From an uncultured Erysipelotrichales bacterium (GTDB lineage Bacteria; Bacillota_I; Bacilli_A; Erysipelotrichales; Coprobacillaceae): a DNA stretch of 52,462 bases. The translations under genes were made by a program, and so were the position numbers. Location of the stretch: NCBI GenBank assembly GCA_964596105.1, contig CAZQRT010000002.1:1-52462 (forward strand), written 5' to 3'. Shown here piece by piece: positions 1 to 52,462 of the stretch; the stretch's first letter is position 1, and every line of letters starts with the position of its first letter. A model generated the notes under the pieces. The model was given only the letters and a program-made list of their open reading frames with translations, was not told the origin of the DNA and searched no databases.

Positions 1-2
1 TG

Positions 3-608
3 GTGTTAGCGGGACAGACAGCCCAAGAGCTCCATCATCCGGTCTTACTGGATCCGGTCGGGGCTGGGGGAGCCAAAATGCGCACGAAAGCGGCTCTGGA
101 ATTATTAAACCGTGTTTCTTTTAATGTCATCCGCGGCAACATGAGCGAGATCAAAGCGCTGCTTTTCGATGACGCTCAAACCAGCGGGGTGGATGCCTCG
201 CCAGGTGATCAGATCACCCGCGATAATCTCAAGAACTGTCAAAAGCTGGTCATGCAAGCCGCGCGGCATTTTCATTGTGTCATCGCTGTCAGCGGCGCGA
301 TCGATGTGGTTTCCGACGGAGAGAAAACTTACGCCATTTATAACGGCGATCCCAAAATGGCGGGGATTACCGGCACGGGGTGCATGCTGTCAAGTCTCAT
401 GACAAGTTTTATCGCCGTCCATAAAGATGAGATCTTAGAAGCCGCGCGGGCCGCGCTATGTCTGATGGGGGCGGCCGGGGAACATGCCGCTAGCCGGTTA
501 AAGGACTGGGAGGGCAGCATGGCGCTGCGCCAGTATCTGATCGACACGATCGTTCACGCTGATGATGAATGGTTGAAAAGGAATGAGCGCTATGAACTTC
601 TCAAGTGA
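3..608 (+). CDS. thiM: hydroxyethylthiazole kinase (5' end cut by window edge)
   Basis: The ORF is open to the window edge. The translation (VLLDPVGAGG...IRGNMSEI...GTGCMLSS) fits the ThiM family, and thiE and thiD follow directly. Confidence 0.85.
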   Translation: MLAGQTAQELHHPVLLDPVGAGGAKMRTKAALELLNRVSFNVIRGNMSEIKALLFDDAQTSGVDASPGDQITRDNLKNCQKLVMQAARHFHCVIAVSGAIDVVSDGEKTYAIYNGDPKMAGITGTGCMLSSLMTSFIAVHKDEILEAARAALCLMGAAGEHAASRLKDWEGSMALRQYLIDTIVHADDEWLKRNERYELLK

Positions 609-1215
609 AAATCTTCTAGTTTACGGCGTCACGCCTGAAAATATCAGTCTTGAGGATTTACAGGCGGCTTTGGAAAACGGCGTGACTTTAGTGCAGTTAA
701 GAGCGAAAAATCTCAGCCGCGAGGCTTTTTTGGATAAAGCGATACGCTGCCGGGATTTATGTCATCAGTACGGTGTTCCTTTAATCATCAATGATGATGT
801 CACGATCGCGAAAGAGTGTCAGGCGGACGGCGTTCATCTCGGCCAGGAGGATATGCCGGTCAAAAAGGCCCGGGAGATCTTAGGGGATCATGTTGTCATC
901 GGGGCTTCCGCTCATAGTGTGAAAGAAGCTTTGCAGGCGGAACAGGACGGCGCGGATTATTTAGGGGTCGGGGCGGTTTTCCCCACGGGAACTAAACCGG
1001 ACGCCCAATCTTTAAGCCTGGATACGCTCAAGGAGATTACTAAAGCGGTAAACATTCCCTGTGTCGCGATCGGCGGCATCACGTTTGAGAACATGGCCCT
1101 TTTAAAAGGCAGCGGCATCGCCGGGGTCGCGGTCGTTTCCGCCATTTTCGCCGCGAAGGATATTGGATGGGAGACCCGGCGTTTAAAACAGCAGGCAAAG
1201 GAGTTATTTTTATGA
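583..1215 (+). CDS. thiE: thiamine-phosphate synthase
   Basis: The translation carries TMP-synthase hallmarks (VQLRAK, IINDD, ADGVHLGQED, GVGAVFPTGTK, AIGGI). It overlaps the thiM end by 26 nt. Confidence 0.9.
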   Translation: MSAMNFSSENLLVYGVTPENISLEDLQAALENGVTLVQLRAKNLSREAFLDKAIRCRDLCHQYGVPLIINDDVTIAKECQADGVHLGQEDMPVKKAREILGDHVVIGASAHSVKEALQAEQDGADYLGVGAVFPTGTKPDAQSLSLDTLKEITKAVNIPCVAIGGITFENMALLKGSGIAGVAVVSAIFAAKDIGWETRRLKQQAKELFL

Positions 1216-2000
1216 AAACAGCGTTAAGTATCGCCGGCAGCGACTGCAGCGGAGGCGCCGGCATTCAGGCCGATTTAAAAACCATGACCATGAACGGAGT
1301 CTACGCGATGAGCGCCATCACGGCTTTAACGGCCCAGAACACGACCGGGGTGAAGAGCATTTTTCCGGTTACCGGGGATTTTTTGAAGGATCAGATCGAT
1401 ATGGTCTTCACCGATATTTATCCTGACGCGGTGAAAATCGGCATGGTTTCAAGCGCGGATTTAATGGCCGTGATCGGGGAGCGGTTAACTTTTTATAAAG
1501 CGAAAAACATCGTCGTGGATCCGGTCATGGTGGCGACCAGCGGGGCGGTTCTCATGGAACCGGAAGCACTGGCGGCCATGGAGAAGTATCTGATCGCCTG
1601 TGCCGATATCATTACCCCTAACATTCCCGAGGCGGAGGTGCTTTCCGGCATGTCCATTAAAAATGAAAAGGACATGGAAAAAGCCGGGCTTCTCCTTGAT
1701 GACAAATATCACTGCGCGATTTTGGTGAAGGGCGGTCATGAGATTAACGACGCGAATGATCTTTTGGTGGTAGATCATGAACTTATGTGGATCAAAGGGC
1801 GGCGCGTGGATAATCCCAATACCCACGGCACAGGCTGCACCCTGTCAAGCGCGATCGCCGCGCATCTGGCCTTGGGCGATGATCTTTACAAAAGCGTAAA
1901 AAAAGCCAAGGAGTATGTGTCCATGGCTTTGATGGATATGCTTGATTTAGGTCACGGCCGCGGCCCGATGAATCACGCTTTCGCTTTGTTTAAGTCTTGA
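1212..2000 (+). CDS. thiD: hydroxymethylpyrimidine/phosphomethylpyrimidine kinase
   Basis: ATG 1212 overlaps the thiE stop (ATGA). The N-terminus MKTALSIAGSDCSGGAGIQADLKT is typical of ThiD. The track start at 1167 lies inside thiE. Confidence 0.9.
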   Translation: MKTALSIAGSDCSGGAGIQADLKTMTMNGVYAMSAITALTAQNTTGVKSIFPVTGDFLKDQIDMVFTDIYPDAVKIGMVSSADLMAVIGERLTFYKAKNIVVDPVMVATSGAVLMEPEALAAMEKYLIACADIITPNIPEAEVLSGMSIKNEKDMEKAGLLLDDKYHCAILVKGGHEINDANDLLVVDHELMWIKGRRVDNPNTHGTGCTLSSAIAAHLALGDDLYKSVKKAKEYVSMALMDMLDLGHGRGPMNHAFALFKS

Positions 2001-2448
2001 GCTTCCTTTTCCTTTTCTCATAGCGCTTGATGATTTCTTTCTCGATCACGTTAGGATCCATGAAAGGGTAGCGCACGGTCACGGTTTCATCGTGATAGGT
2101 AAATGACAGCTTGTGATTGACGAAGGAAGGTTCTTTGATATCGTCCAGTTTGAAGAACTTGCCGCGAAAATAAAGAAAACGGCGGTTTAAGTACATCTCT
2201 TTATCGGTGAAGATAAAAAAGACCGCGAGGCTGAAAATGGTCACCAGGATATAGATCCAGTCGAAGGGCACGATCAAACCGATCACCATGATGATATAAA
2301 AAGGCACGATGAGACTCTTCTGTCCTTTCGTCAAAACCCGGTACATGGTTTTATCCTTCTTTAAGACTTTATGGCGCTCACGGTAGTCAACAAACAACAG
2401 CACGAGCAGAACCAGTCGCAAAAAGCCGTGAATGAGCAAACGGATCAT
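1990..2448 (-). CDS. hypothetical small membrane protein (2-3 TM helices plus basic C-terminal tail)
   Basis: ORF 1990..2523. The internal ATG at 2448 is preceded by AAGGA, and the hydrophobic segments start right after it. I recognise no family. Its 3' end overlaps the thiD 3' end by 11 nt (convergent). Confidence 0.5.
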   Translation of the reverse strand: MIRLLIHGFLRLVLLVLLFVDYRERHKVLKKDKTMYRVLTKGQKSLIVPFYIIMVIGLIVPFDWIYILVTIFSLAVFFIFTDKEMYLNRRFLYFRGKFFKLDDIKEPSFVNHKLSFTYHDETVTVRYPFMDPNVIEKEIIKRYEKRKRKLKT

Positions 2449-2513
2449 ATTGACATCCTTCTTTCCGGGGCTAATGATATCATAATATCCGTCAAAATGC
2501 CACGGGAAAACGC

Positions 2514-2705
2514 GTGATGACAAAATTGATGGTGATAATGATGATCTTTATCGTGATTTTAGGACTCTGGCTGTTTTTCGCGCTTCGCTACATGAAAAGA
2601 AACAAAGGCTGCGACGGTGACTGCGGTCATTGCCCGGCGCGAAAAAACAGGTCTGATTTTTGCGATTCAAGGGAAAAATCAGGCAAAACTTTCGGTCAGG
2701 AATAA
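2514..2705 (+). CDS. FeoB-associated Cys-rich small membrane protein-like
   Basis: A single N-terminal TM helix is followed by KRNKGCDGDCGHCP, the pattern of the FeoB-associated Cys-rich membrane protein family. The start is GTG 2514 or ATG 2517 and the SD is weak. Confidence 0.5.
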   Translation: MMTKLMVIMMIFIVILGLWLFFALRYMKRNKGCDGDCGHCPARKNRSDFCDSREKSGKTFGQE

Positions 2706-2709
2706 AAAC

Positions 2710-2737
2710 TTGCACTTTGTGAAAAAATCGTTATAAT
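2710..2737 (+). promoter_or_regulatory. sigma-A type promoter (TTGCAC-16-TATAAT)
   Basis: TTGCAC lies at 2710-2715 and TATAAT at 2732-2737, about 22 nt upstream of the 2760 start. Confidence 0.6.
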
Positions 2738-2759
2738 ACAGCTAGAAGGAGTGAGGAGA

Positions 2760-3296
2760 ATGACAACACTGGAAGTCTGGGCAGTAGTGATTTTTGTCGT
2801 ATGTTTTCTTGTCAGCAATATCGCCATGTATCTGCAAAAAGGTGCCCTTTATGAATCTAAGCATCTCTGGCTGTATTTTGGCACGGTAAAGGCCACTGTG
2901 ATTGCTCCTGCTCTCTATACGATTGTGCAGTTATATGTGTTTGCTTTTGAATTTGTCGGCGCGGTTGGCAATGACATGTACCATATGGTTTACTATTGTT
3001 ATCTCGGATATTTAATTCTTGCCGGCTTTATCTTCTTCATGGAGGAGATGCAGGTGAACCTGTTGCGGATCATGTCTGGTCTTTTGCTGGCTTATCAGTG
3101 CCTGATGGGCTATATTCTGATCGCGAATCAGAAGACGCTGATGGTGCTGGGGGACAGTCCGATGAACCCTTTCGCGAACGGGCAAACCATGGGCATATTT
3201 TTATGTCTGTTAGGCCCGATCATGTCGCTGGCCGCTTTCGCGACCGTCTGGCATTACTGGCGCGGCAATAACAAGCATGATTTTACTCCCAACTGA
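2760..3296 (+). CDS. hypothetical polytopic membrane protein
   Basis: ATG 2760 sits 8 nt after GAAGGAG. There are about 6 hydrophobic helices, no recognised motif, and a strong terminator follows. Confidence 0.6.
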   Translation: MTTLEVWAVVIFVVCFLVSNIAMYLQKGALYESKHLWLYFGTVKATVIAPALYTIVQLYVFAFEFVGAVGNDMYHMVYYCYLGYLILAGFIFFMEEMQVNLLRIMSGLLLAYQCLMGYILIANQKTLMVLGDSPMNPFANGQTMGIFLCLLGPIMSLAAFATVWHYWRGNNKHDFTPN

Positions 3297-3320
3297 TGTG
3301 CGCACGCACATCTTTTTTTA
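3295..3320 (+). terminator. rho-independent terminator
   Basis: A perfect 7-bp stem GATGTGC/GCACATC with a 4-nt loop is followed by a T-run. Confidence 0.8.
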
Positions 3321-3367
3321 TGTCAGATATGTTTTTAACTAAATTGTGAGCGTTTACGTAAAATTCA

Positions 3368-3376
3368 TGTTATAAT
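3368..3376 (+). promoter_or_regulatory. extended -10 promoter element (TGtTATAAT) for the phospho-beta-glucosidase gene
   Basis: TGTTATAAT lies at 3368-3376, 40 nt upstream of ATG 3417. There is no good -35 box. Confidence 0.5.
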
Positions 3377-3386
3377 ATTACCGTAA

Positions 3387-4897
<1,511 letters not shown>

Positions 4898-4898
<1 letters not shown>

Positions 4899-4926
4899 GC
4901 TTCCCGAAAGGGAGCCTTTTTTGTTT
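4898..4926 (+). terminator. rho-independent terminator
   Basis: The hairpin GGCTTCCC-GAAA-GGGAGCC is followed by TTTTTTGTTTT. Confidence 0.75.
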
Positions 4927-4968
4927 TGCCCAAAGCCGGAATATGGTAGAATAAAAAGGGGTGAAAAG

Positions 4969-5910
4969 ATGTTTAATCAAATTTGGGAAATTTTAAAAAA
5001 CGCCCGGCACATCTATCTGTACCGCCATATCAACGCGGATTACGACGCGCTTGGCGCGCAGTACGGGCTTTGGGCTTTACTTAAAAATCTGGCCCCCGTC
5101 AGCATTCTCGGCACGGAGCCGGAAGATTTAAAAGCGCAGATGAAACTGCCGGAAGTTTCCCGGCAGGAACCGGAAGGATCCCAGGGCGAGGTCGCGGTGG
5201 TGCTCGATACCGCCAACCAGGCCCGCATCGACGGCCAGGGCTTTAAGCGCTGTGAAACGCTCATCAAGATTGATCATCACGAGATCGTCGATGAATTTGG
5301 TGATTTTCGCGTTGAGAAACCGGAAGCCGGCAGCACCTGTGAGATCATCACCGCCATGGCCGAGATTCTCGGTTTAAACATAACCGCCCCGGCCGCTGCC
5401 TTTTTATACTTTGGCATGATTGGCGATACCGGCCGCTTTCTGTATGCGCAGACAAGCCCCCTGACCCTGAGGATGGCGGCGCGCCTGCTGGAAACCGGCA
5501 TCGACATCAGCCAGATCTATGAGGCCATGTATCTGCGCGACCGCCATACATTGGCTAGTGAGCGGTATGTTTTAAATCATACCCGCTACGCGAACGGCGT
5601 GGCTTACTTTATCCTGGAAGAAGAGGAACTGGAACAGTTAAACCTGACCCGGGAACAGGCCAGCCGCATGGTGGACCTGTTAGGAAATGTCCGGGAATAT
5701 CACGTCTGGGCGGCGGTCACGTATCAAAAAGAAAGCGGCAAGTACCGCGTCTCTTTGCGCAGCCGCCATGTCGATGTCGCCAAAGTCGCCGCCAGTTTTC
5801 AAGGCGGCGGGCACCGCCTGGCGAGCGGCGCGACCTTAAACAGTTTAAACGAACTGCCGTTATTGATCGCGAAGTTAGAGGAGGCCGTCAAAAATGAGAT
5901 TTCAATATAA
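4969..5910 (+). CDS. nrnA: DHH/DHHA1 family phosphoesterase (NrnA-like oligoribonuclease/pAp phosphatase)
   Basis: ATG 4969 follows AAGGGGTG. DHH motifs are present (HINADYDALG, VVLDTAN, KIDHH, GDTGRF, GGGH). The size is ~313 aa, as for NrnA. Confidence 0.75.
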   Translation: MFNQIWEILKNARHIYLYRHINADYDALGAQYGLWALLKNLAPVSILGTEPEDLKAQMKLPEVSRQEPEGSQGEVAVVLDTANQARIDGQGFKRCETLIKIDHHEIVDEFGDFRVEKPEAGSTCEIITAMAEILGLNITAPAAAFLYFGMIGDTGRFLYAQTSPLTLRMAARLLETGIDISQIYEAMYLRDRHTLASERYVLNHTRYANGVAYFILEEEELEQLNLTREQASRMVDLLGNVREYHVWAAVTYQKESGKYRVSLRSRHVDVAKVAASFQGGGHRLASGATLNSLNELPLLIAKLEEAVKNEISI

Positions 5911-7537
5911 TACCTATTATCCCCGCCCGCGTTTTCAAATGAGAAGAAAAGACACGAAATGGGCGGTCCCGATCGCTTTAGCGGTTGTGGTGTTGCTGTT
6001 TGTGGTCCTGGAGTATTTCTTGTTTATTCCCGTCACCATTCGCAACCCCAATTTCCTGCTTTTTCTCGCCCTTCTGATCTTAGTTTTTGACGCCCTGGTC
6101 TTCATTTTGAAAAGCGGCTTTCAAAAATGGCAGCGTTACCTGCTGTATTTTGCGGGACTTTTGTTTGTCATCGTGATCGCGGGCTCTTTGATCAGCGCGC
6201 CAATATTTCACGCGCACAAGTACCAGCAGCAGCTGGCGATGAACGAGGACGCGGATTTTTATGAGGATATCACCGCCATCAGTTTCAACCAGATTCCCGT
6301 CGTCGACCGCGACAGCGCCACCCGCCTGGGCGACCGCAAAATGGGCGAAATCATGGACTACGTCTCGCAGTTTGATGTCTGGCCCGACTATACCCAGATT
6401 AACTATCACGGCCGTCCCGTCCGCGTTACCCCGTTGGGTTACAGCGGCCTGATCAAGTGGTTCAACAACTTCCGGGAAGGTTTGCCGGCTTATATCATCG
6501 TGGATATGGTCAATCAGGAGGCGGATATCAAGCGTCTCGATGAGAAAATGAAATACTCCGAATCCGACCTGTTTTTCCGCGATGTCAGACGCCATCTCTT
6601 TACGCGATATCCAACCCGGATGTTCGCGGAAGTCTCCTTTGAGATTGACGAGGAGGGCATCCCTTATTATGTCGCCCCGGTTTATGAGTACAAGATCGGC
6701 CTGTTTGGCGGCAAAGATATCGTCGGGGCGGTCCTGCTCAACGCGATCAACGGTGATACGCAGTACTATCCGATTGACGAGGTGCCGACCTGGCTGGACC
6801 GGGTTTATCCGGAAAGCCTCGTCGTCAGTCAGCTCGATAACTGGGGCAAATACCAGAACGGCTTTTTGAATTCCTATTTCGGCCAGCGCGGCGTCTTGAA
6901 GAGCACCGACGGCTATAACTATATTACCATCGATGATGATGTCTATCTCTACACCGGGCTGACTTCGGTTCTCGCCGATGAGTCCAATGTCGGCTTCGCT
7001 TTGATTAACCTGCGCACCAAAGAAGCCAAGTTCTACAACATCCCGGGCGCTGAGGAGTACTCCGCGATGGAGTCGGCGATGGGCCAGGTTCAGGATTTGC
7101 ACTATCAGGCGACTTTCCCGATTTTGATTAATTCCGGCGGGGAGCCGACGTACTTCATGGCCCTGAAGGACAGCGCGGGCCTGGTGAAGCAGTATGCCTT
7201 TGTTTCCGTCACTAACTACAATATCGTGGCGACCGGGGTCAGTGTCGCGGAAGCCCAGAAAAATTACTTCCAGGCTTTAAGCGCGGCCGGCCAGGCGGTT
7301 ACCGAAGGCGAGTTAGTCACGGCGCAGGGCACGGTGACGAGGATCCAGAATGTCGTCGTGGAGGGCAATACCCGGGTTTACTTCAGCCTTGGCGACGGCA
7401 AGGTTTATATCGCCAGTGTCACCCTTGACGACCGTCTGCCGCTTTTGACCGCGGGCGATCAGGTGGAGGTTTCGTATTATCAGACAGAGGGCACCAGCGT
7501 CAGCGTCCAGAGCATCGCGTTTTTAAGTGAGGAGTGA
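5894..7537 (+). CDS. large membrane-anchored protein of unknown function (N-terminal TM bundle plus ~430-aa extracytoplasmic domain)
   Basis: ATG 5894 sits 9 nt after AGAGGAGG and overlaps the nrnA 3' end. Three to four TM helices occupy aa ~20-110, followed by a long soluble domain. Its stop codon lies inside the SD of the response-regulator gene. Confidence 0.7.
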   Translation: MRFQYNTYYPRPRFQMRRKDTKWAVPIALAVVVLLFVVLEYFLFIPVTIRNPNFLLFLALLILVFDALVFILKSGFQKWQRYLLYFAGLLFVIVIAGSLISAPIFHAHKYQQQLAMNEDADFYEDITAISFNQIPVVDRDSATRLGDRKMGEIMDYVSQFDVWPDYTQINYHGRPVRVTPLGYSGLIKWFNNFREGLPAYIIVDMVNQEADIKRLDEKMKYSESDLFFRDVRRHLFTRYPTRMFAEVSFEIDEEGIPYYVAPVYEYKIGLFGGKDIVGAVLLNAINGDTQYYPIDEVPTWLDRVYPESLVVSQLDNWGKYQNGFLNSYFGQRGVLKSTDGYNYITIDDDVYLYTGLTSVLADESNVGFALINLRTKEAKFYNIPGAEEYSAMESAMGQVQDLHYQATFPILINSGGEPTYFMALKDSAGLVKQYAFVSVTNYNIVATGVSVAEAQKNYFQALSAAGQAVTEGELVTAQGTVTRIQNVVVEGNTRVYFSLGDGKVYIASVTLDDRLPLLTAGDQVEVSYYQTEGTSVSVQSIAFLSEE

Positions 7538-7542
7538 CGGTC

Positions 7543-8220
7543 ATGAAATCACGGATCTTATTTGTGGATGATGAAGAGCCGATTCGCGAACTGGTGAGGT
7601 TCTATGTGGAAAAAGAGGGCTTTACCATGCTTGAGGCTGAGGACGGGGTCCAGGCGCTGGAAATATTTGAGAATGAGTATGTGGATCTCGCGATTGTCGA
7701 TATCATGATGCCCCGCATGGACGGCTGGGAACTGGTCAAAAAAATGAAGGCCCAGCGCGATGTGCCGGTCATCATGCTGACGGCGATGGGGGAGTCCAAG
7801 GACAAGCTGCGCGGCTTTGATATCGGCAGCGATGATTATGTCGTCAAGCCTTTTGACCCTGACGAGCTGATGGCGCGGGTGAAGACCATCCTGAAGCGCT
7901 ACAGCATCAATTCGCAAAATATCGTGCAGATCGGCAATGTCACCTTTGACGGCGACAAGTGCGAGGTGATCTATCAGGATCAGGCCATCCATCTGCCTTT
8001 AAAGCAGTTTGAGCTGGTGTTTGAGCTGGCCAAGAAGCCTAACCACATATTCAGCCGGGAACAGCTGATTGAGCGCATCTGGGGCATGGATTACGACGGC
8101 TTTGACCGCACCGTGGATGTCCATATTAAAAGAATCCGCGAGCATCTCGGTTTCATCCCTGATTTCAAGGTGGTCACGGTGCGCGGCCTCGGTTATAAAA
8201 TTGAGGTTACGCCGCAATGA
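7543..8220 (+). CDS. OmpR/PhoB-family response regulator
   Basis: ATG 7543 sits 8 nt after GTGAGGAG. The receiver domain has ILFVDDE...DLAIVDIMMP...K and there is a C-terminal winged-helix domain (VDVHIKRIRE...TVRGLGYK). Confidence 0.9.
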   Translation: MKSRILFVDDEEPIRELVRFYVEKEGFTMLEAEDGVQALEIFENEYVDLAIVDIMMPRMDGWELVKKMKAQRDVPVIMLTAMGESKDKLRGFDIGSDDYVVKPFDPDELMARVKTILKRYSINSQNIVQIGNVTFDGDKCEVIYQDQAIHLPLKQFELVFELAKKPNHIFSREQLIERIWGMDYDGFDRTVDVHIKRIREHLGFIPDFKVVTVRGLGYKIEVTPQ

Positions 8221-9554
8221 AGTCGCTTTACGGCAAATTAGTTTTCGGATTTTTGATCAGCATCTTTTTCGCGTTTTCTCTGGCCGGGTATGTGAGCACG
8301 CAAAATCACCGCGAGCGGCTGGAGGAACTGACGGTCAACCGCATCACGGAAAGCGCGCAGAGTTTAGTGAATCTGCCTCTGGAAGCGGGCGGCATGGAAA
8401 GTTATGCCCGGGCAACCGGCATCGGGATCGCCGTGGTTCACGGGGATCAGGTGGATTATTACGGCACGGAGATGGCGGGCCTGACGGATGACAAGATTCT
8501 GGACATGGCGTCCAGTCCCGGGGCGCAAAAAGACGGGGAGAGCATGTTTTATGCCGCCCCGGCGGCCGGCGGGGCGACGCTGGTGCTGCGCAAGAGCATG
8601 CATGAGGAAAACCGGATTTTTGAGCAGTCGCTCATGTACGCGCTGGGCAGTATCTTCATCTGCGGCACGGTGGTGTTTTTAATCATCGCCAATTTCATTG
8701 TCAAACCGGTGCAGCGTCTCACCAGAGCCACGAAAGAGCTGACCAAGGGAAATTATAATGTCGAGGTGAAATACCGCGGCCATGATGAACTGGCTGTGCT
8801 GGCCGAAAGCTTCAATACCATGGCCCGGCGCCTTTTAGAGCTGGAGGAGAACCGCCAGAAGTTTATTTCCGATGTGTCCCACGAGTTTCAAACCCCGCTG
8901 ACTTCCATTCAGGGTTTCGCGAAGATTTTAAAGTCGGAGGAGATCAGCAGCGAGCAGCGGACGCGGTACGCCAATATTATTCTGGAACAGTCCAAAAGGC
9001 TTTCGATTTTATCGAAGAACATGATGCAGCTGACGCTATTGGAAAATGACGACATCAGGCTGGAAAAAAGCCGTTATTCGCTGACGGCGCAGCTGGCCGC
9101 GATCGTCGAGATGCAGACGGTTGACGCCAGCCGGAAAAATCTTGATCTCGTGACCGATTTTCCCAAGTCTGATGTTATGATCGTGGCCGACAAGGACCGC
9201 ATGGAGCAGGTTTTCATCAATCTCATCAGCAATGCCATCAAGTATACCATGGAGGGCGTGATCACGGTGCGCCTGCGCCGCTCTCTCAAGGAGATCGAGG
9301 TGCAGGTGGAGGATACCGGCATCGGGCTGACTCCGGAAGCGCAGAATCATATTTTTGACCGCTTTTACCGCGCCGACAAATCGCGCTCCATCCAGGGCAA
9401 CGGCCTCGGTCTGGCGATCGTGAAGCGCATCATCGATCTGCACGGGTTCAAGATCAATGTGCAAAGCCAGCCGGATGTCGGATCGATTTTTTCGGTGATC
9501 ATTCCCGGCGAGGGCATTCATCTGACGATGCGCGGTAAAAATCAGGAGTCTTAG
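8217..9554 (+). CDS. sensor histidine kinase (2 TM, HAMP, HisKA, HATPase_c)
   Basis: It overlaps the regulator gene by ATGA. It has the H-box SHEFQTPLTSI, an N-box NLISNAIKY and G-boxes DTGIGL / GNGLGLAIV. Confidence 0.9.
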   Translation: MKSLYGKLVFGFLISIFFAFSLAGYVSTQNHRERLEELTVNRITESAQSLVNLPLEAGGMESYARATGIGIAVVHGDQVDYYGTEMAGLTDDKILDMASSPGAQKDGESMFYAAPAAGGATLVLRKSMHEENRIFEQSLMYALGSIFICGTVVFLIIANFIVKPVQRLTRATKELTKGNYNVEVKYRGHDELAVLAESFNTMARRLLELEENRQKFISDVSHEFQTPLTSIQGFAKILKSEEISSEQRTRYANIILEQSKRLSILSKNMMQLTLLENDDIRLEKSRYSLTAQLAAIVEMQTVDASRKNLDLVTDFPKSDVMIVADKDRMEQVFINLISNAIKYTMEGVITVRLRRSLKEIEVQVEDTGIGLTPEAQNHIFDRFYRADKSRSIQGNGLGLAIVKRIIDLHGFKINVQSQPDVGSIFSVIIPGEGIHLTMRGKNQES

Positions 9555-9578
9555 ATTCATAGTTTTAGATTTATAGTT
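9551..9578. repeat. tandem 14-bp direct repeat (TTAGATTCATAGTT / TTAGATTTATAGTT)
   Basis: The two copies match at 13/14 positions and lie immediately after the kinase stop in an AT-rich spacer. Confidence 0.6.
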
Positions 9579-9603
9579 TTATATATTCATAAATTTATTA
9601 AAG

Positions 9604-9636
9604 AAAAAACCCTGTCTAAGACAGGGCTTTTATTTT
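9604..9636. terminator. bidirectional rho-independent terminator
   Basis: The hairpin CCCTGTC-TAA-GACAGGG is flanked by an A-run upstream and a T-run downstream. It lies between convergent genes. Confidence 0.8.
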
Positions 9637-10355
9637 AGAAAGTCAGGAATGGCGAAGCAGTGGGCATGGATCCGGTTTAACAGCCGCAGCCGCTCCACGA
9701 CGGGTCCGGCGCCGCTTTGCAGTTTAAACAGCTTGTCATACATAGCCATCGTCGCTTCGTCGACCTGGGTTTTGTGGGCGCGGATCGCCTTCATTTTCAG
9801 CTCGTAAACGTCCGCGATATCAACAGCGGTATTGGCGCGGTCCGTGAAGTAGTAGCCGATGATCTCGGGAGCCCAGGCATCCTCGTGAAGTTTGTCGTCA
9901 GAAAAAGGATACCAGGCTTCGGGACTGCGCATAAAGGCTTCATTGACGGCTTTGCCGCAGTGCAGATGGACCGGGTGCATTTCATCCTGCAGGGCCGGGT
10001 CCGCGGTAAAAATCGCCTGAGGGCGGATTTTGCGGATGACCTTGACCAGATCGCCCACTAAATCGTCATGGGTACTGTAGTTTAGCGTCTGGTAGCCGAG
10101 ATCGCCCAGATTGATGACGCCGAGAATATTCATGGCGTTGCCCGCTTCGATCTTGCGCATCGCCGCCAGCTGGCTTGGGGGAATGGTTTTGGAGCCGCCC
10201 GCCCCCAGGGTGACAGTCAGACCGTAGACGGGGATTTTGTTTCGCACGAGCCAGGCCATAGTGCCGCCGGCGCCGATCTCGTTGTCGTCGGGATGGGGCT
10301 GGATGAACAGGGCGCTTTGAATGTCCGTGATTTTTGGATAAGCGATCAGATCCAT
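9630..10355 (-). CDS. PIG-L/LmbE family N-acetylglucosaminyl deacetylase
   Basis: The N-terminal motif LFIQPHPDDNEIGAGGTMA is characteristic of the PIG-L family. Confidence 0.75.
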   Translation of the reverse strand: MDLIAYPKITDIQSALFIQPHPDDNEIGAGGTMAWLVRNKIPVYGLTVTLGAGGSKTIPPSQLAAMRKIEAGNAMNILGVINLGDLGYQTLNYSTHDDLVGDLVKVIRKIRPQAIFTADPALQDEMHPVHLHCGKAVNEAFMRSPEAWYPFSDDKLHEDAWAPEIIGYYFTDRANTAVDIADVYELKMKAIRAHKTQVDEATMAMYDKLFKLQSGAGPVVERLRLLNRIHAHCFAIPDFLK

Positions 10356-10402
10356 GATTTCCTCCTTAAAAAAAGGACCGCAGGATACGGTCCCATTTTG
10401 CT

Positions 10403-11683
10403 TTATACGCCCGGTTTGCCCAGAAGCTTGAACATATTTTTCTTGTAGACCTCAACGCCCGGCTGGTTGAACGGGTTCACGCCCAGCATGTATACGGACA
10501 TCGCGCAGGCTTTCTCAAAGAAATATACCATGTAGCCAAATCCGTAGGCATCCATTTTATCCAGCTCGATGACGATATTCGGCACGCCGCCGACATTGGT
10601 GTGGGCGTCGATCGTGCCCTCGCAGGCTTTCTTGTTGACATAATCAACGGTTTTGCCGGCCAGGTAGTTCAGGTTGTCGAGGTTGTCAGGATCCTCAGGG
10701 ACGACGACATCGGTCTGCGGCTCTTTGACGCGAAGCACGGTCTCATAGAGCACTTTGCTGCCTTCCTGAACAAACTGTCCTAACGAGTGCAGGTCGGTTG
10801 TGAAGGTGCCGCTCGTAGGCAGGATACCTTTGTTTTCTTTACCCTCGGATTCTCCAAACAGCTGTTTCCACCATTCCGCGACCATGCCTAACTGCAGCTC
10901 ATAGGTCACAAACATCTCAGCGGCGTAACCCTGATTGTTTAAAATGTGGCGGGCCACCGCGTAACGGTAGCAGTCGTTGGTCATCAGATCATCATTGTCA
11001 TACTCTTTTCTCGCGTCTGCCGCGCCCTGCAGCATGGCTTTGACGTCAATGCCGGCCACAGCGATCGGGAACAGACCGACCGCGGTCAGTACCGAGTAGC
11101 GGCCGCCGATATCATCGGGAATGACAAATGTCTCATAACCGTTGTTGTCTGATAAAACTTTTAACGCGCCGCGGGCTTTATCGGTCGTGGCGATAATGCG
11201 CTCTTTGGCTTTTTCTTTGCCGTAGCGCTTTTCACAGATATCCTTGAAGATCCTGAAGGCGATGGATGTTTCCGTGGTGGTTCCGGACTTGGAAATGCAG
11301 TTGATGGCGAATTCTTTGTCTTCGATATATTTCACCACCTGGGCGATATAGTTCGAAGAGAAAGTATTGCCGACGTAGATGATCTCGACCTTGTTTGTCG
11401 GATAAAGTCCGTTGATGGCTTCAATGGCCGCGCGCGCTCCCAAATAGGAACCGCCGATGCCGCAAACCAGAAGCACATCCACTTCGTTTTGAATTTTATT
11501 CGCGACTTTGATGATGCGCTCCAGCTCTTCTTTGTCATAATCTACCGGCCAGTCCATCCAGCCTAAAAAATCATTGCCCGCACCGGTCTTGTTTTTCAAA
11601 ACCTCATGCAGTTCTTTCACTTTGTCCTGATAGGAAGCGATGTCCTCCTTGAGCAGGGCGTTTTCCAAACTTACTTTGATCAC
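10403..11683 (-). CDS. pgi: glucose-6-phosphate isomerase
   Basis: The Firmicute-type Pgi translation has [24 protein letters not shown] and [11 protein letters not shown] at 11683 sits 8 nt after GAGGAGG. The longer ATG starts at 11713 and 11779 lack an SD. Confidence 0.9.
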
Positions 11684-11741
11684 TGTTTGTTCCTCCTCGT
11701 TTTTTTCTGCCATTGTTTTTGGCCGTCTCTTAGTTGCTTTC

Positions 11742-11771
11742 ATTATATCACCAAAAGCCGGCGGTTGTAAA
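11742..11771 (-). promoter_or_regulatory. pgi promoter (TTTACA-18-TATAAT, TG-extended)
   Basis: The minus strand reads TTTACAACCGCCGGCTTTTGGTGATATAAT. Confidence 0.6.
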
Positions 11772-11853
11772 CAAAGCAATCAACTTCTTATCTTGTTTTC
11801 CGAAACTGCAACCGGTTCCCTTTTGTATTTTAACGATCAAAAATAGTTATCCG

Positions 11854-11882
11854 TGGACAAACCGACCCGGGGCGTGTATAAT
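11854..11882 (+). promoter_or_regulatory. promoter (TGGACA-17-TATAAT) for nfu-mscL
   Basis: TGGACA lies at 11854-11859 and TATAAT at 11877-11882. Confidence 0.6.
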
Positions 11883-11915
11883 GATCTGATGAAAGTGAAG
11901 GGGAGGGAAAAAACA

Positions 11916-12143
11916 GTGAAAAGTACCGAGGATCTGATTATTGAGACGATTGAGAAACTGCGCCGCTATCTTCAGCATGACGGCGGCGACTTGGAATATG
12001 TTGATTTTAAAGACGGCACGGTTTACGTGCACATGCTGGGAGCGTGCGCCGGCTGCGGTTTACTGGATTATACGCTGAAAGACGGCATTGAGCAGATTTT
12101 AATTGAGGAAGTTCCCGGCGTGATGGAGGTCAAGGCGATCTAG
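11916..12143 (+). CDS. NifU-like (Nfu C-terminal domain) Fe-S cluster protein
   Basis: GTG 11916 sits 8 nt after GGGGAGGG. The protein is 75 aa with LRRYLQHDGGDLEYV...GACAGCG (CxxC). The upstream in-frame ATGs overlap the promoter. Confidence 0.8.
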   Translation: MKSTEDLIIETIEKLRRYLQHDGGDLEYVDFKDGTVYVHMLGACAGCGLLDYTLKDGIEQILIEEVPGVMEVKAI

Positions 12144-12152
12144 GAGGACATT

Positions 12153-12590
12153 ATGAAACAGTGGATTAAAGACTTTAAAGCGTTTATCATGCGCGGCAAC
12201 GTGCTGGATATGGCGGTCGGCGTGATTATCGGCGGCGCGTTTGGATCGATTTCCTCAAGTCTGGTCAATGATATCATCATGCCGGCGATCGGTCTCATTT
12301 TAGGCAAGGTCGATTTCAGCGACCTGAAGATCGTTTTACAGCAGCAGACCCTGGCCGCGGACGGCAGCGTGCTGGTGCCGGAAGTGGCGATCCGCTACGG
12401 GATGTTTATCCAGCAGGTCGTGAATTTCCTGATCATCGCTTTCGCGGTGTTCGTCATGATCCGCGCCTTCAACAAGCTGACCAGCCTTCATAAAAAGCCC
12501 GAGGAGCCGGCTGAACCGGAGGTACCGAAAGAGACCGCTGAGGATATTCTCGGCGAGATTCGTGATTTATTAAAGGAGCAGAAGGCCTGA
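12153..12590 (+). CDS. mscL: large-conductance mechanosensitive channel
   Basis: [26 protein letters not shown] is the classic MscL N-terminus. The protein is 145 aa. Confidence 0.9.
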
Positions 12591-12604
12591 GCGGCCTTTT
12601 TTTA
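12582..12604 (+). terminator. rho-independent terminator
   Basis: The hairpin AAGGCC-TGAGC-GGCCTT is followed by a T7 run. Confidence 0.6.
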
Positions 12605-12608
12605 AAAC

Positions 12609-12980
12609 ATGAAAACGTACTGTGATCTTTCTAAAAATATCACCGGTCATGAAGCGAAACCGGGAACTTTCTGGTACCGCGCCGTCCTGTTTATTACAGA
12701 CGGCCAGGGTTTGATCTCTCAACCGCTGATCGTGGAATATCAAAAGGATCAGACTTTCGCGCAAATCATCATGGCACAAAACCAGTTTGACAGCGGGAAA
12801 CTGTCATATCTAGGCACCGCGTATACCGCCGCCACGATCAGCGAGGTTTATCTGTATCACGATGCGGATACCGGTTTAAAAAGCGTTCCATTCGCTGAGA
12901 TGATCGCTCACAAAGCGGAGTTTACCGATGATCTCTGGCAGGTCTATACCCAGTTTGAACCGTTTTTGCGCGCGTTTTAA
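12609..12980 (+). CDS. hypothetical protein (doubtful CDS)
   Basis: This is a 123-aa ORF with protein-like composition. It has no SD, begins 5 nt after the mscL terminator T-run, and I recognise no motif. Confidence 0.35.
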   Translation: MKTYCDLSKNITGHEAKPGTFWYRAVLFITDGQGLISQPLIVEYQKDQTFAQIIMAQNQFDSGKLSYLGTAYTAATISEVYLYHDADTGLKSVPFAEMIAHKAEFTDDLWQVYTQFEPFLRAF

Positions 12981-12991
12981 TGCGATTGTAA

Positions 12992-13020
12992 TTGCCTTGA
13001 GGCGCCCGGTCTGTTATAAT
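12992..13020 (+). promoter_or_regulatory. promoter of the S-box/metK transcript (TTGCCT-17-TGtTATAAT)
   Basis: TTGCCT lies at 12992-12997 and an extended -10 at 13012-13020. Confidence 0.7.
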
Positions 13021-13045
13021 GCCCCTTGTCAAATAAAATATCCAT

Positions 13046-13197
13046 TTCTCTTATTTCGAATCTGCGTAGATGAGGATCCATGACGCAGTGGCAACCCTTA
13101 TAAAAATAAGAAGGTGCCTTACCGAGCAAGAGTTTCTTGAACAATAAGGGAAAGCAAGGAGTACCATGCTTTCTTTTATAGAAAGCAGTTTTTTTTT
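13046..13197 (+). promoter_or_regulatory. SAM-I (S-box) riboswitch with intrinsic terminator/antiterminator
   Basis: P1 pairs CTCTTATT (13048-55) with AATAAGGG (13143-50). The conserved GGCAACC-P3-GGTGCC core and a P4 hairpin CAAGAGTTTCTTG are present. The terminator is TGCTTTC-N7-GAAAGCA plus T9 (13167-13197). The competing antiterminator strand GAAAGCA (13150-56) overlaps the P1 3' strand. The element lies directly upstream of metK. Confidence 0.8.
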
Positions 13198-13217
13198 GAG
13201 CGCGAGGAGGAGTTATA

Positions 13218-14354
13218 TTGTATAAAAATTTATTTACATCAGAATCGGTCGGGGAGGGGCATCCTGATAAAGTATGCGACCGCATTTCCGACGCGATTCT
13301 TGACGCCTGTCTGGCCGGGGATCCATACAGCCGCGTGGCCTGCGAGGTTTTCGCCACCACGAACCTGGTGATCATCGGCGGGGAAATCACCACCGCGGCG
13401 TTGATTGATTATGAACAGGTGGCCCGGCAGGCGATCCGTGACATCGGCTACAAAAGTGATGAGGAAGGTCTGGATGCCGACCACTGCGAGATCAGAGTGG
13501 TGCTTGACCAGCAGTCGCCTGATATCGCCCGGGGCACCAACCGCGAAGTCGGCGGGGCCGGGGATCAGGGCATCATGTTCGGGTACGCGACAAGCGAGAC
13601 GAAAAATTACATGCCGCTGGCGATCGCGATCGCGCACCGTCTGATGCTTCTGGCCGGTCAGAAAAGAAAAAACGGCAGTTTTCCCTATTCCCGCCCGGAC
13701 ATGAAATCCCAGGTGACCATAGACTACACGGGCAAGCCGCGCATCGACACGATTCTCATGTCCTGCCAGCATGATCCCGATTATGACGAGAAAGTTTTCA
13801 AGGACTTTATTCATCATGAAATCATGGATGAGGTCGTCAGGGAATTCGGCCTGAATACCGACTATAAAGTACTGATCAATCCGACGGGACGGTTTGTGAT
13901 CGGCGGCCCGCACGGCGATACCGGCCTGACGGGAAGAAAAATCATCGTGGACACTTACGGCGGTTATGCCCGGCACGGCGGCGGGGCTTTCTCCGGGAAG
14001 GATCCCAGCAAGGTGGACCGCTCCGCGGCGTATATGGCGCGCTATATCGCGAAAAATATTGTCGCGGCCGGCCTCGCGGACAAACTGGAAATCCAGCTGT
14101 CCTACGCGATCGGGGTGGCCGAGCCGACCAGCGTCCATGTCGAAACCTTCGGCACCGAGCACATTCCCGTCGCGAATATCCTTGACATCATCTTAAAAAA
14201 CTTCGATCTGACGCCTAACGGCATCATCACCGCTTTAAATCTGTTAAGGCCGATCTACACGCCGACCTCGGCCTACGGGCATTTCGGCCGCGACGATATC
14301 GATCTGCCCTGGGAGAGACTGGATATGACAGAGAAAATCAAGGCAAGGTTGTAA
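13218..14354 (+). CDS. metK: S-adenosylmethionine synthetase
   Basis: The TTG start at 13218 sits 6 nt after GAGGAGGAG. The translation has [28 protein letters not shown] and GGGAFSGKD. Confidence 0.95.
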
Positions 14355-14397
14355 TAGGCCAGCGAAATGGGATTCTATTTGACAAATAACTGATGCG

Positions 14398-14429
14398 GAC
14401 CGCCGAAAAATATTTGCTTTCCGGCGGTC
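14398..14429 (+). terminator. possible metK terminator hairpin (weak U-tract)
   Basis: An 8-bp GC stem GACCGCCG/CGGCGGTC has a 16-nt loop. Only TT follows it, and the loop contains the -35 of the rplS promoter. Confidence 0.35.
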
Positions 14430-14442
14430 TTGATGCTATAAT
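14414..14442 (+). promoter_or_regulatory. rplS promoter (TTGCTT-17-TGcTATAAT)
   Basis: The -35 lies at 14414-19 and the extended -10 at 14434-42. Confidence 0.65.
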
Positions 14443-14530
14443 GGGCAAGTCAGATATTGACGCAGAAGTTCCGCTGGGGCACGGCCCGTATGAACTTTCC
14501 AGAAAAGATTTGTTTAAAAGGAGAAGAAAG

Positions 14531-14881
14531 ATGAACTTACAAATTGTGGAAGACATTACCAAAAAGCAGCTGCGCCACGATATCCCGGAGTTCCGTCCCG
14601 GCGATACTTTAAGGGTGTACGTAAAGATTCAGGAAGGCGACAAAAGCCGTATTCAGATGTTCGAGGGCGTTTGCATCGCCCGCAAAGGTCACGGCATTTC
14701 GGAGACCTTCACGGTGAGAAAGATCTCTTATCAGGTGGGAGTCGAAAGGACTTTCCCGGTTCATTCCCCGATCATCGACCATATCGCGGTCGTCCGTTAC
14801 GGCAAGGTGCGCCGTGCCAAACTGCATTACCTGCGCGGCTTAACCGGCAGAGCGGCCCGCATCAAAGAATTAAGAAAGTAG
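14531..14881 (+). CDS. rplS: 50S ribosomal protein L19
   Basis: ATG 14531 follows [19 protein letters not shown]...FRPGDTLRV...RIQMFEGV matches L19. The protein is 116 aa. Confidence 0.95.
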
Positions 14882-14883
14882 TG

Positions 14884-14910
14884 AAAAGCGGCTCGTCCGC
14901 TTTTTGTTTG
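14884..14910 (+). terminator. rho-independent terminator
   Basis: The hairpin AAAAGCGG-CTCGT-CCGCTTTT carries a T-run. Confidence 0.7.
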
Positions 14911-14956
14911 CTGAAAAAAATGTTTTATGATATGATTGACAAAGAGGTGAGCAAGC

Positions 14957-15514
14957 ATGAGCGCAACGGCAAAAGAATGGATCAAAAATATTGGCGAGTT
15001 AGTACTGGTCGCGATCCTCACTTATCTGATTTTTACCTATATAGTCAAACCCGTCAGCATTGAGGGCCACAGCATGATGCCCAGTATCAACGATGCTGAT
15101 TTAGCCATAGTTGATACCATCGGTTTAAGGCAAAACGGCGTGAAACGCTTCGATGTCGTCATCATTGACTGCGACCGCCTGCAGGAACGCCTGATTAAAC
15201 GCGTCATCGGTTTACCGAACGAAACCATTGAATACAAAAACGACCGGCTCTATGTGGACGGCCGGTACATCGCGGAGCCATTCCTCGATAAACAGTATAT
15301 GAAAGACACCATCGCCGAAAGCGGCCTGACCCGCTTCACGAGCGATTTCAAAATCACCTTGAAAGACAATGAATACTTTGTCATGGGTGACAACCGCCCT
15401 CATTCCGAAGACTCGCGGGCGGTAGGCACCTTCGGGAGAGAAGATTTTATCGGCAAAAACGGCTTTATCATCTTTCCCTTCAGCCATTTTGGATATTTAA
15501 ATCAACAGCAGTAA
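14957..15514 (+). CDS. lepB: signal peptidase I
   Basis: The translation has GHSMMPS (catalytic Ser), RLIKRVIGLP (Lys) and GDNRPHSEDSR. Confidence 0.9.
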   Translation: MSATAKEWIKNIGELVLVAILTYLIFTYIVKPVSIEGHSMMPSINDADLAIVDTIGLRQNGVKRFDVVIIDCDRLQERLIKRVIGLPNETIEYKNDRLYVDGRYIAEPFLDKQYMKDTIAESGLTRFTSDFKITLKDNEYFVMGDNRPHSEDSRAVGTFGREDFIGKNGFIIFPFSHFGYLNQQQ

Positions 15515-15537
15515 GGAAGCCCGGCTTCCTTTTTTTC
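15514..15537 (+). terminator. rho-independent terminator
   Basis: The hairpin GGAAGC-CCG-GCTTCC is followed by T8. Confidence 0.7.
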
Positions 15538-15549
15538 AGGAGTCAGACA

Positions 15550-16374
15550 ATGAACAGCATCAACTGGTACCCCGGACACATGGCCAAAGCCAGCCGGGAA
15601 ATTGAAAACCGCATCAAAATGGTGGATCTGTTGATCGAGATTCGCGACGCCCGGGCTCCGCTGGCCACCGGCAATCCCTTTATCTCAAGCCTGACCGCCA
15701 AGCCGAAAATCATCCTGCTGGCCAAAGCGGATCTCGCCGACCCTAAAATCACGAAAATATATACCGCGAAACTGCAAGCCGATCACACCCGGGTGTTCAG
15801 CGCCGACCTCACCCGCTTTCAAGGCAAAAAGGAACTGACGCATAGCGCCCTGGAACTGTTGAAAGAGAAACGGGAAAAAGAGATCGCGAAAGGGCTGAAA
15901 CCGCGCCCGGTGCGGGCTTTGATTGTCGGCATTCCCAATGCCGGCAAATCCACCCTGATCAACCGCCTGGCAAACCGCAAAGCCGCCCGGACCGGGGATA
16001 CCCCGGGAGTGACGCGCGCCCAGCAGATCATCAAAGTCGGAAACGATTTTGAGCTGTTTGACACGCCGGGCATCCTGTGGCCGAAACTGGAAAGGGTTGA
16101 TTATTCTTATCAGCTCGCCCTGATCGGGGCCATCAAGGAAACCATCATCCCGCTGGAGGATGTTTTTTCCTATGCCCTGCGTTATTTAGGCGAGCATTAT
16201 CCCTCCCTGATAAAAGCGCGCTATCCGTTTGCGACCGATGATATTGCCTTTTGTGAAGCGTACGCGAAGGCTAAACACTATCCCGGGGAAGTCGATTATA
16301 CCCGCGTCATGACGGAAGTCTTTCATGATATCCGCGCAGGAAGAATCGGGCGGGTGAGCTGGGAATATGAATGA
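15550..16374 (+). CDS. rbgA: ribosome biogenesis GTPase A (YlqF)
   Basis: The translation has WYPGHMAKA and circularly permuted GTPase motifs (LAKADL ... GIPNAGKST ... DTPG). Confidence 0.9.
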   Translation: MNSINWYPGHMAKASREIENRIKMVDLLIEIRDARAPLATGNPFISSLTAKPKIILLAKADLADPKITKIYTAKLQADHTRVFSADLTRFQGKKELTHSALELLKEKREKEIAKGLKPRPVRALIVGIPNAGKSTLINRLANRKAARTGDTPGVTRAQQIIKVGNDFELFDTPGILWPKLERVDYSYQLALIGAIKETIIPLEDVFSYALRYLGEHYPSLIKARYPFATDDIAFCEAYAKAKHYPGEVDYTRVMTEVFHDIRAGRIGRVSWEYE

Positions 16375-16981
16375 ATATGAAAACAGCGCCTATGAGAAAG
16401 GCTTTCGCTATGTCTGCGGCACCGATGAAGCCGGGCGCGGACCGCTGGCCGGACCGGTCGTGGCCGCGGCGGTCATGTTTCCAAGAGACTATCATGACGA
16501 GCGGATCGACGACTCGAAAAAGCTGAGCCCGAAAAAGCGCGAACTGCTGGCCAAAGAGATCATGGCTAAAGCCATCTCGTGGCAGGTGGCGGTCGTGGAC
16601 GCCGGGACGATCGACAAGATCAATATCTACGAAGCGAGCCGCCTGGCGATGACGAAGGCCGTGTTAAGCCTGGATCCTTCGCCGGATTTTATCCTGACCG
16701 ACGCCATGCCCTTAAACGTGGATATCGCGCATCTGGCCATCATCAAAGGCGATCAGAAATCCATCTCCATCGCCGCCGCCAGCATCCTCGCCAAGGTGTG
16801 CCGCGACCATCTCATGATGATCTATGACCATATGTATCCGCAATATGAATTCGCCCGTCATAAAGGCTATCCCACCAAAAGACATCTCGAACTACTGGAA
16901 AAATACGGACCCTGCCCGATTCACCGCCGCAGCTACCGCCCGGTCGCGCAGCTTACCTTTGACTTTTCAAGACATCAGTAA
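16367..16981 (+). CDS. rnhB: ribonuclease HII
   Basis: The translation has GTDEAGRGPLAGPVVAAAV and SKKLS. It overlaps rbgA by 8 nt. Confidence 0.9.
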   Translation: MNEYENSAYEKGFRYVCGTDEAGRGPLAGPVVAAAVMFPRDYHDERIDDSKKLSPKKRELLAKEIMAKAISWQVAVVDAGTIDKINIYEASRLAMTKAVLSLDPSPDFILTDAMPLNVDIAHLAIIKGDQKSISIAAASILAKVCRDHLMMIYDHMYPQYEFARHKGYPTKRHLELLEKYGPCPIHRRSYRPVAQLTFDFSRHQ

Positions 16982-17015
16982 GATATCCCGCCATAATAAT
17001 AGGGAGGGATCTGTC

Positions 17016-17783
17016 ATGAGAGAGCGGCTAATCTATTTCAGTGTCATTTATCAGGGCGATTACAATAAAATCACAAAAGCCATTTCGCGGGATGTCATTC
17101 CTGATGAAAAGGCGGTCCGGCAGTGTTTAAGCGGGCTAGAGGAAAAGTGCGTGACCATTCTTGATGAGGATTACCCGCTGATGCTGAGAACCATTCAAAA
17201 TCCCCCGTATGTGCTTTATTACCGCGGGCGTCTGGCCTGGACGACATATCCCGGGCTGGCGGTCGTGGGAGCCCGTAACGTCACCGCCTACGGCAAAGCA
17301 TGCGCGGCTTACTTCGCCCGGGAACTTTCCCGGCATTTTGTCATCGTCAGCGGGATGGCGAAAGGGGTGGACGGCATCGCCCACCGCAACGCCCGCCGCA
17401 CCATCGCCGTTTTAGGATCCGGCATCGATGTCGTTTATCCGGCCTGCCATCAGGAACTTTATGAACATCTCTGCCGTCATCATCTCGTGTGCAGCGAATA
17501 TCCGCCTCATACCAGACCGGCGGCTTATCATTTTCCCTGGCGCAACCGCCTGATCGCCGGTCTCGCGCAAGGGGTAGTGGTCATTGAGGCGGCGAAAAAA
17601 AGCGGAACGATGATCACGGCGGGATATGCCGCCGAGCAGGGCAAAACCGTTTTCGCCGTTCCCGGCCGCATTACCGATCCTGCGGGATGCCTGGAATTAA
17701 TCAGAGACGGCGCCGCCATACTGGCGGATCCGGCGGATGTCTACCGGGAGTTGAACATAAAAAGCATTGACATTGACCTTTAA
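17016..17783 (+). CDS. dprA: DNA-processing protein A (Smf), short form
   Basis: ATG 17016 follows AGGGAGGGA. The Rossmann-like core has VVGARN.T.YG, SGMAKGVDG.AH, GSGIDV.YP and NRLIAG...VVIEA...SG. The gene sits upstream of topA, as in Bacillus. Confidence 0.85.
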   Translation: MRERLIYFSVIYQGDYNKITKAISRDVIPDEKAVRQCLSGLEEKCVTILDEDYPLMLRTIQNPPYVLYYRGRLAWTTYPGLAVVGARNVTAYGKACAAYFARELSRHFVIVSGMAKGVDGIAHRNARRTIAVLGSGIDVVYPACHQELYEHLCRHHLVCSEYPPHTRPAAYHFPWRNRLIAGLAQGVVVIEAAKKSGTMITAGYAAEQGKTVFAVPGRITDPAGCLELIRDGAAILADPADVYRELNIKSIDIDL

Positions 17784-17815
17784 AACCGCTATATATAGAA
17801 AAAAATGAAGGAGGG

Positions 17816-19906
17816 ATGATGATGTCGGGGAAGCTTGTGATTGTCGAATCACCATCTAAATCTAGAACCATCGGGAATTATCTCGGTAAAGATTACCATG
17901 TGACATCAAGCAAAGGACACATCCGCGATCTGGCGACAACGGGAAAAGGCGGCCTGGGCGTGGATATTGAGCACGATTTTAAACCCGTCTACGTCATCAA
18001 TAAAGATAAAAAGGATGTCGTGAAGGCTTTAAAAGAAGATGTGAAAAACGCTGACGAGGTCTATCTGGCTACCGATCCCGATCGTGAGGGAGAAGCGATC
18101 TCCTGGCATCTCGCCGAAGTTCTCGGGCTCGATCCGGCCACGACCCATCGCGTGGTTTTCAATGAAGTGACGAAAAACGCCGTGCGCGCCGCGATCGCCA
18201 GTCCCCGCACGATTGACATGAACCTGGTTCATTCCCAGGAAACGCGCCGCGTACTAGACCGTCTGATCGGATTTCGGCTCTCGCAGCTTTTAAGGACCAA
18301 AATCAAGTCCCGTTCCGCCGGGCGCGTGCAGTCGGTAGCCTTGAAGCTGATCGTGGATAAAGAGCGCGAAATCGCCGCGTTTGTCCCCCAGGAGTACTGG
18401 GAGATCAAAGCCCTGCTGGAAAAAGACGGGATCCGTTTTGAAGCCGAGCTGGACAAGAAAATAAAAATGAAAAACGAGGCCGAGGCTAACGCCATCTATG
18501 AGCGGCTCGGCAAGACGCTGACTTTGACCGATGTCAAAAAAAGCGCGCGCAAACGCGAATCCAAACCGCCGTTCATCACCTCGACCCTGCAGCAGGAAGC
18601 CTCGGGAAAGCTGGGCTTTGCCGCCAAAAAGACGATGATGATCGCCCAGAAGCTGTATGAGGGCGTCGATGTTTCCGACGGTCCGGTCGGTCTGATTACC
18701 TATATGCGTACCGATTCGGTGCGTCTGAGCGAGGACTTTGTCAAAGCGGCCCGGCAGTATATCATTGACAACTACGGCAAACAGTATGTCGGCAGAGTGA
18801 AAAAAGCGCGCAAAACCGAAAATGTGCAGGACGCTCACGAGGCGATCCGCCCGACGGACATCACCCGCACGCCGGATCTTGTCAAACCTTATTTAAGCCG
18901 CGATGAGTACCGCCTGTACGCCATGATTTACGCGCGGGCCCTGGCCAGCCTGATGGCCCCTTGCGGATATGACGCGACGAGTCTGAGCTTTGATGACCAC
19001 GGCTATGTTTTCAAAGCCGCCGGCTCGCAGATGACCTTTGACGGCTATTTAAAAGTCTACGGCCCTTATGAGAAAACCCAGGACACCCCTTTGCCAAAGT
19101 TAGAGACAGGGGAGACGCTGACGGCGGAAAGCATCGACAAAAGCCAGCATTTCACAAAACCGCCGGCCCGTTATACCGAGGCGAAACTCATCAAGGAGCT
19201 CGAGGAATTAGGCATCGGACGGCCGAGCACATACGCCAGCATCATCGATACCATCCAGAGCCGGGATTACGTCGAGCTCGTTGACCGCCAGTTTCACCCG
19301 ACCGAGTCAGGCATGCTGACCAATGACCGCCTGCAGGAGTATTTTTCCAGTATCATCAATGTGGCCTATACCGCCGAGATGGAAAAACAGCTCGATAAAA
19401 TCGCGGAAGGCGAGGATTCTTATGTGCATACCCTGACCGATTTCAATGATAAATTTGAGCCGCTTTTGGAAAATGCCTACGAGAAGATGGAAAAAGTCGA
19501 AGCGAAGAAGACCGGGGAGATCTGTCCGCTGTGCGGTCACGAGCTGGTGGAAAGAAAAGGCCGCTACGGCACGTTTGTCGCCTGCTCGAATTACCCGGCC
19601 TGCAAATACATCAAAAAGGAACCCCAGCAGCTGGAGGAAACCGGCGAGCTGTGCCCGAAATGCGGCAGTCCGATGGTGAAACGTTTTGGCAAATACGGGC
19701 CGTTTGAGGCCTGTTCCAATTATCCGGACTGCAAGTATATTAAGCCTAAAGAGAAAACAAAGACCGCGGCCAAGGTCGTGGAGGGGATGACCTGTCCGAA
19801 CTGCGGCGGCCCGGTGGTGGAAAGAAAAGGACGTTTCGGACCGTTTCTGGCTTGCGCGAATTACCCGAAGTGTAAAACAGTATTAGGAAAACCAGACAGT
19901 CAGTGA
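17816..19906 (+). CDS. topA: DNA topoisomerase I
   Basis: The Toprim N-terminus is LVIVESPSK. The active-site region is ITYMRTDS. Three C-terminal CxxC...CxxxxC zinc ribbons are present. Three consecutive ATGs occur at 17816-17824, and the third has the best SD spacing. Confidence 0.95.
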
Positions 19907-21207
19907 TGAAAATGAAAGAGATCACGATTATCGGCGCGGGCCTGGCCGGAAGTGAAGCGGCCTGGCAGCTGGCGCGCCGCCATATTCCCGTCCGCCTTTA
20001 TGAGATGCGGCCGGGCAAAAAGACCCCCGCCCATCACACCGGATATTTTTCGGAACTGGTCTGCTCAAATTCGCTAAGGGCGACGGGGCTGGAAAACGCG
20101 GTCGGCGTCTTAAAGGAAGAGCTGGCCTTGTGGGACAGTCTCATCATATCCGAGGCGAAAAAGCACGCCGTTCTGGCCGGGAACAGCCTGGCGGTTGACC
20201 GCGAAGGCTTCGCCAGGGGTGTCAGTGCGGCTTTGCGGAAGCATCCTGATATTACCATCATACAAGAAGAAGTGTCAAAAATCCCGCCGGGACCGGCGAT
20301 CATCGCGACCGGACCGCTGACCAGCGATTCATTGCATACCGCTATCGCGGATATCACAGCCGATGATGATTTGTATTTTTACGATGCCGCGGCTCCGATT
20401 ATCACAAAAGAAAGCATCGATTTCTCCAAAGCGTACTATAAATCGCGCTATGACAAAGGCGACGGGGAATATATCAACTGTCCCTTGACGGAAGATGAGT
20501 TTGAGCGGTTTTATGAGGCTGTCATTCATGCTGAGACCGTTACGCCGAAAGATTTTGAGGAGCGCTTTTTTGAAGGCTGCATGCCTTTTGAAGTGATGGC
20601 CGCGCGCGGTGAAAAGACACTTTTGTTCGGACCGATGAAACCGGTCGGGCTGGAAAAAGACGGCGTCCGCCCTTACGCGGTCGTGCAGCTGCGCCAGGAT
20701 AACGCGGAAGGCACCCTCTACAACATCGTCGGCTTTCAAACCCGTTTAACCTGGCCGGAGCAGAAAAGAGTCATCCGCATGATTCCCGGGCTGGAGCATG
20801 CCGGGTTTGTGCGCTACGGCGTCATGCACCGCAATACGTATCTCAACGCCCCGCGGCTGTTGAATGCCTGCCAGCAGTTTAAAGACCGCGACGACTTGTT
20901 TTTCGCCGGGCAGATGACCGGCGTCGAGGGTTATGTCGAGTCGTGCGCCTCGGGACTCATGGCGGCGGTTCATATCGCCCATTACATCAACGAAGAGACG
21001 CTTTTGCCGTTTCCGGAAACGACGGTGATGGGGGCGCTCGATCATTATATCACCACGGCGAACGCCGAAGGCTTTCAGCCGATGAAGGCCAATTTCGGGA
21101 TTTTGCCGCCGTTAACTGTTCAGCACAAGAAAAAGGACCGTAAAATGCTTTACGCCCGGCGCGCGTTGGAAGACGCCGGGGCTTTTCGGGAGATTTATCA
21201 TGCGTGA
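19906..21207 (+). CDS. trmFO: methylenetetrahydrofolate--tRNA-(uracil54-C5)-methyltransferase
   Basis: The translation has [16 protein letters not shown], the TrmFO/Gid family N-terminus. The start is ambiguous (GTG 19903, ATG 19906 or ATG 19912). Confidence 0.9.
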
Positions 21208-22105
21208 ATTATTAGATGAGTTTATCGATTATTTAACGGTGCAAAAACAGTATTCCGGCGATACCGCGGACGCTTACCGGCGCGATATCAGCGGCCTCAT
21301 CGATTTTATCAGCGCCGAGTCTTTAAACGGCTTTGATGATATGGATGAGGTGGCGATCCGCGACTTTTTAGGCACGCTGTATGATCAAAATCTCGCCCCG
21401 AGCACCATTTCGCGCCATCTCAGCAGCATCCGTTCTTTCTATGACTGGCTTTACCAGAAGCGCATCGTCGCCGACAATCCGTTCCGCCTCGTGTCCAGCC
21501 CCCGTCAGGAAAAGAAGAATCCCGATTTTCTGTTCTATGACGAGATGACGCAGCTTCTCGACAACATCGATGTCAGCGATGATTTAGGCATTCGCAACCG
21601 CGCCATTTTTGAGCTGATGTACGCCTCGGGCCTGAGAGCCGGCGAAGCCGTGGGCTTGAAACTGGGCGATATCGACCGCTCCCGCATGGTTTTGACGATT
21701 CTCGGCAAGGGGGATAAACAGCGCATCGTGCCTTTTCATGAGCTGGCTTTGGAGTGGCTTGACAAGTATATTCAGGATGTCCGGCCGGCGCTGCTGGCGA
21801 AAAGTCACCAGGACACAGATATTGTCTTCTTAAATAAAAACGGGCGGCCTTTGACGACCCGCGGCCTCAGAGATATTCTTGACCGGGTGACAAACGAAAC
21901 CGGGCTCAGCCGCCACATTCACCCCCATACCATCCGCCACACGTTCGCCACCCATCTATTGGACAGCGGGGCGGAGCTGGCCATGGTGCAGAAGATGCTC
22001 GGTCACGAGTCGCTTGCCACCACGGAGATTTACACGCATGTTTCCAAGGAAAAGCTGAAAAGAACATATCAGAAAAGTCATCCTCTCGCGAAAAAAGATC
22101 AGTAA
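21200..22105 (+). CDS. xerC: tyrosine recombinase XerC (CodV-like)
   Basis: The translation shows a phage-integrase fold with R...HxxR...Y ([24 protein letters not shown]). Its position after trmFO matches Bacillus codV. Confidence 0.85.
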
Positions 22106-22131
22106 TGGTCAGCTCATCTGACCATTTTTTC
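22105..22131 (+). terminator. rho-independent terminator
   Basis: The hairpin ATGGTCAG-CTCAT-CTGACCAT is followed by T6. Confidence 0.85.
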
Positions 22132-22134
22132 GTA

Positions 22135-22163
22135 TTGAATTTTTTGGCTGGGTATGCTAGAAT
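22135..22163 (+). promoter_or_regulatory. rpsB promoter (TTGAAT-17-TGcTAGAAT)
   Basis: The -35 lies at 22135-40 and the extended -10 at 22155-63. The leader is ~95 nt. Confidence 0.7.
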
Positions 22164-22264
22164 GGTCAGTGCAAAAAAATACGCACACCGTTTAGTGGGG
22201 CGGCCGGGTGCCATTTGGTGGCCGTGCTAGAAACGGTGGAGGAACAACCAAAGGAGGAAAACAC

Positions 22265-23143
22265 ATGTCAGTTGTTTCGATGAAGAAACTCTTGGAGGTC
22301 GGTGTGCATTTCGGCCACCAGACCAAACGCTGGAACCCGAAGATGGCGCCTTACATCTTCACTTCGCGTAACGGCATCTACATCATCGATCTGCAGAAAA
22401 CGAGCCGTCTGATCGATGAGGCTTATCAGGCCATGAACGCGATCGCCGCCAAGGGCGGCAAGGTGCTGTTTGTCGGCACCAAAAAGCAGGCTCAGGAAGC
22501 GGTCATGGAAGAGGCCATCCGTTCCGGATCTTTCTATGTCAACAGCCGCTGGCTGGGCGGAACGTTAACCAACTTCAAGACCATTCAGCGCCGTATCCGC
22601 CGCCTGAAAGAACTGGAGAAAATGGAGAACGACGGTTCTTTTGATGTCCTGCCGAAAAAGGAAGTCATCAATTTAAGAAAAGAAGCGGCCAAACTGGAGC
22701 GTAACTTGGGCGGTATCAAAGAGATGCGCCGGGTTCCAAACGCCTTGTTTGTGGTTGACCCGAAAGTGGAGCACAACGCCGTCGCCGAAGCGCGGAAACT
22801 GCATATTCCGGTATTCGGTATTGTCGATACCAACTGTGATCCTGATGATGTTGATTATGTCATTCCGGCCAACGATGACGCGATTCGCGCCGTGCGCCTG
22901 ATCGTGGGCACGATGGCCGACGCGATTGTCGAGGCGAAAGGCGGCTCGCTGTCTTACGCTTATGTCAAAGATGAGGATGACAAGGAAGTCAGCATGAATG
23001 ACGCTTTAACGAGCGTGGATAACGCCGCTGAGAAGCGCCGCGCGCCGCGTTACCGTGACGACCGCCCGCGCCGTCCGCGTCCGAATCCTCGCCGTCAGGC
23101 GCCGCAGCAAGAAGAGAACACGGAAACTAAAGGAGAAGAATAA
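22265..23143 (+). CDS. rpsB: 30S ribosomal protein S2 (with charged C-terminal extension)
   Basis: ATG 22265 follows AAAGGAGGAAA. The translation has [19 protein letters not shown]. The protein is 292 aa. Confidence 0.95.
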
Positions 23144-23144
23144 C

Positions 23145-24032
23145 ATGGCTGTCAATGCTAAATTAGTCAAAGAATTACGGGAAAAAACCGGGGCGGGCAT
23201 GCTCGACTGCAAAAAAGCGCTGGAAGCCACCGACGGCAATATCGAAGCGGCTTTTGACTGGCTGCGAGAAAAAGGCATTGCCAAGGCCGCGAAAAAAGCG
23301 GACCGCATCGCCGCCGAGGGTTTGACGGCTTTTGCCGTTGACAATGATGACGCGGTTATCATCGAGGTCAATTCGGAAACGGATTTCGTCAGCAAAAATC
23401 AGCAGTTCAAAGATCTCGTGGCCGCTATCGCCAGCTGTGTTTTGAAAAATAAACCGGCCACGATGGAAGAGGCTTTGCAGTGCGAGATGGACGGCGAGAC
23501 GCTCAATGACGCCATCATCGCCGCCACCAGCCGCATCGGGGAAAAGATCAGCTTCCGCCGCTTTGCCGTTTTAACCAAAAAAGAAAACCAGACGTTTGGC
23601 GCTTATTCCCATATGGGCGGCCGGATCACCGCGCTTGTGCTGGTGGAAAACGCCACGCCGGAAAAAGCCCGCGATGTCGCGATGCATGTCGCGGCCAGCG
23701 CCCCGCAGTATATCAGCCGTGACGATATCCCGGCCGATGTCCTGGAAAAAGAACGCCACATTCTCCAGACTCAGGCCCTGGAGGAAAACAGCCAGGCCGC
23801 GAAGCCGAAGCCGGAAAATATTGTCGTCAAGATGGTTGAGGGCCGTTTAAACAAGAACCTCGCGGAAATGTGCCTGAATGATCAGGCCTTTGTCAAGGAT
23901 CCGAATCAGAAAATCTCCCAGTATCTGGGTGAGGGCAAGGTCGTTTCCATGGTCAGATACCTGGTGGGCGAGGGCATGCAGAAGCGCGAGGAAAACTTCG
24001 CCGAGGAAGTCGCCGCGCAGATTAAAAAGTAA
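23145..24032 (+). CDS. tsf: elongation factor Ts
   Basis: ATG 23145 follows AAAGGAGAAG. The translation has LVKELREKTGAGMLDCKKAL. Confidence 0.95.
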   Translation: MAVNAKLVKELREKTGAGMLDCKKALEATDGNIEAAFDWLREKGIAKAAKKADRIAAEGLTAFAVDNDDAVIIEVNSETDFVSKNQQFKDLVAAIASCVLKNKPATMEEALQCEMDGETLNDAIIAATSRIGEKISFRRFAVLTKKENQTFGAYSHMGGRITALVLVENATPEKARDVAMHVAASAPQYISRDDIPADVLEKERHILQTQALEENSQAAKPKPENIVVKMVEGRLNKNLAEMCLNDQAFVKDPNQKISQYLGEGKVVSMVRYLVGEGMQKREENFAEEVAAQIKK

Positions 24033-24045
24033 AGTATTTCAAAAA

Positions 24046-24077
24046 AGGACTGATCTTTTGATTAGTTCTTTTTTTTG
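24046..24077 (+). terminator. rho-independent terminator
   Basis: A 10-bp stem (with G-U pairs) AGGACTGATC-TTTT-GATTAGTTCT is followed by T8. Confidence 0.75.
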
Positions 24078-24113
24078 CTCTTTAAAGTGGCATTCATCCG
24101 GAAAAAATGGTAA

Positions 24114-25398
<1,285 letters not shown>

Positions 25399-25408
<10 letters not shown>

Positions 25409-25422
25409 GGACGGTCTTTTTG
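25399..25422 (+). terminator. rho-independent terminator
   Basis: The hairpin GACCGTC-TAGG-GACGGTC is followed by T5. Confidence 0.7.
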
Positions 25423-25424
25423 CT

Positions 25425-25453
25425 TTGTCTATCAACTTAAATCATGTTATAAT
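25425..25453 (+). promoter_or_regulatory. promoter (TTGTCT-17-TGtTATAAT) for uppS-cdsA-dxr-rseP-polC
   Basis: The -35 lies at 25425-30 and the extended -10 at 25445-53. Confidence 0.65.
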
Positions 25454-25477
25454 AGCGATGCTTTTTAGAAAGGAAGG

Positions 25478-26224
25478 ATGACGGTGGCAGAAAAAGAAAA
25501 TGAAATCGCCCTGGATATGGATCGCATCCCGAAACATATTGCCTTCATCATGGACGGCAACGGGCGCTGGGCGAAAGAGCGCAACCGGCCGCGGACATTC
25601 GGTCATCACGAGGGAACGAAAACCGTGCGCCGCATTGCCATGGAAGCCAGCCGGCTGGGCGTGAAGGCGATGACGGTCTATGCTTTTTCCACGGAAAACT
25701 TTAATCGTCCCTCCAGCGAAGTTGATTATATCTTCAAGCTTCCCAAAGAATTTTTTTCTTTATATCTCGGCGAATTAATCGCAAACAATGTCCAGATCCG
25801 CTTTATCGGCCATGTCGAAAAAGCTCCCGAGTCCTGCCGCTCCGTGATTTTTGACGCGGTCCGGCAAACCGCCAAAAACACCGGCATGATTTTGTGCTTC
25901 GCCTTTATTTACGGGGCGCGAAACGAGATCGTCGACGCCGTCAAAGATATCGCTATGGAAGTTCAGGAAGGAACTTTGGATATTTCGGAAATCGATGAGG
26001 ATTTAATGGACAGCTATTTAATGAGCGCGGATCTTCCCCCGGTGGATCTCATGATCCGCACGAGCGGGGAATACCGCCTGTCCAATTTTATGCTGTGGCA
26101 GCTGGCCTACGCGGAACTGTACTTTACCCCGGTATACTGGCCGGATTTTGACGAGGAAGACCTTCATGAGGCGATCCTTTGCTATCAGGGCCGCGAGCGG
26201 CGGTTTGGAGGCATCCGGTCATGA
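25478..26224 (+). CDS. uppS: undecaprenyl diphosphate synthase (isoprenyl transferase)
   Basis: The translation has HIAFIMDGNGRWA, FSTENF.RP and RTSGE.RLSNF.LWQ. Confidence 0.95.
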   Translation: MTVAEKENEIALDMDRIPKHIAFIMDGNGRWAKERNRPRTFGHHEGTKTVRRIAMEASRLGVKAMTVYAFSTENFNRPSSEVDYIFKLPKEFFSLYLGELIANNVQIRFIGHVEKAPESCRSVIFDAVRQTAKNTGMILCFAFIYGARNEIVDAVKDIAMEVQEGTLDISEIDEDLMDSYLMSADLPPVDLMIRTSGEYRLSNFMLWQLAYAELYFTPVYWPDFDEEDLHEAILCYQGRERRFGGIRS

Positions 26225-26985
26225 AACAGCGCGTGATAACCGGGACGGTGCTGGTCCTCGTAGCAATCGTCGCTTTCGGGATCGGCAACGCCCTTCTAAA
26301 AATACTCCTCGCGCTGGTTTTGATCATGGCGATGCATGAGATCTATCAGCTGCGCGATGACATCGGTCCCGTTGAAGAGATTTTGTATGATATCCTCTTT
26401 GTTATTTTGTTTGCCCTTTATGATACCAGCTACCTGTTTAAACCCTGGGCTTATCCTTCGCTTTTGATGATCCTTTTGACGCTGGCGATTATTTTTCAAA
26501 AGCCGAAACTGGACTCGCTCTGTTTAGTTTACACCTTCGGACTGGTGATCACCGGCGGACTTCACGCTTTGATGGCACTGTCGGCCAATTTAGGTTTTCA
26601 CGCCGTCGCGTTTCTGTTTCTCGCCACTTACGGCTGTGACACCGGCGCCTATTTTACCGGCATGCTGATCGGCAAAACCAAATTAACCCCGATTTCTCCT
26701 AAAAAAACTGTGGAAGGGGCACTCGGCGGAATGCTGGCCGGCGTGGCTCTGGCTTTTGTTTATGAACTGATTTTCCCGCTGCCCGATATGGGCCTGGCGC
26801 CGTGGCTGATCGCGCTCATTTTCACGATCACCGGCCAGCTGGGCGATCTCGCCTTCAGTCTGGTGAAACGTAACTATCATATCAAGGATTACTCCAACCT
26901 TCTGCCCGGGCACGGCGGGGTGCTGGACCGCCTGGACAGCCTGTTGTTTAACGCTTTAACCTTCGCGGTGATCTTGAGTCTTTGA
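26221..26985 (+). CDS. cdsA: phosphatidate cytidylyltransferase
   Basis: It overlaps uppS by ATGA. It is a polytopic membrane protein with the C-terminal CDS signature SL.KR...KD.S.L.PGHGG.LDR.DS. Confidence 0.9.
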   Translation: MKQRVITGTVLVLVAIVAFGIGNALLKILLALVLIMAMHEIYQLRDDIGPVEEILYDILFVILFALYDTSYLFKPWAYPSLLMILLTLAIIFQKPKLDSLCLVYTFGLVITGGLHALMALSANLGFHAVAFLFLATYGCDTGAYFTGMLIGKTKLTPISPKKTVEGALGGMLAGVALAFVYELIFPLPDMGLAPWLIALIFTITGQLGDLAFSLVKRNYHIKDYSNLLPGHGGVLDRLDSLLFNALTFAVILSL

Positions 26986-26994
26986 GGTGAAAGC

Positions 26995-28152
26995 ATGAAA
27001 AGCATTATTGTTTTAGGGGCGAGCGGATCGATCGGGCTGCAGAGCATCGATGTCATCGCGGCTCATCCCGATCAGTTTCAGCTCGCCGGGATGGCGGTCG
27101 GTCATAATATCGAGATGCTGGAGCAGATCTTAAACATGATCACCTGCCCCTTCATCAATGTCAGCAGCGCTCACGACGCGGCTTATTTAAAAGAATGCTA
27201 TCCTGATATCACCTTTACCTCCGGTACTGACGGTTTACTGTCACTATGCGCGATGCCGGCCGATATGGTCATCAACGGGATCACCGGTTTCGCCGGGGTG
27301 GCGCCTTCTTTGAAAGTGCTGGAAACCGGCAAATATCTGGCGCTGGCAAACAAGGAGACGATGGTGGTAGCCGGCCCGCTGGTCAAGGCGGTCGCCCGGC
27401 CCGGTCAGATCATCCCGGTCGACAGCGAGCACTCGGCGATTTTTCAGTGTCTTAACGGCGAGAATATGTCCGATGTCGCGCGCCTGATCATCACCGCCAG
27501 CGGCGGCCCGTTTCGCGATAAAACCCCGGCCGAGCTGGAGCATGTGACCAAGGAGGACGCTTTAAAACACCCCAACTGGTCAATGGGCCCGATGATCACC
27601 GTGGACAGCGCCACCATGTTCAATAAGGCCCTGGAAATCATTGAGGCGCACTGGCTTTTTGATATGCCTTATGAAAAAATTGACGTGATCATGCATCCCG
27701 AAAGCATCGTCCATTCGATGGTGGAATTTGTCGATAAAGGAGTTATGGCGCAGCTGGGCATGCCTGATATGCGCATGCCGATTCAGTACGCTCTGACTTA
27801 TCCGGACCGCATGCCGCTAAGGGGCGGTTGTCCGCTGCGCCTGGAAAAACTCGGGAGTCTGACGTTTCGGGCCATGGATCAAAAGCGCTTTAAAGCGATC
27901 AAGATCGCTTATGAGGTCGGCGCGGCTGAGAAAACGTATCCCGCGGTATTAAACGCGGCCAAGGAAGCGGCGACAAAATTATTTTTAGACGATAAAATCG
28001 CGTTTTTAGATATCGAAAAACTCGTCATCGCGGCTTTAAAGGCCCATGAGCCGAAGACGGATCCTGATTATGAGGACTTGCGGCTGGCCGACCAGTGGGC
28101 CCGAAGCTATGTGGAAGGAGTGGAACTGTGCAGATTATCATCAATATCCTGA
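26995..28152 (+). CDS. dxr: 1-deoxy-D-xylulose-5-phosphate reductoisomerase
   Basis: The translation has VLGASGSIG, LANKE, PVDSEHSAIFQ and HPNWSMG. Confidence 0.95.
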   Translation: MKSIIVLGASGSIGLQSIDVIAAHPDQFQLAGMAVGHNIEMLEQILNMITCPFINVSSAHDAAYLKECYPDITFTSGTDGLLSLCAMPADMVINGITGFAGVAPSLKVLETGKYLALANKETMVVAGPLVKAVARPGQIIPVDSEHSAIFQCLNGENMSDVARLIITASGGPFRDKTPAELEHVTKEDALKHPNWSMGPMITVDSATMFNKALEIIEAHWLFDMPYEKIDVIMHPESIVHSMVEFVDKGVMAQLGMPDMRMPIQYALTYPDRMPLRGGCPLRLEKLGSLTFRAMDQKRFKAIKIAYEVGAAEKTYPAVLNAAKEAATKLFLDDKIAFLDIEKLVIAALKAHEPKTDPDYEDLRLADQWARSYVEGVELCRLSSIS

Positions 28153-29213
28153 TCTTCATTTTTATCCTGGGAACCATCATTCTCGTTCATGAATTCGGGC
28201 ATTTCATCACCGCCAAACACTTCGGGGTGTACTGCGCGGAATTCTCGATGGGCATGGGCCCGAGTCTGTGGCATCACAAAAAGGGGGAGACAACCTATCA
28301 TATCCGCCTGTTTCCGATCGGCGGATATGTCGCGATGGCCGGTGAGGACGATCAGGAGGATAATCCCGAACTGGCTGACGTCCCGCCGGAAAGAACCATC
28401 AAAGGGATCAAAACCTGGCAGCAGATCATGGTCATGGGGGCCGGGGTTTTTATGAACTTTGTCCTGGCTATCGTGATTTTATTCGGCCTCAATATGGCGG
28501 CCGGTTCCGTCAGCGTCGATACCAATGAGATCGGCACCATCAGAGATGACGGCGCGGCGGTTACGCTGCGGCTTGAAGCCGGTGATGTCATCACCCATAT
28601 CGAAATGCCGGATTTAAACATCTCCGCCGATATCGCGACCCTCACGGATTTAAAAAATACTTTGACCGAAGCCGGGGAGATTTCGCAGGCTGATCAGAAT
28701 ATCACTATCACCTATGACCGCGACGGGCATACCGCCACCACCAGCGGTCAGGTCTCCTACAATGAGGAACAGCAGGCGTACTATTTAGGCGTCACCGTGC
28801 CGGTGCGCCGTCTCTCGTTTACCGAAGCGGTCCAGTACACTTTCTCGACCGTCTGGGAGATGGCCACGCTGATCTTTACCACCCTGGCCCGTTTGTTCAC
28901 CCATACCAAAGAGACGATCGGCCAGCTTTCCGGACCGGCCGGCATCTACCAGGTGACAAGCCAGATCGCCGCCACGGGGAGCATCATCAATTTACTGTCA
29001 CTGGTAGCGATGCTGTCGATCAATATCGGCGTCTTTAACTTAATGCCGGTGCCGGGTTTGGACGGCGCGCAGATTTTATTTGCTGTCGTGGAAAAAATCA
29101 TCGGTCACCCGATTCCCGTCAAGCTCCGTTACTATTTGCAGATAGCCGGTCTGGCGCTCGTTTTCGGCCTCATGATCGTGGTTACCATTCAGGATCTCGG
29201 CCGGATATTTTAA
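28128..29213 (+). CDS. rseP: RIP (site-2) zinc metalloprotease RseP/RasP
   Basis: GTG 28128 sits 7 nt after GGAAGGAG. The translation has HEFGHF (HExxH), a PDZ-like central part, and NLMPVPGLDG near the C-terminus. Confidence 0.9.
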   Translation: MQIIINILIFIFILGTIILVHEFGHFITAKHFGVYCAEFSMGMGPSLWHHKKGETTYHIRLFPIGGYVAMAGEDDQEDNPELADVPPERTIKGIKTWQQIMVMGAGVFMNFVLAIVILFGLNMAAGSVSVDTNEIGTIRDDGAAVTLRLEAGDVITHIEMPDLNISADIATLTDLKNTLTEAGEISQADQNITITYDRDGHTATTSGQVSYNEEQQAYYLGVTVPVRRLSFTEAVQYTFSTVWEMATLIFTTLARLFTHTKETIGQLSGPAGIYQVTSQIAATGSIINLLSLVAMLSINIGVFNLMPVPGLDGAQILFAVVEKIIGHPIPVKLRYYLQIAGLALVFGLMIVVTIQDLGRIF

Positions 29214-29225
29214 GGAGGAATCGCC

Positions 29226-32200
29226 ATGAACAAAATGGCTGTGCTGTTAAATCAGCTGCAGGTTGAGGAAGACGAACAGTTAGCCGGCGGTGTTTTGAAG
29301 GAGGTAACAGTCGATGAAAATGACTGTTACTCTTTCTTTATCGCATTAGAAGAACCGTTGAGCTTTCAAAAATACATCGCCTTTCAAAAAGCCCTGGCCC
29401 GCTTTCCCTATCCGGCGGAGGCTTTTTTTGAGACGCGCACTCCCTTGTATGTTAAAGACGAGGTGCTGCTGTTTGCCGCTTATTTCGCGAAAATGAATGA
29501 CGCCGCGCAAAATCTGAAAATGGATTATGAGGGCGACACCCTGACCGTTTATGCCGTCAGTGCCGTCCAGAAGCCTGGCCTCGAAGATTTCGCCCAGGCC
29601 CTGGCCGAACAAATGGAACAGGCCGGCTATAAAATTTACTGCCGGATCGCGGTGGATGATCAGGATGAAGACTTTTTAAAACTGAAAGCGGATCTGGAAA
29701 AACCGCAGGATATCCAGGTGGCGCCGGTCAAAAAAGAGGAGCGCCCTGTACGCCGCTATAAAAAAGAGTATGTCGCGACGCCGTTAAAGGCGCTTGACGG
29801 CAGCCAGAAATATGTGAGCGTGGAGGGTTTTATCTTTAAGACGGAGACGGCGAAAACCAAAGCCGGCAAGGCCGCCCAGACCCTGTGGCTCACCGATTAC
29901 GAGGATGCCGTGATGCTGAAAAGATTCGAAGGCCCCAAGTGCAGCCTTGAGGAGATGAACGACTTTGCCAAAGGCAATGTGTATGTCGCGGTGCGCGGCG
30001 AGGTCAGCCACGATAATTACGAGAAGGAACTGGTCATTTATCCCGATGACATCAGTGTGGTGGCGAAACCCGACGCGCGTTTTGATGACGCCGAGAACAA
30101 GCGGATTGAGCTTCATCTTCACACGAACAACTCCGCGATGGACGGCATCAGCGACATCACCTCTTATGTGAAAAGGGCCAGGGAATGGGGTTATGAGGCG
30201 ATTGCCCTGACCGATCACAACAATGTCCAGTCCTTTCCCGAGGCCGAGGCCGCCGCGAAAAAATATCAGATGAAGATGATTTACGGCGTCGAGCTTTCCG
30301 TCATATCCCCCGATCTGGAACTTGTCAAAAACGCGAGGAGCGCGGATTTAAGTCAGGCCGAGTATATTTCCTTCGATCTGGAAACGACAGGCCTGTCCTG
30401 CCAGTTCGATGAGATCACGGAATTCGGGGCCGTCAAGATATCCCGCGGCGAGATCGTCGACCGCTTCCAGACCTTTGTCAAACCATCCGCGCCGATCCCT
30501 GACGCGGTGGTCCGTTTAACCCATATCACCAATGAGATGGTGCGGGACGCTCCTGACATCGCCACTGTCATGCCGGAAATCCTGGCCTTTTTCGGGGATG
30601 ATGTCCTCGTGGCTCATAACGCCGAATTTGATATCGGTTTTATGAATGAGGCCTTAAAGAAAATGGGACGTCCGCCCCTGGCCAATCCTTATATTGACTC
30701 GCTGCCCTTGGCGAGAGCGATGCTGAAGCCGATGAAATCGTACCGCCTGGGCGCGATTGCCCGCGCCTACAAGGTCAGCTATGACGATGAGGTGGCCCAC
30801 CGCGCCGATTACGACGCCGAAGTACTGGGCCGGGTGGTTTTGATGATGTTTCATCAGCTTTTGCAGGAGGGGGTGCGCGACCTGCGAGATCTCAACGCCT
30901 ACTGGGATGTCGACGAGGCCTGCCATCACGCTTACTCCTATCACATGACTGTTTTAGCGAAAAACCAGACCGGTCTCAAGGATCTGTTCAAGCTGGTGAC
31001 GGAAACCAATACCACTTATTTTAACGAGGAGCCGCGGGTTCCTAAAGAGCTGGTCGCCTATTACCGCCAGGAGCTATTGGTCGGGTCGTCGTGCTACAAG
31101 TCGGATGTTTTTGAAGCGGCTTTGAACAGCAGTGACGAGAAGCTGGCTGAGCTTGTTTCCTTTTATGATTATATTGAAATTCAGCCCCTGGAGGATTATG
31201 AGCACGTCGTGGCGCGCGGCAATGCCCGCGATATGGATCGCGTCAGGGCCGCTTTAAAGCGTTTAATCGCGGCCGCCCGCAAACAGAACAAGATCATCGT
31301 CGCCACCGGGGATGTCCATTTTCTTGATCCCGAAGACAAGATTTTCCGGGAGGTTTTCATCACCAACCCGACGATCGGCATCAACCACCGCGCTCATCCC
31401 CTGTGCGACCGCAAAAATCCCCGCGCCGTCAATCCGGACTGCTATTTCCGCACCACCGGGGAAATGCTGGCAAGCTATTCGCGGTGGCTTGATGAAGCGG
31501 AGGCTTATGAGCTGGTCGTCACGAATCCTAAACTTATCGCCGGACAGATTGAAGAGGTCCGCGTCGTGCACGATCAGCTGTACACCCCGGCCATTGCCGG
31601 CGCCGATGAGAAACTCTCCAGCCAGTGCTACGCAACAGCGAAAAAAATGTACGGGGATCCCCTCCCGGACATTGTCGCCAGCCGTCTTGACCGCGAGCTG
31701 AACAGCATCATTAAACACGGCTTTGGTGTCATTTATTATATCGCTTCCCGCCTCGTGCGAAAAAGCAACGAGGACGGTTATCTGGTCGGCTCCCGGGGCT
31801 CGGTGGGATCGAGCCTGGTGGCGACTTTAAGCGGCATTACCGAGGTCAATCCGCTGCCGCCGCATTACCGCTGTCCGCGCTGCGGATACAGCGAGTTTGT
31901 CGATGAAAAGCTTTATCCCGACGGTTTTGATCTGGAACCCAAATTATGCCCGGTCTGCCATGAGCCTCTGATCGGCGACGGGCACAACATTCCTTTTGAG
32001 ACCTTCCTCGGTTTTGACGGCGACAAGGTTCCCGATATTGATTTGAATTTTTCCGGTGATTATCAGTGGCGGGCGCATGATTATACCAAGGTGCTGTTCG
32101 GCGAGGACAAGGTTTACCGGGCCGGCACGATCAATACTGTCGCGAACAAGACCGCCTACGGCTTTGCCCGCGGCTACGGCGAACTGCTGGGGATTGATCA

Positions 32201-33488
32201 GTCGATCCGCTCGGCCCAGCTGGAATATCTCGCCCAGGGCTGTTCCGGGGTGAAGCGCACGACCGGCCAGCATCCCGGGGGCATTATCGTCATTCCTAAA
32301 GATATGGATGTGTATGATTTTACCCCGGTGCAGTATCCGGCCGATGATACCGAATCTTTATGGAAAACAACCCATTTTGATTTCCACGCGATTCATGACA
32401 ATGTTTTGAAACTGGATATTTTAGGTCATGTTGATCCTACCGTGATCCGCATGCTGCAGGACATGACCGGGGTGGACCCGAAAACGATTCCTAATAATGA
32501 TCCCAAGGTTTTAAGTCTGTTTAACTCGTGTGAGGCGATGGGCATTGATCTGGGCTATCTGTCGTGCCAGACCGGGGCGCTCGGTTTGCCGGAGTTTGGC
32601 ACGCCGTTTGTGCGCAGCATGCTGGAGCAGACCCATCCCCAGACCTTTCATGATCTGTTGATCATATCGGGGCTTTCCCACGGCACCAATGTCTGGGTGG
32701 ATAACGCCGATCTTCTGATCCGCTCCGGGACCTGCTCTTTGCAGGAGGTTATCGGCTGCCGTGACGACATCATGATCTATCTTTTGCAGCACGGCCTGGA
32801 ACCGCTGGAGGCTTTTAAGATCATGGAATTTGTCCGCAAGGGCAATGCCTCCCGGGACAAGGAAGGCTGGCAGCAGTGGGTCAAGGTTCTTGAGGATCAT
32901 CATATCGCTTCCTGGTATATTGATTCGTGCGCCAAGATTCAGTACATGTTTCCAAAAGCGCATGCCACCGCCTATGTCCTTTCCGCGGTGCGCGTCGCCT
33001 GGTGGAAGCTCTATTATCCTCTGGAGTATTACGCCGTTTATTTCACGACGCGCTGCGATGCCTTTGAGATTGAGACGATGGTGCAGGGCAAGGCGGCGGT
33101 GCTGAAAAGGCATGAGGAGCTGGGGGCGCTGATGCAGGCCAAGAAGTCCACCAAGAAAGACGATGATCTTTACGCCATGTTTGAAATCTGCCTGGAGATG
33201 TATGAGAGGGGCTTTCATTTTTCCAATATCAGTCTGGCGGCTTCCCAGGCGACCCGTTTTATCGTCGACAAAGATCATCCGCGCGCGATTCTGCCCCCGT
33301 TTTCCGTGATTGACGGCCTCGGGGAGGCGGTCGCCCAAAGCGTCATCGAGGCCCGTGAGGATCATCCTTTTTTAAGCAAGGAGGATGTCATCAAACGCAC
33401 CAGGCTGAACAATTCGCATATTAAATTTTTAACGAAAATGCGCGTTTTTGAAGGAATGCAGGAAGAAAATCAGCTTTCGCTGTTTTAA
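29226..33488 (+). CDS. polC: DNA polymerase III alpha subunit, PolC type
   Basis: The protein is 1420 aa. It has a PHP domain (ELHLHTNNSAMDG), an inserted DnaQ-type exonuclease (FDLETTGL...HNAEFD...H.ADYDA), a zinc finger CPRCG...CPVCH and a polymerase core. Confidence 0.97.
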   Translation: MNKMAVLLNQLQVEEDEQLAGGVLKEVTVDENDCYSFFIALEEPLSFQKYIAFQKALARFPYPAEAFFETRTPLYVKDEVLLFAAYFAKMNDAAQNLKMDYEGDTLTVYAVSAVQKPGLEDFAQALAEQMEQAGYKIYCRIAVDDQDEDFLKLKADLEKPQDIQVAPVKKEERPVRRYKKEYVATPLKALDGSQKYVSVEGFIFKTETAKTKAGKAAQTLWLTDYEDAVMLKRFEGPKCSLEEMNDFAKGNVYVAVRGEVSHDNYEKELVIYPDDISVVAKPDARFDDAENKRIELHLHTNNSAMDGISDITSYVKRAREWGYEAIALTDHNNVQSFPEAEAAAKKYQMKMIYGVELSVISPDLELVKNARSADLSQAEYISFDLETTGLSCQFDEITEFGAVKISRGEIVDRFQTFVKPSAPIPDAVVRLTHITNEMVRDAPDIATVMPEILAFFGDDVLVAHNAEFDIGFMNEALKKMGRPPLANPYIDSLPLARAMLKPMKSYRLGAIARAYKVSYDDEVAHRADYDAEVLGRVVLMMFHQLLQEGVRDLRDLNAYWDVDEACHHAYSYHMTVLAKNQTGLKDLFKLVTETNTTYFNEEPRVPKELVAYYRQELLVGSSCYKSDVFEAALNSSDEKLAELVSFYDYIEIQPLEDYEHVVARGNARDMDRVRAALKRLIAAARKQNKIIVATGDVHFLDPEDKIFREVFITNPTIGINHRAHPLCDRKNPRAVNPDCYFRTTGEMLASYSRWLDEAEAYELVVTNPKLIAGQIEEVRVVHDQLYTPAIAGADEKLSSQCYATAKKMYGDPLPDIVASRLDRELNSIIKHGFGVIYYIASRLVRKSNEDGYLVGSRGSVGSSLVATLSGITEVNPLPPHYRCPRCGYSEFVDEKLYPDGFDLEPKLCPVCHEPLIGDGHNIPFETFLGFDGDKVPDIDLNFSGDYQWRAHDYTKVLFGEDKVYRAGTINTVANKTAYGFARGYGELLGIDQSIRSAQLEYLAQGCSGVKRTTGQHPGGIIVIPKDMDVYDFTPVQYPADDTESLWKTTHFDFHAIHDNVLKLDILGHVDPTVIRMLQDMTGVDPKTIPNNDPKVLSLFNSCEAMGIDLGYLSCQTGALGLPEFGTPFVRSMLEQTHPQTFHDLLIISGLSHGTNVWVDNADLLIRSGTCSLQEVIGCRDDIMIYLLQHGLEPLEAFKIMEFVRKGNASRDKEGWQQWVKVLEDHHIASWYIDSCAKIQYMFPKAHATAYVLSAVRVAWWKLYYPLEYYAVYFTTRCDAFEIETMVQGKAAVLKRHEELGALMQAKKSTKKDDDLYAMFEICLEMYERGFHFSNISLAASQATRFIVDKDHPRAILPPFSVIDGLGEAVAQSVIEAREDHPFLSKEDVIKRTRLNNSHIKFLTKMRVFEGMQEENQLSLF

Positions 33489-33491
33489 GCC

Positions 33492-33519
33492 TTGCATTTT
33501 AAAAGGAATATGCTAAAAT
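33492..33519 (+). promoter_or_regulatory. rimP-nusA operon promoter (TTGCAT-16-TGcTAAAAT)
   Basis: The -35 lies at 33492-97 and the extended -10 at 33511-19. Confidence 0.6.
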
Positions 33520-33540
33520 AGGTTTGCGTAAGAAAAAAGC

Positions 33541-33568
33541 GAGTGGGGGAACCCACTCTTTATTGTTG
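33541..33568 (+). terminator. terminator-like hairpin in the rimP-nusA leader (interrupted U-tract)
   Basis: The hairpin GAGTGGG-GGAA-CCCACTC is followed by TTTATTGTT. It lies downstream of the promoter and upstream of the rimP SD. Confidence 0.55.
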
Positions 33569-33583
33569 GAAAAGGGGAGTCAT

Positions 33584-34048
33584 ATGATCGTTCAAGCCGT
33601 AACAGACCTGGTGCAGGAAACCTTGCGGGACATGGCCTGTGAGCTTTATGACGTCGTTTATGAGCAAGTCGACGGGGAATGGTATTTACGTATCTTCGCG
33701 GATAAAATTGACGGGGATCTGGATCTCGACACGTGTGTGGCTTTAAGCGAGGCGATCAGCGCTTTGCTGGATGAGGCGGATTTAATCAGTCACGAGTACT
33801 ACCTGGAAGTGTCCTCGCCGGGGGCGGAGCGGCCGTTGAAAAGTCTCGCCGCGGTTAAAGCGGCCGTCGGGGAGTATATTTATATGACCTTCGCGAAGCC
33901 GCAAAATGGTTTGACGGACTTGTACGGCACGCTGCGGGATGTCCATGATGATATCCTGGAAGTGGATTATCTGGTGAAAAACATTCAAAAGCATATGGCG
34001 GTGGCCTATGCGGATATTGCCTTTATTCGTTTAGCGGTACGATTTTAG
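33584..34048 (+). CDS. rimP: ribosome maturation factor RimP
   Basis: ATG 33584 follows AAAGGGGAG. The translation has LEVSSPGAERPLK. The protein is 154 aa and the gene precedes nusA. Confidence 0.9.
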   Translation: MIVQAVTDLVQETLRDMACELYDVVYEQVDGEWYLRIFADKIDGDLDLDTCVALSEAISALLDEADLISHEYYLEVSSPGAERPLKSLAAVKAAVGEYIYMTFAKPQNGLTDLYGTLRDVHDDILEVDYLVKNIQKHMAVAYADIAFIRLAVRF

Positions 34049-34058
34049 GGGGATTATT

Positions 34059-35561
34059 ATGGCGGAACAAAGTAATGGATTCTTGGAAGCTTTAGACGCG
34101 CTGGAAAGCGAGCGGGGCATCAGCCGCGAGACGGTTTTTGACGCCTTGAAAGAAGCTCTGGAGAAATCATACAAACGTAATTATTTATGCCCGGAAGCGA
34201 ATGTGCGCGTCGAAATCGATCCGGACACTTTCGCGATCTCGCTGTATGAGATTCGCGAGGTGGTCGATGATGTCAATGATGAGGATCTCGAGGTCAGCCT
34301 GGAGGAGGCCCAGGCGGTCAATCCCGATTACAAGATCGGGGACCAGGTGGAGACCAAGGTGGATCCCCAGGTTTTCGGCCGCCTCGCGGCCAGTCAGACC
34401 AAGCAGATTTTGCGGCAGAAGATCCGCGAAGCGGAGAAGGAAGTTCTCTATAACGAGTATATCGATAAAAAGGACGAGATTATCACCGGCACGGTCGACA
34501 GCAAACTGCAGTTCGGCTGGATTATCAACATCGGCAAGATGGGCGCGATCCTTCCGGCCAGCCGCATGATTCCTAACGAGAAACTGGTGCCCGGCCAGCC
34601 GATCAAGGTCTATGTGACGGATGTGGAAAATAACGCCAAGGGCGCCCGCGTCAGTGTTTCGCGGACCGATCCGCAGCTGGTGAAACGGCTGTTTGAGCTG
34701 GAGGTGCCGGAAATTTACGACGGCACGGTGGAGATTAAAAACGTGAGCCGCGAACCGGGCCAGCGCTGCAAGATCGCGGTTTACGCCAAAAACAAGATGG
34801 TGGATCCGATCGGCGCCTGTGTCGGTCCAAAGGGCACCCGGGTGAGAAATATCGTCAATGAGCTGAACGGGGAAATGGTCGATATTGTCCTTTATGACAA
34901 GGACCCGAAAGTGTTTATCGCCAACGCCCTGAGTCCGGCCCAGGTGAAGCGGGTTTTACTGCATAAAGAGGATGACGTGAAAACCGCCACGGTCATCGTC
35001 AATGACAACCAGCTGTCTTTGGCGATCGGCAAAAGCGGTCAGAACGCCCGTTTGGCGGTGCGTTTGACGGAGTGGAAGATCGATATTAAATCGCAAAGCG
35101 AGGCGGACGCCGAAGGGCTGGATTACGCCGCTTTGGATGATTACCGGATGGAAGTCAAGAAGCCGGAACCGGTGGTAGAAGAAGTAGAGCCGGTTGTGGA
35201 GATGGTCGCTGAACCGGAAACTGTTGAGGAAATCCCTGCGGTTGAGGAGCCGGTAGTTGAAGAGGCTGTTCCCGAAGTGCCTGAGGAAGAGCCGGAACCA
35301 GAACCGGTGGTTATTCCCGATATCATCCCGGATATTATTCCGGTTATGCCGCAGCCGAAGAAAAAGAAGAAAGAGAACCGCAGCGCCCCGCGCCGCGATT
35401 ATGTCCGCCCGGCCGCCCCGACGCCGAAGAAAAATATCGAGGCGATGCCGATTTTTACCGAGGACGAGGATTACGATTACGAATATGACGATGACGATGA
35501 TTTAGCTAAATACGACGAGGACATCGATTACGATGCCTACGACGAGTATTACGATAATTAA
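34059..35561 (+). CDS. nusA: transcription termination/antitermination factor NusA with long low-complexity C-terminal tail
   Basis: The N-terminal domain, S1 and two KH domains are present (LSLAIGKSGQNARLA...WKIDI). About 150 extra residues rich in P/E/V and then D/Y follow. Confidence 0.95.
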   Translation: MAEQSNGFLEALDALESERGISRETVFDALKEALEKSYKRNYLCPEANVRVEIDPDTFAISLYEIREVVDDVNDEDLEVSLEEAQAVNPDYKIGDQVETKVDPQVFGRLAASQTKQILRQKIREAEKEVLYNEYIDKKDEIITGTVDSKLQFGWIINIGKMGAILPASRMIPNEKLVPGQPIKVYVTDVENNAKGARVSVSRTDPQLVKRLFELEVPEIYDGTVEIKNVSREPGQRCKIAVYAKNKMVDPIGACVGPKGTRVRNIVNELNGEMVDIVLYDKDPKVFIANALSPAQVKRVLLHKEDDVKTATVIVNDNQLSLAIGKSGQNARLAVRLTEWKIDIKSQSEADAEGLDYAALDDYRMEVKKPEPVVEEVEPVVEMVAEPETVEEIPAVEEPVVEEAVPEVPEEEPEPEPVVIPDIIPDIIPVMPQPKKKKKENRSAPRRDYVRPAAPTPKKNIEAMPIFTEDEDYDYEYDDDDDLAKYDEDIDYDAYDEYYDN

Positions 35562-35575
35562 GGACAGGTGATTTC

Positions 35576-35833
35576 ATGCGTAAGATCCCGATGCGCAAAT
35601 GTGTCGCCACTGGTGAACAGCTTCCGAAAAAGGAGTTAATTCGCGTCGTCAAAAATAAAGAGGGGGAAGTGTTCGTGGATGAGACCGGCAAGAAAAACGG
35701 GCGCGGGGCTTATCTGAAGCGCTCTTTGGAGGCCATTGAGCTGGCGCAAAAGAAGGGCAGCTTAAAGCGGGCACTGGAGACAGATATCCCCGCGGAAATC
35801 TATGAGGAGCTGAAGCGCTACGCCGTCAAGTAA
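35576..35833 (+). CDS. ylxR: YlxR/RnpM family (DUF448) RNA-binding protein
   Basis: The translation has MRKCVATGE...ELIRVV...GRGAYL. Confidence 0.9.
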   Translation: MRKIPMRKCVATGEQLPKKELIRVVKNKEGEVFVDETGKKNGRGAYLKRSLEAIELAQKKGSLKRALETDIPAEIYEELKRYAVK

Positions 35834-35837
35834 GGCG

Positions 35838-36194
35838 CTGGCGGGGCTGGCGGGACTGGCTTTCCGGGCCGGCAAGGTCGTTTACGGCAGCGCGGTTTTC
35901 GCCGCGATCAAAAGCCGCCAGGCCTGTCTGGTGCTTTATGACGCCGGCGCTTCCGAAAATACCCGAAAGAAGATCCGCGACAAGACGTCATTTTATCATG
36001 TCAAAGCTGTCGCGAGAGATGATTTTGCCCTTTTAGCGAGCGCGATTTCAAAACCGCGGATTAAGGCTTTCGCCATCATGGACAAGGGCTTCGCGGCCCG
36101 GATGATCAACGAGATAGAGGAAGGTGTATCAAATGGCAAAAATGGCCAAGAAACGTCCGGTGAACAACCGGCCGAAAAAGAATTCCAATTATAA
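35838..36194 (+). CDS. ylxQ: L7Ae-family ribosomal-protein-like YlxQ; start codon uncertain (non-canonical)
   Basis: The reading frame is open from 35814 and encodes the conserved N-terminal [14 protein letters not shown]...[12 protein letters not shown]. The first ATG/GTG/TTG is GTG 35931, which would delete that motif. A CTG lies at 35838, 4 nt after the ylxR stop. The 3' end overlaps infB by 62 nt. Confidence 0.6.
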
Positions 36195-37998
36195 TCGCAA
36201 TAAAAAAAGAAATCCGGGTAATCCCGCCCGCCCGGCCGCGGCGGAAAACAGCGTGATCGTCTATGAAGAGGGCATCACGGTTGGCGAACTGGCAAACAAG
36301 CTGAATAAGCCGGTGGCGGAAGTCAGCAAGTTTCTGTTTCTTTTGGGAAAGCTTTTGAATATCAACTCCTCGCTCGATGATGAGACGGTGGAGCTGGTCT
36401 GTATGGAATACGGCCGCGAGGCGCAAAAGCATGTTGAGATTAGCGCCGCGAACTTTGAGGATATCGTGGAGGTCGACAACCCGGAGGATCTCGAGGAGAG
36501 ACCGCCGGTGGTGACGATCATGGGACATGTCGATCACGGCAAGACGACCCTGCTCGACGCGATTCGCAATTCGCGGATCGTGGACAAGGAGTTTGGCGGC
36601 ATCACCCAGCATATCGGGGCTTATCAGGTCGATGTGAACGGCAAGAAGGTCACCTTTCTGGATACCCCCGGCCATGAGGCTTTCACGGCGATGCGCGCCC
36701 GCGGGGCGCAGATCACCGATATTGTCATCATTGTCGTGGCCGCCGATGACGGCGTGATGCCGCAGACGAAAGAGGCCATCGACCACGCCCGCGCCGCCGG
36801 GGTTCCGATTGTCGTGGCCATCAACAAAATGGACAAACCGGGCGCTGATCCGGACCGCATCATGAGCGAAATGAGCGATCTCGGCCTGCTGCCGGAAGCC
36901 TGGGGCGGCGATACTGTCTTTATCCAGATGTCGGCGCGGAAAAATGAGGGCATCGACGAGCTTCTGGAAGCGCTGATTGTCGTCGCGGAAATGGCGGATT
37001 TAAAGGCCAATCCCCATCGTCCGGCGCTCGGCAGCGTCGTCGAGGGGCGGCTTGACAAGGGCCGCGGACCGGTCGCCACGCTGTTGATTCAAAACGGCAC
37101 GCTGCATGTCGGCGATCCGGTGGTGGTCGGCACCGCCTACGGCAAGGTGCGCCAGATGCTCGATGATCAGGGTCAGGAGATCACAGCCGCGGGACCGTCG
37201 ACGCCGGTGGAAATATCCGGTTTGAATGATGTTCCCAGCGCCGGTGACAAGTTCAAGGCTTTCACCAATGAAAAAGAGGCCAGACATATCGGCGAGCAGC
37301 GTCTGAAGGAGCGTCAGGAAAAGGAGAGACGGCAGACCAGCGCGATGTCTCTGGAGGACCTCTACGCGCAGATCAACAGCGGCAATGTCCAGGATATTAA
37401 CATTATCGTCAAAGCCGATGTACAGGGCACCGCGGAAGCGGTCAAGGCGAGCCTGGAGAAGATCACCATGGATAATATTCATGTCAAGGTCATCCGCTCG
37501 ACGGTCGGGGCGATCAGTGAGTCCGATATCCTTTTAGCCAGCGCGTCCAACGCCATCATCTACGGCTTTAATGTCCGCCCGGACGCGAATGTGCGCAAAA
37601 AGGCGGAGAGTGAGGGTGTCGAGATCCGTCTCCATAATATCATCTATAAGATGGTTGAGGAAATCGAGGCCGCGATGCGCGGCATGCTCACGCCGGAACT
37701 GGCCGAAGTGGTCATCGGGCAGGCGGAAATCCGCCAGGTCATCAAGATCAGCAAGGTGGGCAGTGTCGCCGGCTGCTATGTCTCGGACGGAGTCATGCGC
37801 CGCGACAGTCAGGTGCGTCTGATTCGCGACGGCGTCGTCATTTACGAGGGACAGGTTGGCAGTCTGCGGCGTTTCCAGAATGATGTGCGCGAAGTCACGG
37901 CCGGCTATGAATGCGGCATGACCATCGCCAACTACAATGATATCAAGGAAGGCGATATCATCGAGGGCTTTGAAATGCAGGAAGTGGAACGGGCATGA
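36133..37998 (+). CDS. infB: translation initiation factor IF-2
   Basis: ATG 36133 lies about 8 nt downstream of the GAGGAAGG core of the SD-like run GAGGAAGGTG (36117-36126). The GTPase domain has [20 protein letters not shown] and NKMD. The protein is 621 aa. Confidence 0.95.
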
Positions 37999-38345
37999 CG
38001 TTAAAGACCGCCAGGCTCAACGGCATCATTCAAAGGGAGCTGACTGATATCTTCGCCCATGAGGTGAAAGACAAGAAGCTGGGCTTTATGACCATTACCG
38101 GGGTTGATGTGACCAGGGATCTGTCCTACGCGAAGGTTTATGTGACGTTTCTTGGCAAGAAGTATAAAAGCCGGGACGGCATGGCGGCTTTAGAGCGCTG
38201 CAACGGTTATGTGCGCACCCTTCTCGCCCGGCGCCTGACCACCCGCAAGGTGCCGCAGCTGCGCTTTGTGCTGGACACTTCTTTAGAGTACGGAAATCAT
38301 ATTGACAGCATTCTTGAGGATATGAAAGAAGACGGCAGTGTTTAG
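37995..38345 (+). CDS. rbfA: ribosome-binding factor A
   Basis: It overlaps infB by ATGA. The translation has R...I.REL..I...VKD..LGF.TITGV.V..DL..AKVYV. Confidence 0.9.
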
Positions 38346-38360
38346 GCACTGCCTTTTTTG
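38334..38360 (+). terminator. rho-independent terminator
   Basis: The hairpin GGCAGTG-TTTAGG-CACTGCC is followed by T6. Confidence 0.85.
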
Positions 38361-38424
38361 ACATTTTCTTATAATAAACTTCTAAACGTGATATAATGAA
38401 ATAAACAATAGTTTTGAAGAAAGG

Positions 38425-39312
38425 GTGACGGCAGTGATCACATTAAAAAATCAGTATCTGGCAGTTGATTTACATCCTAAAGGAGCGGAAATTCACCGCA
38501 TCATCGGCCAGAAGGATCAAATGAATTACATGTGGAAAAGGGATGCTTCCCTGTGGGCCAACAGCGCCCCGATTCTTTTCCCGATTGTCGGGGCTTTGCG
38601 CAATGACACCTGTGTTATCGAAGGCAAAGAGTATCATATGACGCAGCACGGGTTTGCCCGGCACCAGGAGTTTGATACCGAGAAAGAAGGCGACACGAAG
38701 GTGACGTTCACCTTGCGTTCCAATCCCGAAATCGCCAGGCAGTATCCTTATCTATTCGCGTTGCGCGTGATTTACACGCTGGAGGAGTCCAGCCTGGTTT
38801 GTCATCTCGAAGTAGAAAACGAGGATGACAAACCGATCGTTTTCTCGCTGGGCGGCCATCCCGCTTTCGCCTGCCCGTTTTATGAAAATGAGTCCAGTAA
38901 TGACTATTATCTGGAGTTTTCGCAAAATGAGACGCTGGAACGCAAGATCATCGATGTCGAGAAGCGCGGCATGTCGCGTAAGACTGAGCCGTTTTTAGAC
39001 AATGAGCGAAGGTTCTTTGTCCGCCAGGCGATGTTTGACCGCGACGCGATCGTCGTCAAAAACTTCCAAAGCGAGTCGGTCGCTTTAAGAAGTCTGAACC
39101 ATGACAAAGCCATTATTTTCCATATGGAGAACTTTGAGCATCTCGGCTTATGGGCCAGCAAACATGTCGGCGGTCTCATCGCGATTGAGCCGTGGATCGG
39201 CCACGCTGATTATGTGGATTTCACCGGAAGCTTCGCTGAGAAAGAGTGCATCCGCACTTTGCCGGTCCATGAAGTATTCAAGGCCTGCTTTAAAATTGAG
39301 ATCGCGCAGTAG
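38425..39312 (+). CDS. aldose 1-epimerase family protein (LacX/YphB-like)
   Basis: The N-terminus has KGAE...W....W....PILFPIVG......Y.M.QHGFAR, typical of the LacX subgroup. The start is GTG 38425 or GTG 38434. Confidence 0.75.
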   Translation: MTAVITLKNQYLAVDLHPKGAEIHRIIGQKDQMNYMWKRDASLWANSAPILFPIVGALRNDTCVIEGKEYHMTQHGFARHQEFDTEKEGDTKVTFTLRSNPEIARQYPYLFALRVIYTLEESSLVCHLEVENEDDKPIVFSLGGHPAFACPFYENESSNDYYLEFSQNETLERKIIDVEKRGMSRKTEPFLDNERRFFVRQAMFDRDAIVVKNFQSESVALRSLNHDKAIIFHMENFEHLGLWASKHVGGLIAIEPWIGHADYVDFTGSFAEKECIRTLPVHEVFKACFKIEIAQ

Positions 39313-39323
39313 GGGGCGGGCGC

Positions 39324-39836
39324 ATGGATTTTAACGAGGTGATCCGCGAGCGTTATTCCTGCAAGCGTTTTTCCAACAAGCTGCTGGCAAAAGAAAAGTT
39401 ACAGGCGATCCTGGAGGCCGGCCGGCTGGCTCCTACCGCCAAGAATCTCCAGGAGCAGCATATCTACATCGCCCAAAGCGAAAAAGCTTTGGAAATAATC
39501 GACAGCGTGACGCCATGCCGTTATCAGGCCCCTTGCGTACTGGTGGTGGCGTATGATCAAAGTCATGTTTTCACCTATCCCGGCCAGCGCTATCAGTCCG
39601 GGGCGGAGGACACGGTCATTGTCGCGACCCACATGATGCTCGCGGCGCAAAACGCCGGCGTGGACAGCTGCTGGATCAACAACTTTGATCCCGATGTCTT
39701 AAAAGAGCGTCTCCAGCTGCCGGAAAATGAGAAGATCGTGATGCTTCTCGATCTCGGCTACGCGGATGAGGGCGCGGGGCCTTTGCCTAATCACTCTAAA
39801 AGGAAATCTTTGGAAGAAACAGTGACTTGTATTTAA
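39324..39836 (+). CDS. nitroreductase family protein
   Basis: The N-terminus I.ERYSCKRF plus LEAGRLAPTAKN is the nitroreductase fold signature. The protein is 170 aa. Confidence 0.8.
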   Translation: MDFNEVIRERYSCKRFSNKLLAKEKLQAILEAGRLAPTAKNLQEQHIYIAQSEKALEIIDSVTPCRYQAPCVLVVAYDQSHVFTYPGQRYQSGAEDTVIVATHMMLAAQNAGVDSCWINNFDPDVLKERLQLPENEKIVMLLDLGYADEGAGPLPNHSKRKSLEETVTCI

Positions 39837-39857
39837 GCGGCTTTGGCCGCTTTTTTA
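39837..39857 (+). terminator. rho-independent terminator
   Basis: The hairpin GCGGC-TTTG-GCCGC is followed by T6. It merges into the polypyrimidine tract. Confidence 0.6.
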
Positions 39858-39957
39858 TTTTTTCTTCTTTTCTTCTTCTTTTTTTTACTTCTTCTAGTTT
39901 TTTTCTTTTTTTTTACTTCTTCATTCTTTCTTTTTTTCTTTTTCATTTTTTTCATTA
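39851..39957. repeat. ~105-bp polypyrimidine (T/C) tract on the plus strand with internal repeats
   Basis: The stretch is almost exclusively T and C. The unit TTTTTTTACTTCTTC occurs twice (39881-39895 and 39908-39922). TTTTTCAT occurs twice (39939-39946 and 39948-39955), and TTCTTCTT iterations are present. Confidence 0.9.
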
Positions 39958-39981
39958 TAAAAAAAAGCCCGTCCGGGCTTT
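39958..39981 (-). terminator. rho-independent terminator of the EIIB-ROK gene
   Basis: The minus strand reads AAAGCCC-GGAC-GGGCTTT followed by T8. Confidence 0.75.
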
Positions 39982-41362
39982 AGTGATGACTAGCCAGCAC
40001 ACACAGCGTCATCTCTCCGATGAGCATGTATTCTTTCAGGCTGGAAATGCGTTTGATTTCCGGCTGGTATTCTTTCGGGATCATTTTGGAGACGCCCTCT
40101 AAAATGGCCTTCTCATCAACCTGGTTCGGGGTGGAGTAGAGGACTGCCTCGGGACCCAGTAAGGAGATGATGGAAGTGATGACTTTGGTGAGGACATCGG
40201 TGGTGCCTTCGGCGCTGCCGGTCATGGTTAAATAGTCTTCTTTAAGATTGAGCGGCATGTACTGGACTTCCCCGGCGACATTGTGATAGCCGCGGATCAG
40301 CTGGCCGTTAAAGATGCTGCCCACTCCCGCGTAGCTGGATTTGGGCTGGAAGATGAAAGACAAAGACTCATATTTTCCCTGCGACACATAGATGCCGACC
40401 GCGATCGAGTTGACGTCATTATCGAGATAGAACGTTTTATTGTATTTTCTTTTCAGCATGCCCAAAGCGTCAAAGTTGTACATATTGGCCATGGACAAGT
40501 AAACCTTGCCGTCGTTGATGATGCCCGGCATCGATATCCCGATGAGTTCGATATCGGGATGAGAGACGAAGACGACATCGAGAATATCGCAGATGTCCTC
40601 AAAGTCAATCCGCGTTTTCACAACTTCCTGGTCCATTAAGATCGCGTTATCCTGGTCGTAAAGACGGTAGTCGATGATATAGCGGGTATGCATGTTGATG
40701 ACGGACAGGACGAGAATCTTCTCATGATGCGAGAGCTTTCTTTTTAAAGACAGCGGGGTGGAATCTTTGTGGTGCTGATCATTCAGATCGCGGATAAATC
40801 TTAACAGCTCGACACAGTCGTAGCGGGCGAAAACAGCTGAAGGAATGACCGCGATCTCCACATCCGGATATTTTTTCTCGAGCTCAGCCCGAAGATAAGC
40901 CACCTGCGGGGCCAGAAGGACAATGGTCATGCCTTTAATGCGGCTGTCGATATGACTGATCGAGGAGGCGCTAAAGTGGAAGGGCACATCAAACAACTCT
41001 ACTGTCTCATTTAAAGAAACGGCGAAGTTGCTGGTGGTATAGCCGCCCGAGCAGCATAACAGCACCTGGGTGATATTTTTCTTGTTTGTTAAACATTCGA
41101 CCATTTCCTGATACAGGGCCACGGCATGATTCAGGGTGCGCATTTGAAAATGCAGATAAAAATCGTTACTGCCGGTGGTTTTATCGGTAATGATTAATTC
41201 GATGATGTGGTTCGGGTTAAATGTGATGCGCCCCACGCTGGAAGGCGTCTCAAGGACAATATCTTCGTCATCTTCGGAAACTGTGACTAGACTGTCATAA
41301 GGCTGATTTAAAATCCACTGATGGAAAACAGACATGTAAATATCCTGCAGAAATTCATCCAT
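39980..41362 (-). CDS. three-domain fusion: unknown N-terminal domain + PTS EIIB (lactose/cellobiose type) + ROK-like sugar-kinase-fold domain (degenerate)
   Basis: Residues ~97-190 (VLLCCSGGYTTS ... IVLLAPQVAY ... IAVIPSAVF) parallel cellobiose-type EIIB and retain the phospho-Cys. Residues ~215-460 carry ROK blocks (IGISMPGII.DG, YLDNDVNSIAVG, AGVGSIFNGQLIRGYHNVAGEV). The N-terminal DxGGT loop is replaced by SVINMHTR and the CxCGxxGC zinc motif is absent. Confidence 0.7.
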   Translation of the reverse strand: MDEFLQDIYMSVFHQWILNQPYDSLVTVSEDDEDIVLETPSSVGRITFNPNHIIELIITDKTTGSNDFYLHFQMRTLNHAVALYQEMVECLTNKKNITQVLLCCSGGYTTSNFAVSLNETVELFDVPFHFSASSISHIDSRIKGMTIVLLAPQVAYLRAELEKKYPDVEIAVIPSAVFARYDCVELLRFIRDLNDQHHKDSTPLSLKRKLSHHEKILVLSVINMHTRYIIDYRLYDQDNAILMDQEVVKTRIDFEDICDILDVVFVSHPDIELIGISMPGIINDGKVYLSMANMYNFDALGMLKRKYNKTFYLDNDVNSIAVGIYVSQGKYESLSFIFQPKSSYAGVGSIFNGQLIRGYHNVAGEVQYMPLNLKEDYLTMTGSAEGTTDVLTKVITSIISLLGPEAVLYSTPNQVDEKAILEGVSKMIPKEYQPEIKRISSLKEYMLIGEMTLCVLASHH

Positions 41363-41378
41363 ATTCTCACCGCCTGTA

Positions 41379-41407
41379 ATTATAGTTTACAAAAAACAGG
41401 ATGATAA
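41379..41407 (-). promoter_or_regulatory. promoter of the EIIB-ROK gene (TTATCA-17-TATAAT)
   Basis: The minus strand reads TTATCATCCTGTTTTTTGTAAACTATAAT. Confidence 0.55.
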
Positions 41408-41425
41408 AACAAGATAATGAAACCG

Positions 41426-41444
41426 CTTTTCTAATCTAGAAAAG
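41426..41444. promoter_or_regulatory. perfect 8-3-8 inverted repeat CTTTTCTA-ATC-TAGAAAAG (candidate operator)
   Basis: It lies in the divergent intergenic region between the EIIB-ROK gene and mutT. No U-tract follows it on either strand. Confidence 0.4.
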
Positions 41445-41451
41445 TTTAACG

Positions 41452-41480
41452 GTGCAAAATCACCCGCGGCGTGTTATAAT
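41452..41480 (+). promoter_or_regulatory. mutT promoter (GTGCAA-17-TGtTATAAT)
   Basis: The extended -10 lies at 41472-80 and there is a weak -35. Confidence 0.5.
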
Positions 41481-41498
41481 CCCATGCGGTGAGGAAAA

Positions 41499-41900
41499 AT
41501 GAAAACCGTTCACGTCGCGGCCGCGATCATCAAAAAGGAAAACAGGATTCTCATCGCGAAAAGAAAACGCGGTGAATTCGCCGGATTATGGGAGTTTCCC
41601 GGGGGAAAACTGGAAGCCCAAGAAACCGCAGAGGAAGCCTTAAAAAGAGAAATACAGGAAGAGATGGAACTGTGTATCGAGGTTCAGGATTATCTGATGA
41701 CTGTGGAATATGACTATGAGACGTTTCATTTAAGCATGGACTGCTTTATGTGCGCGCTAAAAGACACAAAGTTTCATCTCCACGACCATACCGCGGTGCG
41801 CTGGCTTGATCTGGAAAATCAGGAAGAGATCGCCTGGGTGCCGGCCGATGTTCAGGTCTACGCGGCCGTGAAAAACAGATATTTAAAAAACGGACAGTAG
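41499..41900 (+). CDS. mutT: NUDIX hydrolase, MutT-type (d)NTP pyrophosphohydrolase
   Basis: The Nudix box is GGKLEAQETAEEALKREIQEEMEL and is preceded by LWEFPGG, as in 8-oxo-dGTPases. Confidence 0.8.
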   Translation: MKTVHVAAAIIKKENRILIAKRKRGEFAGLWEFPGGKLEAQETAEEALKREIQEEMELCIEVQDYLMTVEYDYETFHLSMDCFMCALKDTKFHLHDHTAVRWLDLENQEEIAWVPADVQVYAAVKNRYLKNGQ

Positions 41901-41916
41901 CTGTCCGCTTTTTTTA
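41885..41916. terminator. bidirectional rho-independent terminator
   Basis: The hairpin CGGACAG-TAG-CTGTCCG is flanked by A6 upstream and T7 downstream. It lies between the convergent mutT and helicase genes. Confidence 0.8.
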
Positions 41917-44751
41917 ACCATGAACGATGTAGTCATAAAGATCTTCCGCGACCGGGGTTTCCAGCTGATAGTGAATCTCAAAAGCCGGCTTGCCGGTTTG
42001 CGGCATGATGACCGGCTCCGGTTTTCCTATGGCCCGCATCTCGCCCAGGAAATAGAACTCCTTCGCCTCTTTGTCATCTTTGTTCTTGCGCACAAACAGG
42101 TAGATTTTGACATCCCGGTATTCCGGTTCGCTTTTATAGATGCGAATGGCATCCGCGCTGGTCACGGCGCGATTCGTTTTCGATAAAGCCACCAGCTCGC
42201 CGCGGTTCAAAAAACGGTCCTCGTAAGCGATGGCGTCACTTTCTTTATCGTAATTGATGAAGACCGGCAGCGTTTTCGTCTCGTCATTGTAAAGGTAGCC
42301 GCCGATGCTCTGGGCGTTGATGTTTTTCTTCCAGTTTAATAACAGACAGACATCCTCATATGTATATTTCTGACCTAAGACGAAGGCCGTGTCGCGGTAG
42401 TGATGCTGATACGATTTGTGAAAGTTAGCCATGGCATAGGAGATAAGTTCTGAAATCATCTCAGAAAACGAAGTCTCTTCAAGCATTTCCTCAAACTTTG
42501 GATGGATGAACCACTCATCATCTTTACTGACAAGAAAAACGCAATTCTGGTATTTGGGCTGATCCATGGTTTTCGCGAACTGATTGGTCAGATTGCCATA
42601 CACAGACTGCAGGACGGTGTCATTCACCTCATAGTCATGCAGCTGGGAAACTAACTGAGATTTGATATGGTCCTGTTTTTCTAAAAGCAGCTTTAACACA
42701 AGCCATTCGTGCGGGCGTTTGCCGGCGCTGAGCTTTTTTGACAGAAACCTGATGACCTCGGCTTTTTCCGGGGATAAACGAACATTATACTCCGGCTCTT
42801 TCGCGACTAAAAAATGATAGTAAGAGCCCCATTTCATGATGAATTTCGCGGCGTCGATTTCCCCGTAGCGGTCAAAATCAAGCAGAGACGGAATATGGCC
42901 CAGCTTAAACTTCAAATTCTGATAGGCGTCGTCAAGAAACTTGGCCTCCATGGTATTGGCCCTGTCAATCGCCTGGAAGATTCGCGCTTTGGAAATCTCA
43001 TCGAAATGGATACTGGAATAGCCGGGAATCATCTGCGCCTCCTCGCTGATGAAGCGCCGCATGTTGTCCTTGTTGTAGGAGCGGTCGCCCGACAGCGCGA
43101 CGGGAATGAGAAAGTTCTGGGTGTAATTGCCGATAAAATCCAGCACCATGACATAGTCTTTGCCGGGATACTTGCGCAGCCCCCGGCCCAGCTGCTGAAT
43201 AAAGATGATCGCGCTTTGCGTCGGCCGCAGCATGATCACCTGATTGATTTCCGGGATGTCAACACCCTCGTTGAAGATCTCCACGGTGATGATATAATCC
43301 AGGGGATCGGGATTGTCGTGATCCTTCGTCAGGCGGGCGATACAGGCTTCCCTTTGGGCCTGACTACTGGAACCGTCCAGAAACACAGTGCGCCAGCCTT
43401 TCTGATTGAAAAGCTTCGCCAGTTCTTTTCCCTCGTCTTTGCGGCTGACAAAAATCAGCCCTTTCACGCGCGGGCCGCTGTAACCGTAGTATTCCGCCTG
43501 CCGCATGATGTAGTCCGCCCGCTTTTCTCTGACTAAGGTCTGAAAAGCGGCAAAACCGGTCCTCTCATCATAAGTTTTCTCATCCAGGGTCAGATCGGTG
43601 ATGCCGTAGTAGTGGAACGGGCACAAGAGATCTTCCCGCAAAGCGGCCTGCAGGCGGATCTCGTAGACGATATTGTGATCAAACAGACTGAAAATATCGA
43701 AACCGTCGGTCCTTTCCGGACTGGCCGTCATGCCCAGCCAGAAATCCGGCTGGAAATAAGCCATGATATCGAGATAGCTGCCGGCCCCGGCGCGGTGGAC
43801 CTCATCGATGATGATCGTATCAAAATGATCCCTGGGAAAGTGCGCCCGGATGTCCGGACGGGCCATGCTCTGCACCGTGGCGAAGATAAAATCGGCGTCA
43901 TAGTCATGACGGGAGCCGGAAATTCTTCCGTAAGTTCTCGTGTTTAAAAAGATTTTCTGATAAGTTTCCATGGCCTGCCTGGCGATCTGCTCGCGGTGCA
44001 CGAGAAACAGCATTCGTTTAGGCATATACGTGCGCAAGGCGAACGCGCTGGCATAGGTTTTGCCGGTGCCGGTCGCCGAAATGAGCATCGCGCGATGCTC
44101 CCCGCGCCTTCTTAAAGCCTGAAAGCTGGCAATGAAATCGGTCTGCATTTTGTTTGGAGTGAGAACCGGACGGGCTCTCTGTTTCACCTGCCGGCCGTGA
44201 ATCAGGCTGACCGACTGATAGTAGAGGCGGGTGTAATCGTAGCGGACATCCTCATAGGAAACAGAATTCGGGGAATTCCACAACCGCTCGAACTCATCGT
44301 TGATCCGCTTCGCGAACGGATGCTCTTCGCCAAGGTTCATCCCGGCATTCCACTCCTGGTTGCTGCTTAACGCGCTGGCCGTCAGATTCGAACTGCCGAC
44401 GATGATATGAAAGGCGCCGGGGTAGCGGAAGATGTAGCCCTTGGTGTGAAATCCGTCATGAGGCGTGCTCTGATACATTTTCAAAGAGATGTTTTTCAGT
44501 CCCGCCAGTTTATCCAGGGCTCTGGGGTCACTGAAGGACAGGTAGTCGGTCGTCAGAATCCTTCCCGGGACGCCCTTTTCCTCCAGCTCCTTGAAGACGC
44601 CAAGCAGCGGGGCCAGGCCCGAGGCGCTGATAAAGGCGACCGTTATATCAAAGGCCTGGCAGGCGCTTAATTCTTTCATCAGGGCGCTTAAAACCTTGAT
44701 GCCGTGCCGGTACTCATTGACCAGTAAACGAAACCGGGCGGTCTCTTCCAT
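41914..44751 (-). CDS. PLD-family nuclease / SF2 (ResIII-DEAH) helicase / DUF3427-like C-terminal domain fusion protein
   Basis: ATG 44751 sits 8 nt after AGGAGG, and the track GTG at 44760 overlaps the SD. The N-terminal HxK motif is GFHTKGYIF...VGSSNLT. The helicase has Walker A SATGTGKTY, motif II IIIDEVH, motif III MTASP and motif VI QQLGRGLR. The C-terminal ~190 aa (GGY...LPVFINY...IYLFVRKNK...FYFLGE) resemble DUF3427 as I remember it. Confidence 0.8.
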   Translation of the reverse strand: MEETARFRLLVNEYRHGIKVLSALMKELSACQAFDITVAFISASGLAPLLGVFKELEEKGVPGRILTTDYLSFSDPRALDKLAGLKNISLKMYQSTPHDGFHTKGYIFRYPGAFHIIVGSSNLTASALSSNQEWNAGMNLGEEHPFAKRINDEFERLWNSPNSVSYEDVRYDYTRLYYQSVSLIHGRQVKQRARPVLTPNKMQTDFIASFQALRRRGEHRAMLISATGTGKTYASAFALRTYMPKRMLFLVHREQIARQAMETYQKIFLNTRTYGRISGSRHDYDADFIFATVQSMARPDIRAHFPRDHFDTIIIDEVHRAGAGSYLDIMAYFQPDFWLGMTASPERTDGFDIFSLFDHNIVYEIRLQAALREDLLCPFHYYGITDLTLDEKTYDERTGFAAFQTLVREKRADYIMRQAEYYGYSGPRVKGLIFVSRKDEGKELAKLFNQKGWRTVFLDGSSSQAQREACIARLTKDHDNPDPLDYIITVEIFNEGVDIPEINQVIMLRPTQSAIIFIQQLGRGLRKYPGKDYVMVLDFIGNYTQNFLIPVALSGDRSYNKDNMRRFISEEAQMIPGYSSIHFDEISKARIFQAIDRANTMEAKFLDDAYQNLKFKLGHIPSLLDFDRYGEIDAAKFIMKWGSYYHFLVAKEPEYNVRLSPEKAEVIRFLSKKLSAGKRPHEWLVLKLLLEKQDHIKSQLVSQLHDYEVNDTVLQSVYGNLTNQFAKTMDQPKYQNCVFLVSKDDEWFIHPKFEEMLEETSFSEMISELISYAMANFHKSYQHHYRDTAFVLGQKYTYEDVCLLLNWKKNINAQSIGGYLYNDETKTLPVFINYDKESDAIAYEDRFLNRGELVALSKTNRAVTSADAIRIYKSEPEYRDVKIYLFVRKNKDDKEAKEFYFLGEMRAIGKPEPVIMPQTGKPAFEIHYQLETPVAEDLYDYIVHG

Positions 44752-44771
44752 GGCGCTCACCTCCTGGTTTT

Positions 44772-44800
44772 ATTTTACCCGCTGCGCTAGCAGCTGGCAA
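44772..44800 (-). promoter_or_regulatory. promoter of the PLD-helicase gene (TTGCCA-17-TAAAAT)
   Basis: The minus strand reads TTGCCAGCTGCTAGCGCAGCGGGTAAAAT. The spacer contains the palindrome GCTGC-TAGC-GCAGC. Confidence 0.65.
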
Positions 44801-44878
44801 AAGAAAAATGATTTTATGCTCATCAAAACCCTTTCTTTGCGCTGCCATTTCCTTTATAATATTTAAGCAGGGGGGGTG

Positions 44879-45175
44879 ATGACATTGACCATGGAGCAGC
44901 TGGACGACAAGCTCAAAGAGCAGCTGGATCTGATGCTCACCCTGAAAATGAGAGATTTCCGCGCCCACGATATGAAAAATATCACCCGGCAGAATGTCAT
45001 CGACTACCTGTTTCAAGTCAAGTGGAAAAGGCGGGACCGGATCATGACCTGCGATATTGTCAACGACGTCCTGGAAGTTTCCGCCAGTCAGATCTTTGAG
45101 CACATGCGCCGGCAGAGCATCAAGCAAGCCGCCTCGCTGGATCTGAATGATTTCAGCGATTTAATCAGCAAGTAA
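44879..45175 (+). CDS. small protein, possibly ComN-like post-transcriptional regulator
   Basis: The protein is ~98 aa and helical. Its position upstream of recJ resembles B. subtilis comN(yrzD). The sequence resemblance is judged from memory only. The start is GTG 44876, ATG 44879 or ATG 44891. Confidence 0.45.
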   Translation: MTLTMEQLDDKLKEQLDLMLTLKMRDFRAHDMKNITRQNVIDYLFQVKWKRRDRIMTCDIVNDVLEVSASQIFEHMRRQSIKQAASLDLNDFSDLISK

Positions 45176-45201
45176 GGCCGGTTTTCGGCCGTTTCTTTTT
45201 T
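45176..45201 (+). terminator. possible weak terminator/attenuator
   Basis: The hairpin GGCCG-GTTTT-CGGCC is followed by GTTTCTTTTTT. Confidence 0.45.
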
Positions 45202-45213
45202 GAGGAGGAAGAC

Positions 45214-46839
45214 ATGATCATCAAACCGGATAATTATCCTGCCATCATGCGCGAGTTTCATGTTCAGTCGCTGTTAGCCAAAGCCTTGTGCACGGGCGAT
45301 CCCCGGCGTCTTTTCGGTCAGGATCCGCATGATTTTTATCTTTTAAAAGACAGCCGCAAAGCTGTCACAAGAATCAGGCAGGCCATCGCCAGTCACGAAA
45401 AAACCGTGATCTACGGGGATTATGACTGTGACGGCATCATGGCGACCACCATTCTGATGCGGGCTTTAGGGCTTTTGGGACTGAACTGCGGCTACCATAT
45501 TCCCGACCGTTTCCAGGACGGTTACGGCCTGAACAAGGAAAGAGTCAGACAGATGATCAAAAAAGGCTACTCTTTGATCATCACGGTCGATAACGGGATC
45601 TCCGCTTATGAGGCCTGCGACCTGGCCATGGCTAACGGTATTGACGTCATCATTACCGATCACCACGCCCTGCCGGAAAAACTGCCGCCGGCTTACGCGA
45701 TTTTACACACCGGGCTTTCTGATGACTATCCCTTCAAGGAAATATCCGGCGGTCTTTTAGCGTGCAAGCTGGCCTGCGCCCTATTGGAAAAGCAGGATCC
45801 TTATCTGCAATGTCTGGCGGCCATCTCCACGGTTTCCGACATGATGCCGATGCTCGATGAGAACCGCACGCTGGTCAAAGCGGCCTTGCGGGATATGAAC
45901 AGCCGGCATTATCAGAGCATTGACATGCTTGTGCCGGAAGCGAAAGTGATCGGCGCGGACACCATCGGCTATCAGATCGCGCCGCGCGTCAATGCCGTCG
46001 GGCGCATGAACCTGGGGATGAGCGCCAATCAGTGCGTGCGCTACTTTATGAGCCCCGAGGCGAAAACCGCCCGGGACCGCGAGTTTAAGCTGGCTTATGT
46101 GAAAAAAAGCGAAGAAATCAATCAGAAGCGCCAGGAGCTGACCGCCCTGCAGGTGCAAAAGGCCAAATCCATCATGACGGATGTGAATGGCGCCCTCGTG
46201 GCCAAGGATGATGATTTTCATGAGGGGATTATCGGCCTGGTCGCCGGGCGTCTGACGAAGGAATATTATCAGCCGAGTTTTGTTTTATGCGCGAGTCAGG
46301 ACAATTATAAAGGCAGCGCCCGCGGCATTCCCGGCATCTCCATCTATCAGCTTTTAAAAGAATGCTCACCGTGTCTGGAGACATTCGGCGGCCATGAGTC
46401 AGCCGGCGGCTTCAGTTTAAAGAAGTCAAATTATGAGCCTTTTATCAATTATTTAAATATCGCGATGCGAAAATATCAGGGCAGCGACGTGTGGCAGGAG
46501 AACAAACCGGCGGTTTTGATCGCGGAAAATGACTGCACCATGGACAAGATCCGCGAGCTGGAGGTATTGAAGCCTTACGGTCAGAAAAATCCCGCGCCGC
46601 TGTTTTGTCTGCCGATAGAAAAATTTGAGAAAGTGGCCTGGCTGTCTGGCGGGCAGCATTTAAAAGCGACCTGCATGATTGGTCATCAGCCTTTGGATCT
46701 TCTCTGGTTTCATCATGAGTATGATCCTGATCTCGAAAAGAAACTGAAAAATAACGGATGTTACGCGATCGGGGAATTATCTTTAAATGAGTATCGCGGC
46801 CGCGTCGGGATGCAGATGATTTTAAAGGAAATTGATTGA
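45214..46839 (+). CDS. recJ: single-stranded-DNA-specific exonuclease RecJ (short form)
   Basis: ATG 45214 follows GAGGAGGA. DHH motifs are present (YGDYDCDGI, ITVDNGI, IITDHH), as is the DHHA1 motif GGHESAGG. The protein is 541 aa. Confidence 0.9.
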   Translation: MIIKPDNYPAIMREFHVQSLLAKALCTGDPRRLFGQDPHDFYLLKDSRKAVTRIRQAIASHEKTVIYGDYDCDGIMATTILMRALGLLGLNCGYHIPDRFQDGYGLNKERVRQMIKKGYSLIITVDNGISAYEACDLAMANGIDVIITDHHALPEKLPPAYAILHTGLSDDYPFKEISGGLLACKLACALLEKQDPYLQCLAAISTVSDMMPMLDENRTLVKAALRDMNSRHYQSIDMLVPEAKVIGADTIGYQIAPRVNAVGRMNLGMSANQCVRYFMSPEAKTARDREFKLAYVKKSEEINQKRQELTALQVQKAKSIMTDVNGALVAKDDDFHEGIIGLVAGRLTKEYYQPSFVLCASQDNYKGSARGIPGISIYQLLKECSPCLETFGGHESAGGFSLKKSNYEPFINYLNIAMRKYQGSDVWQENKPAVLIAENDCTMDKIRELEVLKPYGQKNPAPLFCLPIEKFEKVAWLSGGQHLKATCMIGHQPLDLLWFHHEYDPDLEKKLKNNGCYAIGELSLNEYRGRVGMQMILKEID

Positions 46840-46864
46840 ATATTTATGGCGACGTGACTATAAT
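46836..46864 (+). promoter_or_regulatory. apt-relA promoter (TTGAAT-17-TATAAT)
   Basis: The -35 at 46836-41 overlaps the recJ stop. The -10 lies at 46859-64. Confidence 0.65.
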
Positions 46865-46895
46865 TTAAATAACCATCATGAAAGGAGAACTTAGC

Positions 46896-47408
46896 ATGGA
46901 TTTTAAAGAATTTATCAAGGATATTCCTGATTTTCCTCAAAAAGGAATACTGTTTCGTGATATTACACCCCTGCTGCAGAACGGCCCGGTCTACCATGCC
47001 TGTGTTGATGAGCTTTGCGCTTTCGCGAAAGCGGTGAAGGCTGATGTCATCGTCGGTCCTGAGGCGCGCGGTTTTTTGTTCGGATGCACGGTCGCTTACG
47101 GCTTAAACATCGGCTTTGTCCCGATTCGTAAACCGGGTAAACTGCCGCGGGAAACGATCAGTGAATCGTATGATCTCGAATACGGCAGCAACGTGCTGCA
47201 CATTCATGCCGACGCTTTAAAGCCAGGGGACCGCGTCGTTTTAGTGGACGATCTACTGGCGACGGGCGGAACCGCGAAAGCCGCCCTGGATCTTGTGACC
47301 AAGGCCGGCGGAGTCGTGGCCGGCGCGGCTTTTGTCGTGGAGCTGTCTGATTTAAAGGGCCGCGAGCTTTTGAAAAACTACACGGTTAAAACATTAGTGA
47401 CTTATTAA
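46896..47408 (+). CDS. apt: adenine phosphoribosyltransferase
   Basis: ATG 46896 follows AAAGGAGAA. The translation has I.D.PDFPQKGILFRDITPLL and the PRPP motif VVLVDDLLATGGT. Confidence 0.95.
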   Translation: MDFKEFIKDIPDFPQKGILFRDITPLLQNGPVYHACVDELCAFAKAVKADVIVGPEARGFLFGCTVAYGLNIGFVPIRKPGKLPRETISESYDLEYGSNVLHIHADALKPGDRVVLVDDLLATGGTAKAALDLVTKAGGVVAGAAFVVELSDLKGRELLKNYTVKTLVTY

Positions 47409-47435
47409 GAAAAAAAGATACCGGAAGGGAGGTGA

Positions 47436-49655
47436 ATGATGATGGAAATAAAAACCGCTAAAGATACCGTGACGATTGATGATGTCCTGGAATATGCCGG
47501 ACAGTATATCAAAAATCCGGACAGCATCGCTTTAATCAAGAAGGCGTACAATTATATCGTGGAAAAGCACGCCGGCCAGAAGCGTCTTAGCGGCGAGCCC
47601 TATATCATTCATCCCGTCTGGGTGGCTTATATTCTCGCCACGCTGGAAACCGGGCCGATGACGATTTGCGCGGGACTTTTGCATGATGTCATGGAGGACT
47701 GCGGCATCTCGCATGAGGAGATGGCCAAGGAATTTGGCGAAGAGATCACCAGTCTTGTCGAAGGGGTCACCAAGATCAGCAAGATGCCTTACATGGATGA
47801 GCAGGATCTGTACGCGGAAAACCACCGCAAGATCTATATCGCCATGGCCAAGGATATCCGCGTGATCCTGATCAAGTTCGCGGACCGCCTGCACAATATG
47901 CGCACCCTGAAATACATGCCGCCGGAAAAGCAGCAGCGCATCGCCCGGGAAACCCTGGAGGTTTACGCCCCGATCGCGCACCGTCTCGGTATTAATGATA
48001 TCTGTATCGAATTAGAGGATTTAAGCCTGATGTATACCGACCCGGAGGCTTATCATGAGATTTCCGAGCTGCTCGAGGCCAAGCGCAATGAGCGCAAGGC
48101 CGCGGTCGTGGAAATGATGGCGGAAGTGGAAAAGCTTTTAAAGGATAACAATATCGAGTTCCGCATCATCGGGCGCGCGAAGCACATTTACAGCATATAC
48201 AAGAAAATGGTCATCAACCATAAACGCTTTGATGAGCTTTATGATTTAAACGCGATCCGGATCATCACGAAGAGCCAGATTGTCTGCTATGAGGTTTTAG
48301 GACTGCTGCATGATCACTACCGGCATCTGCCGGGACGCTTTAAGGATTATATCACAATGCCGAAGCCGAATATGTATCAGTCTTTGCATACCGCGGTGAT
48401 CGGGGTCAACGGCCTGATTTTTGAGATTCAGATCCGCACCGAGGAAATGGATGAGATCGCCGAGCGCGGCGTGGCGGCGCACTGGCGCTACAAAGAGGGC
48501 AAAGAGTATTCCAGCCGTCAGGAACAGAAGGAAATGGGCGAGAAGCTGCAGTGGCTTGGCGACTTCATTTCCATGACCGACGACATTCAAAACAGCGACG
48601 CCCGGGAGTTCTATGAGTCTTTAAAGCATGATATTTTTGAGGCGAATGTCTATGTTTTAAGTCCGAAGGGCAAAATCATCGAGCTTCCTAACGGGGCGAC
48701 GCCGATCGATTTCGCCTACCGGATTCATACCGAAGTCGGGCACCACATGGTCGGGGCTTTCGTCAACAACATCATGGTCCCGATCGACACGCCTTTGAAA
48801 ACCGGTGATCTGGTCGAGATCAAAACTTCCAATAACGCCTCGGGACCGAGCGAGGACTGGCTGAAGATCGTCAGGACCGCCGGGGCGCGCAATAAAATCC
48901 GCCAGTTTCTGGCCAACAAGGAAGCCGAAAGCCGCAAGGTGTTCATCGAGGACGGCCGCCGCATGCTGATGAGCGAGGTGCGCAAGCGGGGACTCGATGA
49001 GAAGACTTACGGGGACGCCAAGACGTATGAGGGTATTTTAAACAGTCTGGGCGCGAATCATTTTGAGGATCTGCTGTTTTTAATCGGGCGCAAAAATATT
49101 ATGGCGTCTTCCGTGCTTGATAAGCTGATGCCGAAAAAAGACAGCTTCATGGATAATCTCAACAAGATTATGCAGAAAAACAGCGCCGCCAACGAGCGCC
49201 AGCATGAGCATGGCTGCGGGGTGGCGGTGGCCGGGATCAGCGGCATGCGGATTTCCATCAGCAAGTGCTGCAATCCGATCCCCGGGGATGACATCGTCGG
49301 ATTTGTCTCGCAGGGCAAGGGTGTCAAGGTCCATCGCGCGGATTGTCCGAATGTCAAACAGATTCCCAAGGGGCGCCTGATTGATGTCTACTGGGATTAT
49401 CCGAGCATCGCGACCAAGCAGTTTGAGGTGGAACTGGAGATTTTAGGCAAGGACCGCACGAATCTGTTAACTGATATTATCACCGCGCTGGGCGCGATGA
49501 AAATCAATATTTTAAATGTGCGCGGGGATGTCAAAGATGCTCAGGCCAAGATCAATTTAAAGATCGCGGTCGACAGCTCGGCGCAGTTAAGCACCGCCAA
49601 AGCCAATCTCATGAAGATTGTCGGGATCTATGAGATCAACCGTTTAACGCATTAA
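47436..49655 (+). CDS. relA: bifunctional (p)ppGpp synthetase/hydrolase RelA/SpoT (Rel)
   Basis: The protein has an HD domain (HP..VA..L...LHDV.ED), a synthetase domain (RAKH.YSIYKKM, YQSLHT), and TGS, zinc-finger and ACT-like C-terminal domains. Three consecutive ATGs occur at 47436-47444, and the later ones fit the SD GGGAGGTG better. Confidence 0.95.
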   Translation: MMMEIKTAKDTVTIDDVLEYAGQYIKNPDSIALIKKAYNYIVEKHAGQKRLSGEPYIIHPVWVAYILATLETGPMTICAGLLHDVMEDCGISHEEMAKEFGEEITSLVEGVTKISKMPYMDEQDLYAENHRKIYIAMAKDIRVILIKFADRLHNMRTLKYMPPEKQQRIARETLEVYAPIAHRLGINDICIELEDLSLMYTDPEAYHEISELLEAKRNERKAAVVEMMAEVEKLLKDNNIEFRIIGRAKHIYSIYKKMVINHKRFDELYDLNAIRIITKSQIVCYEVLGLLHDHYRHLPGRFKDYITMPKPNMYQSLHTAVIGVNGLIFEIQIRTEEMDEIAERGVAAHWRYKEGKEYSSRQEQKEMGEKLQWLGDFISMTDDIQNSDAREFYESLKHDIFEANVYVLSPKGKIIELPNGATPIDFAYRIHTEVGHHMVGAFVNNIMVPIDTPLKTGDLVEIKTSNNASGPSEDWLKIVRTAGARNKIRQFLANKEAESRKVFIEDGRRMLMSEVRKRGLDEKTYGDAKTYEGILNSLGANHFEDLLFLIGRKNIMASSVLDKLMPKKDSFMDNLNKIMQKNSAANERQHEHGCGVAVAGISGMRISISKCCNPIPGDDIVGFVSQGKGVKVHRADCPNVKQIPKGRLIDVYWDYPSIATKQFEVELEILGKDRTNLLTDIITALGAMKINILNVRGDVKDAQAKINLKIAVDSSAQLSTAKANLMKIVGIYEINRLTH

Positions 49656-49682
49656 AAGTCCGGATCATTCCGGGCTTTTTTG
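49656..49682 (+). terminator. rho-independent terminator
   Basis: The hairpin AAGTCCGGA-TCAT-TCCGGGCTT carries a T-run. Confidence 0.8.
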
Positions 49683-49695
49683 AAAGGAGACCGCC

Positions 49696-50136
49696 ATGGC
49701 AAGCTATGTGAAGCATTTTAATGAGCTGACAACATTAGAATTGTACCGCCTGCTCAAGGCCCGGGTTGATGTCTTCGTGGTGGAGCAGGCCTGCCCCTAC
49801 GCGGAGATCGATGACAAGGATCTTGACGCTTATCATGTCTGGATTGAGGAAGACGGAAAGATTGCCGCGCTGTGCCGGGTGTTAAAGGCGGGAGTTTCAT
49901 ATCCCGAGGTCTCGATCGGCCGGGTGCTCTCGATCAGAAGAGGGCAGGGGTACGGGGCCCGGGTTTTCGCGTTAGGTCTGCAAACGGCCCGCGATATCTA
50001 TCAGGCAAAGCGCGTCCGGATCGAGGCGCAGTATTACGCGGCCGGTTTTTATGAGCGTTTCGGTTTTCAAATCGTCAGCGCGCCTTTTTATGAAGACGGC
50101 ATCAAACACGTGGAAATGCTTCTGGACATCGGTTGA
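49696..50136 (+). CDS. GNAT family N-acetyltransferase (ElaA-like)
   Basis: The translation has LYRLL..R..VFVVEQ.CPY.E.D..D and the GNAT acetyl-CoA motif RRGQGYG. Confidence 0.75.
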   Translation: MASYVKHFNELTTLELYRLLKARVDVFVVEQACPYAEIDDKDLDAYHVWIEEDGKIAALCRVLKAGVSYPEVSIGRVLSIRRGQGYGARVFALGLQTARDIYQAKRVRIEAQYYAAGFYERFGFQIVSAPFYEDGIKHVEMLLDIG

Positions 50137-50214
50137 TTTTTTCTCAGGGATCTTTTAAAATAGCCTTTGGAAAGGGCGATAAGAATGTATAAAACCGAAA
50201 CCTGGGAAGGATTT

Positions 50215-50745
50215 ATGAAAAACCTCTACTGGCTTTTAATCAGTTTGATGGTGCTTCTGGTCATACTGATGGCGGGAACTTTTCTTGCCGGCAGCGCCTT
50301 TATCAATGACAGCTTTCATATTTATTTTGAACAGGCTTTGCGCCTGTTTTCGGCCGGGAGGGACAGTCTTCGCTATTTTCTTTTCTATCATTTGATGCAG
50401 GTTTTCTTGTGGACCGTGTTCTTCGCTTTTGGCGCGCGCCGGATCATGAAAGTATTCGTTCTGGCTAACGCGCAAAAACCTTTTGCCCTGCCGGCATCTA
50501 AAGCGCTCAACAGTATCGGCGCGGCCGGGATTGTTTTCGCGGTCGTCATCAGTTTATGGGAGAGCATTTATCCGCTCTTGTTTGATTACGCGACCTGGCA
50601 GGATTTTCTCGCCTCCTGGCTCGATGTCGCCGCGGTGGTATTTTTGCGTAAAACGCTGTATCTGCGCATCCTTAAAGCGCTCGCGCTGAAGATCGCCACC
50701 GCCATGATCAGCACGCTGTTTTTAGCGGAGCGGGAACAAGAATAA
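50215..50745 (+). CDS. hypothetical membrane protein (4-5 TM)
   Basis: ATG 50215 sits 5 nt after GGGAAGG. The translation is hydrophobic and I recognise no motif. Confidence 0.55.
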   Translation: MKNLYWLLISLMVLLVILMAGTFLAGSAFINDSFHIYFEQALRLFSAGRDSLRYFLFYHLMQVFLWTVFFAFGARRIMKVFVLANAQKPFALPASKALNSIGAAGIVFAVVISLWESIYPLLFDYATWQDFLASWLDVAAVVFLRKTLYLRILKALALKIATAMISTLFLAEREQE

Positions 50746-50770
50746 CAAAAAAAGAGCCAAAGCTCTTTTT
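50746..50770. terminator. bidirectional rho-independent terminator
   Basis: AAAAAAAGAGC-CAAA-GCTCTTTTT lies between convergent genes. Confidence 0.7.
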
Positions 50771-51587
50771 AGATCAGGTTTAAATACTGGAAAGCGTTCC
50801 AGAGGCCGTCTTCATCAACCCCGGTTGTCACATAATCGGCCGCCGCTTTGCATTCCGCGGTTCCCGAGCCCATCGCCACGGCGTAACCGGCGGCTTCAAA
50901 CATCGGAATATCCACCGCTTCATCACCAAACGCGATCGCGTCTTCTTTCTGGCATCCCAGATGATCAAGCAGTTTCTGGACGGAATATTTTTTGTCGATG
51001 CCGGTAACTCCGACATCGCCGTGCTTCATCGGTCCGCCAACTCCCCAGGTACCGTGTTTTAAATGCGGGAATTTTTCTTTTGTTCTTTCAAAATCCTCAT
51101 CGCTGTTCAGGCAGTAGGAGATTTTGTTGACATCATCTTTATCAAAATCATGGCCGTAAGTCATGCCGTCGAGAAATTTCAGGACGCCTTCCATATTTAA
51201 GGATCTTTGTCCTCCGGCCTGATAGCGGTCGAGGCATTTCTGGCGGTAGCCCTCGGACGGGTAGAGGCCGCTGTTGGCTTCCAGATAGAACTCAATGTCA
51301 TTTTCCCGAAACCACGCCACCAGCGCTTTGACATCTTCCAGGGAGATCTTTTGATGCATGACGATCTCGCCGTGATCTTCGATATAACTGCCGTTGCCGC
51401 CGATCATGCCGTCCAGGCCGATGCTCCAGATATCGTCATAAACCTCGGCTTTGCTGCGGCCGGTGCAGATATAAACGCGGTGACCGTTGGCCCGCGCCTG
51501 ACGGATCGCCCGCACCGCGCTTTCCGGGGCTTTGTTGCCTGATCCGCAAAGGGTTCCGTCGACATCGATAAATAAAATTTTAGACAC
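50769..51587 (-). CDS. Cof-type HAD-IIB family phosphatase
   Basis: GTG 51587 sits 6 nt after GGAGGGA. HAD motif I is LFIDVDGTL, motif II is ICTGR, and motif IV is GDEAVD. Confidence 0.8.
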   Translation of the reverse strand: MSKILFIDVDGTLCGSGNKAPESAVRAIRQARANGHRVYICTGRSKAEVYDDIWSIGLDGMIGGNGSYIEDHGEIVMHQKISLEDVKALVAWFRENDIEFYLEANSGLYPSEGYRQKCLDRYQAGGQRSLNMEGVLKFLDGMTYGHDFDKDDVNKISYCLNSDEDFERTKEKFPHLKHGTWGVGGPMKHGDVGVTGIDKKYSVQKLLDHLGCQKEDAIAFGDEAVDIPMFEAAGYAVAMGSGTAECKAAADYVTTGVDEDGLWNAFQYLNLI

Positions 51588-51694
51588 TGTTTATCCCTCC
51601 ATATGATGGCCAAATTATAACACCGGCCCGCTGTTTACGCAACAGTATTAAAAATATGCTATAATATGTAAAGATTGTGAAGAGGTAGGGGACA

Positions 51695-52402
51695 ATGATG
51701 GATGAATATGAGAAGATCATCGTCGCGAAATGGCTGGATATATGCCATTTAAGAAAAAAGCTTATGCAAGATATCGCCGCGTTTCAGGATCAGTACGGCT
51801 ATCTGGCTTATGAGATCATGAAGATGCAAATCGAAACGGCGATCTATCAGGCCAAGACGCAGTATTTCCAGAAAAAAAAGAGCGAGGGCGTTTTTGTTAC
51901 CGCCAGCCAGATCGATAAGGTGATCGATCCGCAGTTTGAAAGCAGCTATGATTATCTGGACCAGTATTTACAATACATTTCCGGTATCAAGGAAAACATA
52001 AAAATCGCCCGGAGAAATGAAGATCAGGACGTTGAGAGTCTGTTTCGTGACATCCTGGCCGCGATCTATGATCTTGAAGATATCGATCTGTATCAAAAGG
52101 AGATTCGCGACGCTTTCCAGGCTTACGTGCTGAACTTCTCTGATCAGCTTGCGGATCTTTTATCACAGCTGCGCCAGGCTCCGCACATCGCGCAAAGCGC
52201 GGACCGGGAGACTTTCGAGGGCCAGAAAATCGCGGCGGATCAGCTTTATGAAGAGGTTCAGGCCCAGTATGAGAAGTTCAGTCAGGAATATGATATCGAA
52301 CAGAATCGCCAGCTCTATGTGGAAACCCTGAAACAAAAAGATGCGGATCTGAAAGAAGCCCGGGACAGCTATCAGAAGCTGGCCATTCCTGAAGACGCCT
52401 AG
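51695..52402 (+). CDS. hypothetical all-helical acidic protein
   Basis: ATG 51695 follows GAAGAGGTAGGGGA, and an extended -10 (TGCTATAAT) lies at 51657-65. The composition is coiled-coil-like. I recognise no family. Confidence 0.55.
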   Translation: MMDEYEKIIVAKWLDICHLRKKLMQDIAAFQDQYGYLAYEIMKMQIETAIYQAKTQYFQKKKSEGVFVTASQIDKVIDPQFESSYDYLDQYLQYISGIKENIKIARRNEDQDVESLFRDILAAIYDLEDIDLYQKEIRDAFQAYVLNFSDQLADLLSQLRQAPHIAQSADRETFEGQKIAADQLYEEVQAQYEKFSQEYDIEQNRQLYVETLKQKDADLKEARDSYQKLAIPEDA

Positions 52403-52404
52403 CC

Positions 52405-52462
52405 ATGTCAGAAGAACTGGTTGTGAAAGAAACGCGGTATCCCGCGACCAGAGATTCGCTGA
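52405..52462 (+). CDS. start of an unidentified ORF running off the window
   Basis: ATG 52405 lies 3 nt after the previous stop. Only 19 codons are visible. Confidence 0.25.
   Translation, partial: MSEELVVKETRYPATRDSL

Follow-up and report, generated by a model that had tools for sequence, protein, structure and literature searches.

An EIIB-ROK fusion family of gut Erysipelotrichales that most likely senses sugar supply

In the Mlc-PtsG pair and the ROK repressors (Mlc, NagC, XylR, Lmo0178), the function of a ROK sensory domain is tied to whether a PTS EIIB is phosphorylated. The EIIB that binds Mlc, that of PtsG, belongs to the glucose class, and its fold is unrelated to that of the lactose/cellobiose class. 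A different layout is found in the PRD-containing activators (MtlR, LicR, ManR), in which PTS components phosphorylate the Cys of an EIIB-like domain and so control activity. A further ROK-fold protein, MecR2 (4ija), is homologous to XylR, a repressor of the ROK family; it works without its HTH, and it acts on another regulator, a repressor, by binding it directly (PMC3406092).

We analyzed a stretch of 52,462 nucleotides from an uncultured Erysipelotrichales bacterium, referred to here as the window. An earlier note on this DNA had described a covalent fusion of EIIB and ROK with an additional N-terminal domain, and this fusion is real: a single ORF occupies exactly 39980..41362 on the minus strand, with an RBS upstream, and encodes 460 amino acids (Table 1). 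The full-length AF2 model reached a pLDDT of 88.4 and a pTM of 0.77. Unlike the ROK repressors, the protein has neither a winged-helix DNA-binding domain nor a zinc site. The earlier note had suggested a possible Rosetta-stone version of an EIIB-ROK partnership, on the model of Mlc/PtsG, a logic that does not transfer because the EIIB of PtsG is in a different fold class; the parallel is an analogy, and not a case of homologous partners having been fused. The PRD activators differ in another way, as the fusion lacks PRD, Mga, and HTH domains (Pfam: ROK and PTS_IIB only), its sensory partner is ROK, and its EIIB is of the cellobiose type. With MecR2 it would share direct action on another regulator by a ROK-fold protein that can dispense with a DNA-binding domain, whereas MecR2 is dedicated to the mec locus and lacks both the EIIB and the TriTu-like domain.

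Table 1. Features of the EIIB-ROK gene and its immediate flanks, in window positions.
Feature	Position	Strand	Basis
Intrinsic-terminator-like hairpin followed by a T-run; begins at the stop codon	39964..39981	-	
Complete CDS: N-domain, EIIB, linker, ROK	39980..41362	-	ORF list; 460 aa plus stop
ROK-fold domain, residues 216-460, without ATP and zinc motifs	39983..40717	-	Pfam ROK, Foldseek, profile alignment to 5nck
E365-V-Q-Y368 codons in place of GE-x-GH; Glu kept, zinc-/sugar-binding His replaced by Tyr	40259..40270	-	
N315-D316 codons of the retained NDxN (sugar contact and catalytic base in ROK kinases)	40415..40420	-	97/97 invariant; NanK NDVN alignment; codons verified
ILVLSVINMHTRYII hairpin at the DxGGT position of ROK kinases; family consensus Arg-rich	40673..40717	-	No alignment with kinases here
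Linker, residues 196-215; variable, low-confidence, mildly basic	40718..40777	-	AF2 pLDDT about 58, residues 198-200 <50; family mean net charge +2.7
PTS EIIB domain, lactose/cellobiose class, residues 97-195	40778..41074	-	TIGR00853, PRK10499, PDB ChbB, alternating beta-alpha secondary structure
Cys104 codon, predicted phospho-acceptor, aligned to ChbB Cys10	41051..41053	-	1h9c alignment; invariant 97/97; codon verified
N-terminal domain, residues 1-95; acidic alpha-beta5-alpha, TriTu-like	41078..41362	-	Conservation, domain model, Foldseek
Promoter-like site TTATCA-17-TATAAT, 5' of the start codon	41379..41407	-	Consensus scan alone, 10/12 matches; such sites no commoner than in shuffled sequence

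The proposed cellobiose type of the EIIB domain was borne out by matches of the window segment to NCBIfam TIGR00853 (3e-12), to PRK10499 (ChbB; 4e-9), and to the ChbB structures 1h9c and 2wy2 (about 1e-6 over residues 100-188). The Pfam profile PTS_IIB (PF02302) itself scores this copy below threshold (E 0.0047, 18 bits vs GA 23.6) and is passed by most relatives. Common to the fusion and ChbB/CelA-type EIIBs are the fold class, alignment over the full length of the domain, the active-site Cys at the end of beta-1, the C-x-G-x-(S/T)-T-S P-loop, and the (L/G)PQ(I/V) strand; in the alignment to ChbB, VLLCCSGGYTTS pairs with IYLFCSAGMSTS and IVLLAPQVAY with VVLLGPQIAY. The fused domain is distinguished by its position inside a soluble protein of 460 residues, by an identity of about 30% to canonical EIIBs, and by the lack of a co-encoded EIIA or EIIC. 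Conservation was counted over 97 relatives, all of which have Cys104, G107, and T109 and an intact P-loop. Of the two acceptors suggested previously, Cys103 and Cys104, the latter stands, while the former is not kept (Ser in 55/97). Given the invariance of the P-loop Cys, phosphorylation-dependent behavior of the protein is plausible.

An intact active-site loop and a ChbB-like sequence across the whole domain would also suit a working EIIB of a cellobiose-class PTS whose EIIC is encoded elsewhere, with the ROK and N-terminal domains added to adjust transport in an accessory or regulatory capacity. We regard this as very unlikely. The window ORFs tested included no PTS EIIA or EIIC, in agreement with what had been noted before, and in 79+ related loci neither EIIA/EIIC genes nor a full PTS operon ever adjoins the EIIB-ROK gene. 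Canonical free EIIB genes coexist with the fusion, at times next to it, and share about 30% identity with the fused domains. Moreover, Thomasclavelia ramosa tolerates a deletion in its fused EIIB.

The ROK domain had been predicted to be detectable by profile search, and PF00480 found it well above the gathering threshold (1.5e-10, 41.5 bits vs GA 22.9). Foldseek matched it to NanK at 3e-13 and to many other ROK structures, with Lmo0178, Mlc, and MecR2 among the matches (1z6r, 3bp8, and 5f7p for the ROK repressor structures); the nearest ROK profiles are those of kinases (BglK, NanK, NagK), not repressors. What the domain shares with ROK sugar kinases (NanK, NagK, BglK, GlcK; PF00480) is the ASKHA/ROK fold, NDxN, the GE-motif Glu, and a conserved Glu further along. 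Its sugar-contact residues N315, D316, E365, and E385 are retained: N315 and D316 occur in 97/97 relatives, E365 in 96/97, and E385 in 84/97, alongside N318 (96/97) and an invariant G364. What sets it apart from these kinases is the loss of the nucleotide and zinc motifs, first noticed in the window copy and now found to hold family-wide. DxGGT is absent across the family (SVINMHTR in the window copy, as part of LSVINMHTR; consensus LS-I-I/F-R-N), and Arg/Lys-rich residues occupy the phosphate-1 hairpin position. The adenosine GGG motif is lost throughout the family, with S/C-x-L in its place, and the phosphate-2 motif is cut down to A-G-x-G. CxCGxxGC is absent too, with no conserved Cys after GEVQY, and the GE-x-GH position reads GE-V-Q-Y, ending in Tyr in 77 relatives, Phe in 16, and His in one (n = 97).

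Such a pattern bears directly on the question of catalysis. An ordinary ATP-dependent ROK sugar kinase, with its activity regulated by the fused EIIB, would account for the ROK fold, the kept NDxN and GE motifs, and the closeness to kinase profiles. Yet the phosphate-1 DxGGT is gone and its region cannot be aligned, GGG is replaced, phosphate-2 is reduced, and the zinc site is missing in 97/97. Because every nucleotide-binding motif and the zinc site have been lost from the domain, ordinary ATP-dependent activity is unlikely on motif grounds, and we give this explanation the least credence of those weighed here.

The earlier proposal of a regulator or sensor in place of a kinase agrees with the lost ATP motifs and the invariant Cys, but a kinase that uses EIIB~P instead of ATP is still compatible with both. 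The protein would then be a PTS-driven, soluble, PEP-dependent sugar phosphotransferase, conceptually akin to DhaKLM, in which EIIB~P (Cys104) docks at the ATP position and phosphorylates a ROK-bound sugar hydroxyl activated by Asp316. Candidate sugars would include a beta-glucoside or an amino sugar, and the TriTu-like N-domain would serve to bring in the upstream donor or to control access to the site. This possibility draws on N315-D316 and the EIIB P-loop remaining invariant while all ATP motifs are gone, on the kinase-like profiles, on the basic phosphate-1 hairpin, on a flexible linker of about 20 residues that tethers the domains covalently, and on GH1 6-phospho-beta-glucosidase-type genes that occur close to some paralogs and also at other places in the window. 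If it were true, the family would contain the first EIIB-driven soluble sugar kinase and a new terminal acceptor of the PTS, and the phosphorelay would reach beyond membrane transport to cytoplasmic substrates. Nevertheless, we consider it unlikely. We know of no precedent for transfer from EIIB to sugar outside an EIIC, and the NDxN Asp is likewise kept in non-catalytic ROK regulators such as Mlc; the retained catalytic-base Asp316 fits catalysis and sensing equally well. A phosphotransferase would also run a futile cycle with the sugar-phosphate-type phosphatases (PHP, Cof-HAD) to which the gene is translationally coupled in some clades, would leave the conserved N-domain without an explanation, and sits poorly with a T. 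ramosa copy that is fixed despite the loss of half of its EIIB domain.

The N-terminal segment had been said to match nothing recognizable and not to resemble the winged helix of ROK repressors. The second part holds, as the segment modeled alone (pLDDT 90) has the secondary structure alpha-beta5-alpha, and neither an HTH nor any other DNA-binding family was found in the protein or its N-domain by Pfam, NCBIfam, or Foldseek on the N-domain model. The first part does not: although no Pfam or NCBIfam family scored above threshold on the segment, the best and sole strong Foldseek match of the model was TriTu (7zhm_C; TM 0.62/0.67 over 86 columns, probability 1.0, E 1.3e-3). Model secondary structure, Foldseek, and the published fold agree on a flat, five-stranded antiparallel sheet with two helices packed on one of its faces, in about 90 residues. 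The Pfam TriTu profile (PF24689) remained sub-threshold on the window copy (12.5 bits vs GA 27) and gave weak matches in 4/40 family members (best member E 4.6e-4). As modeled, the likeness to TriTu is thus one of fold only. The N-domain further differs from TriTu in being fused to EIIB-ROK, in its own invariant motif FYLHFQ...HA, and in having no toxin partner gene; a TreTu/ART toxin gene is absent beside the window copy, and no toxin-like neighbor recurs in related loci. Its conserved motifs are FYLHFQ and HA..L..EM, with H71 and F72 invariant. A PPR-like helix was ruled out, as the matches to designer PPR structures in the PDB came from a 14-residue helix match multiplied by repeats, with no single stretch significant. 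According to the published fold description, the TriTu immunity protein (Salmonella Rhs1 TreTu) docks on its partner via its exposed sheet.

A sheet of this kind might instead bind DNA or RNA, making the protein a transcription factor with a new DNA-binding domain and with EIIB and ROK as regulatory modules, comparable to PRD-type activators (MtlR, LicR). The order of domains, an N-terminal effector output followed by sensory domains, recalls that of ROK repressors; regulators typically occur as several paralogs and as standalone genes; and weak Foldseek matches link the N-domain to MRP1/MRP2, which bind RNA through a sheet (probability about 0.75, TM about 0.39). However, the N-domain is strongly acidic, with a net charge of -10 in the window copy and a family mean of -6.2, which argues against DNA binding. 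Its conserved exposed residues include Glu55, His71, and Gln73 and not Arg/Lys, no known DNA-binding family was detected, and its top structural match is a protein-binding immunity protein. We judge a nucleic acid-binding role quite unlikely.

Members of the Erysipelotrichales (Thomasclavelia ramosa, Faecalibacillus, Catenibacterium, Longibaculum, and others) are abundant in the gut and have been linked to diet and host metabolism, and little is understood of how they regulate carbohydrate use. A survey of the fusion's phylogenetic spread, as the earlier note had suggested, returned about 120 full-length homologs (identity 33-46%), and of 339 loci in species-representative genomes, the best 80 belong almost without exception to this order. 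As far as these loci show, the family occurs almost only in gut Erysipelotrichales, where genomes often carry two to four paralogs. The N-domain, with 355 clusters at 50% identity, occurs almost solely in the architecture N-domain, EIIB, and ROK. No other architecture was convincing, since shorter matches proved to be truncated gene calls of the same layout. One variant, P0232, which ends in an HATPase_c_2 tail, was confirmed on four contigs; it is probably a rearrangement product, as it retains only half of the EIIB and lies beside an IS91 transposase. Database entries label the family just "ROK family protein," and a search of databases and literature for the three-domain architecture found no description and no named regulator family.

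EIIB-ROK genes are mostly standalone. They have no universal operon partner, as no neighbor cluster exceeds 17/79 loci, and tight coupling is seen in some clades to an orphan canonical EIIB (overlapping or abutting the EIIB-ROK gene), to PHP or Cof-HAD phosphatases, or to RpiR regulators. Verified RpiR genes lie within +-2 genes in 12/79 loci and are adjacent in seven, but they are only modestly enriched (4.7% of genes at +-1 vs about 2.4% at +-3/4), and several of the RpiR-bearing loci are orthologous and so not independent. A 253-aa neighbor cluster that looked RpiR-like by eye ("RpiR2") was left out of these counts, since it matched no Pfam family, showed no significant BLASTP resemblance to a verified RpiR, and had no relative in the PDB. 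In T. ramosa, a 40-aa deletion is fixed within the fused EIIB, and a canonical EIIB gene follows 27 nt downstream. That gene is not a fission product, being a canonical EIIB with about 30% identity to the fused domains. Together, the coupling to orphan EIIBs and the T. ramosa arrangement support a functional EIIB-ROK partnership.

A ROK domain without an ATP site, joined to a PTS phosphorylation domain, most likely senses sugar supply instead of working as an ordinary kinase. More specifically, we tentatively favor, at somewhat less than an even chance, a cytoplasmic PTS signal integrator that is gated by PTS phosphorylation and by a sugar or sugar-phosphate and that acts by protein contacts, as neither an ATP-dependent kinase nor a DNA-binding repressor. 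In the absence of its cognate sugar, Cys104 would receive a phosphoryl group from a PTS EIIA(Cel) or from an orphan EIIB; once phosphoryl flux is diverted to incoming sugar, it would become dephosphorylated. The ROK cleft would meanwhile hold a sugar or sugar-phosphate, with the basic residues at the ATP-loop position favoring a phosphorylated ligand. Both inputs, the state of Cys104 and the ROK ligand, may then set the conformation and thereby the binding of a partner by the face of the N-terminal beta-sheet. The likeliest partner would be a transcription factor, for instance one of the RpiR/SIS regulators whose genes lie close by in several clades, with the neighboring phosphatases as an alternative, and paralogs may differ in sugar specificity.

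Several lines of evidence point to a signal integrator of this kind. At the level of sequence, these are the domain identities, the invariant Cys104/G107/T109, the ROK fold, and the family-wide loss of nucleotide and zinc motifs where sugar contacts are kept. The docking-type fold of the N-domain, its acidity, and its near-exclusivity to this architecture are also in favor, as are the paralogs, the standalone genes, the nearby RpiR regulators, the coupling to orphan EIIBs, the T. ramosa deletion, and the precedent of MecR2. Against it, no neighbor is universal, RpiR enrichment is modest, and the window copy adjoins no RpiR, EIIB, or phosphatase gene; the modeled TriTu match, with its Foldseek E of 1.3e-3 and sub-threshold Pfam score, speaks to fold alone.

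In this lineage-specific, paralog-expanded family, a PTS phospho-acceptor is wired directly to a sugar-binding ROK domain, and a family-specific protein-docking domain is also present. The architecture points to an undescribed route of PTS-dependent signaling, outside PRD regulators, Mlc-type sequestration, and HPr/CcpA. Proteins that so far carried a generic label can now be given a name, their domains are mapped, and candidate partners are proposed (orphan EIIB, RpiR, PHP/Cof phosphatases).

The window copy itself is monocistronic and lies in the core chromosome, as seen from the gene order of the region (polC-nusA-infB-rbfA ... recJ-apt-relA), between genes for a nitroreductase and a NUDIX hydrolase. 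By eye, the gene had seemed lower in GC than its neighbors. It is so marginally (0.477, with 0.52 across the window), but at third codon positions (GC3 0.636) it falls within the neighbors' range (0.567-0.725), so the low GC carries no meaning as a sign of foreign origin, and a foreign island was ruled out. Genes of the GH1 6-phospho-beta-glucosidase type are present elsewhere in the window, as they are near some of the paralogs.

The gene under study encodes a 460-residue product, and re-translation of its key codons fixed the residue coordinates used here. An earlier note read this product as a fusion of a PTS EIIB domain to a ROK domain behind an N-terminal segment. Alignments of 26 and 97 members bear this out, revealing a conserved family of three segments. 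A search of 5.8 billion proteins recovered ~120 clusters at ~99% query coverage and 33-46% identity, nearly all with both PF00480 and PF02302 and named at source only "ROK family protein". We found no NCBIfam or Pfam model for the architecture, and no paper describing it in the searched literature. With one genome per GTDB species, relatives occupy 339 loci. The best 80 of these fall in Thomasclavelia, Longibaculum, Massilimicrobiota, Faecalibacillus, Catenibacterium, Stoquefichus, Coprobacillus, Eggerthia, Sharpea and Fimiplasma, plus a few MAGs labelled Hungatella or Clostridiaceae whose homologs match from residue 13 on. Two to four paralogs per genome are common among these 80 alone (loci L046, L059 and L075 in F. 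faecis; L013, L070, L078 and L082 in a Thomasclavelia MAG). No copy seen diverges further than that of the window, which shares at most 45% identity with any relative. Because the window NusA shares 62-75% identity with NusA proteins of Coprobacillaceae, we place the host as a higher-GC (52%) member of the same order. The gene had been judged low in GC, which holds for overall content (0.477 vs 0.52 for the window) but not for GC3, which is normal.

The window protein holds a bona fide cellobiose-class EIIB domain. Pfam PTS_IIB alone stays below threshold (18 bits), while NCBIfam TIGR00853 (3e-12) and the ChbB equivalog PRK10499 (4e-9) detect it. Residues 100-188 match solved ChbB structures, with Cys104 on ChbB Cys10 and both motif pairs proposed from sequence lining up; residues 98-195 are modelled by AF2 as alternating beta-alpha, as expected for EIIB(Cel). 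Across the 97-member alignment, C104, G107 and T109 are invariant, T110 is present in 93 and A151-P152-Q153 in 96. Cys104 is assigned as the acceptor since Cys103 is Ser in 55 of the 97. The phospho-acceptor loop is intact. Unlike transport EIIBs, the family has no EIIA/EIIC gene context, and no PTS EIIA or EIIC was found among the window ORFs tested, as previously claimed; that the protein is a working transport EIIB is improbable.

By fold and Pfam score (41.5 bits, above threshold, residues 234-372), the protein is also a ROK superfamily member. PDB matches of the AF2 model by Foldseek include NanK 6jdc (3e-13), Lmo0178, Mlc, the Mlc/EIIB complex and MecR2. The ROK part of the family profile aligns to NanK (5nck) at 7e-14, placing NDVN opposite NDVN, GEVQY opposite GEFGH, and "ivlsck" opposite "ILGGGV"; the DxGGT segment gives no alignment whatever. 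In its place lies an Arg/Lys-rich hairpin, LS-(I/L)-(I/F)-R-N-x-x-R (R223 in 69/97, R227 in 58/97, R233 in 83/97). Where normal ROK proteins have the His of GExGH (position 368), 77 members have Tyr, 16 have Phe and one has His. No conserved Cys follows the GE motif in either family alignment (26 and 97 members), so the family has no zinc site. The description of this domain as catalytically degenerate thus fits the ATP and zinc motifs, but not the sugar-contact and catalytic-base residues, which are strictly kept: N315, D316 and G364 are invariant, N318 and E365 occur in 96 of 97 and E385 in 84. The cleft retains its sugar ligands while the ATP and zinc motifs are gone. Lacking those hallmarks of ROK kinases, the protein is very unlikely to be an ordinary ATP kinase.

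The N-terminal segment had seemed unrecognisable and not a winged helix. The full-length AF2 model, built from the 97-sequence alignment, has mean pLDDT 88.4 and pTM 0.77, its sole poorly predicted stretch being the ~20-residue linker (196-215). Modelled alone, the first 96 residues (pLDDT 90.4) form a helix, five strands and a helix, and their single strong Foldseek match is 7zhm_C, the TriTu protein that gives immunity to the Rhs1 toxin TreTu of Salmonella (probability 1.0; TM 0.62/0.67; 86 columns of an 87-residue chain). The absence of a winged helix is thereby upheld and an HTH is ruled out; the segment is now recognisable in fold, though not by the Pfam threshold. Weak near full-length matches to PF24689 occur in 4 of 40 members (E 4.6e-4 at best), and unlike TriTu immunity proteins the domain has no neighbouring toxin gene, so its assignment to the TriTu family is not secured. 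The domain is acidic (family mean net charge -6.2, window copy -10), with H71 and F72 among its invariant residues and E55, Q73 and H79 nearly so. We conclude that it is a protein-docking module; nucleic-acid binding is unlikely. The family also differs from ROK repressors in lacking their wHTH, and DNA binding through a new domain is doubtful. Searched against 1.84 billion cluster representatives, the N-domain profile matched 355 proteins at E<=1e-3 (204 at E<=1e-10), in almost all at the N-terminus of ~460-aa proteins; shorter matches are truncated calls of the same architecture. One 332-aa protein, P0232, joins the N-domain and half an EIIB to a SpoIIE/PP2C tail and an anti-sigma-kinase-like HATPase_c_2 domain; it adjoins an IS91-type transposase in L088 and is followed by a STAS gene in L089. 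Rearrangement probably explains this protein, although it could represent a genuine alternative output for the N-domain/EIIB module.

The window gene lies in core chromosome, near genes for an aldose 1-epimerase, a nitroreductase, a NUDIX hydrolase, a PLD-helicase-DUF3427 protein and RecJ. The window's GH1 and Cof-HAD genes represent families that adjoin some paralogs elsewhere. Clustering of neighbours within four genes on either side of 79 related loci, with identities checked by Pfam, found no universal partner (see table); RpiR genes fall from 4.7% of genes at +-1 to ~2.4% at +-3/4.

Features of the window and of related loci (neighbour associations, from the best 80 of 339 loci, are partial and phylogenetically non-independent)
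Feature	Position or frequency	Strand	Remark
Window gene	39980-41362	-	
RBS GGCGGTGAG	5' of window gene	-	
Promoter-like site TTATCA-17-TATAAT	5' of window gene	-	
GC-stem/T-run terminator	39964-39981	-	starts at window gene stop codon
Terminator hairpins flanking purine-rich tract	39835-39852; 39964-39981	+; -	convergent
GH1 glycosidase	3390-4898	+	35 kb from gene; family includes 6-phospho-beta-glucosidases
Cof-type HAD phosphatase	50769-51587	-	9 kb from gene
948-aa protein	41914-44760	-	
547-aa ORF	5894-7537	+	
P0232	L088 1770-2768; also L089, L090		on 4 contigs
RpiR (HTH_6 + SIS)	17/79 loci, +-4 genes		7 adjacent, 12 within +-2
142-aa P-loop ORF	14/79 loci		downstream
Cof-type HAD	10/79 loci, +-4 genes		
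Canonical EIIB	7/79 loci, +-4 genes		
PHP phosphatase	7/79 loci, +-4 genes		
GH1	6/79 loci, +-4 genes		

Operon-tight couplings occur as EIIB>(8 nt)gene>(0 nt)PHP> in L072 and L075, gene>(-4 nt)EIIB> in L080, and gene>(-4 nt)Cof-HAD> in L077 and L085. In T. ramosa, the ortholog P0097 (428 aa; L003/L004 8001-9625; on hundreds of contigs) carries a fixed in-frame ~40-aa deletion by which the fused EIIB loses its LLAPQ strand region but keeps the Cys loop. A 103-aa EIIB gene follows after 27 nt, then an RpiR gene and a NUDIX gene on the other strand. This free EIIB is canonical (CCAGMSTS) and only ~30% identical to fused domains, which rules out a fission product. Together, the couplings and this deletion beside an EIIB gene support a functional link of the N-domain/ROK core to an EIIB, fused or free; the family is tied more loosely to sugar-phosphate handling. 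They also bear on the main rival reading, under which EIIB~P would serve instead of ATP to phosphorylate a sugar in the ROK cleft. In its favour are the invariance of the catalytic base Asp316 and nearest profiles of kinase type (BglK, NanK, NagK), but it sits poorly with the tight coupling to phosphatases and the T. ramosa deletion and leaves the N-domain without explanation; we consider it unlikely, if less so than the other alternatives.

We tentatively favour, at somewhat under even chances, an integrator of PTS phosphorylation and sugar or sugar-phosphate with output by protein contacts. Phosphorylation state would be read at Cys104 and ligand presence in the ROK cleft, where the hairpin that once served ATP, now Arg-rich, would suit a phosphate. 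The combined result would pass through the N-domain sheet by protein-protein contact, its likely target being either a transcription factor, for instance an RpiR regulator of the kind found near the gene in several clades, or one of the neighbouring phosphatases. The EIIB that captures Mlc is that of PtsG, a glucose-class domain with a fold unrelated to cellobiose-class EIIB, and the "Rosetta stone" parallel drawn earlier is reduced to a functional analogy. Nor does the family have the PRD domains of PRD regulators. MecR2, a homolog of XylR, offers a precedent for ROK action without DNA binding: it binds directly to the repressor MecI and works even with its HTH deleted (PMC3406092). There is a modest chance that the family is something more unusual than a variant of PTS-coupled sensory or ROK proteins.

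Several other neighbours were observed. The 142-aa P-loop protein (GQPGSGKS; weak AAA_22, Zeta_toxin and TniB matches) lies ~100 nt downstream on the same strand in L015, L019, L037 and 11 further loci, all from the Longibaculum/Massilimicrobiota clade, and may reflect simple synteny or a functional partner. In L017, L034, L064 and L071 (~4300-5950; Hungatella/Clostridiaceae-labelled MAGs), the family gene has ahead of it, on its own strand, a calcineurin-like metallophosphatase and then a conserved 253-aa protein that lacks Pfam, PDB or RpiR similarity; the gaps are 1 nt and ~35 nt. The window's 948-aa protein, between the NUDIX gene and recJ in an otherwise housekeeping region, combines an N-terminal PLD-like nuclease, a ResIII/SNF2-type helicase core and a C-terminal DUF3427, an architecture resembling restriction or defence systems. 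The 547-aa ORF matches no Pfam family at E<=1e-5 and overlaps, at its end, the beginning of an OmpR-type response regulator/histidine kinase pair (7534-9554). Given the promoter-like site and RBS ahead of it and the terminator at its stop codon, the window copy looks monocistronic. Beyond the terminator lies a long, very low-complexity intergenic tract (39840-39960), purine-rich (A/G) on the minus strand, which accounts for a strong AT-skew dip in the window composition profile.

Follow-up and report, generated by a model that had tools for sequence, protein, structure and literature searches.

The 945-aa protein described here is most probably (we would put it at about 0.9, on sequence and predicted structure) an ATP-dependent Type IV restriction endonuclease of the SauUSI family, directed against DNA that carries C5-modified cytosine. 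Its gene lies in a 52,462-nucleotide stretch of DNA from an uncultured Erysipelotrichales bacterium, which we call the window. SauUSI is a Type IV restriction enzyme of Staphylococcus aureus. Its biochemistry was published in 2011 (PMC3141236), its structure (PDB code: 7CLG) in 2021 (PMC7913695) and single-molecule work in 2025 (bioRxiv 10.1101/2025.10.16.682607). The gene in the window is an ordinary further member of what is already a well-studied family. The original prediction, made from the sequence alone, took the role of this architecture and of its DUF3427 module to be unestablished. That was wrong; the three studies just cited characterised SauUSI. The only departures from SauUSI that we count in our overall verdict are found in the predicted base-binding pocket of the reader domain, where a tryptophan (Trp868) is replaced by alanine, and in an insertion in a nearby loop.

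A full-length relative of SauUSI

The match to SauUSI runs the length of the protein. The sequence of the crystal structure (7clg_A) aligns collinearly with E=9e-188, query residues 11-946 against chain residues 30-952, and the PADLOC model PDLC03658 (mREase_IV) is matched with E=7.7e-193 over profile positions 30-951 of 953. The earlier suspicion that this was a defence gene is borne out. Sequence identity to SauUSI is only ~34-39%. Pfam recognizes PLDc_2, ResIII, Helicase_C and DUF3427, in that order from the N to the C terminus (Table 1), just as expected of the fusion of phospholipase D (PLD)-type nuclease, SF2 helicase and DUF3427-like domain that had been proposed, and the motifs quoted for it (GFHTKGYIF...VGSSNLT, GTGKT, DEVH, TAS and QQLGRGLR) are all in the translation. 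When the predicted structure of the whole protein was submitted to Foldseek, the best PDB match was again 7CLG (E=7e-55). The global TM-score to 7CLG is only ~0.2 because the inter-domain confidence of the full-length model, pTM 0.34, is poor. SauUSI itself (SAUSA300_2431 of strain USA300), SauNewI and SepRPMcrR share the same order of parts: PLD nuclease, SF2 ATPase, helical coupler and SRA-fold DUF3427 reader. The host differs, an uncultured member of the Erysipelotrichales (Bacillota) here and Staphylococcus in the case of SauUSI.

Table 1. Features of the SauUSI-like gene, its NUDIX neighbor and their flanking signals, in window coordinates.
Feature	Position	Strand	Basis or remark
CDS, SauUSI-family Type IV (modification-dependent) restriction endonuclease (probable), 945 aa	41914..44751	-	stop codon 41914-41916
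PLD-family nuclease domain, aa ~33-158	44278..44655	-	Pfam PLDc_2 2.9e-10
SF2 helicase-like ATPase/translocase core, aa ~198-526	43174..44160	-	Pfam ResIII 2.8e-34 and Helicase_C 3.2e-13
DUF3427 region, aa ~669-942	41926..42747	-	Pfam DUF3427 1.5e-75; equivalent to SauUSI second coupler subdomain plus target-recognition domain
SRA-like target-recognition domain (predicted), aa ~793-945	41917..42375	-	AF2 model and Foldseek
Shine-Dalgarno AGGAGG	44765-44760	-	8-nt spacer to ATG 44751; read directly from sequence
Sigma-70-like promoter-like site TTGCCA-17-TAAAAT	44772..44800	-	10/12 matches, best of region
Palindrome GCTGC-TAGC-GCAGC (GCTGC-N4-GCAGC)	44781..44794	-	inside promoter-like spacer
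G+C-rich hairpin, shared terminator-like site of two convergent genes	41891..41907	.	T-runs on both strands
MutT/NudG-like NUDIX hydrolase, 133 aa	41499..41900	+	Pfam NUDIX_4 and NUDIX; convergent, abuts 3' end of SauUSI-like gene

Analogies had also been drawn with the antiphage proteins Hna, Nhi and Mokosh type II. Since PADLOC holds a full-length mREase_IV model, these are unnecessary, and no model so named is among the 24 PADLOC matches to the protein. What follows the two mREase_IV models are partial matches to PbeA and Type I models, covering the PLD/helicase part only. In another reading, the protein serves as restriction subunit in a classical restriction-modification system (Type I, Type III or ISP-like) and cuts unmodified DNA, the methyltransferase being encoded elsewhere or lost. 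Pfam ResIII fits such a subunit, and over the helicase core there are weak NCBIfam and PADLOC matches to R subunits of Type I. Those matches are partial, however, and score far below threshold: 110 bits against a cut-off of 550 for EcoAI, 65 against 729 for PRK11448. The nuclease is of the PLD type and the C terminus resembles a reader of modified bases, and the SauUSI family is modification-dependent (PMC3141236, PMC7913695). Nor did we find a methyltransferase, Mod, HsdM or HsdS gene in the 52-kb window, in agreement with what had been said of methyltransferase and specificity partners. No ORF in the window has C5-methyltransferase motifs, and the only one with an NPPY motif is DprA. We regard a Type I or Type III subunit as exceedingly improbable. 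SauUSI, too, has no cognate methyltransferase and is linked to a MutT/NUDIX gene.

The nuclease half has parallels in other restriction enzymes. BfiI and NgoAVII/CglI have PLD-family nucleases that dimerize into a single HxK active site, as in the SauUSI type. NgoAVII and CglI also have an SF2 ATPase in common with it, but nuclease and ATPase reside on two subunits (PMC7913695). In contrast to SauUSI-type enzymes, BfiI and NgoAVII/CglI use B3-like domains to read specific sequences that are unmodified, and each is accompanied by a cognate methyltransferase.

Nuclease and motor

The residues on which catalysis should depend are all in place. Alignment with 7clg_A equates the predicted catalytic residues H102, K104, N122 and E133 with H119, K121, N139 and E150 of SauUSI, each of which is essential by mutagenesis (PMC3141236), and all four are invariant in an alignment of 28 homologues. 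In the motor, the lysine of the Walker A motif GTGKT (K231) is equivalent to K255 of SauUSI, where the K255A mutant is ATPase-dead (bioRxiv 10.1101/2025.10.16.682607). The DEVH, TAS and QQLGRGLR motifs are at residues 316-319, 342-344 and 519-526, respectively. K231 does not vary among 28 homologues, nor do the D, E and H of the DExH box; the key residues of the remaining motifs are likewise invariant in the alignment, and motif VI (QQLGRGLR) is also kept.

One residue stands out. Glu126 of SauUSI, the acidic residue of the H-x-K-x4-E motif, is arginine here. Coupled with the presence of a solitary copy in a core region of the chromosome, the substitution could be taken as the mark of a restriction gene that is decaying or already inactive. 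Against this, the position varies within the clade, including among homologues that are apparently intact, and the validated catalytic and ATPase residues are all present. ORF analysis finds the minus-strand reading frame intact, uninterrupted and full length, and it is accompanied by plausible promoter, Shine-Dalgarno and terminator signals. That the gene is a relic seems to us very unlikely.

The reader domain and its pocket

The C-terminal domain had been recognized only as DUF3427-like. The name was right; the size, given as ~190 aa, was not, the Pfam match spanning ~274 aa. In SauUSI, the DUF3427 region comprises a helical coupler and a ~150-aa SRA-fold target-recognition domain for 5-methylcytosine (5mC) and 5-hydroxymethylcytosine (5hmC) (PMC7913695). 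A fold search of the C-terminal domain, which the original prediction had proposed, leads to the SauUSI target-recognition domain and then to SRA-like readers. Using an AF2 model of the domain (pLDDT 78, pTM 0.77), the best Foldseek match is 7clg_A (TMq 0.67, rmsd 3.0 Å), followed by AspBHI, KRYPTONITE (SUVH4)/SUVH6, MspJI, UHRF2-SRA, TagI and AbaSI, which are SRA-type readers of 5mC or 5hmC.

The predicted 5mC pocket of SauUSI is formed by M829, Y831, F841, I842, D858 and W868, residues whose roles rest on a docking model and not on mutagenesis (PMC7913695). Four of the six are conserved here (Y819/Y821, F831, I832 and D845). The tryptophan is not; its place is taken by A855, and alanine is found at this position in all 28 close homologues and in 81 of 83 members of the clade. 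Trp is kept in a homologue from Streptococcus sp. DD13 (L002) and apparently also in a homologue of 35% identity (L090). At the position of M829, one aligner places Ile and another Gly. The base-flipping loop around M829/Y831 carries an insertion of two to three residues (GGYLY) with two invariant tyrosines, a feature of the whole clade. Together with the arginine at the Glu126 position, the loop insertion and the alanine in place of tryptophan set the protein apart from SauUSI.

Given these pocket changes, which are clade-wide, the exact specificity of the enzyme is uncertain, and its sequence context and modification preference may differ from those of SauUSI. Taken further, the same changes suggest an enzyme of the SauUSI fold whose reader has moved, through remodeling of the base pocket, to another sequence context or to another, perhaps bulkier, cytosine modification than 5mC/5hmC in S-C-N-G-S. 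The near-universal alanine and the lengthened loop both speak for this, as does the finding that the 5hmC phage T4gt is restricted by DUF3427 proteins whose nuclease domains are of other kinds (PMC6765204). On the other side, the four pocket residues that are kept include the Asp that is base-specific and the Tyr that contacts the methyl group, the pocket roles in SauUSI come from docking, and the best structural neighbors of the domain all read 5mC or 5hmC. We think a shifted target unlikely, while giving it real weight.

The DUF3427-PD-(D/E)XK fusions McaZI, BwiMMI, EfaL9I and YenY4I (PMC6765204) have the modified-cytosine sensing module in common with SauUSI-type enzymes. Their role is likewise directed against phage and modified DNA, and they are often found in defense islands (PMC6765204). 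Their nuclease is of another fold, and they contain neither a PLD nuclease nor a helicase motor, so ATP dependence is not expected of them.

How the enzyme would work

The mechanism we propose is transferred by homology from SauUSI (PMC7913695, bioRxiv 10.1101/2025.10.16.682607). Two protomers would dimerize via their PLD domains and together form a single HxK active site. In foreign DNA, a 5mC or 5hmC base would be flipped out by the C-terminal SRA-like domain, and recognition of the modified base would switch on the SF2 motor. The motor would then translocate along double-stranded DNA, in part by forming loops, and bring the nuclease to distant cleavage sites, and repeated cycles would shred the DNA. 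The enzyme would thus act as stand-alone innate immunity against incoming DNA with C5-modified cytosine. The host is presumably spared because its own DNA would have no 5mC in the contexts that the reader recognizes. Only for SauUSI itself has it been demonstrated that DNA with 5mC or 5hmC is cut in an ATP-dependent manner and that methylated phage or plasmid is restricted (PMC3141236, PMC7913695, bioRxiv 10.1101/2025.10.16.682607). McrBC of Escherichia coli is also an NTP-driven Type IV system; it detects modified cytosine and, having translocated, cuts at a distance. Its proteins are unrelated to SauUSI, and it has two subunits, the AAA+ GTPase McrB and the PD-(D/E)XK nuclease McrC.

The gene and its locus

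Translation starts, as read from the sequence, at the ATG at 44751, which gives the 945 aa; the GTG at 44760 that the ORF tool gives as the start falls within the Shine-Dalgarno sequence. An ideal Shine-Dalgarno had been claimed for this gene, and we agree. The claim that the gene has its own promoter with a palindrome in the spacer fared less well. The site is there and is the best in the region, yet six promoter-like sites are found in the region against 3.9 ± 2.0 expected from shuffles, which is no enrichment. By chance alone, about one 17-nt spacer in 15 would contain an inverted repeat of 5 bp, so the palindrome does not rise above chance. Downstream, the terminator-like hairpin, correctly foreseen as bidirectional, overlaps the 3' end and stop codon of the convergent NUDIX gene. 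Both neighbors of the SauUSI-like gene are on the opposite strand, and the gene is therefore alone on its transcript, as had been supposed.

The gene occupies a variable, accessory-looking interval between infB-rbfA and recJ-apt-relA, which fits its description as lying in the non-syntenic stretch of the window. The surrounding genes are NUDIX, ROK, nitroreductase, aldose epimerase and Post_transc_reg/recJ. Comparison of the locus across genomes, another proposal of the original prediction, was informative. In three distant relatives, the gene is missing from the rbfA...recJ interval, and IS605 or Tn916-type genes are there instead. The closest homologues, 57% identical, are labelled as Lachnospiraceae, which belong to a different class from the apparent host. 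Homologues lie near genes for Mrr, SLFN-like helicases, NERD, AIPR, TIR, SocA and HNH proteins, and some are on plasmids.

This distribution bears on whether the protein might instead be a housekeeping repair nuclease-helicase, of the RadD or XPB-Bax1 type, working in genome maintenance with recJ and the MutT-like NUDIX next door. The helicase core does match RadD, XPB and Hef, the neighboring NUDIX is MutT-like, and recJ is only 0.5 kb away. But RadD reaches 88 of the 720 bits set as its cut-off and XPB 17 of 610, with matches confined to the RecA-like helicase core, whereas the SauUSI match takes in the whole protein, nuclease and reader included. A gene that three relatives lack at this locus, that has its nearest kin in another class and that is found on plasmids too does not look like housekeeping. 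As for recJ, it is on the opposite strand, in a conserved recJ-apt-relA block that also exists without the SauUSI-like gene. A repair role strikes us as highly improbable.

A NUDIX partner

The original prediction called the gene a single-gene module. It is transcribed alone, as we have seen, but the description is incomplete because the adjacent NUDIX gene, which was overlooked, is the conserved partner of the family. Of 42 non-redundant SauUSI-family loci, 40 have a related NUDIX no more than 2 kb away (adjacent in 38, with 2 more at ≤2 kb), and the window NUDIX is 44-47% identical to the NUDIX genes adjoining homologues. The linkage has been on record since 2011 (PMC3141236) and is also described in PMC7641849. 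The SauUSI-like gene and its NUDIX neighbor form a conserved two-gene module. Their arrangement is not fixed. Here, the NUDIX is downstream and convergent, as it is for all of the closest NUDIX homologues that we looked up (67-71% identity); in S. aureus, it is described upstream of sauUSI, and on two plasmids it is directly upstream and co-directional. The pairing is kept in at least two phyla and through three different arrangements of the genes.

The closest characterized relatives of the partner are NudG (Orf135) and MutT of E. coli, which are equally small (~130 aa) and have the same MutT-type Nudix fold. By its sequence, the window NUDIX is of the MutT/NudG type and assignable to neither NCBIfam equivalog, scoring 88 bits against the NudG model NF007834 (cut-off 156) and 85.3 against the MutT model TIGR00586 (cut-off 97.9). 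The best reported substrate of NudG is 5-methyl-dCTP, and MutT is weakly active as a 5-methyl-dCTPase. It is possible, though we hold the idea only tentatively, that SauUSI-type systems have the NUDIX as a second, functional component, a pyrophosphohydrolase dedicated to 5-methyl-dCTP or 5-hydroxymethyl-dCTP. We infer that such an enzyme would clear 5-methyl- or 5-hydroxymethyl-dCTP from the nucleotide pool. In an immunity role, it would keep modified nucleotides from shredded DNA out of the host chromosome and so avoid self-restriction. Alternatively, it might be a second arm of defense, starving phages that build their DNA from modified dCTP. Several points count against the proposal. A nudix deletion could be obtained in S. 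aureus Newman and restriction was unchanged, the NudG score is far under its cut-off, and many organisms salvage 5-methyl-dCMP to the triphosphate only inefficiently. Were the proposal true, it would explain the linkage noted in 2011. It would also account for a further feature of the loci: some of those that pair SauUSI with NUDIX contain MazG-like (DCTPP1-type) pyrophosphohydrolases as well.

A SauUSI-like restriction enzyme

By its sequence, the 945-aa protein is shown to belong to the family of SauUSI, a Type IV restriction endonuclease from Staphylococcus aureus that depends on ATP and whose crystal structure is 7CLG (PMC7913695). Pfam confirmed the predicted domain order of PLDc_2, ResIII, Helicase_C and DUF3427, the last spanning about 274 aa instead of the ~190 aa first assigned to it. 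The PADLOC model for a 'Type IV methyl-directed restriction enzyme' (PDLC03658) is matched over its full length (profile 30–951 of 953, E=7.7e-193), and among sequences of solved structures 7clg_A comes first (residues 11–946 against 30–952, E=9e-188), with identity to SauUSI of only about 34–39%. Every other match, among them RadD, XPB, Hef, PbeA and Type I R subunits, is confined to the RecA-like helicase core and scores far under the curated cut-offs (110 bits against 550 for EcoAI, 88 against 720 for RadD). Profile score and coverage thus led us to reject both a Type I/III R subunit and a RadD/XPB assignment, and the analogies once drawn with Hna, Nhi and Mokosh fell on the same grounds.

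The original prediction was right to see a defense gene, here a SauUSI-like Type IV restriction enzyme, and wrong to regard the architecture as biochemically uncharacterized, the SauUSI family having already been studied (PMC3141236, PMC7913695). The proper annotation is SauUSI-like Type IV restriction endonuclease, a member of a family already well understood and not a new defense architecture. In public entries a gap in annotation conceals a well-characterized family of restriction enzymes: SauUSI-family genes (H1–H12 plasmids, P0028/P0031/P0037) appear there under generic labels alone, some as 'DUF3427 domain-containing protein' and others as 'DEAD/DEAH box helicase'. It was the generic helicase label that led to the function being taken as not established. 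There is a practical side to the correct name. A host with such an enzyme would resist transformation by E. coli plasmid DNA that carries Dcm methylation, just as staphylococci do through SauUSI.

Catalytic residues and expression signals

The PLD nuclease of SauUSI relies on H119, K121, N139 and E150, alanine mutation of which abolishes cleavage (PMC3141236), and its Walker A lysine is K255, the K255A mutant being ATPase-deficient (bioRxiv 10.1101/2025.10.16.682607). Residue numbers counted from the 7clg_A alignment reproduce the residue identities of the paper, and on this alignment the window protein keeps H102, K104, N122, E133 and K231 (945-aa numbering). Across an alignment of 28 sequences, the closest homologs, these five do not vary; neither does motif III (TAS) nor the DExH box at its D, E and H positions, and motif VI (QQLGRGLR) is retained as well. 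Every motif originally quoted (GFHTKGYIF...VGSSNLT, GTGKT, DEVH, TAS, QQLGRGLR) was found in the translation. The acidic residue of H-x-K-x4-E is Arg in the window protein; we rejected the view that this replacement of E126 marks an inactive enzyme, because the position is variable among intact homologs (R, K, Q, E, H or Y).

The open reading frame is uninterrupted on the minus strand and is listed by the ORF tool as 41914..44760, from a GTG that we ruled out as the start because it falls inside the ribosome-binding site. Inspection of the sequence places AGGAGG at 44765–44760 and, after an 8-nt spacer, an ATG at 44751, so the product has the 945 aa predicted. Both neighbors lie on the opposite strand, and the transcript is therefore that of the enzyme gene alone. 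The promoter, Shine–Dalgarno sequence and terminator ascribed to it are all present as sequence signals (Table), but promoter-like sites are not enriched in the region (6, compared with 3.9 ± 2.0 in shuffles). The spacer of the promoter-like site holds GCTGC-TAGC-GCAGC, a palindrome we dropped as an operator or self-target and to which we give no weight, since about 7% of 17-nt spacers would contain a 5-bp inverted repeat with a 3–8 nt gap by chance, and the S-C-N-G-S sites that it creates occur once per 33 bp across the window.

The reader domain

In SauUSI, a helical coupler (618–805) precedes a target-recognition domain with an SRA fold (806–953; PMC7913695). We modeled the C-terminal 175 residues of the window protein alone, with a 28-homolog alignment (pLDDT 78, pTM 0.77), and Foldseek against the PDB returned the SauUSI target-recognition domain first (TMq 0.67, rmsd 3.0 Å, 152 columns), followed in order by AspBHI, KRYPTONITE/SUVH4 and SUVH6 (methylated DNA), MspJI, UHRF2-SRA (5mC and 5hmC DNA), TagI and AbaSI. 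Each one reads C5-modified cytosine and is of the SRA type, and on the strength of the model's matches to them we identify the 'DUF3427-like' module as a modified-cytosine reader, contradicting the earlier statement that its role is not established. The full-length AlphaFold model also had 7CLG as its top PDB match (E=7e-55), with poor inter-domain confidence; its global TM-score of ~0.2 to 7CLG is uninformative given a pTM of 0.34.

A docking model of SauUSI proposes six pocket residues, among them W868, which would stack on the flipped base (PMC7913695). Could our enzyme read a different sequence context from SauUSI, and possibly prefer a different modification? We consider this unlikely. 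In its favor, the W868 position is Ala in 28/28 close homologs and 81 of 83 clade members, and the M829/Y831 loop carries a 2–3 residue insertion (GGYLY, with two invariant tyrosines; window residues 816–821), because of which the counterpart of M829 depends on the aligner (Gly with HMMER, Ile with MAFFT). Against it, four of the six predicted pocket residues are kept: a Tyr (Y819 or Y821), F831, I832 and D845. The changes are clade-level features, not defects of the window copy. The Trp itself is kept in the homolog from Streptococcus sp. DD13 (locus L002), and a 35%-identity homolog (locus L090) appears to do likewise. Ala855 and the loop insertion, present across the whole clade, may mark a specificity subfamily.

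How the enzyme may work

Studies of SauUSI (PMC7913695, bioRxiv 10.1101/2025.10.16.682607) supply the steps of a likely mechanism. [quoted passage not shown] One motor would then move 3'–5' on duplex DNA while the partner's reader might re-bind the released site, producing a loop. Cleavage would follow at a distance, at preferred sequences or DNA ends, and repeated rounds would shred the DNA. Self-DNA would presumably be spared through the absence of C5-methylation; a motif search found no C5-methyltransferase ORF in the window. Nor did it find a DNA methyltransferase across these 52 kb, where the sole NPPY-containing ORF is DprA, in keeping with the original remark that no methyltransferase partner is present.

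A probably mobile gene in a variable interval

The window covers a core part of the chromosome, running through metK, dprA, topA, a GIDA-family gene, polC, infB and rbfA and then recJ, apt and relA. The closest relative of the host RecJ among 5.8 billion clustered proteins is only 50% identical, and the named matches are Clostridiales bacterium CHKCI006, Coprobacillus and Erysipelotrichaceae, from which we place the host as probably an uncultured, deep-branching, Erysipelotrichales-like member of the Bacillota. No indexed public contig carries a sequence identical to the enzyme.

The Post_transc_reg–recJ–apt–relA block is conserved in three distant relatives (loci L004, L005 and L006), and in L004, the sole locus reaching far enough upstream, nusA–infB–rbfA lies about 6 kb away. 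Upstream of Post_transc_reg the content of the interval differs in each relative, with an IS605-type transposase pair in L005 and a Tn916-type Xis/integrase in L006, and in none of the three does the interval hold the enzyme gene or its NUDIX neighbor. The non-syntenic placement originally noted between infB–rbfA and recJ–apt–relA was thus borne out, the stretch being a variable hotspot. G+C falls to 0.45–0.49 over 38–43 kb, against about 0.52–0.58 on the flanks. The top enzyme homologs with a source name (57% identity) are labeled Lachnospiraceae, another class, and homologs elsewhere adjoin Mrr, SLFN-like helicase, NERD, AIPR, TIR, SocA or HNH genes, or sit on plasmids; the immediate neighbors in the window are metabolic genes, with no defense island. 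Absence from the relatives, low G+C, Lachnospiraceae homologs and the defense or plasmid surroundings of those homologs fit an accessory, horizontally moving defense gene. In L006, an Abi_2 gene comes right after relA.

The NUDIX partner

The original prediction described a single-gene module, which holds for the transcript and overlooks a conserved NUDIX partner. In three of the four homolog neighborhoods first examined, the enzyme gene has a ~130-aa NUDIX_4 gene directly on its 3' side (in the fourth, a longer NUDIX gene lies 2 kb off), and the window NUDIX protein is 44–47% identical to the NUDIX proteins of homolog loci, sharing many residues beyond the Nudix box. For a wider count, 87 loci with a SauUSI-like gene were grouped into 45 clusters at 90% identity, 42 with enough downstream sequence for a NUDIX HMM scan. 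A related NUDIX gene is adjacent in 38/42 of these non-redundant loci, on the same strand in 34 and on the opposite strand in four (the window included); it lies within 2 kb in two and is absent from two. In plasmids from Hymenobacter (Bacteroidota) and Lactiplantibacillus, a co-directional NUDIX gene immediately precedes the enzyme gene. The pairing therefore survives three arrangements (upstream, downstream co-directional and downstream convergent) across Bacillota and Bacteroidota. Three of the closest homologs of the window NUDIX (67–71% identity) were looked up, and each is convergent to a SauUSI-like gene whose product is only 35–50% identical to the window enzyme; at these loci the NUDIX is the more conserved of the two.

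The linkage itself was already known. Xu et al. (2011) observed that sauUSI and at least 60 homologs have a linked MutT/NUDIX gene, the function of which, they wrote, 'remains to be examined' (PMC3141236), and Bell et al. (2020) remark on it too (PMC7641849). Monk et al. (2012) deleted nudix in strain Newman with no gain of transformability, which makes it dispensable for restriction. We found no explanation for the linkage in the literature searched. NCBIfam puts the window NUDIX between MutT and NudG, under both cut-offs. The best reported substrate of NudG is 5-methyl-dCTP, on which MutT is weakly active, and MazG-like pyrophosphohydrolases, a family that includes human DCTPP1 (linked to 5-methyl-dCTP metabolism), occur at two homolog loci. 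Since NudG and MutT act on 5-methyl-dCTP, and with MazG-like genes at those two loci, we infer that the NUDIX partner may rid the nucleotide pool of 5-methyl- or 5-hydroxymethyl-dCTP. MazG-like proteins are a second, unrelated dNTP-pyrophosphatase family near the enzyme–NUDIX pair (L008 and L097).

Table. Features of the window and of homolog loci (L numbers) compared with it
Feature	Position	Strand	Details
PLDc_2			first domain in order; Pfam E=2.9e-10
ResIII			second domain; Pfam E=2.8e-34
Helicase_C			third domain; Pfam E=3.2e-13
DUF3427			C-terminal; residues 672-945 of 948-aa translation; Pfam E=1.5e-75
Reader domain	41917-42375		aa ~793-945
Promoter-like site	44800..44772	(-)	TTGCCA-17-TAAAAT; 10/12 matches, top site of region
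Hairpin	41891..41907		T-runs flanking on both strands; overlaps stop codon of convergent NUDIX gene
NUDIX gene	41499..41900	(+)	133 aa; abuts 3' end of enzyme gene, convergent
Variable hotspot	38400-44800		rbfA to Post_transc_reg-recJ-apt-relA
ROK-matching gene	39980-41362	(-)	460 aa
ORF	5894-7537	(+)	547 aa
L007 NUDIX gene	10937-11335
L008 NUDIX gene	11010-11405
L009 NUDIX gene	10981-11367
L090 NUDIX gene	6001-6396
L092 NUDIX gene	6001-6393
L094 NUDIX gene	3895-4296
L096 NUDIX gene	2509-2901
L097 NUDIX gene	2475-2900
L008 genes after enzyme-NUDIX pair	11435-13588		SLFN-like or 'DNA/RNA helicase domain' protein and MazG-like gene
L097 genes after enzyme-NUDIX pair	5790-7870		SLFN-like or 'DNA/RNA helicase domain' protein and MazG-like gene

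Other genes in the window

No Pfam family matches the 547-aa ORF at E<=1e-5; the genes around it encode glycoside hydrolases and two-component systems. The 460-aa protein matches the ROK family at residues 234–372 only; its N-terminal ~230 aa, without a Pfam match, contain by eye a CCSGG-type motif reminiscent of PTS EIIB.
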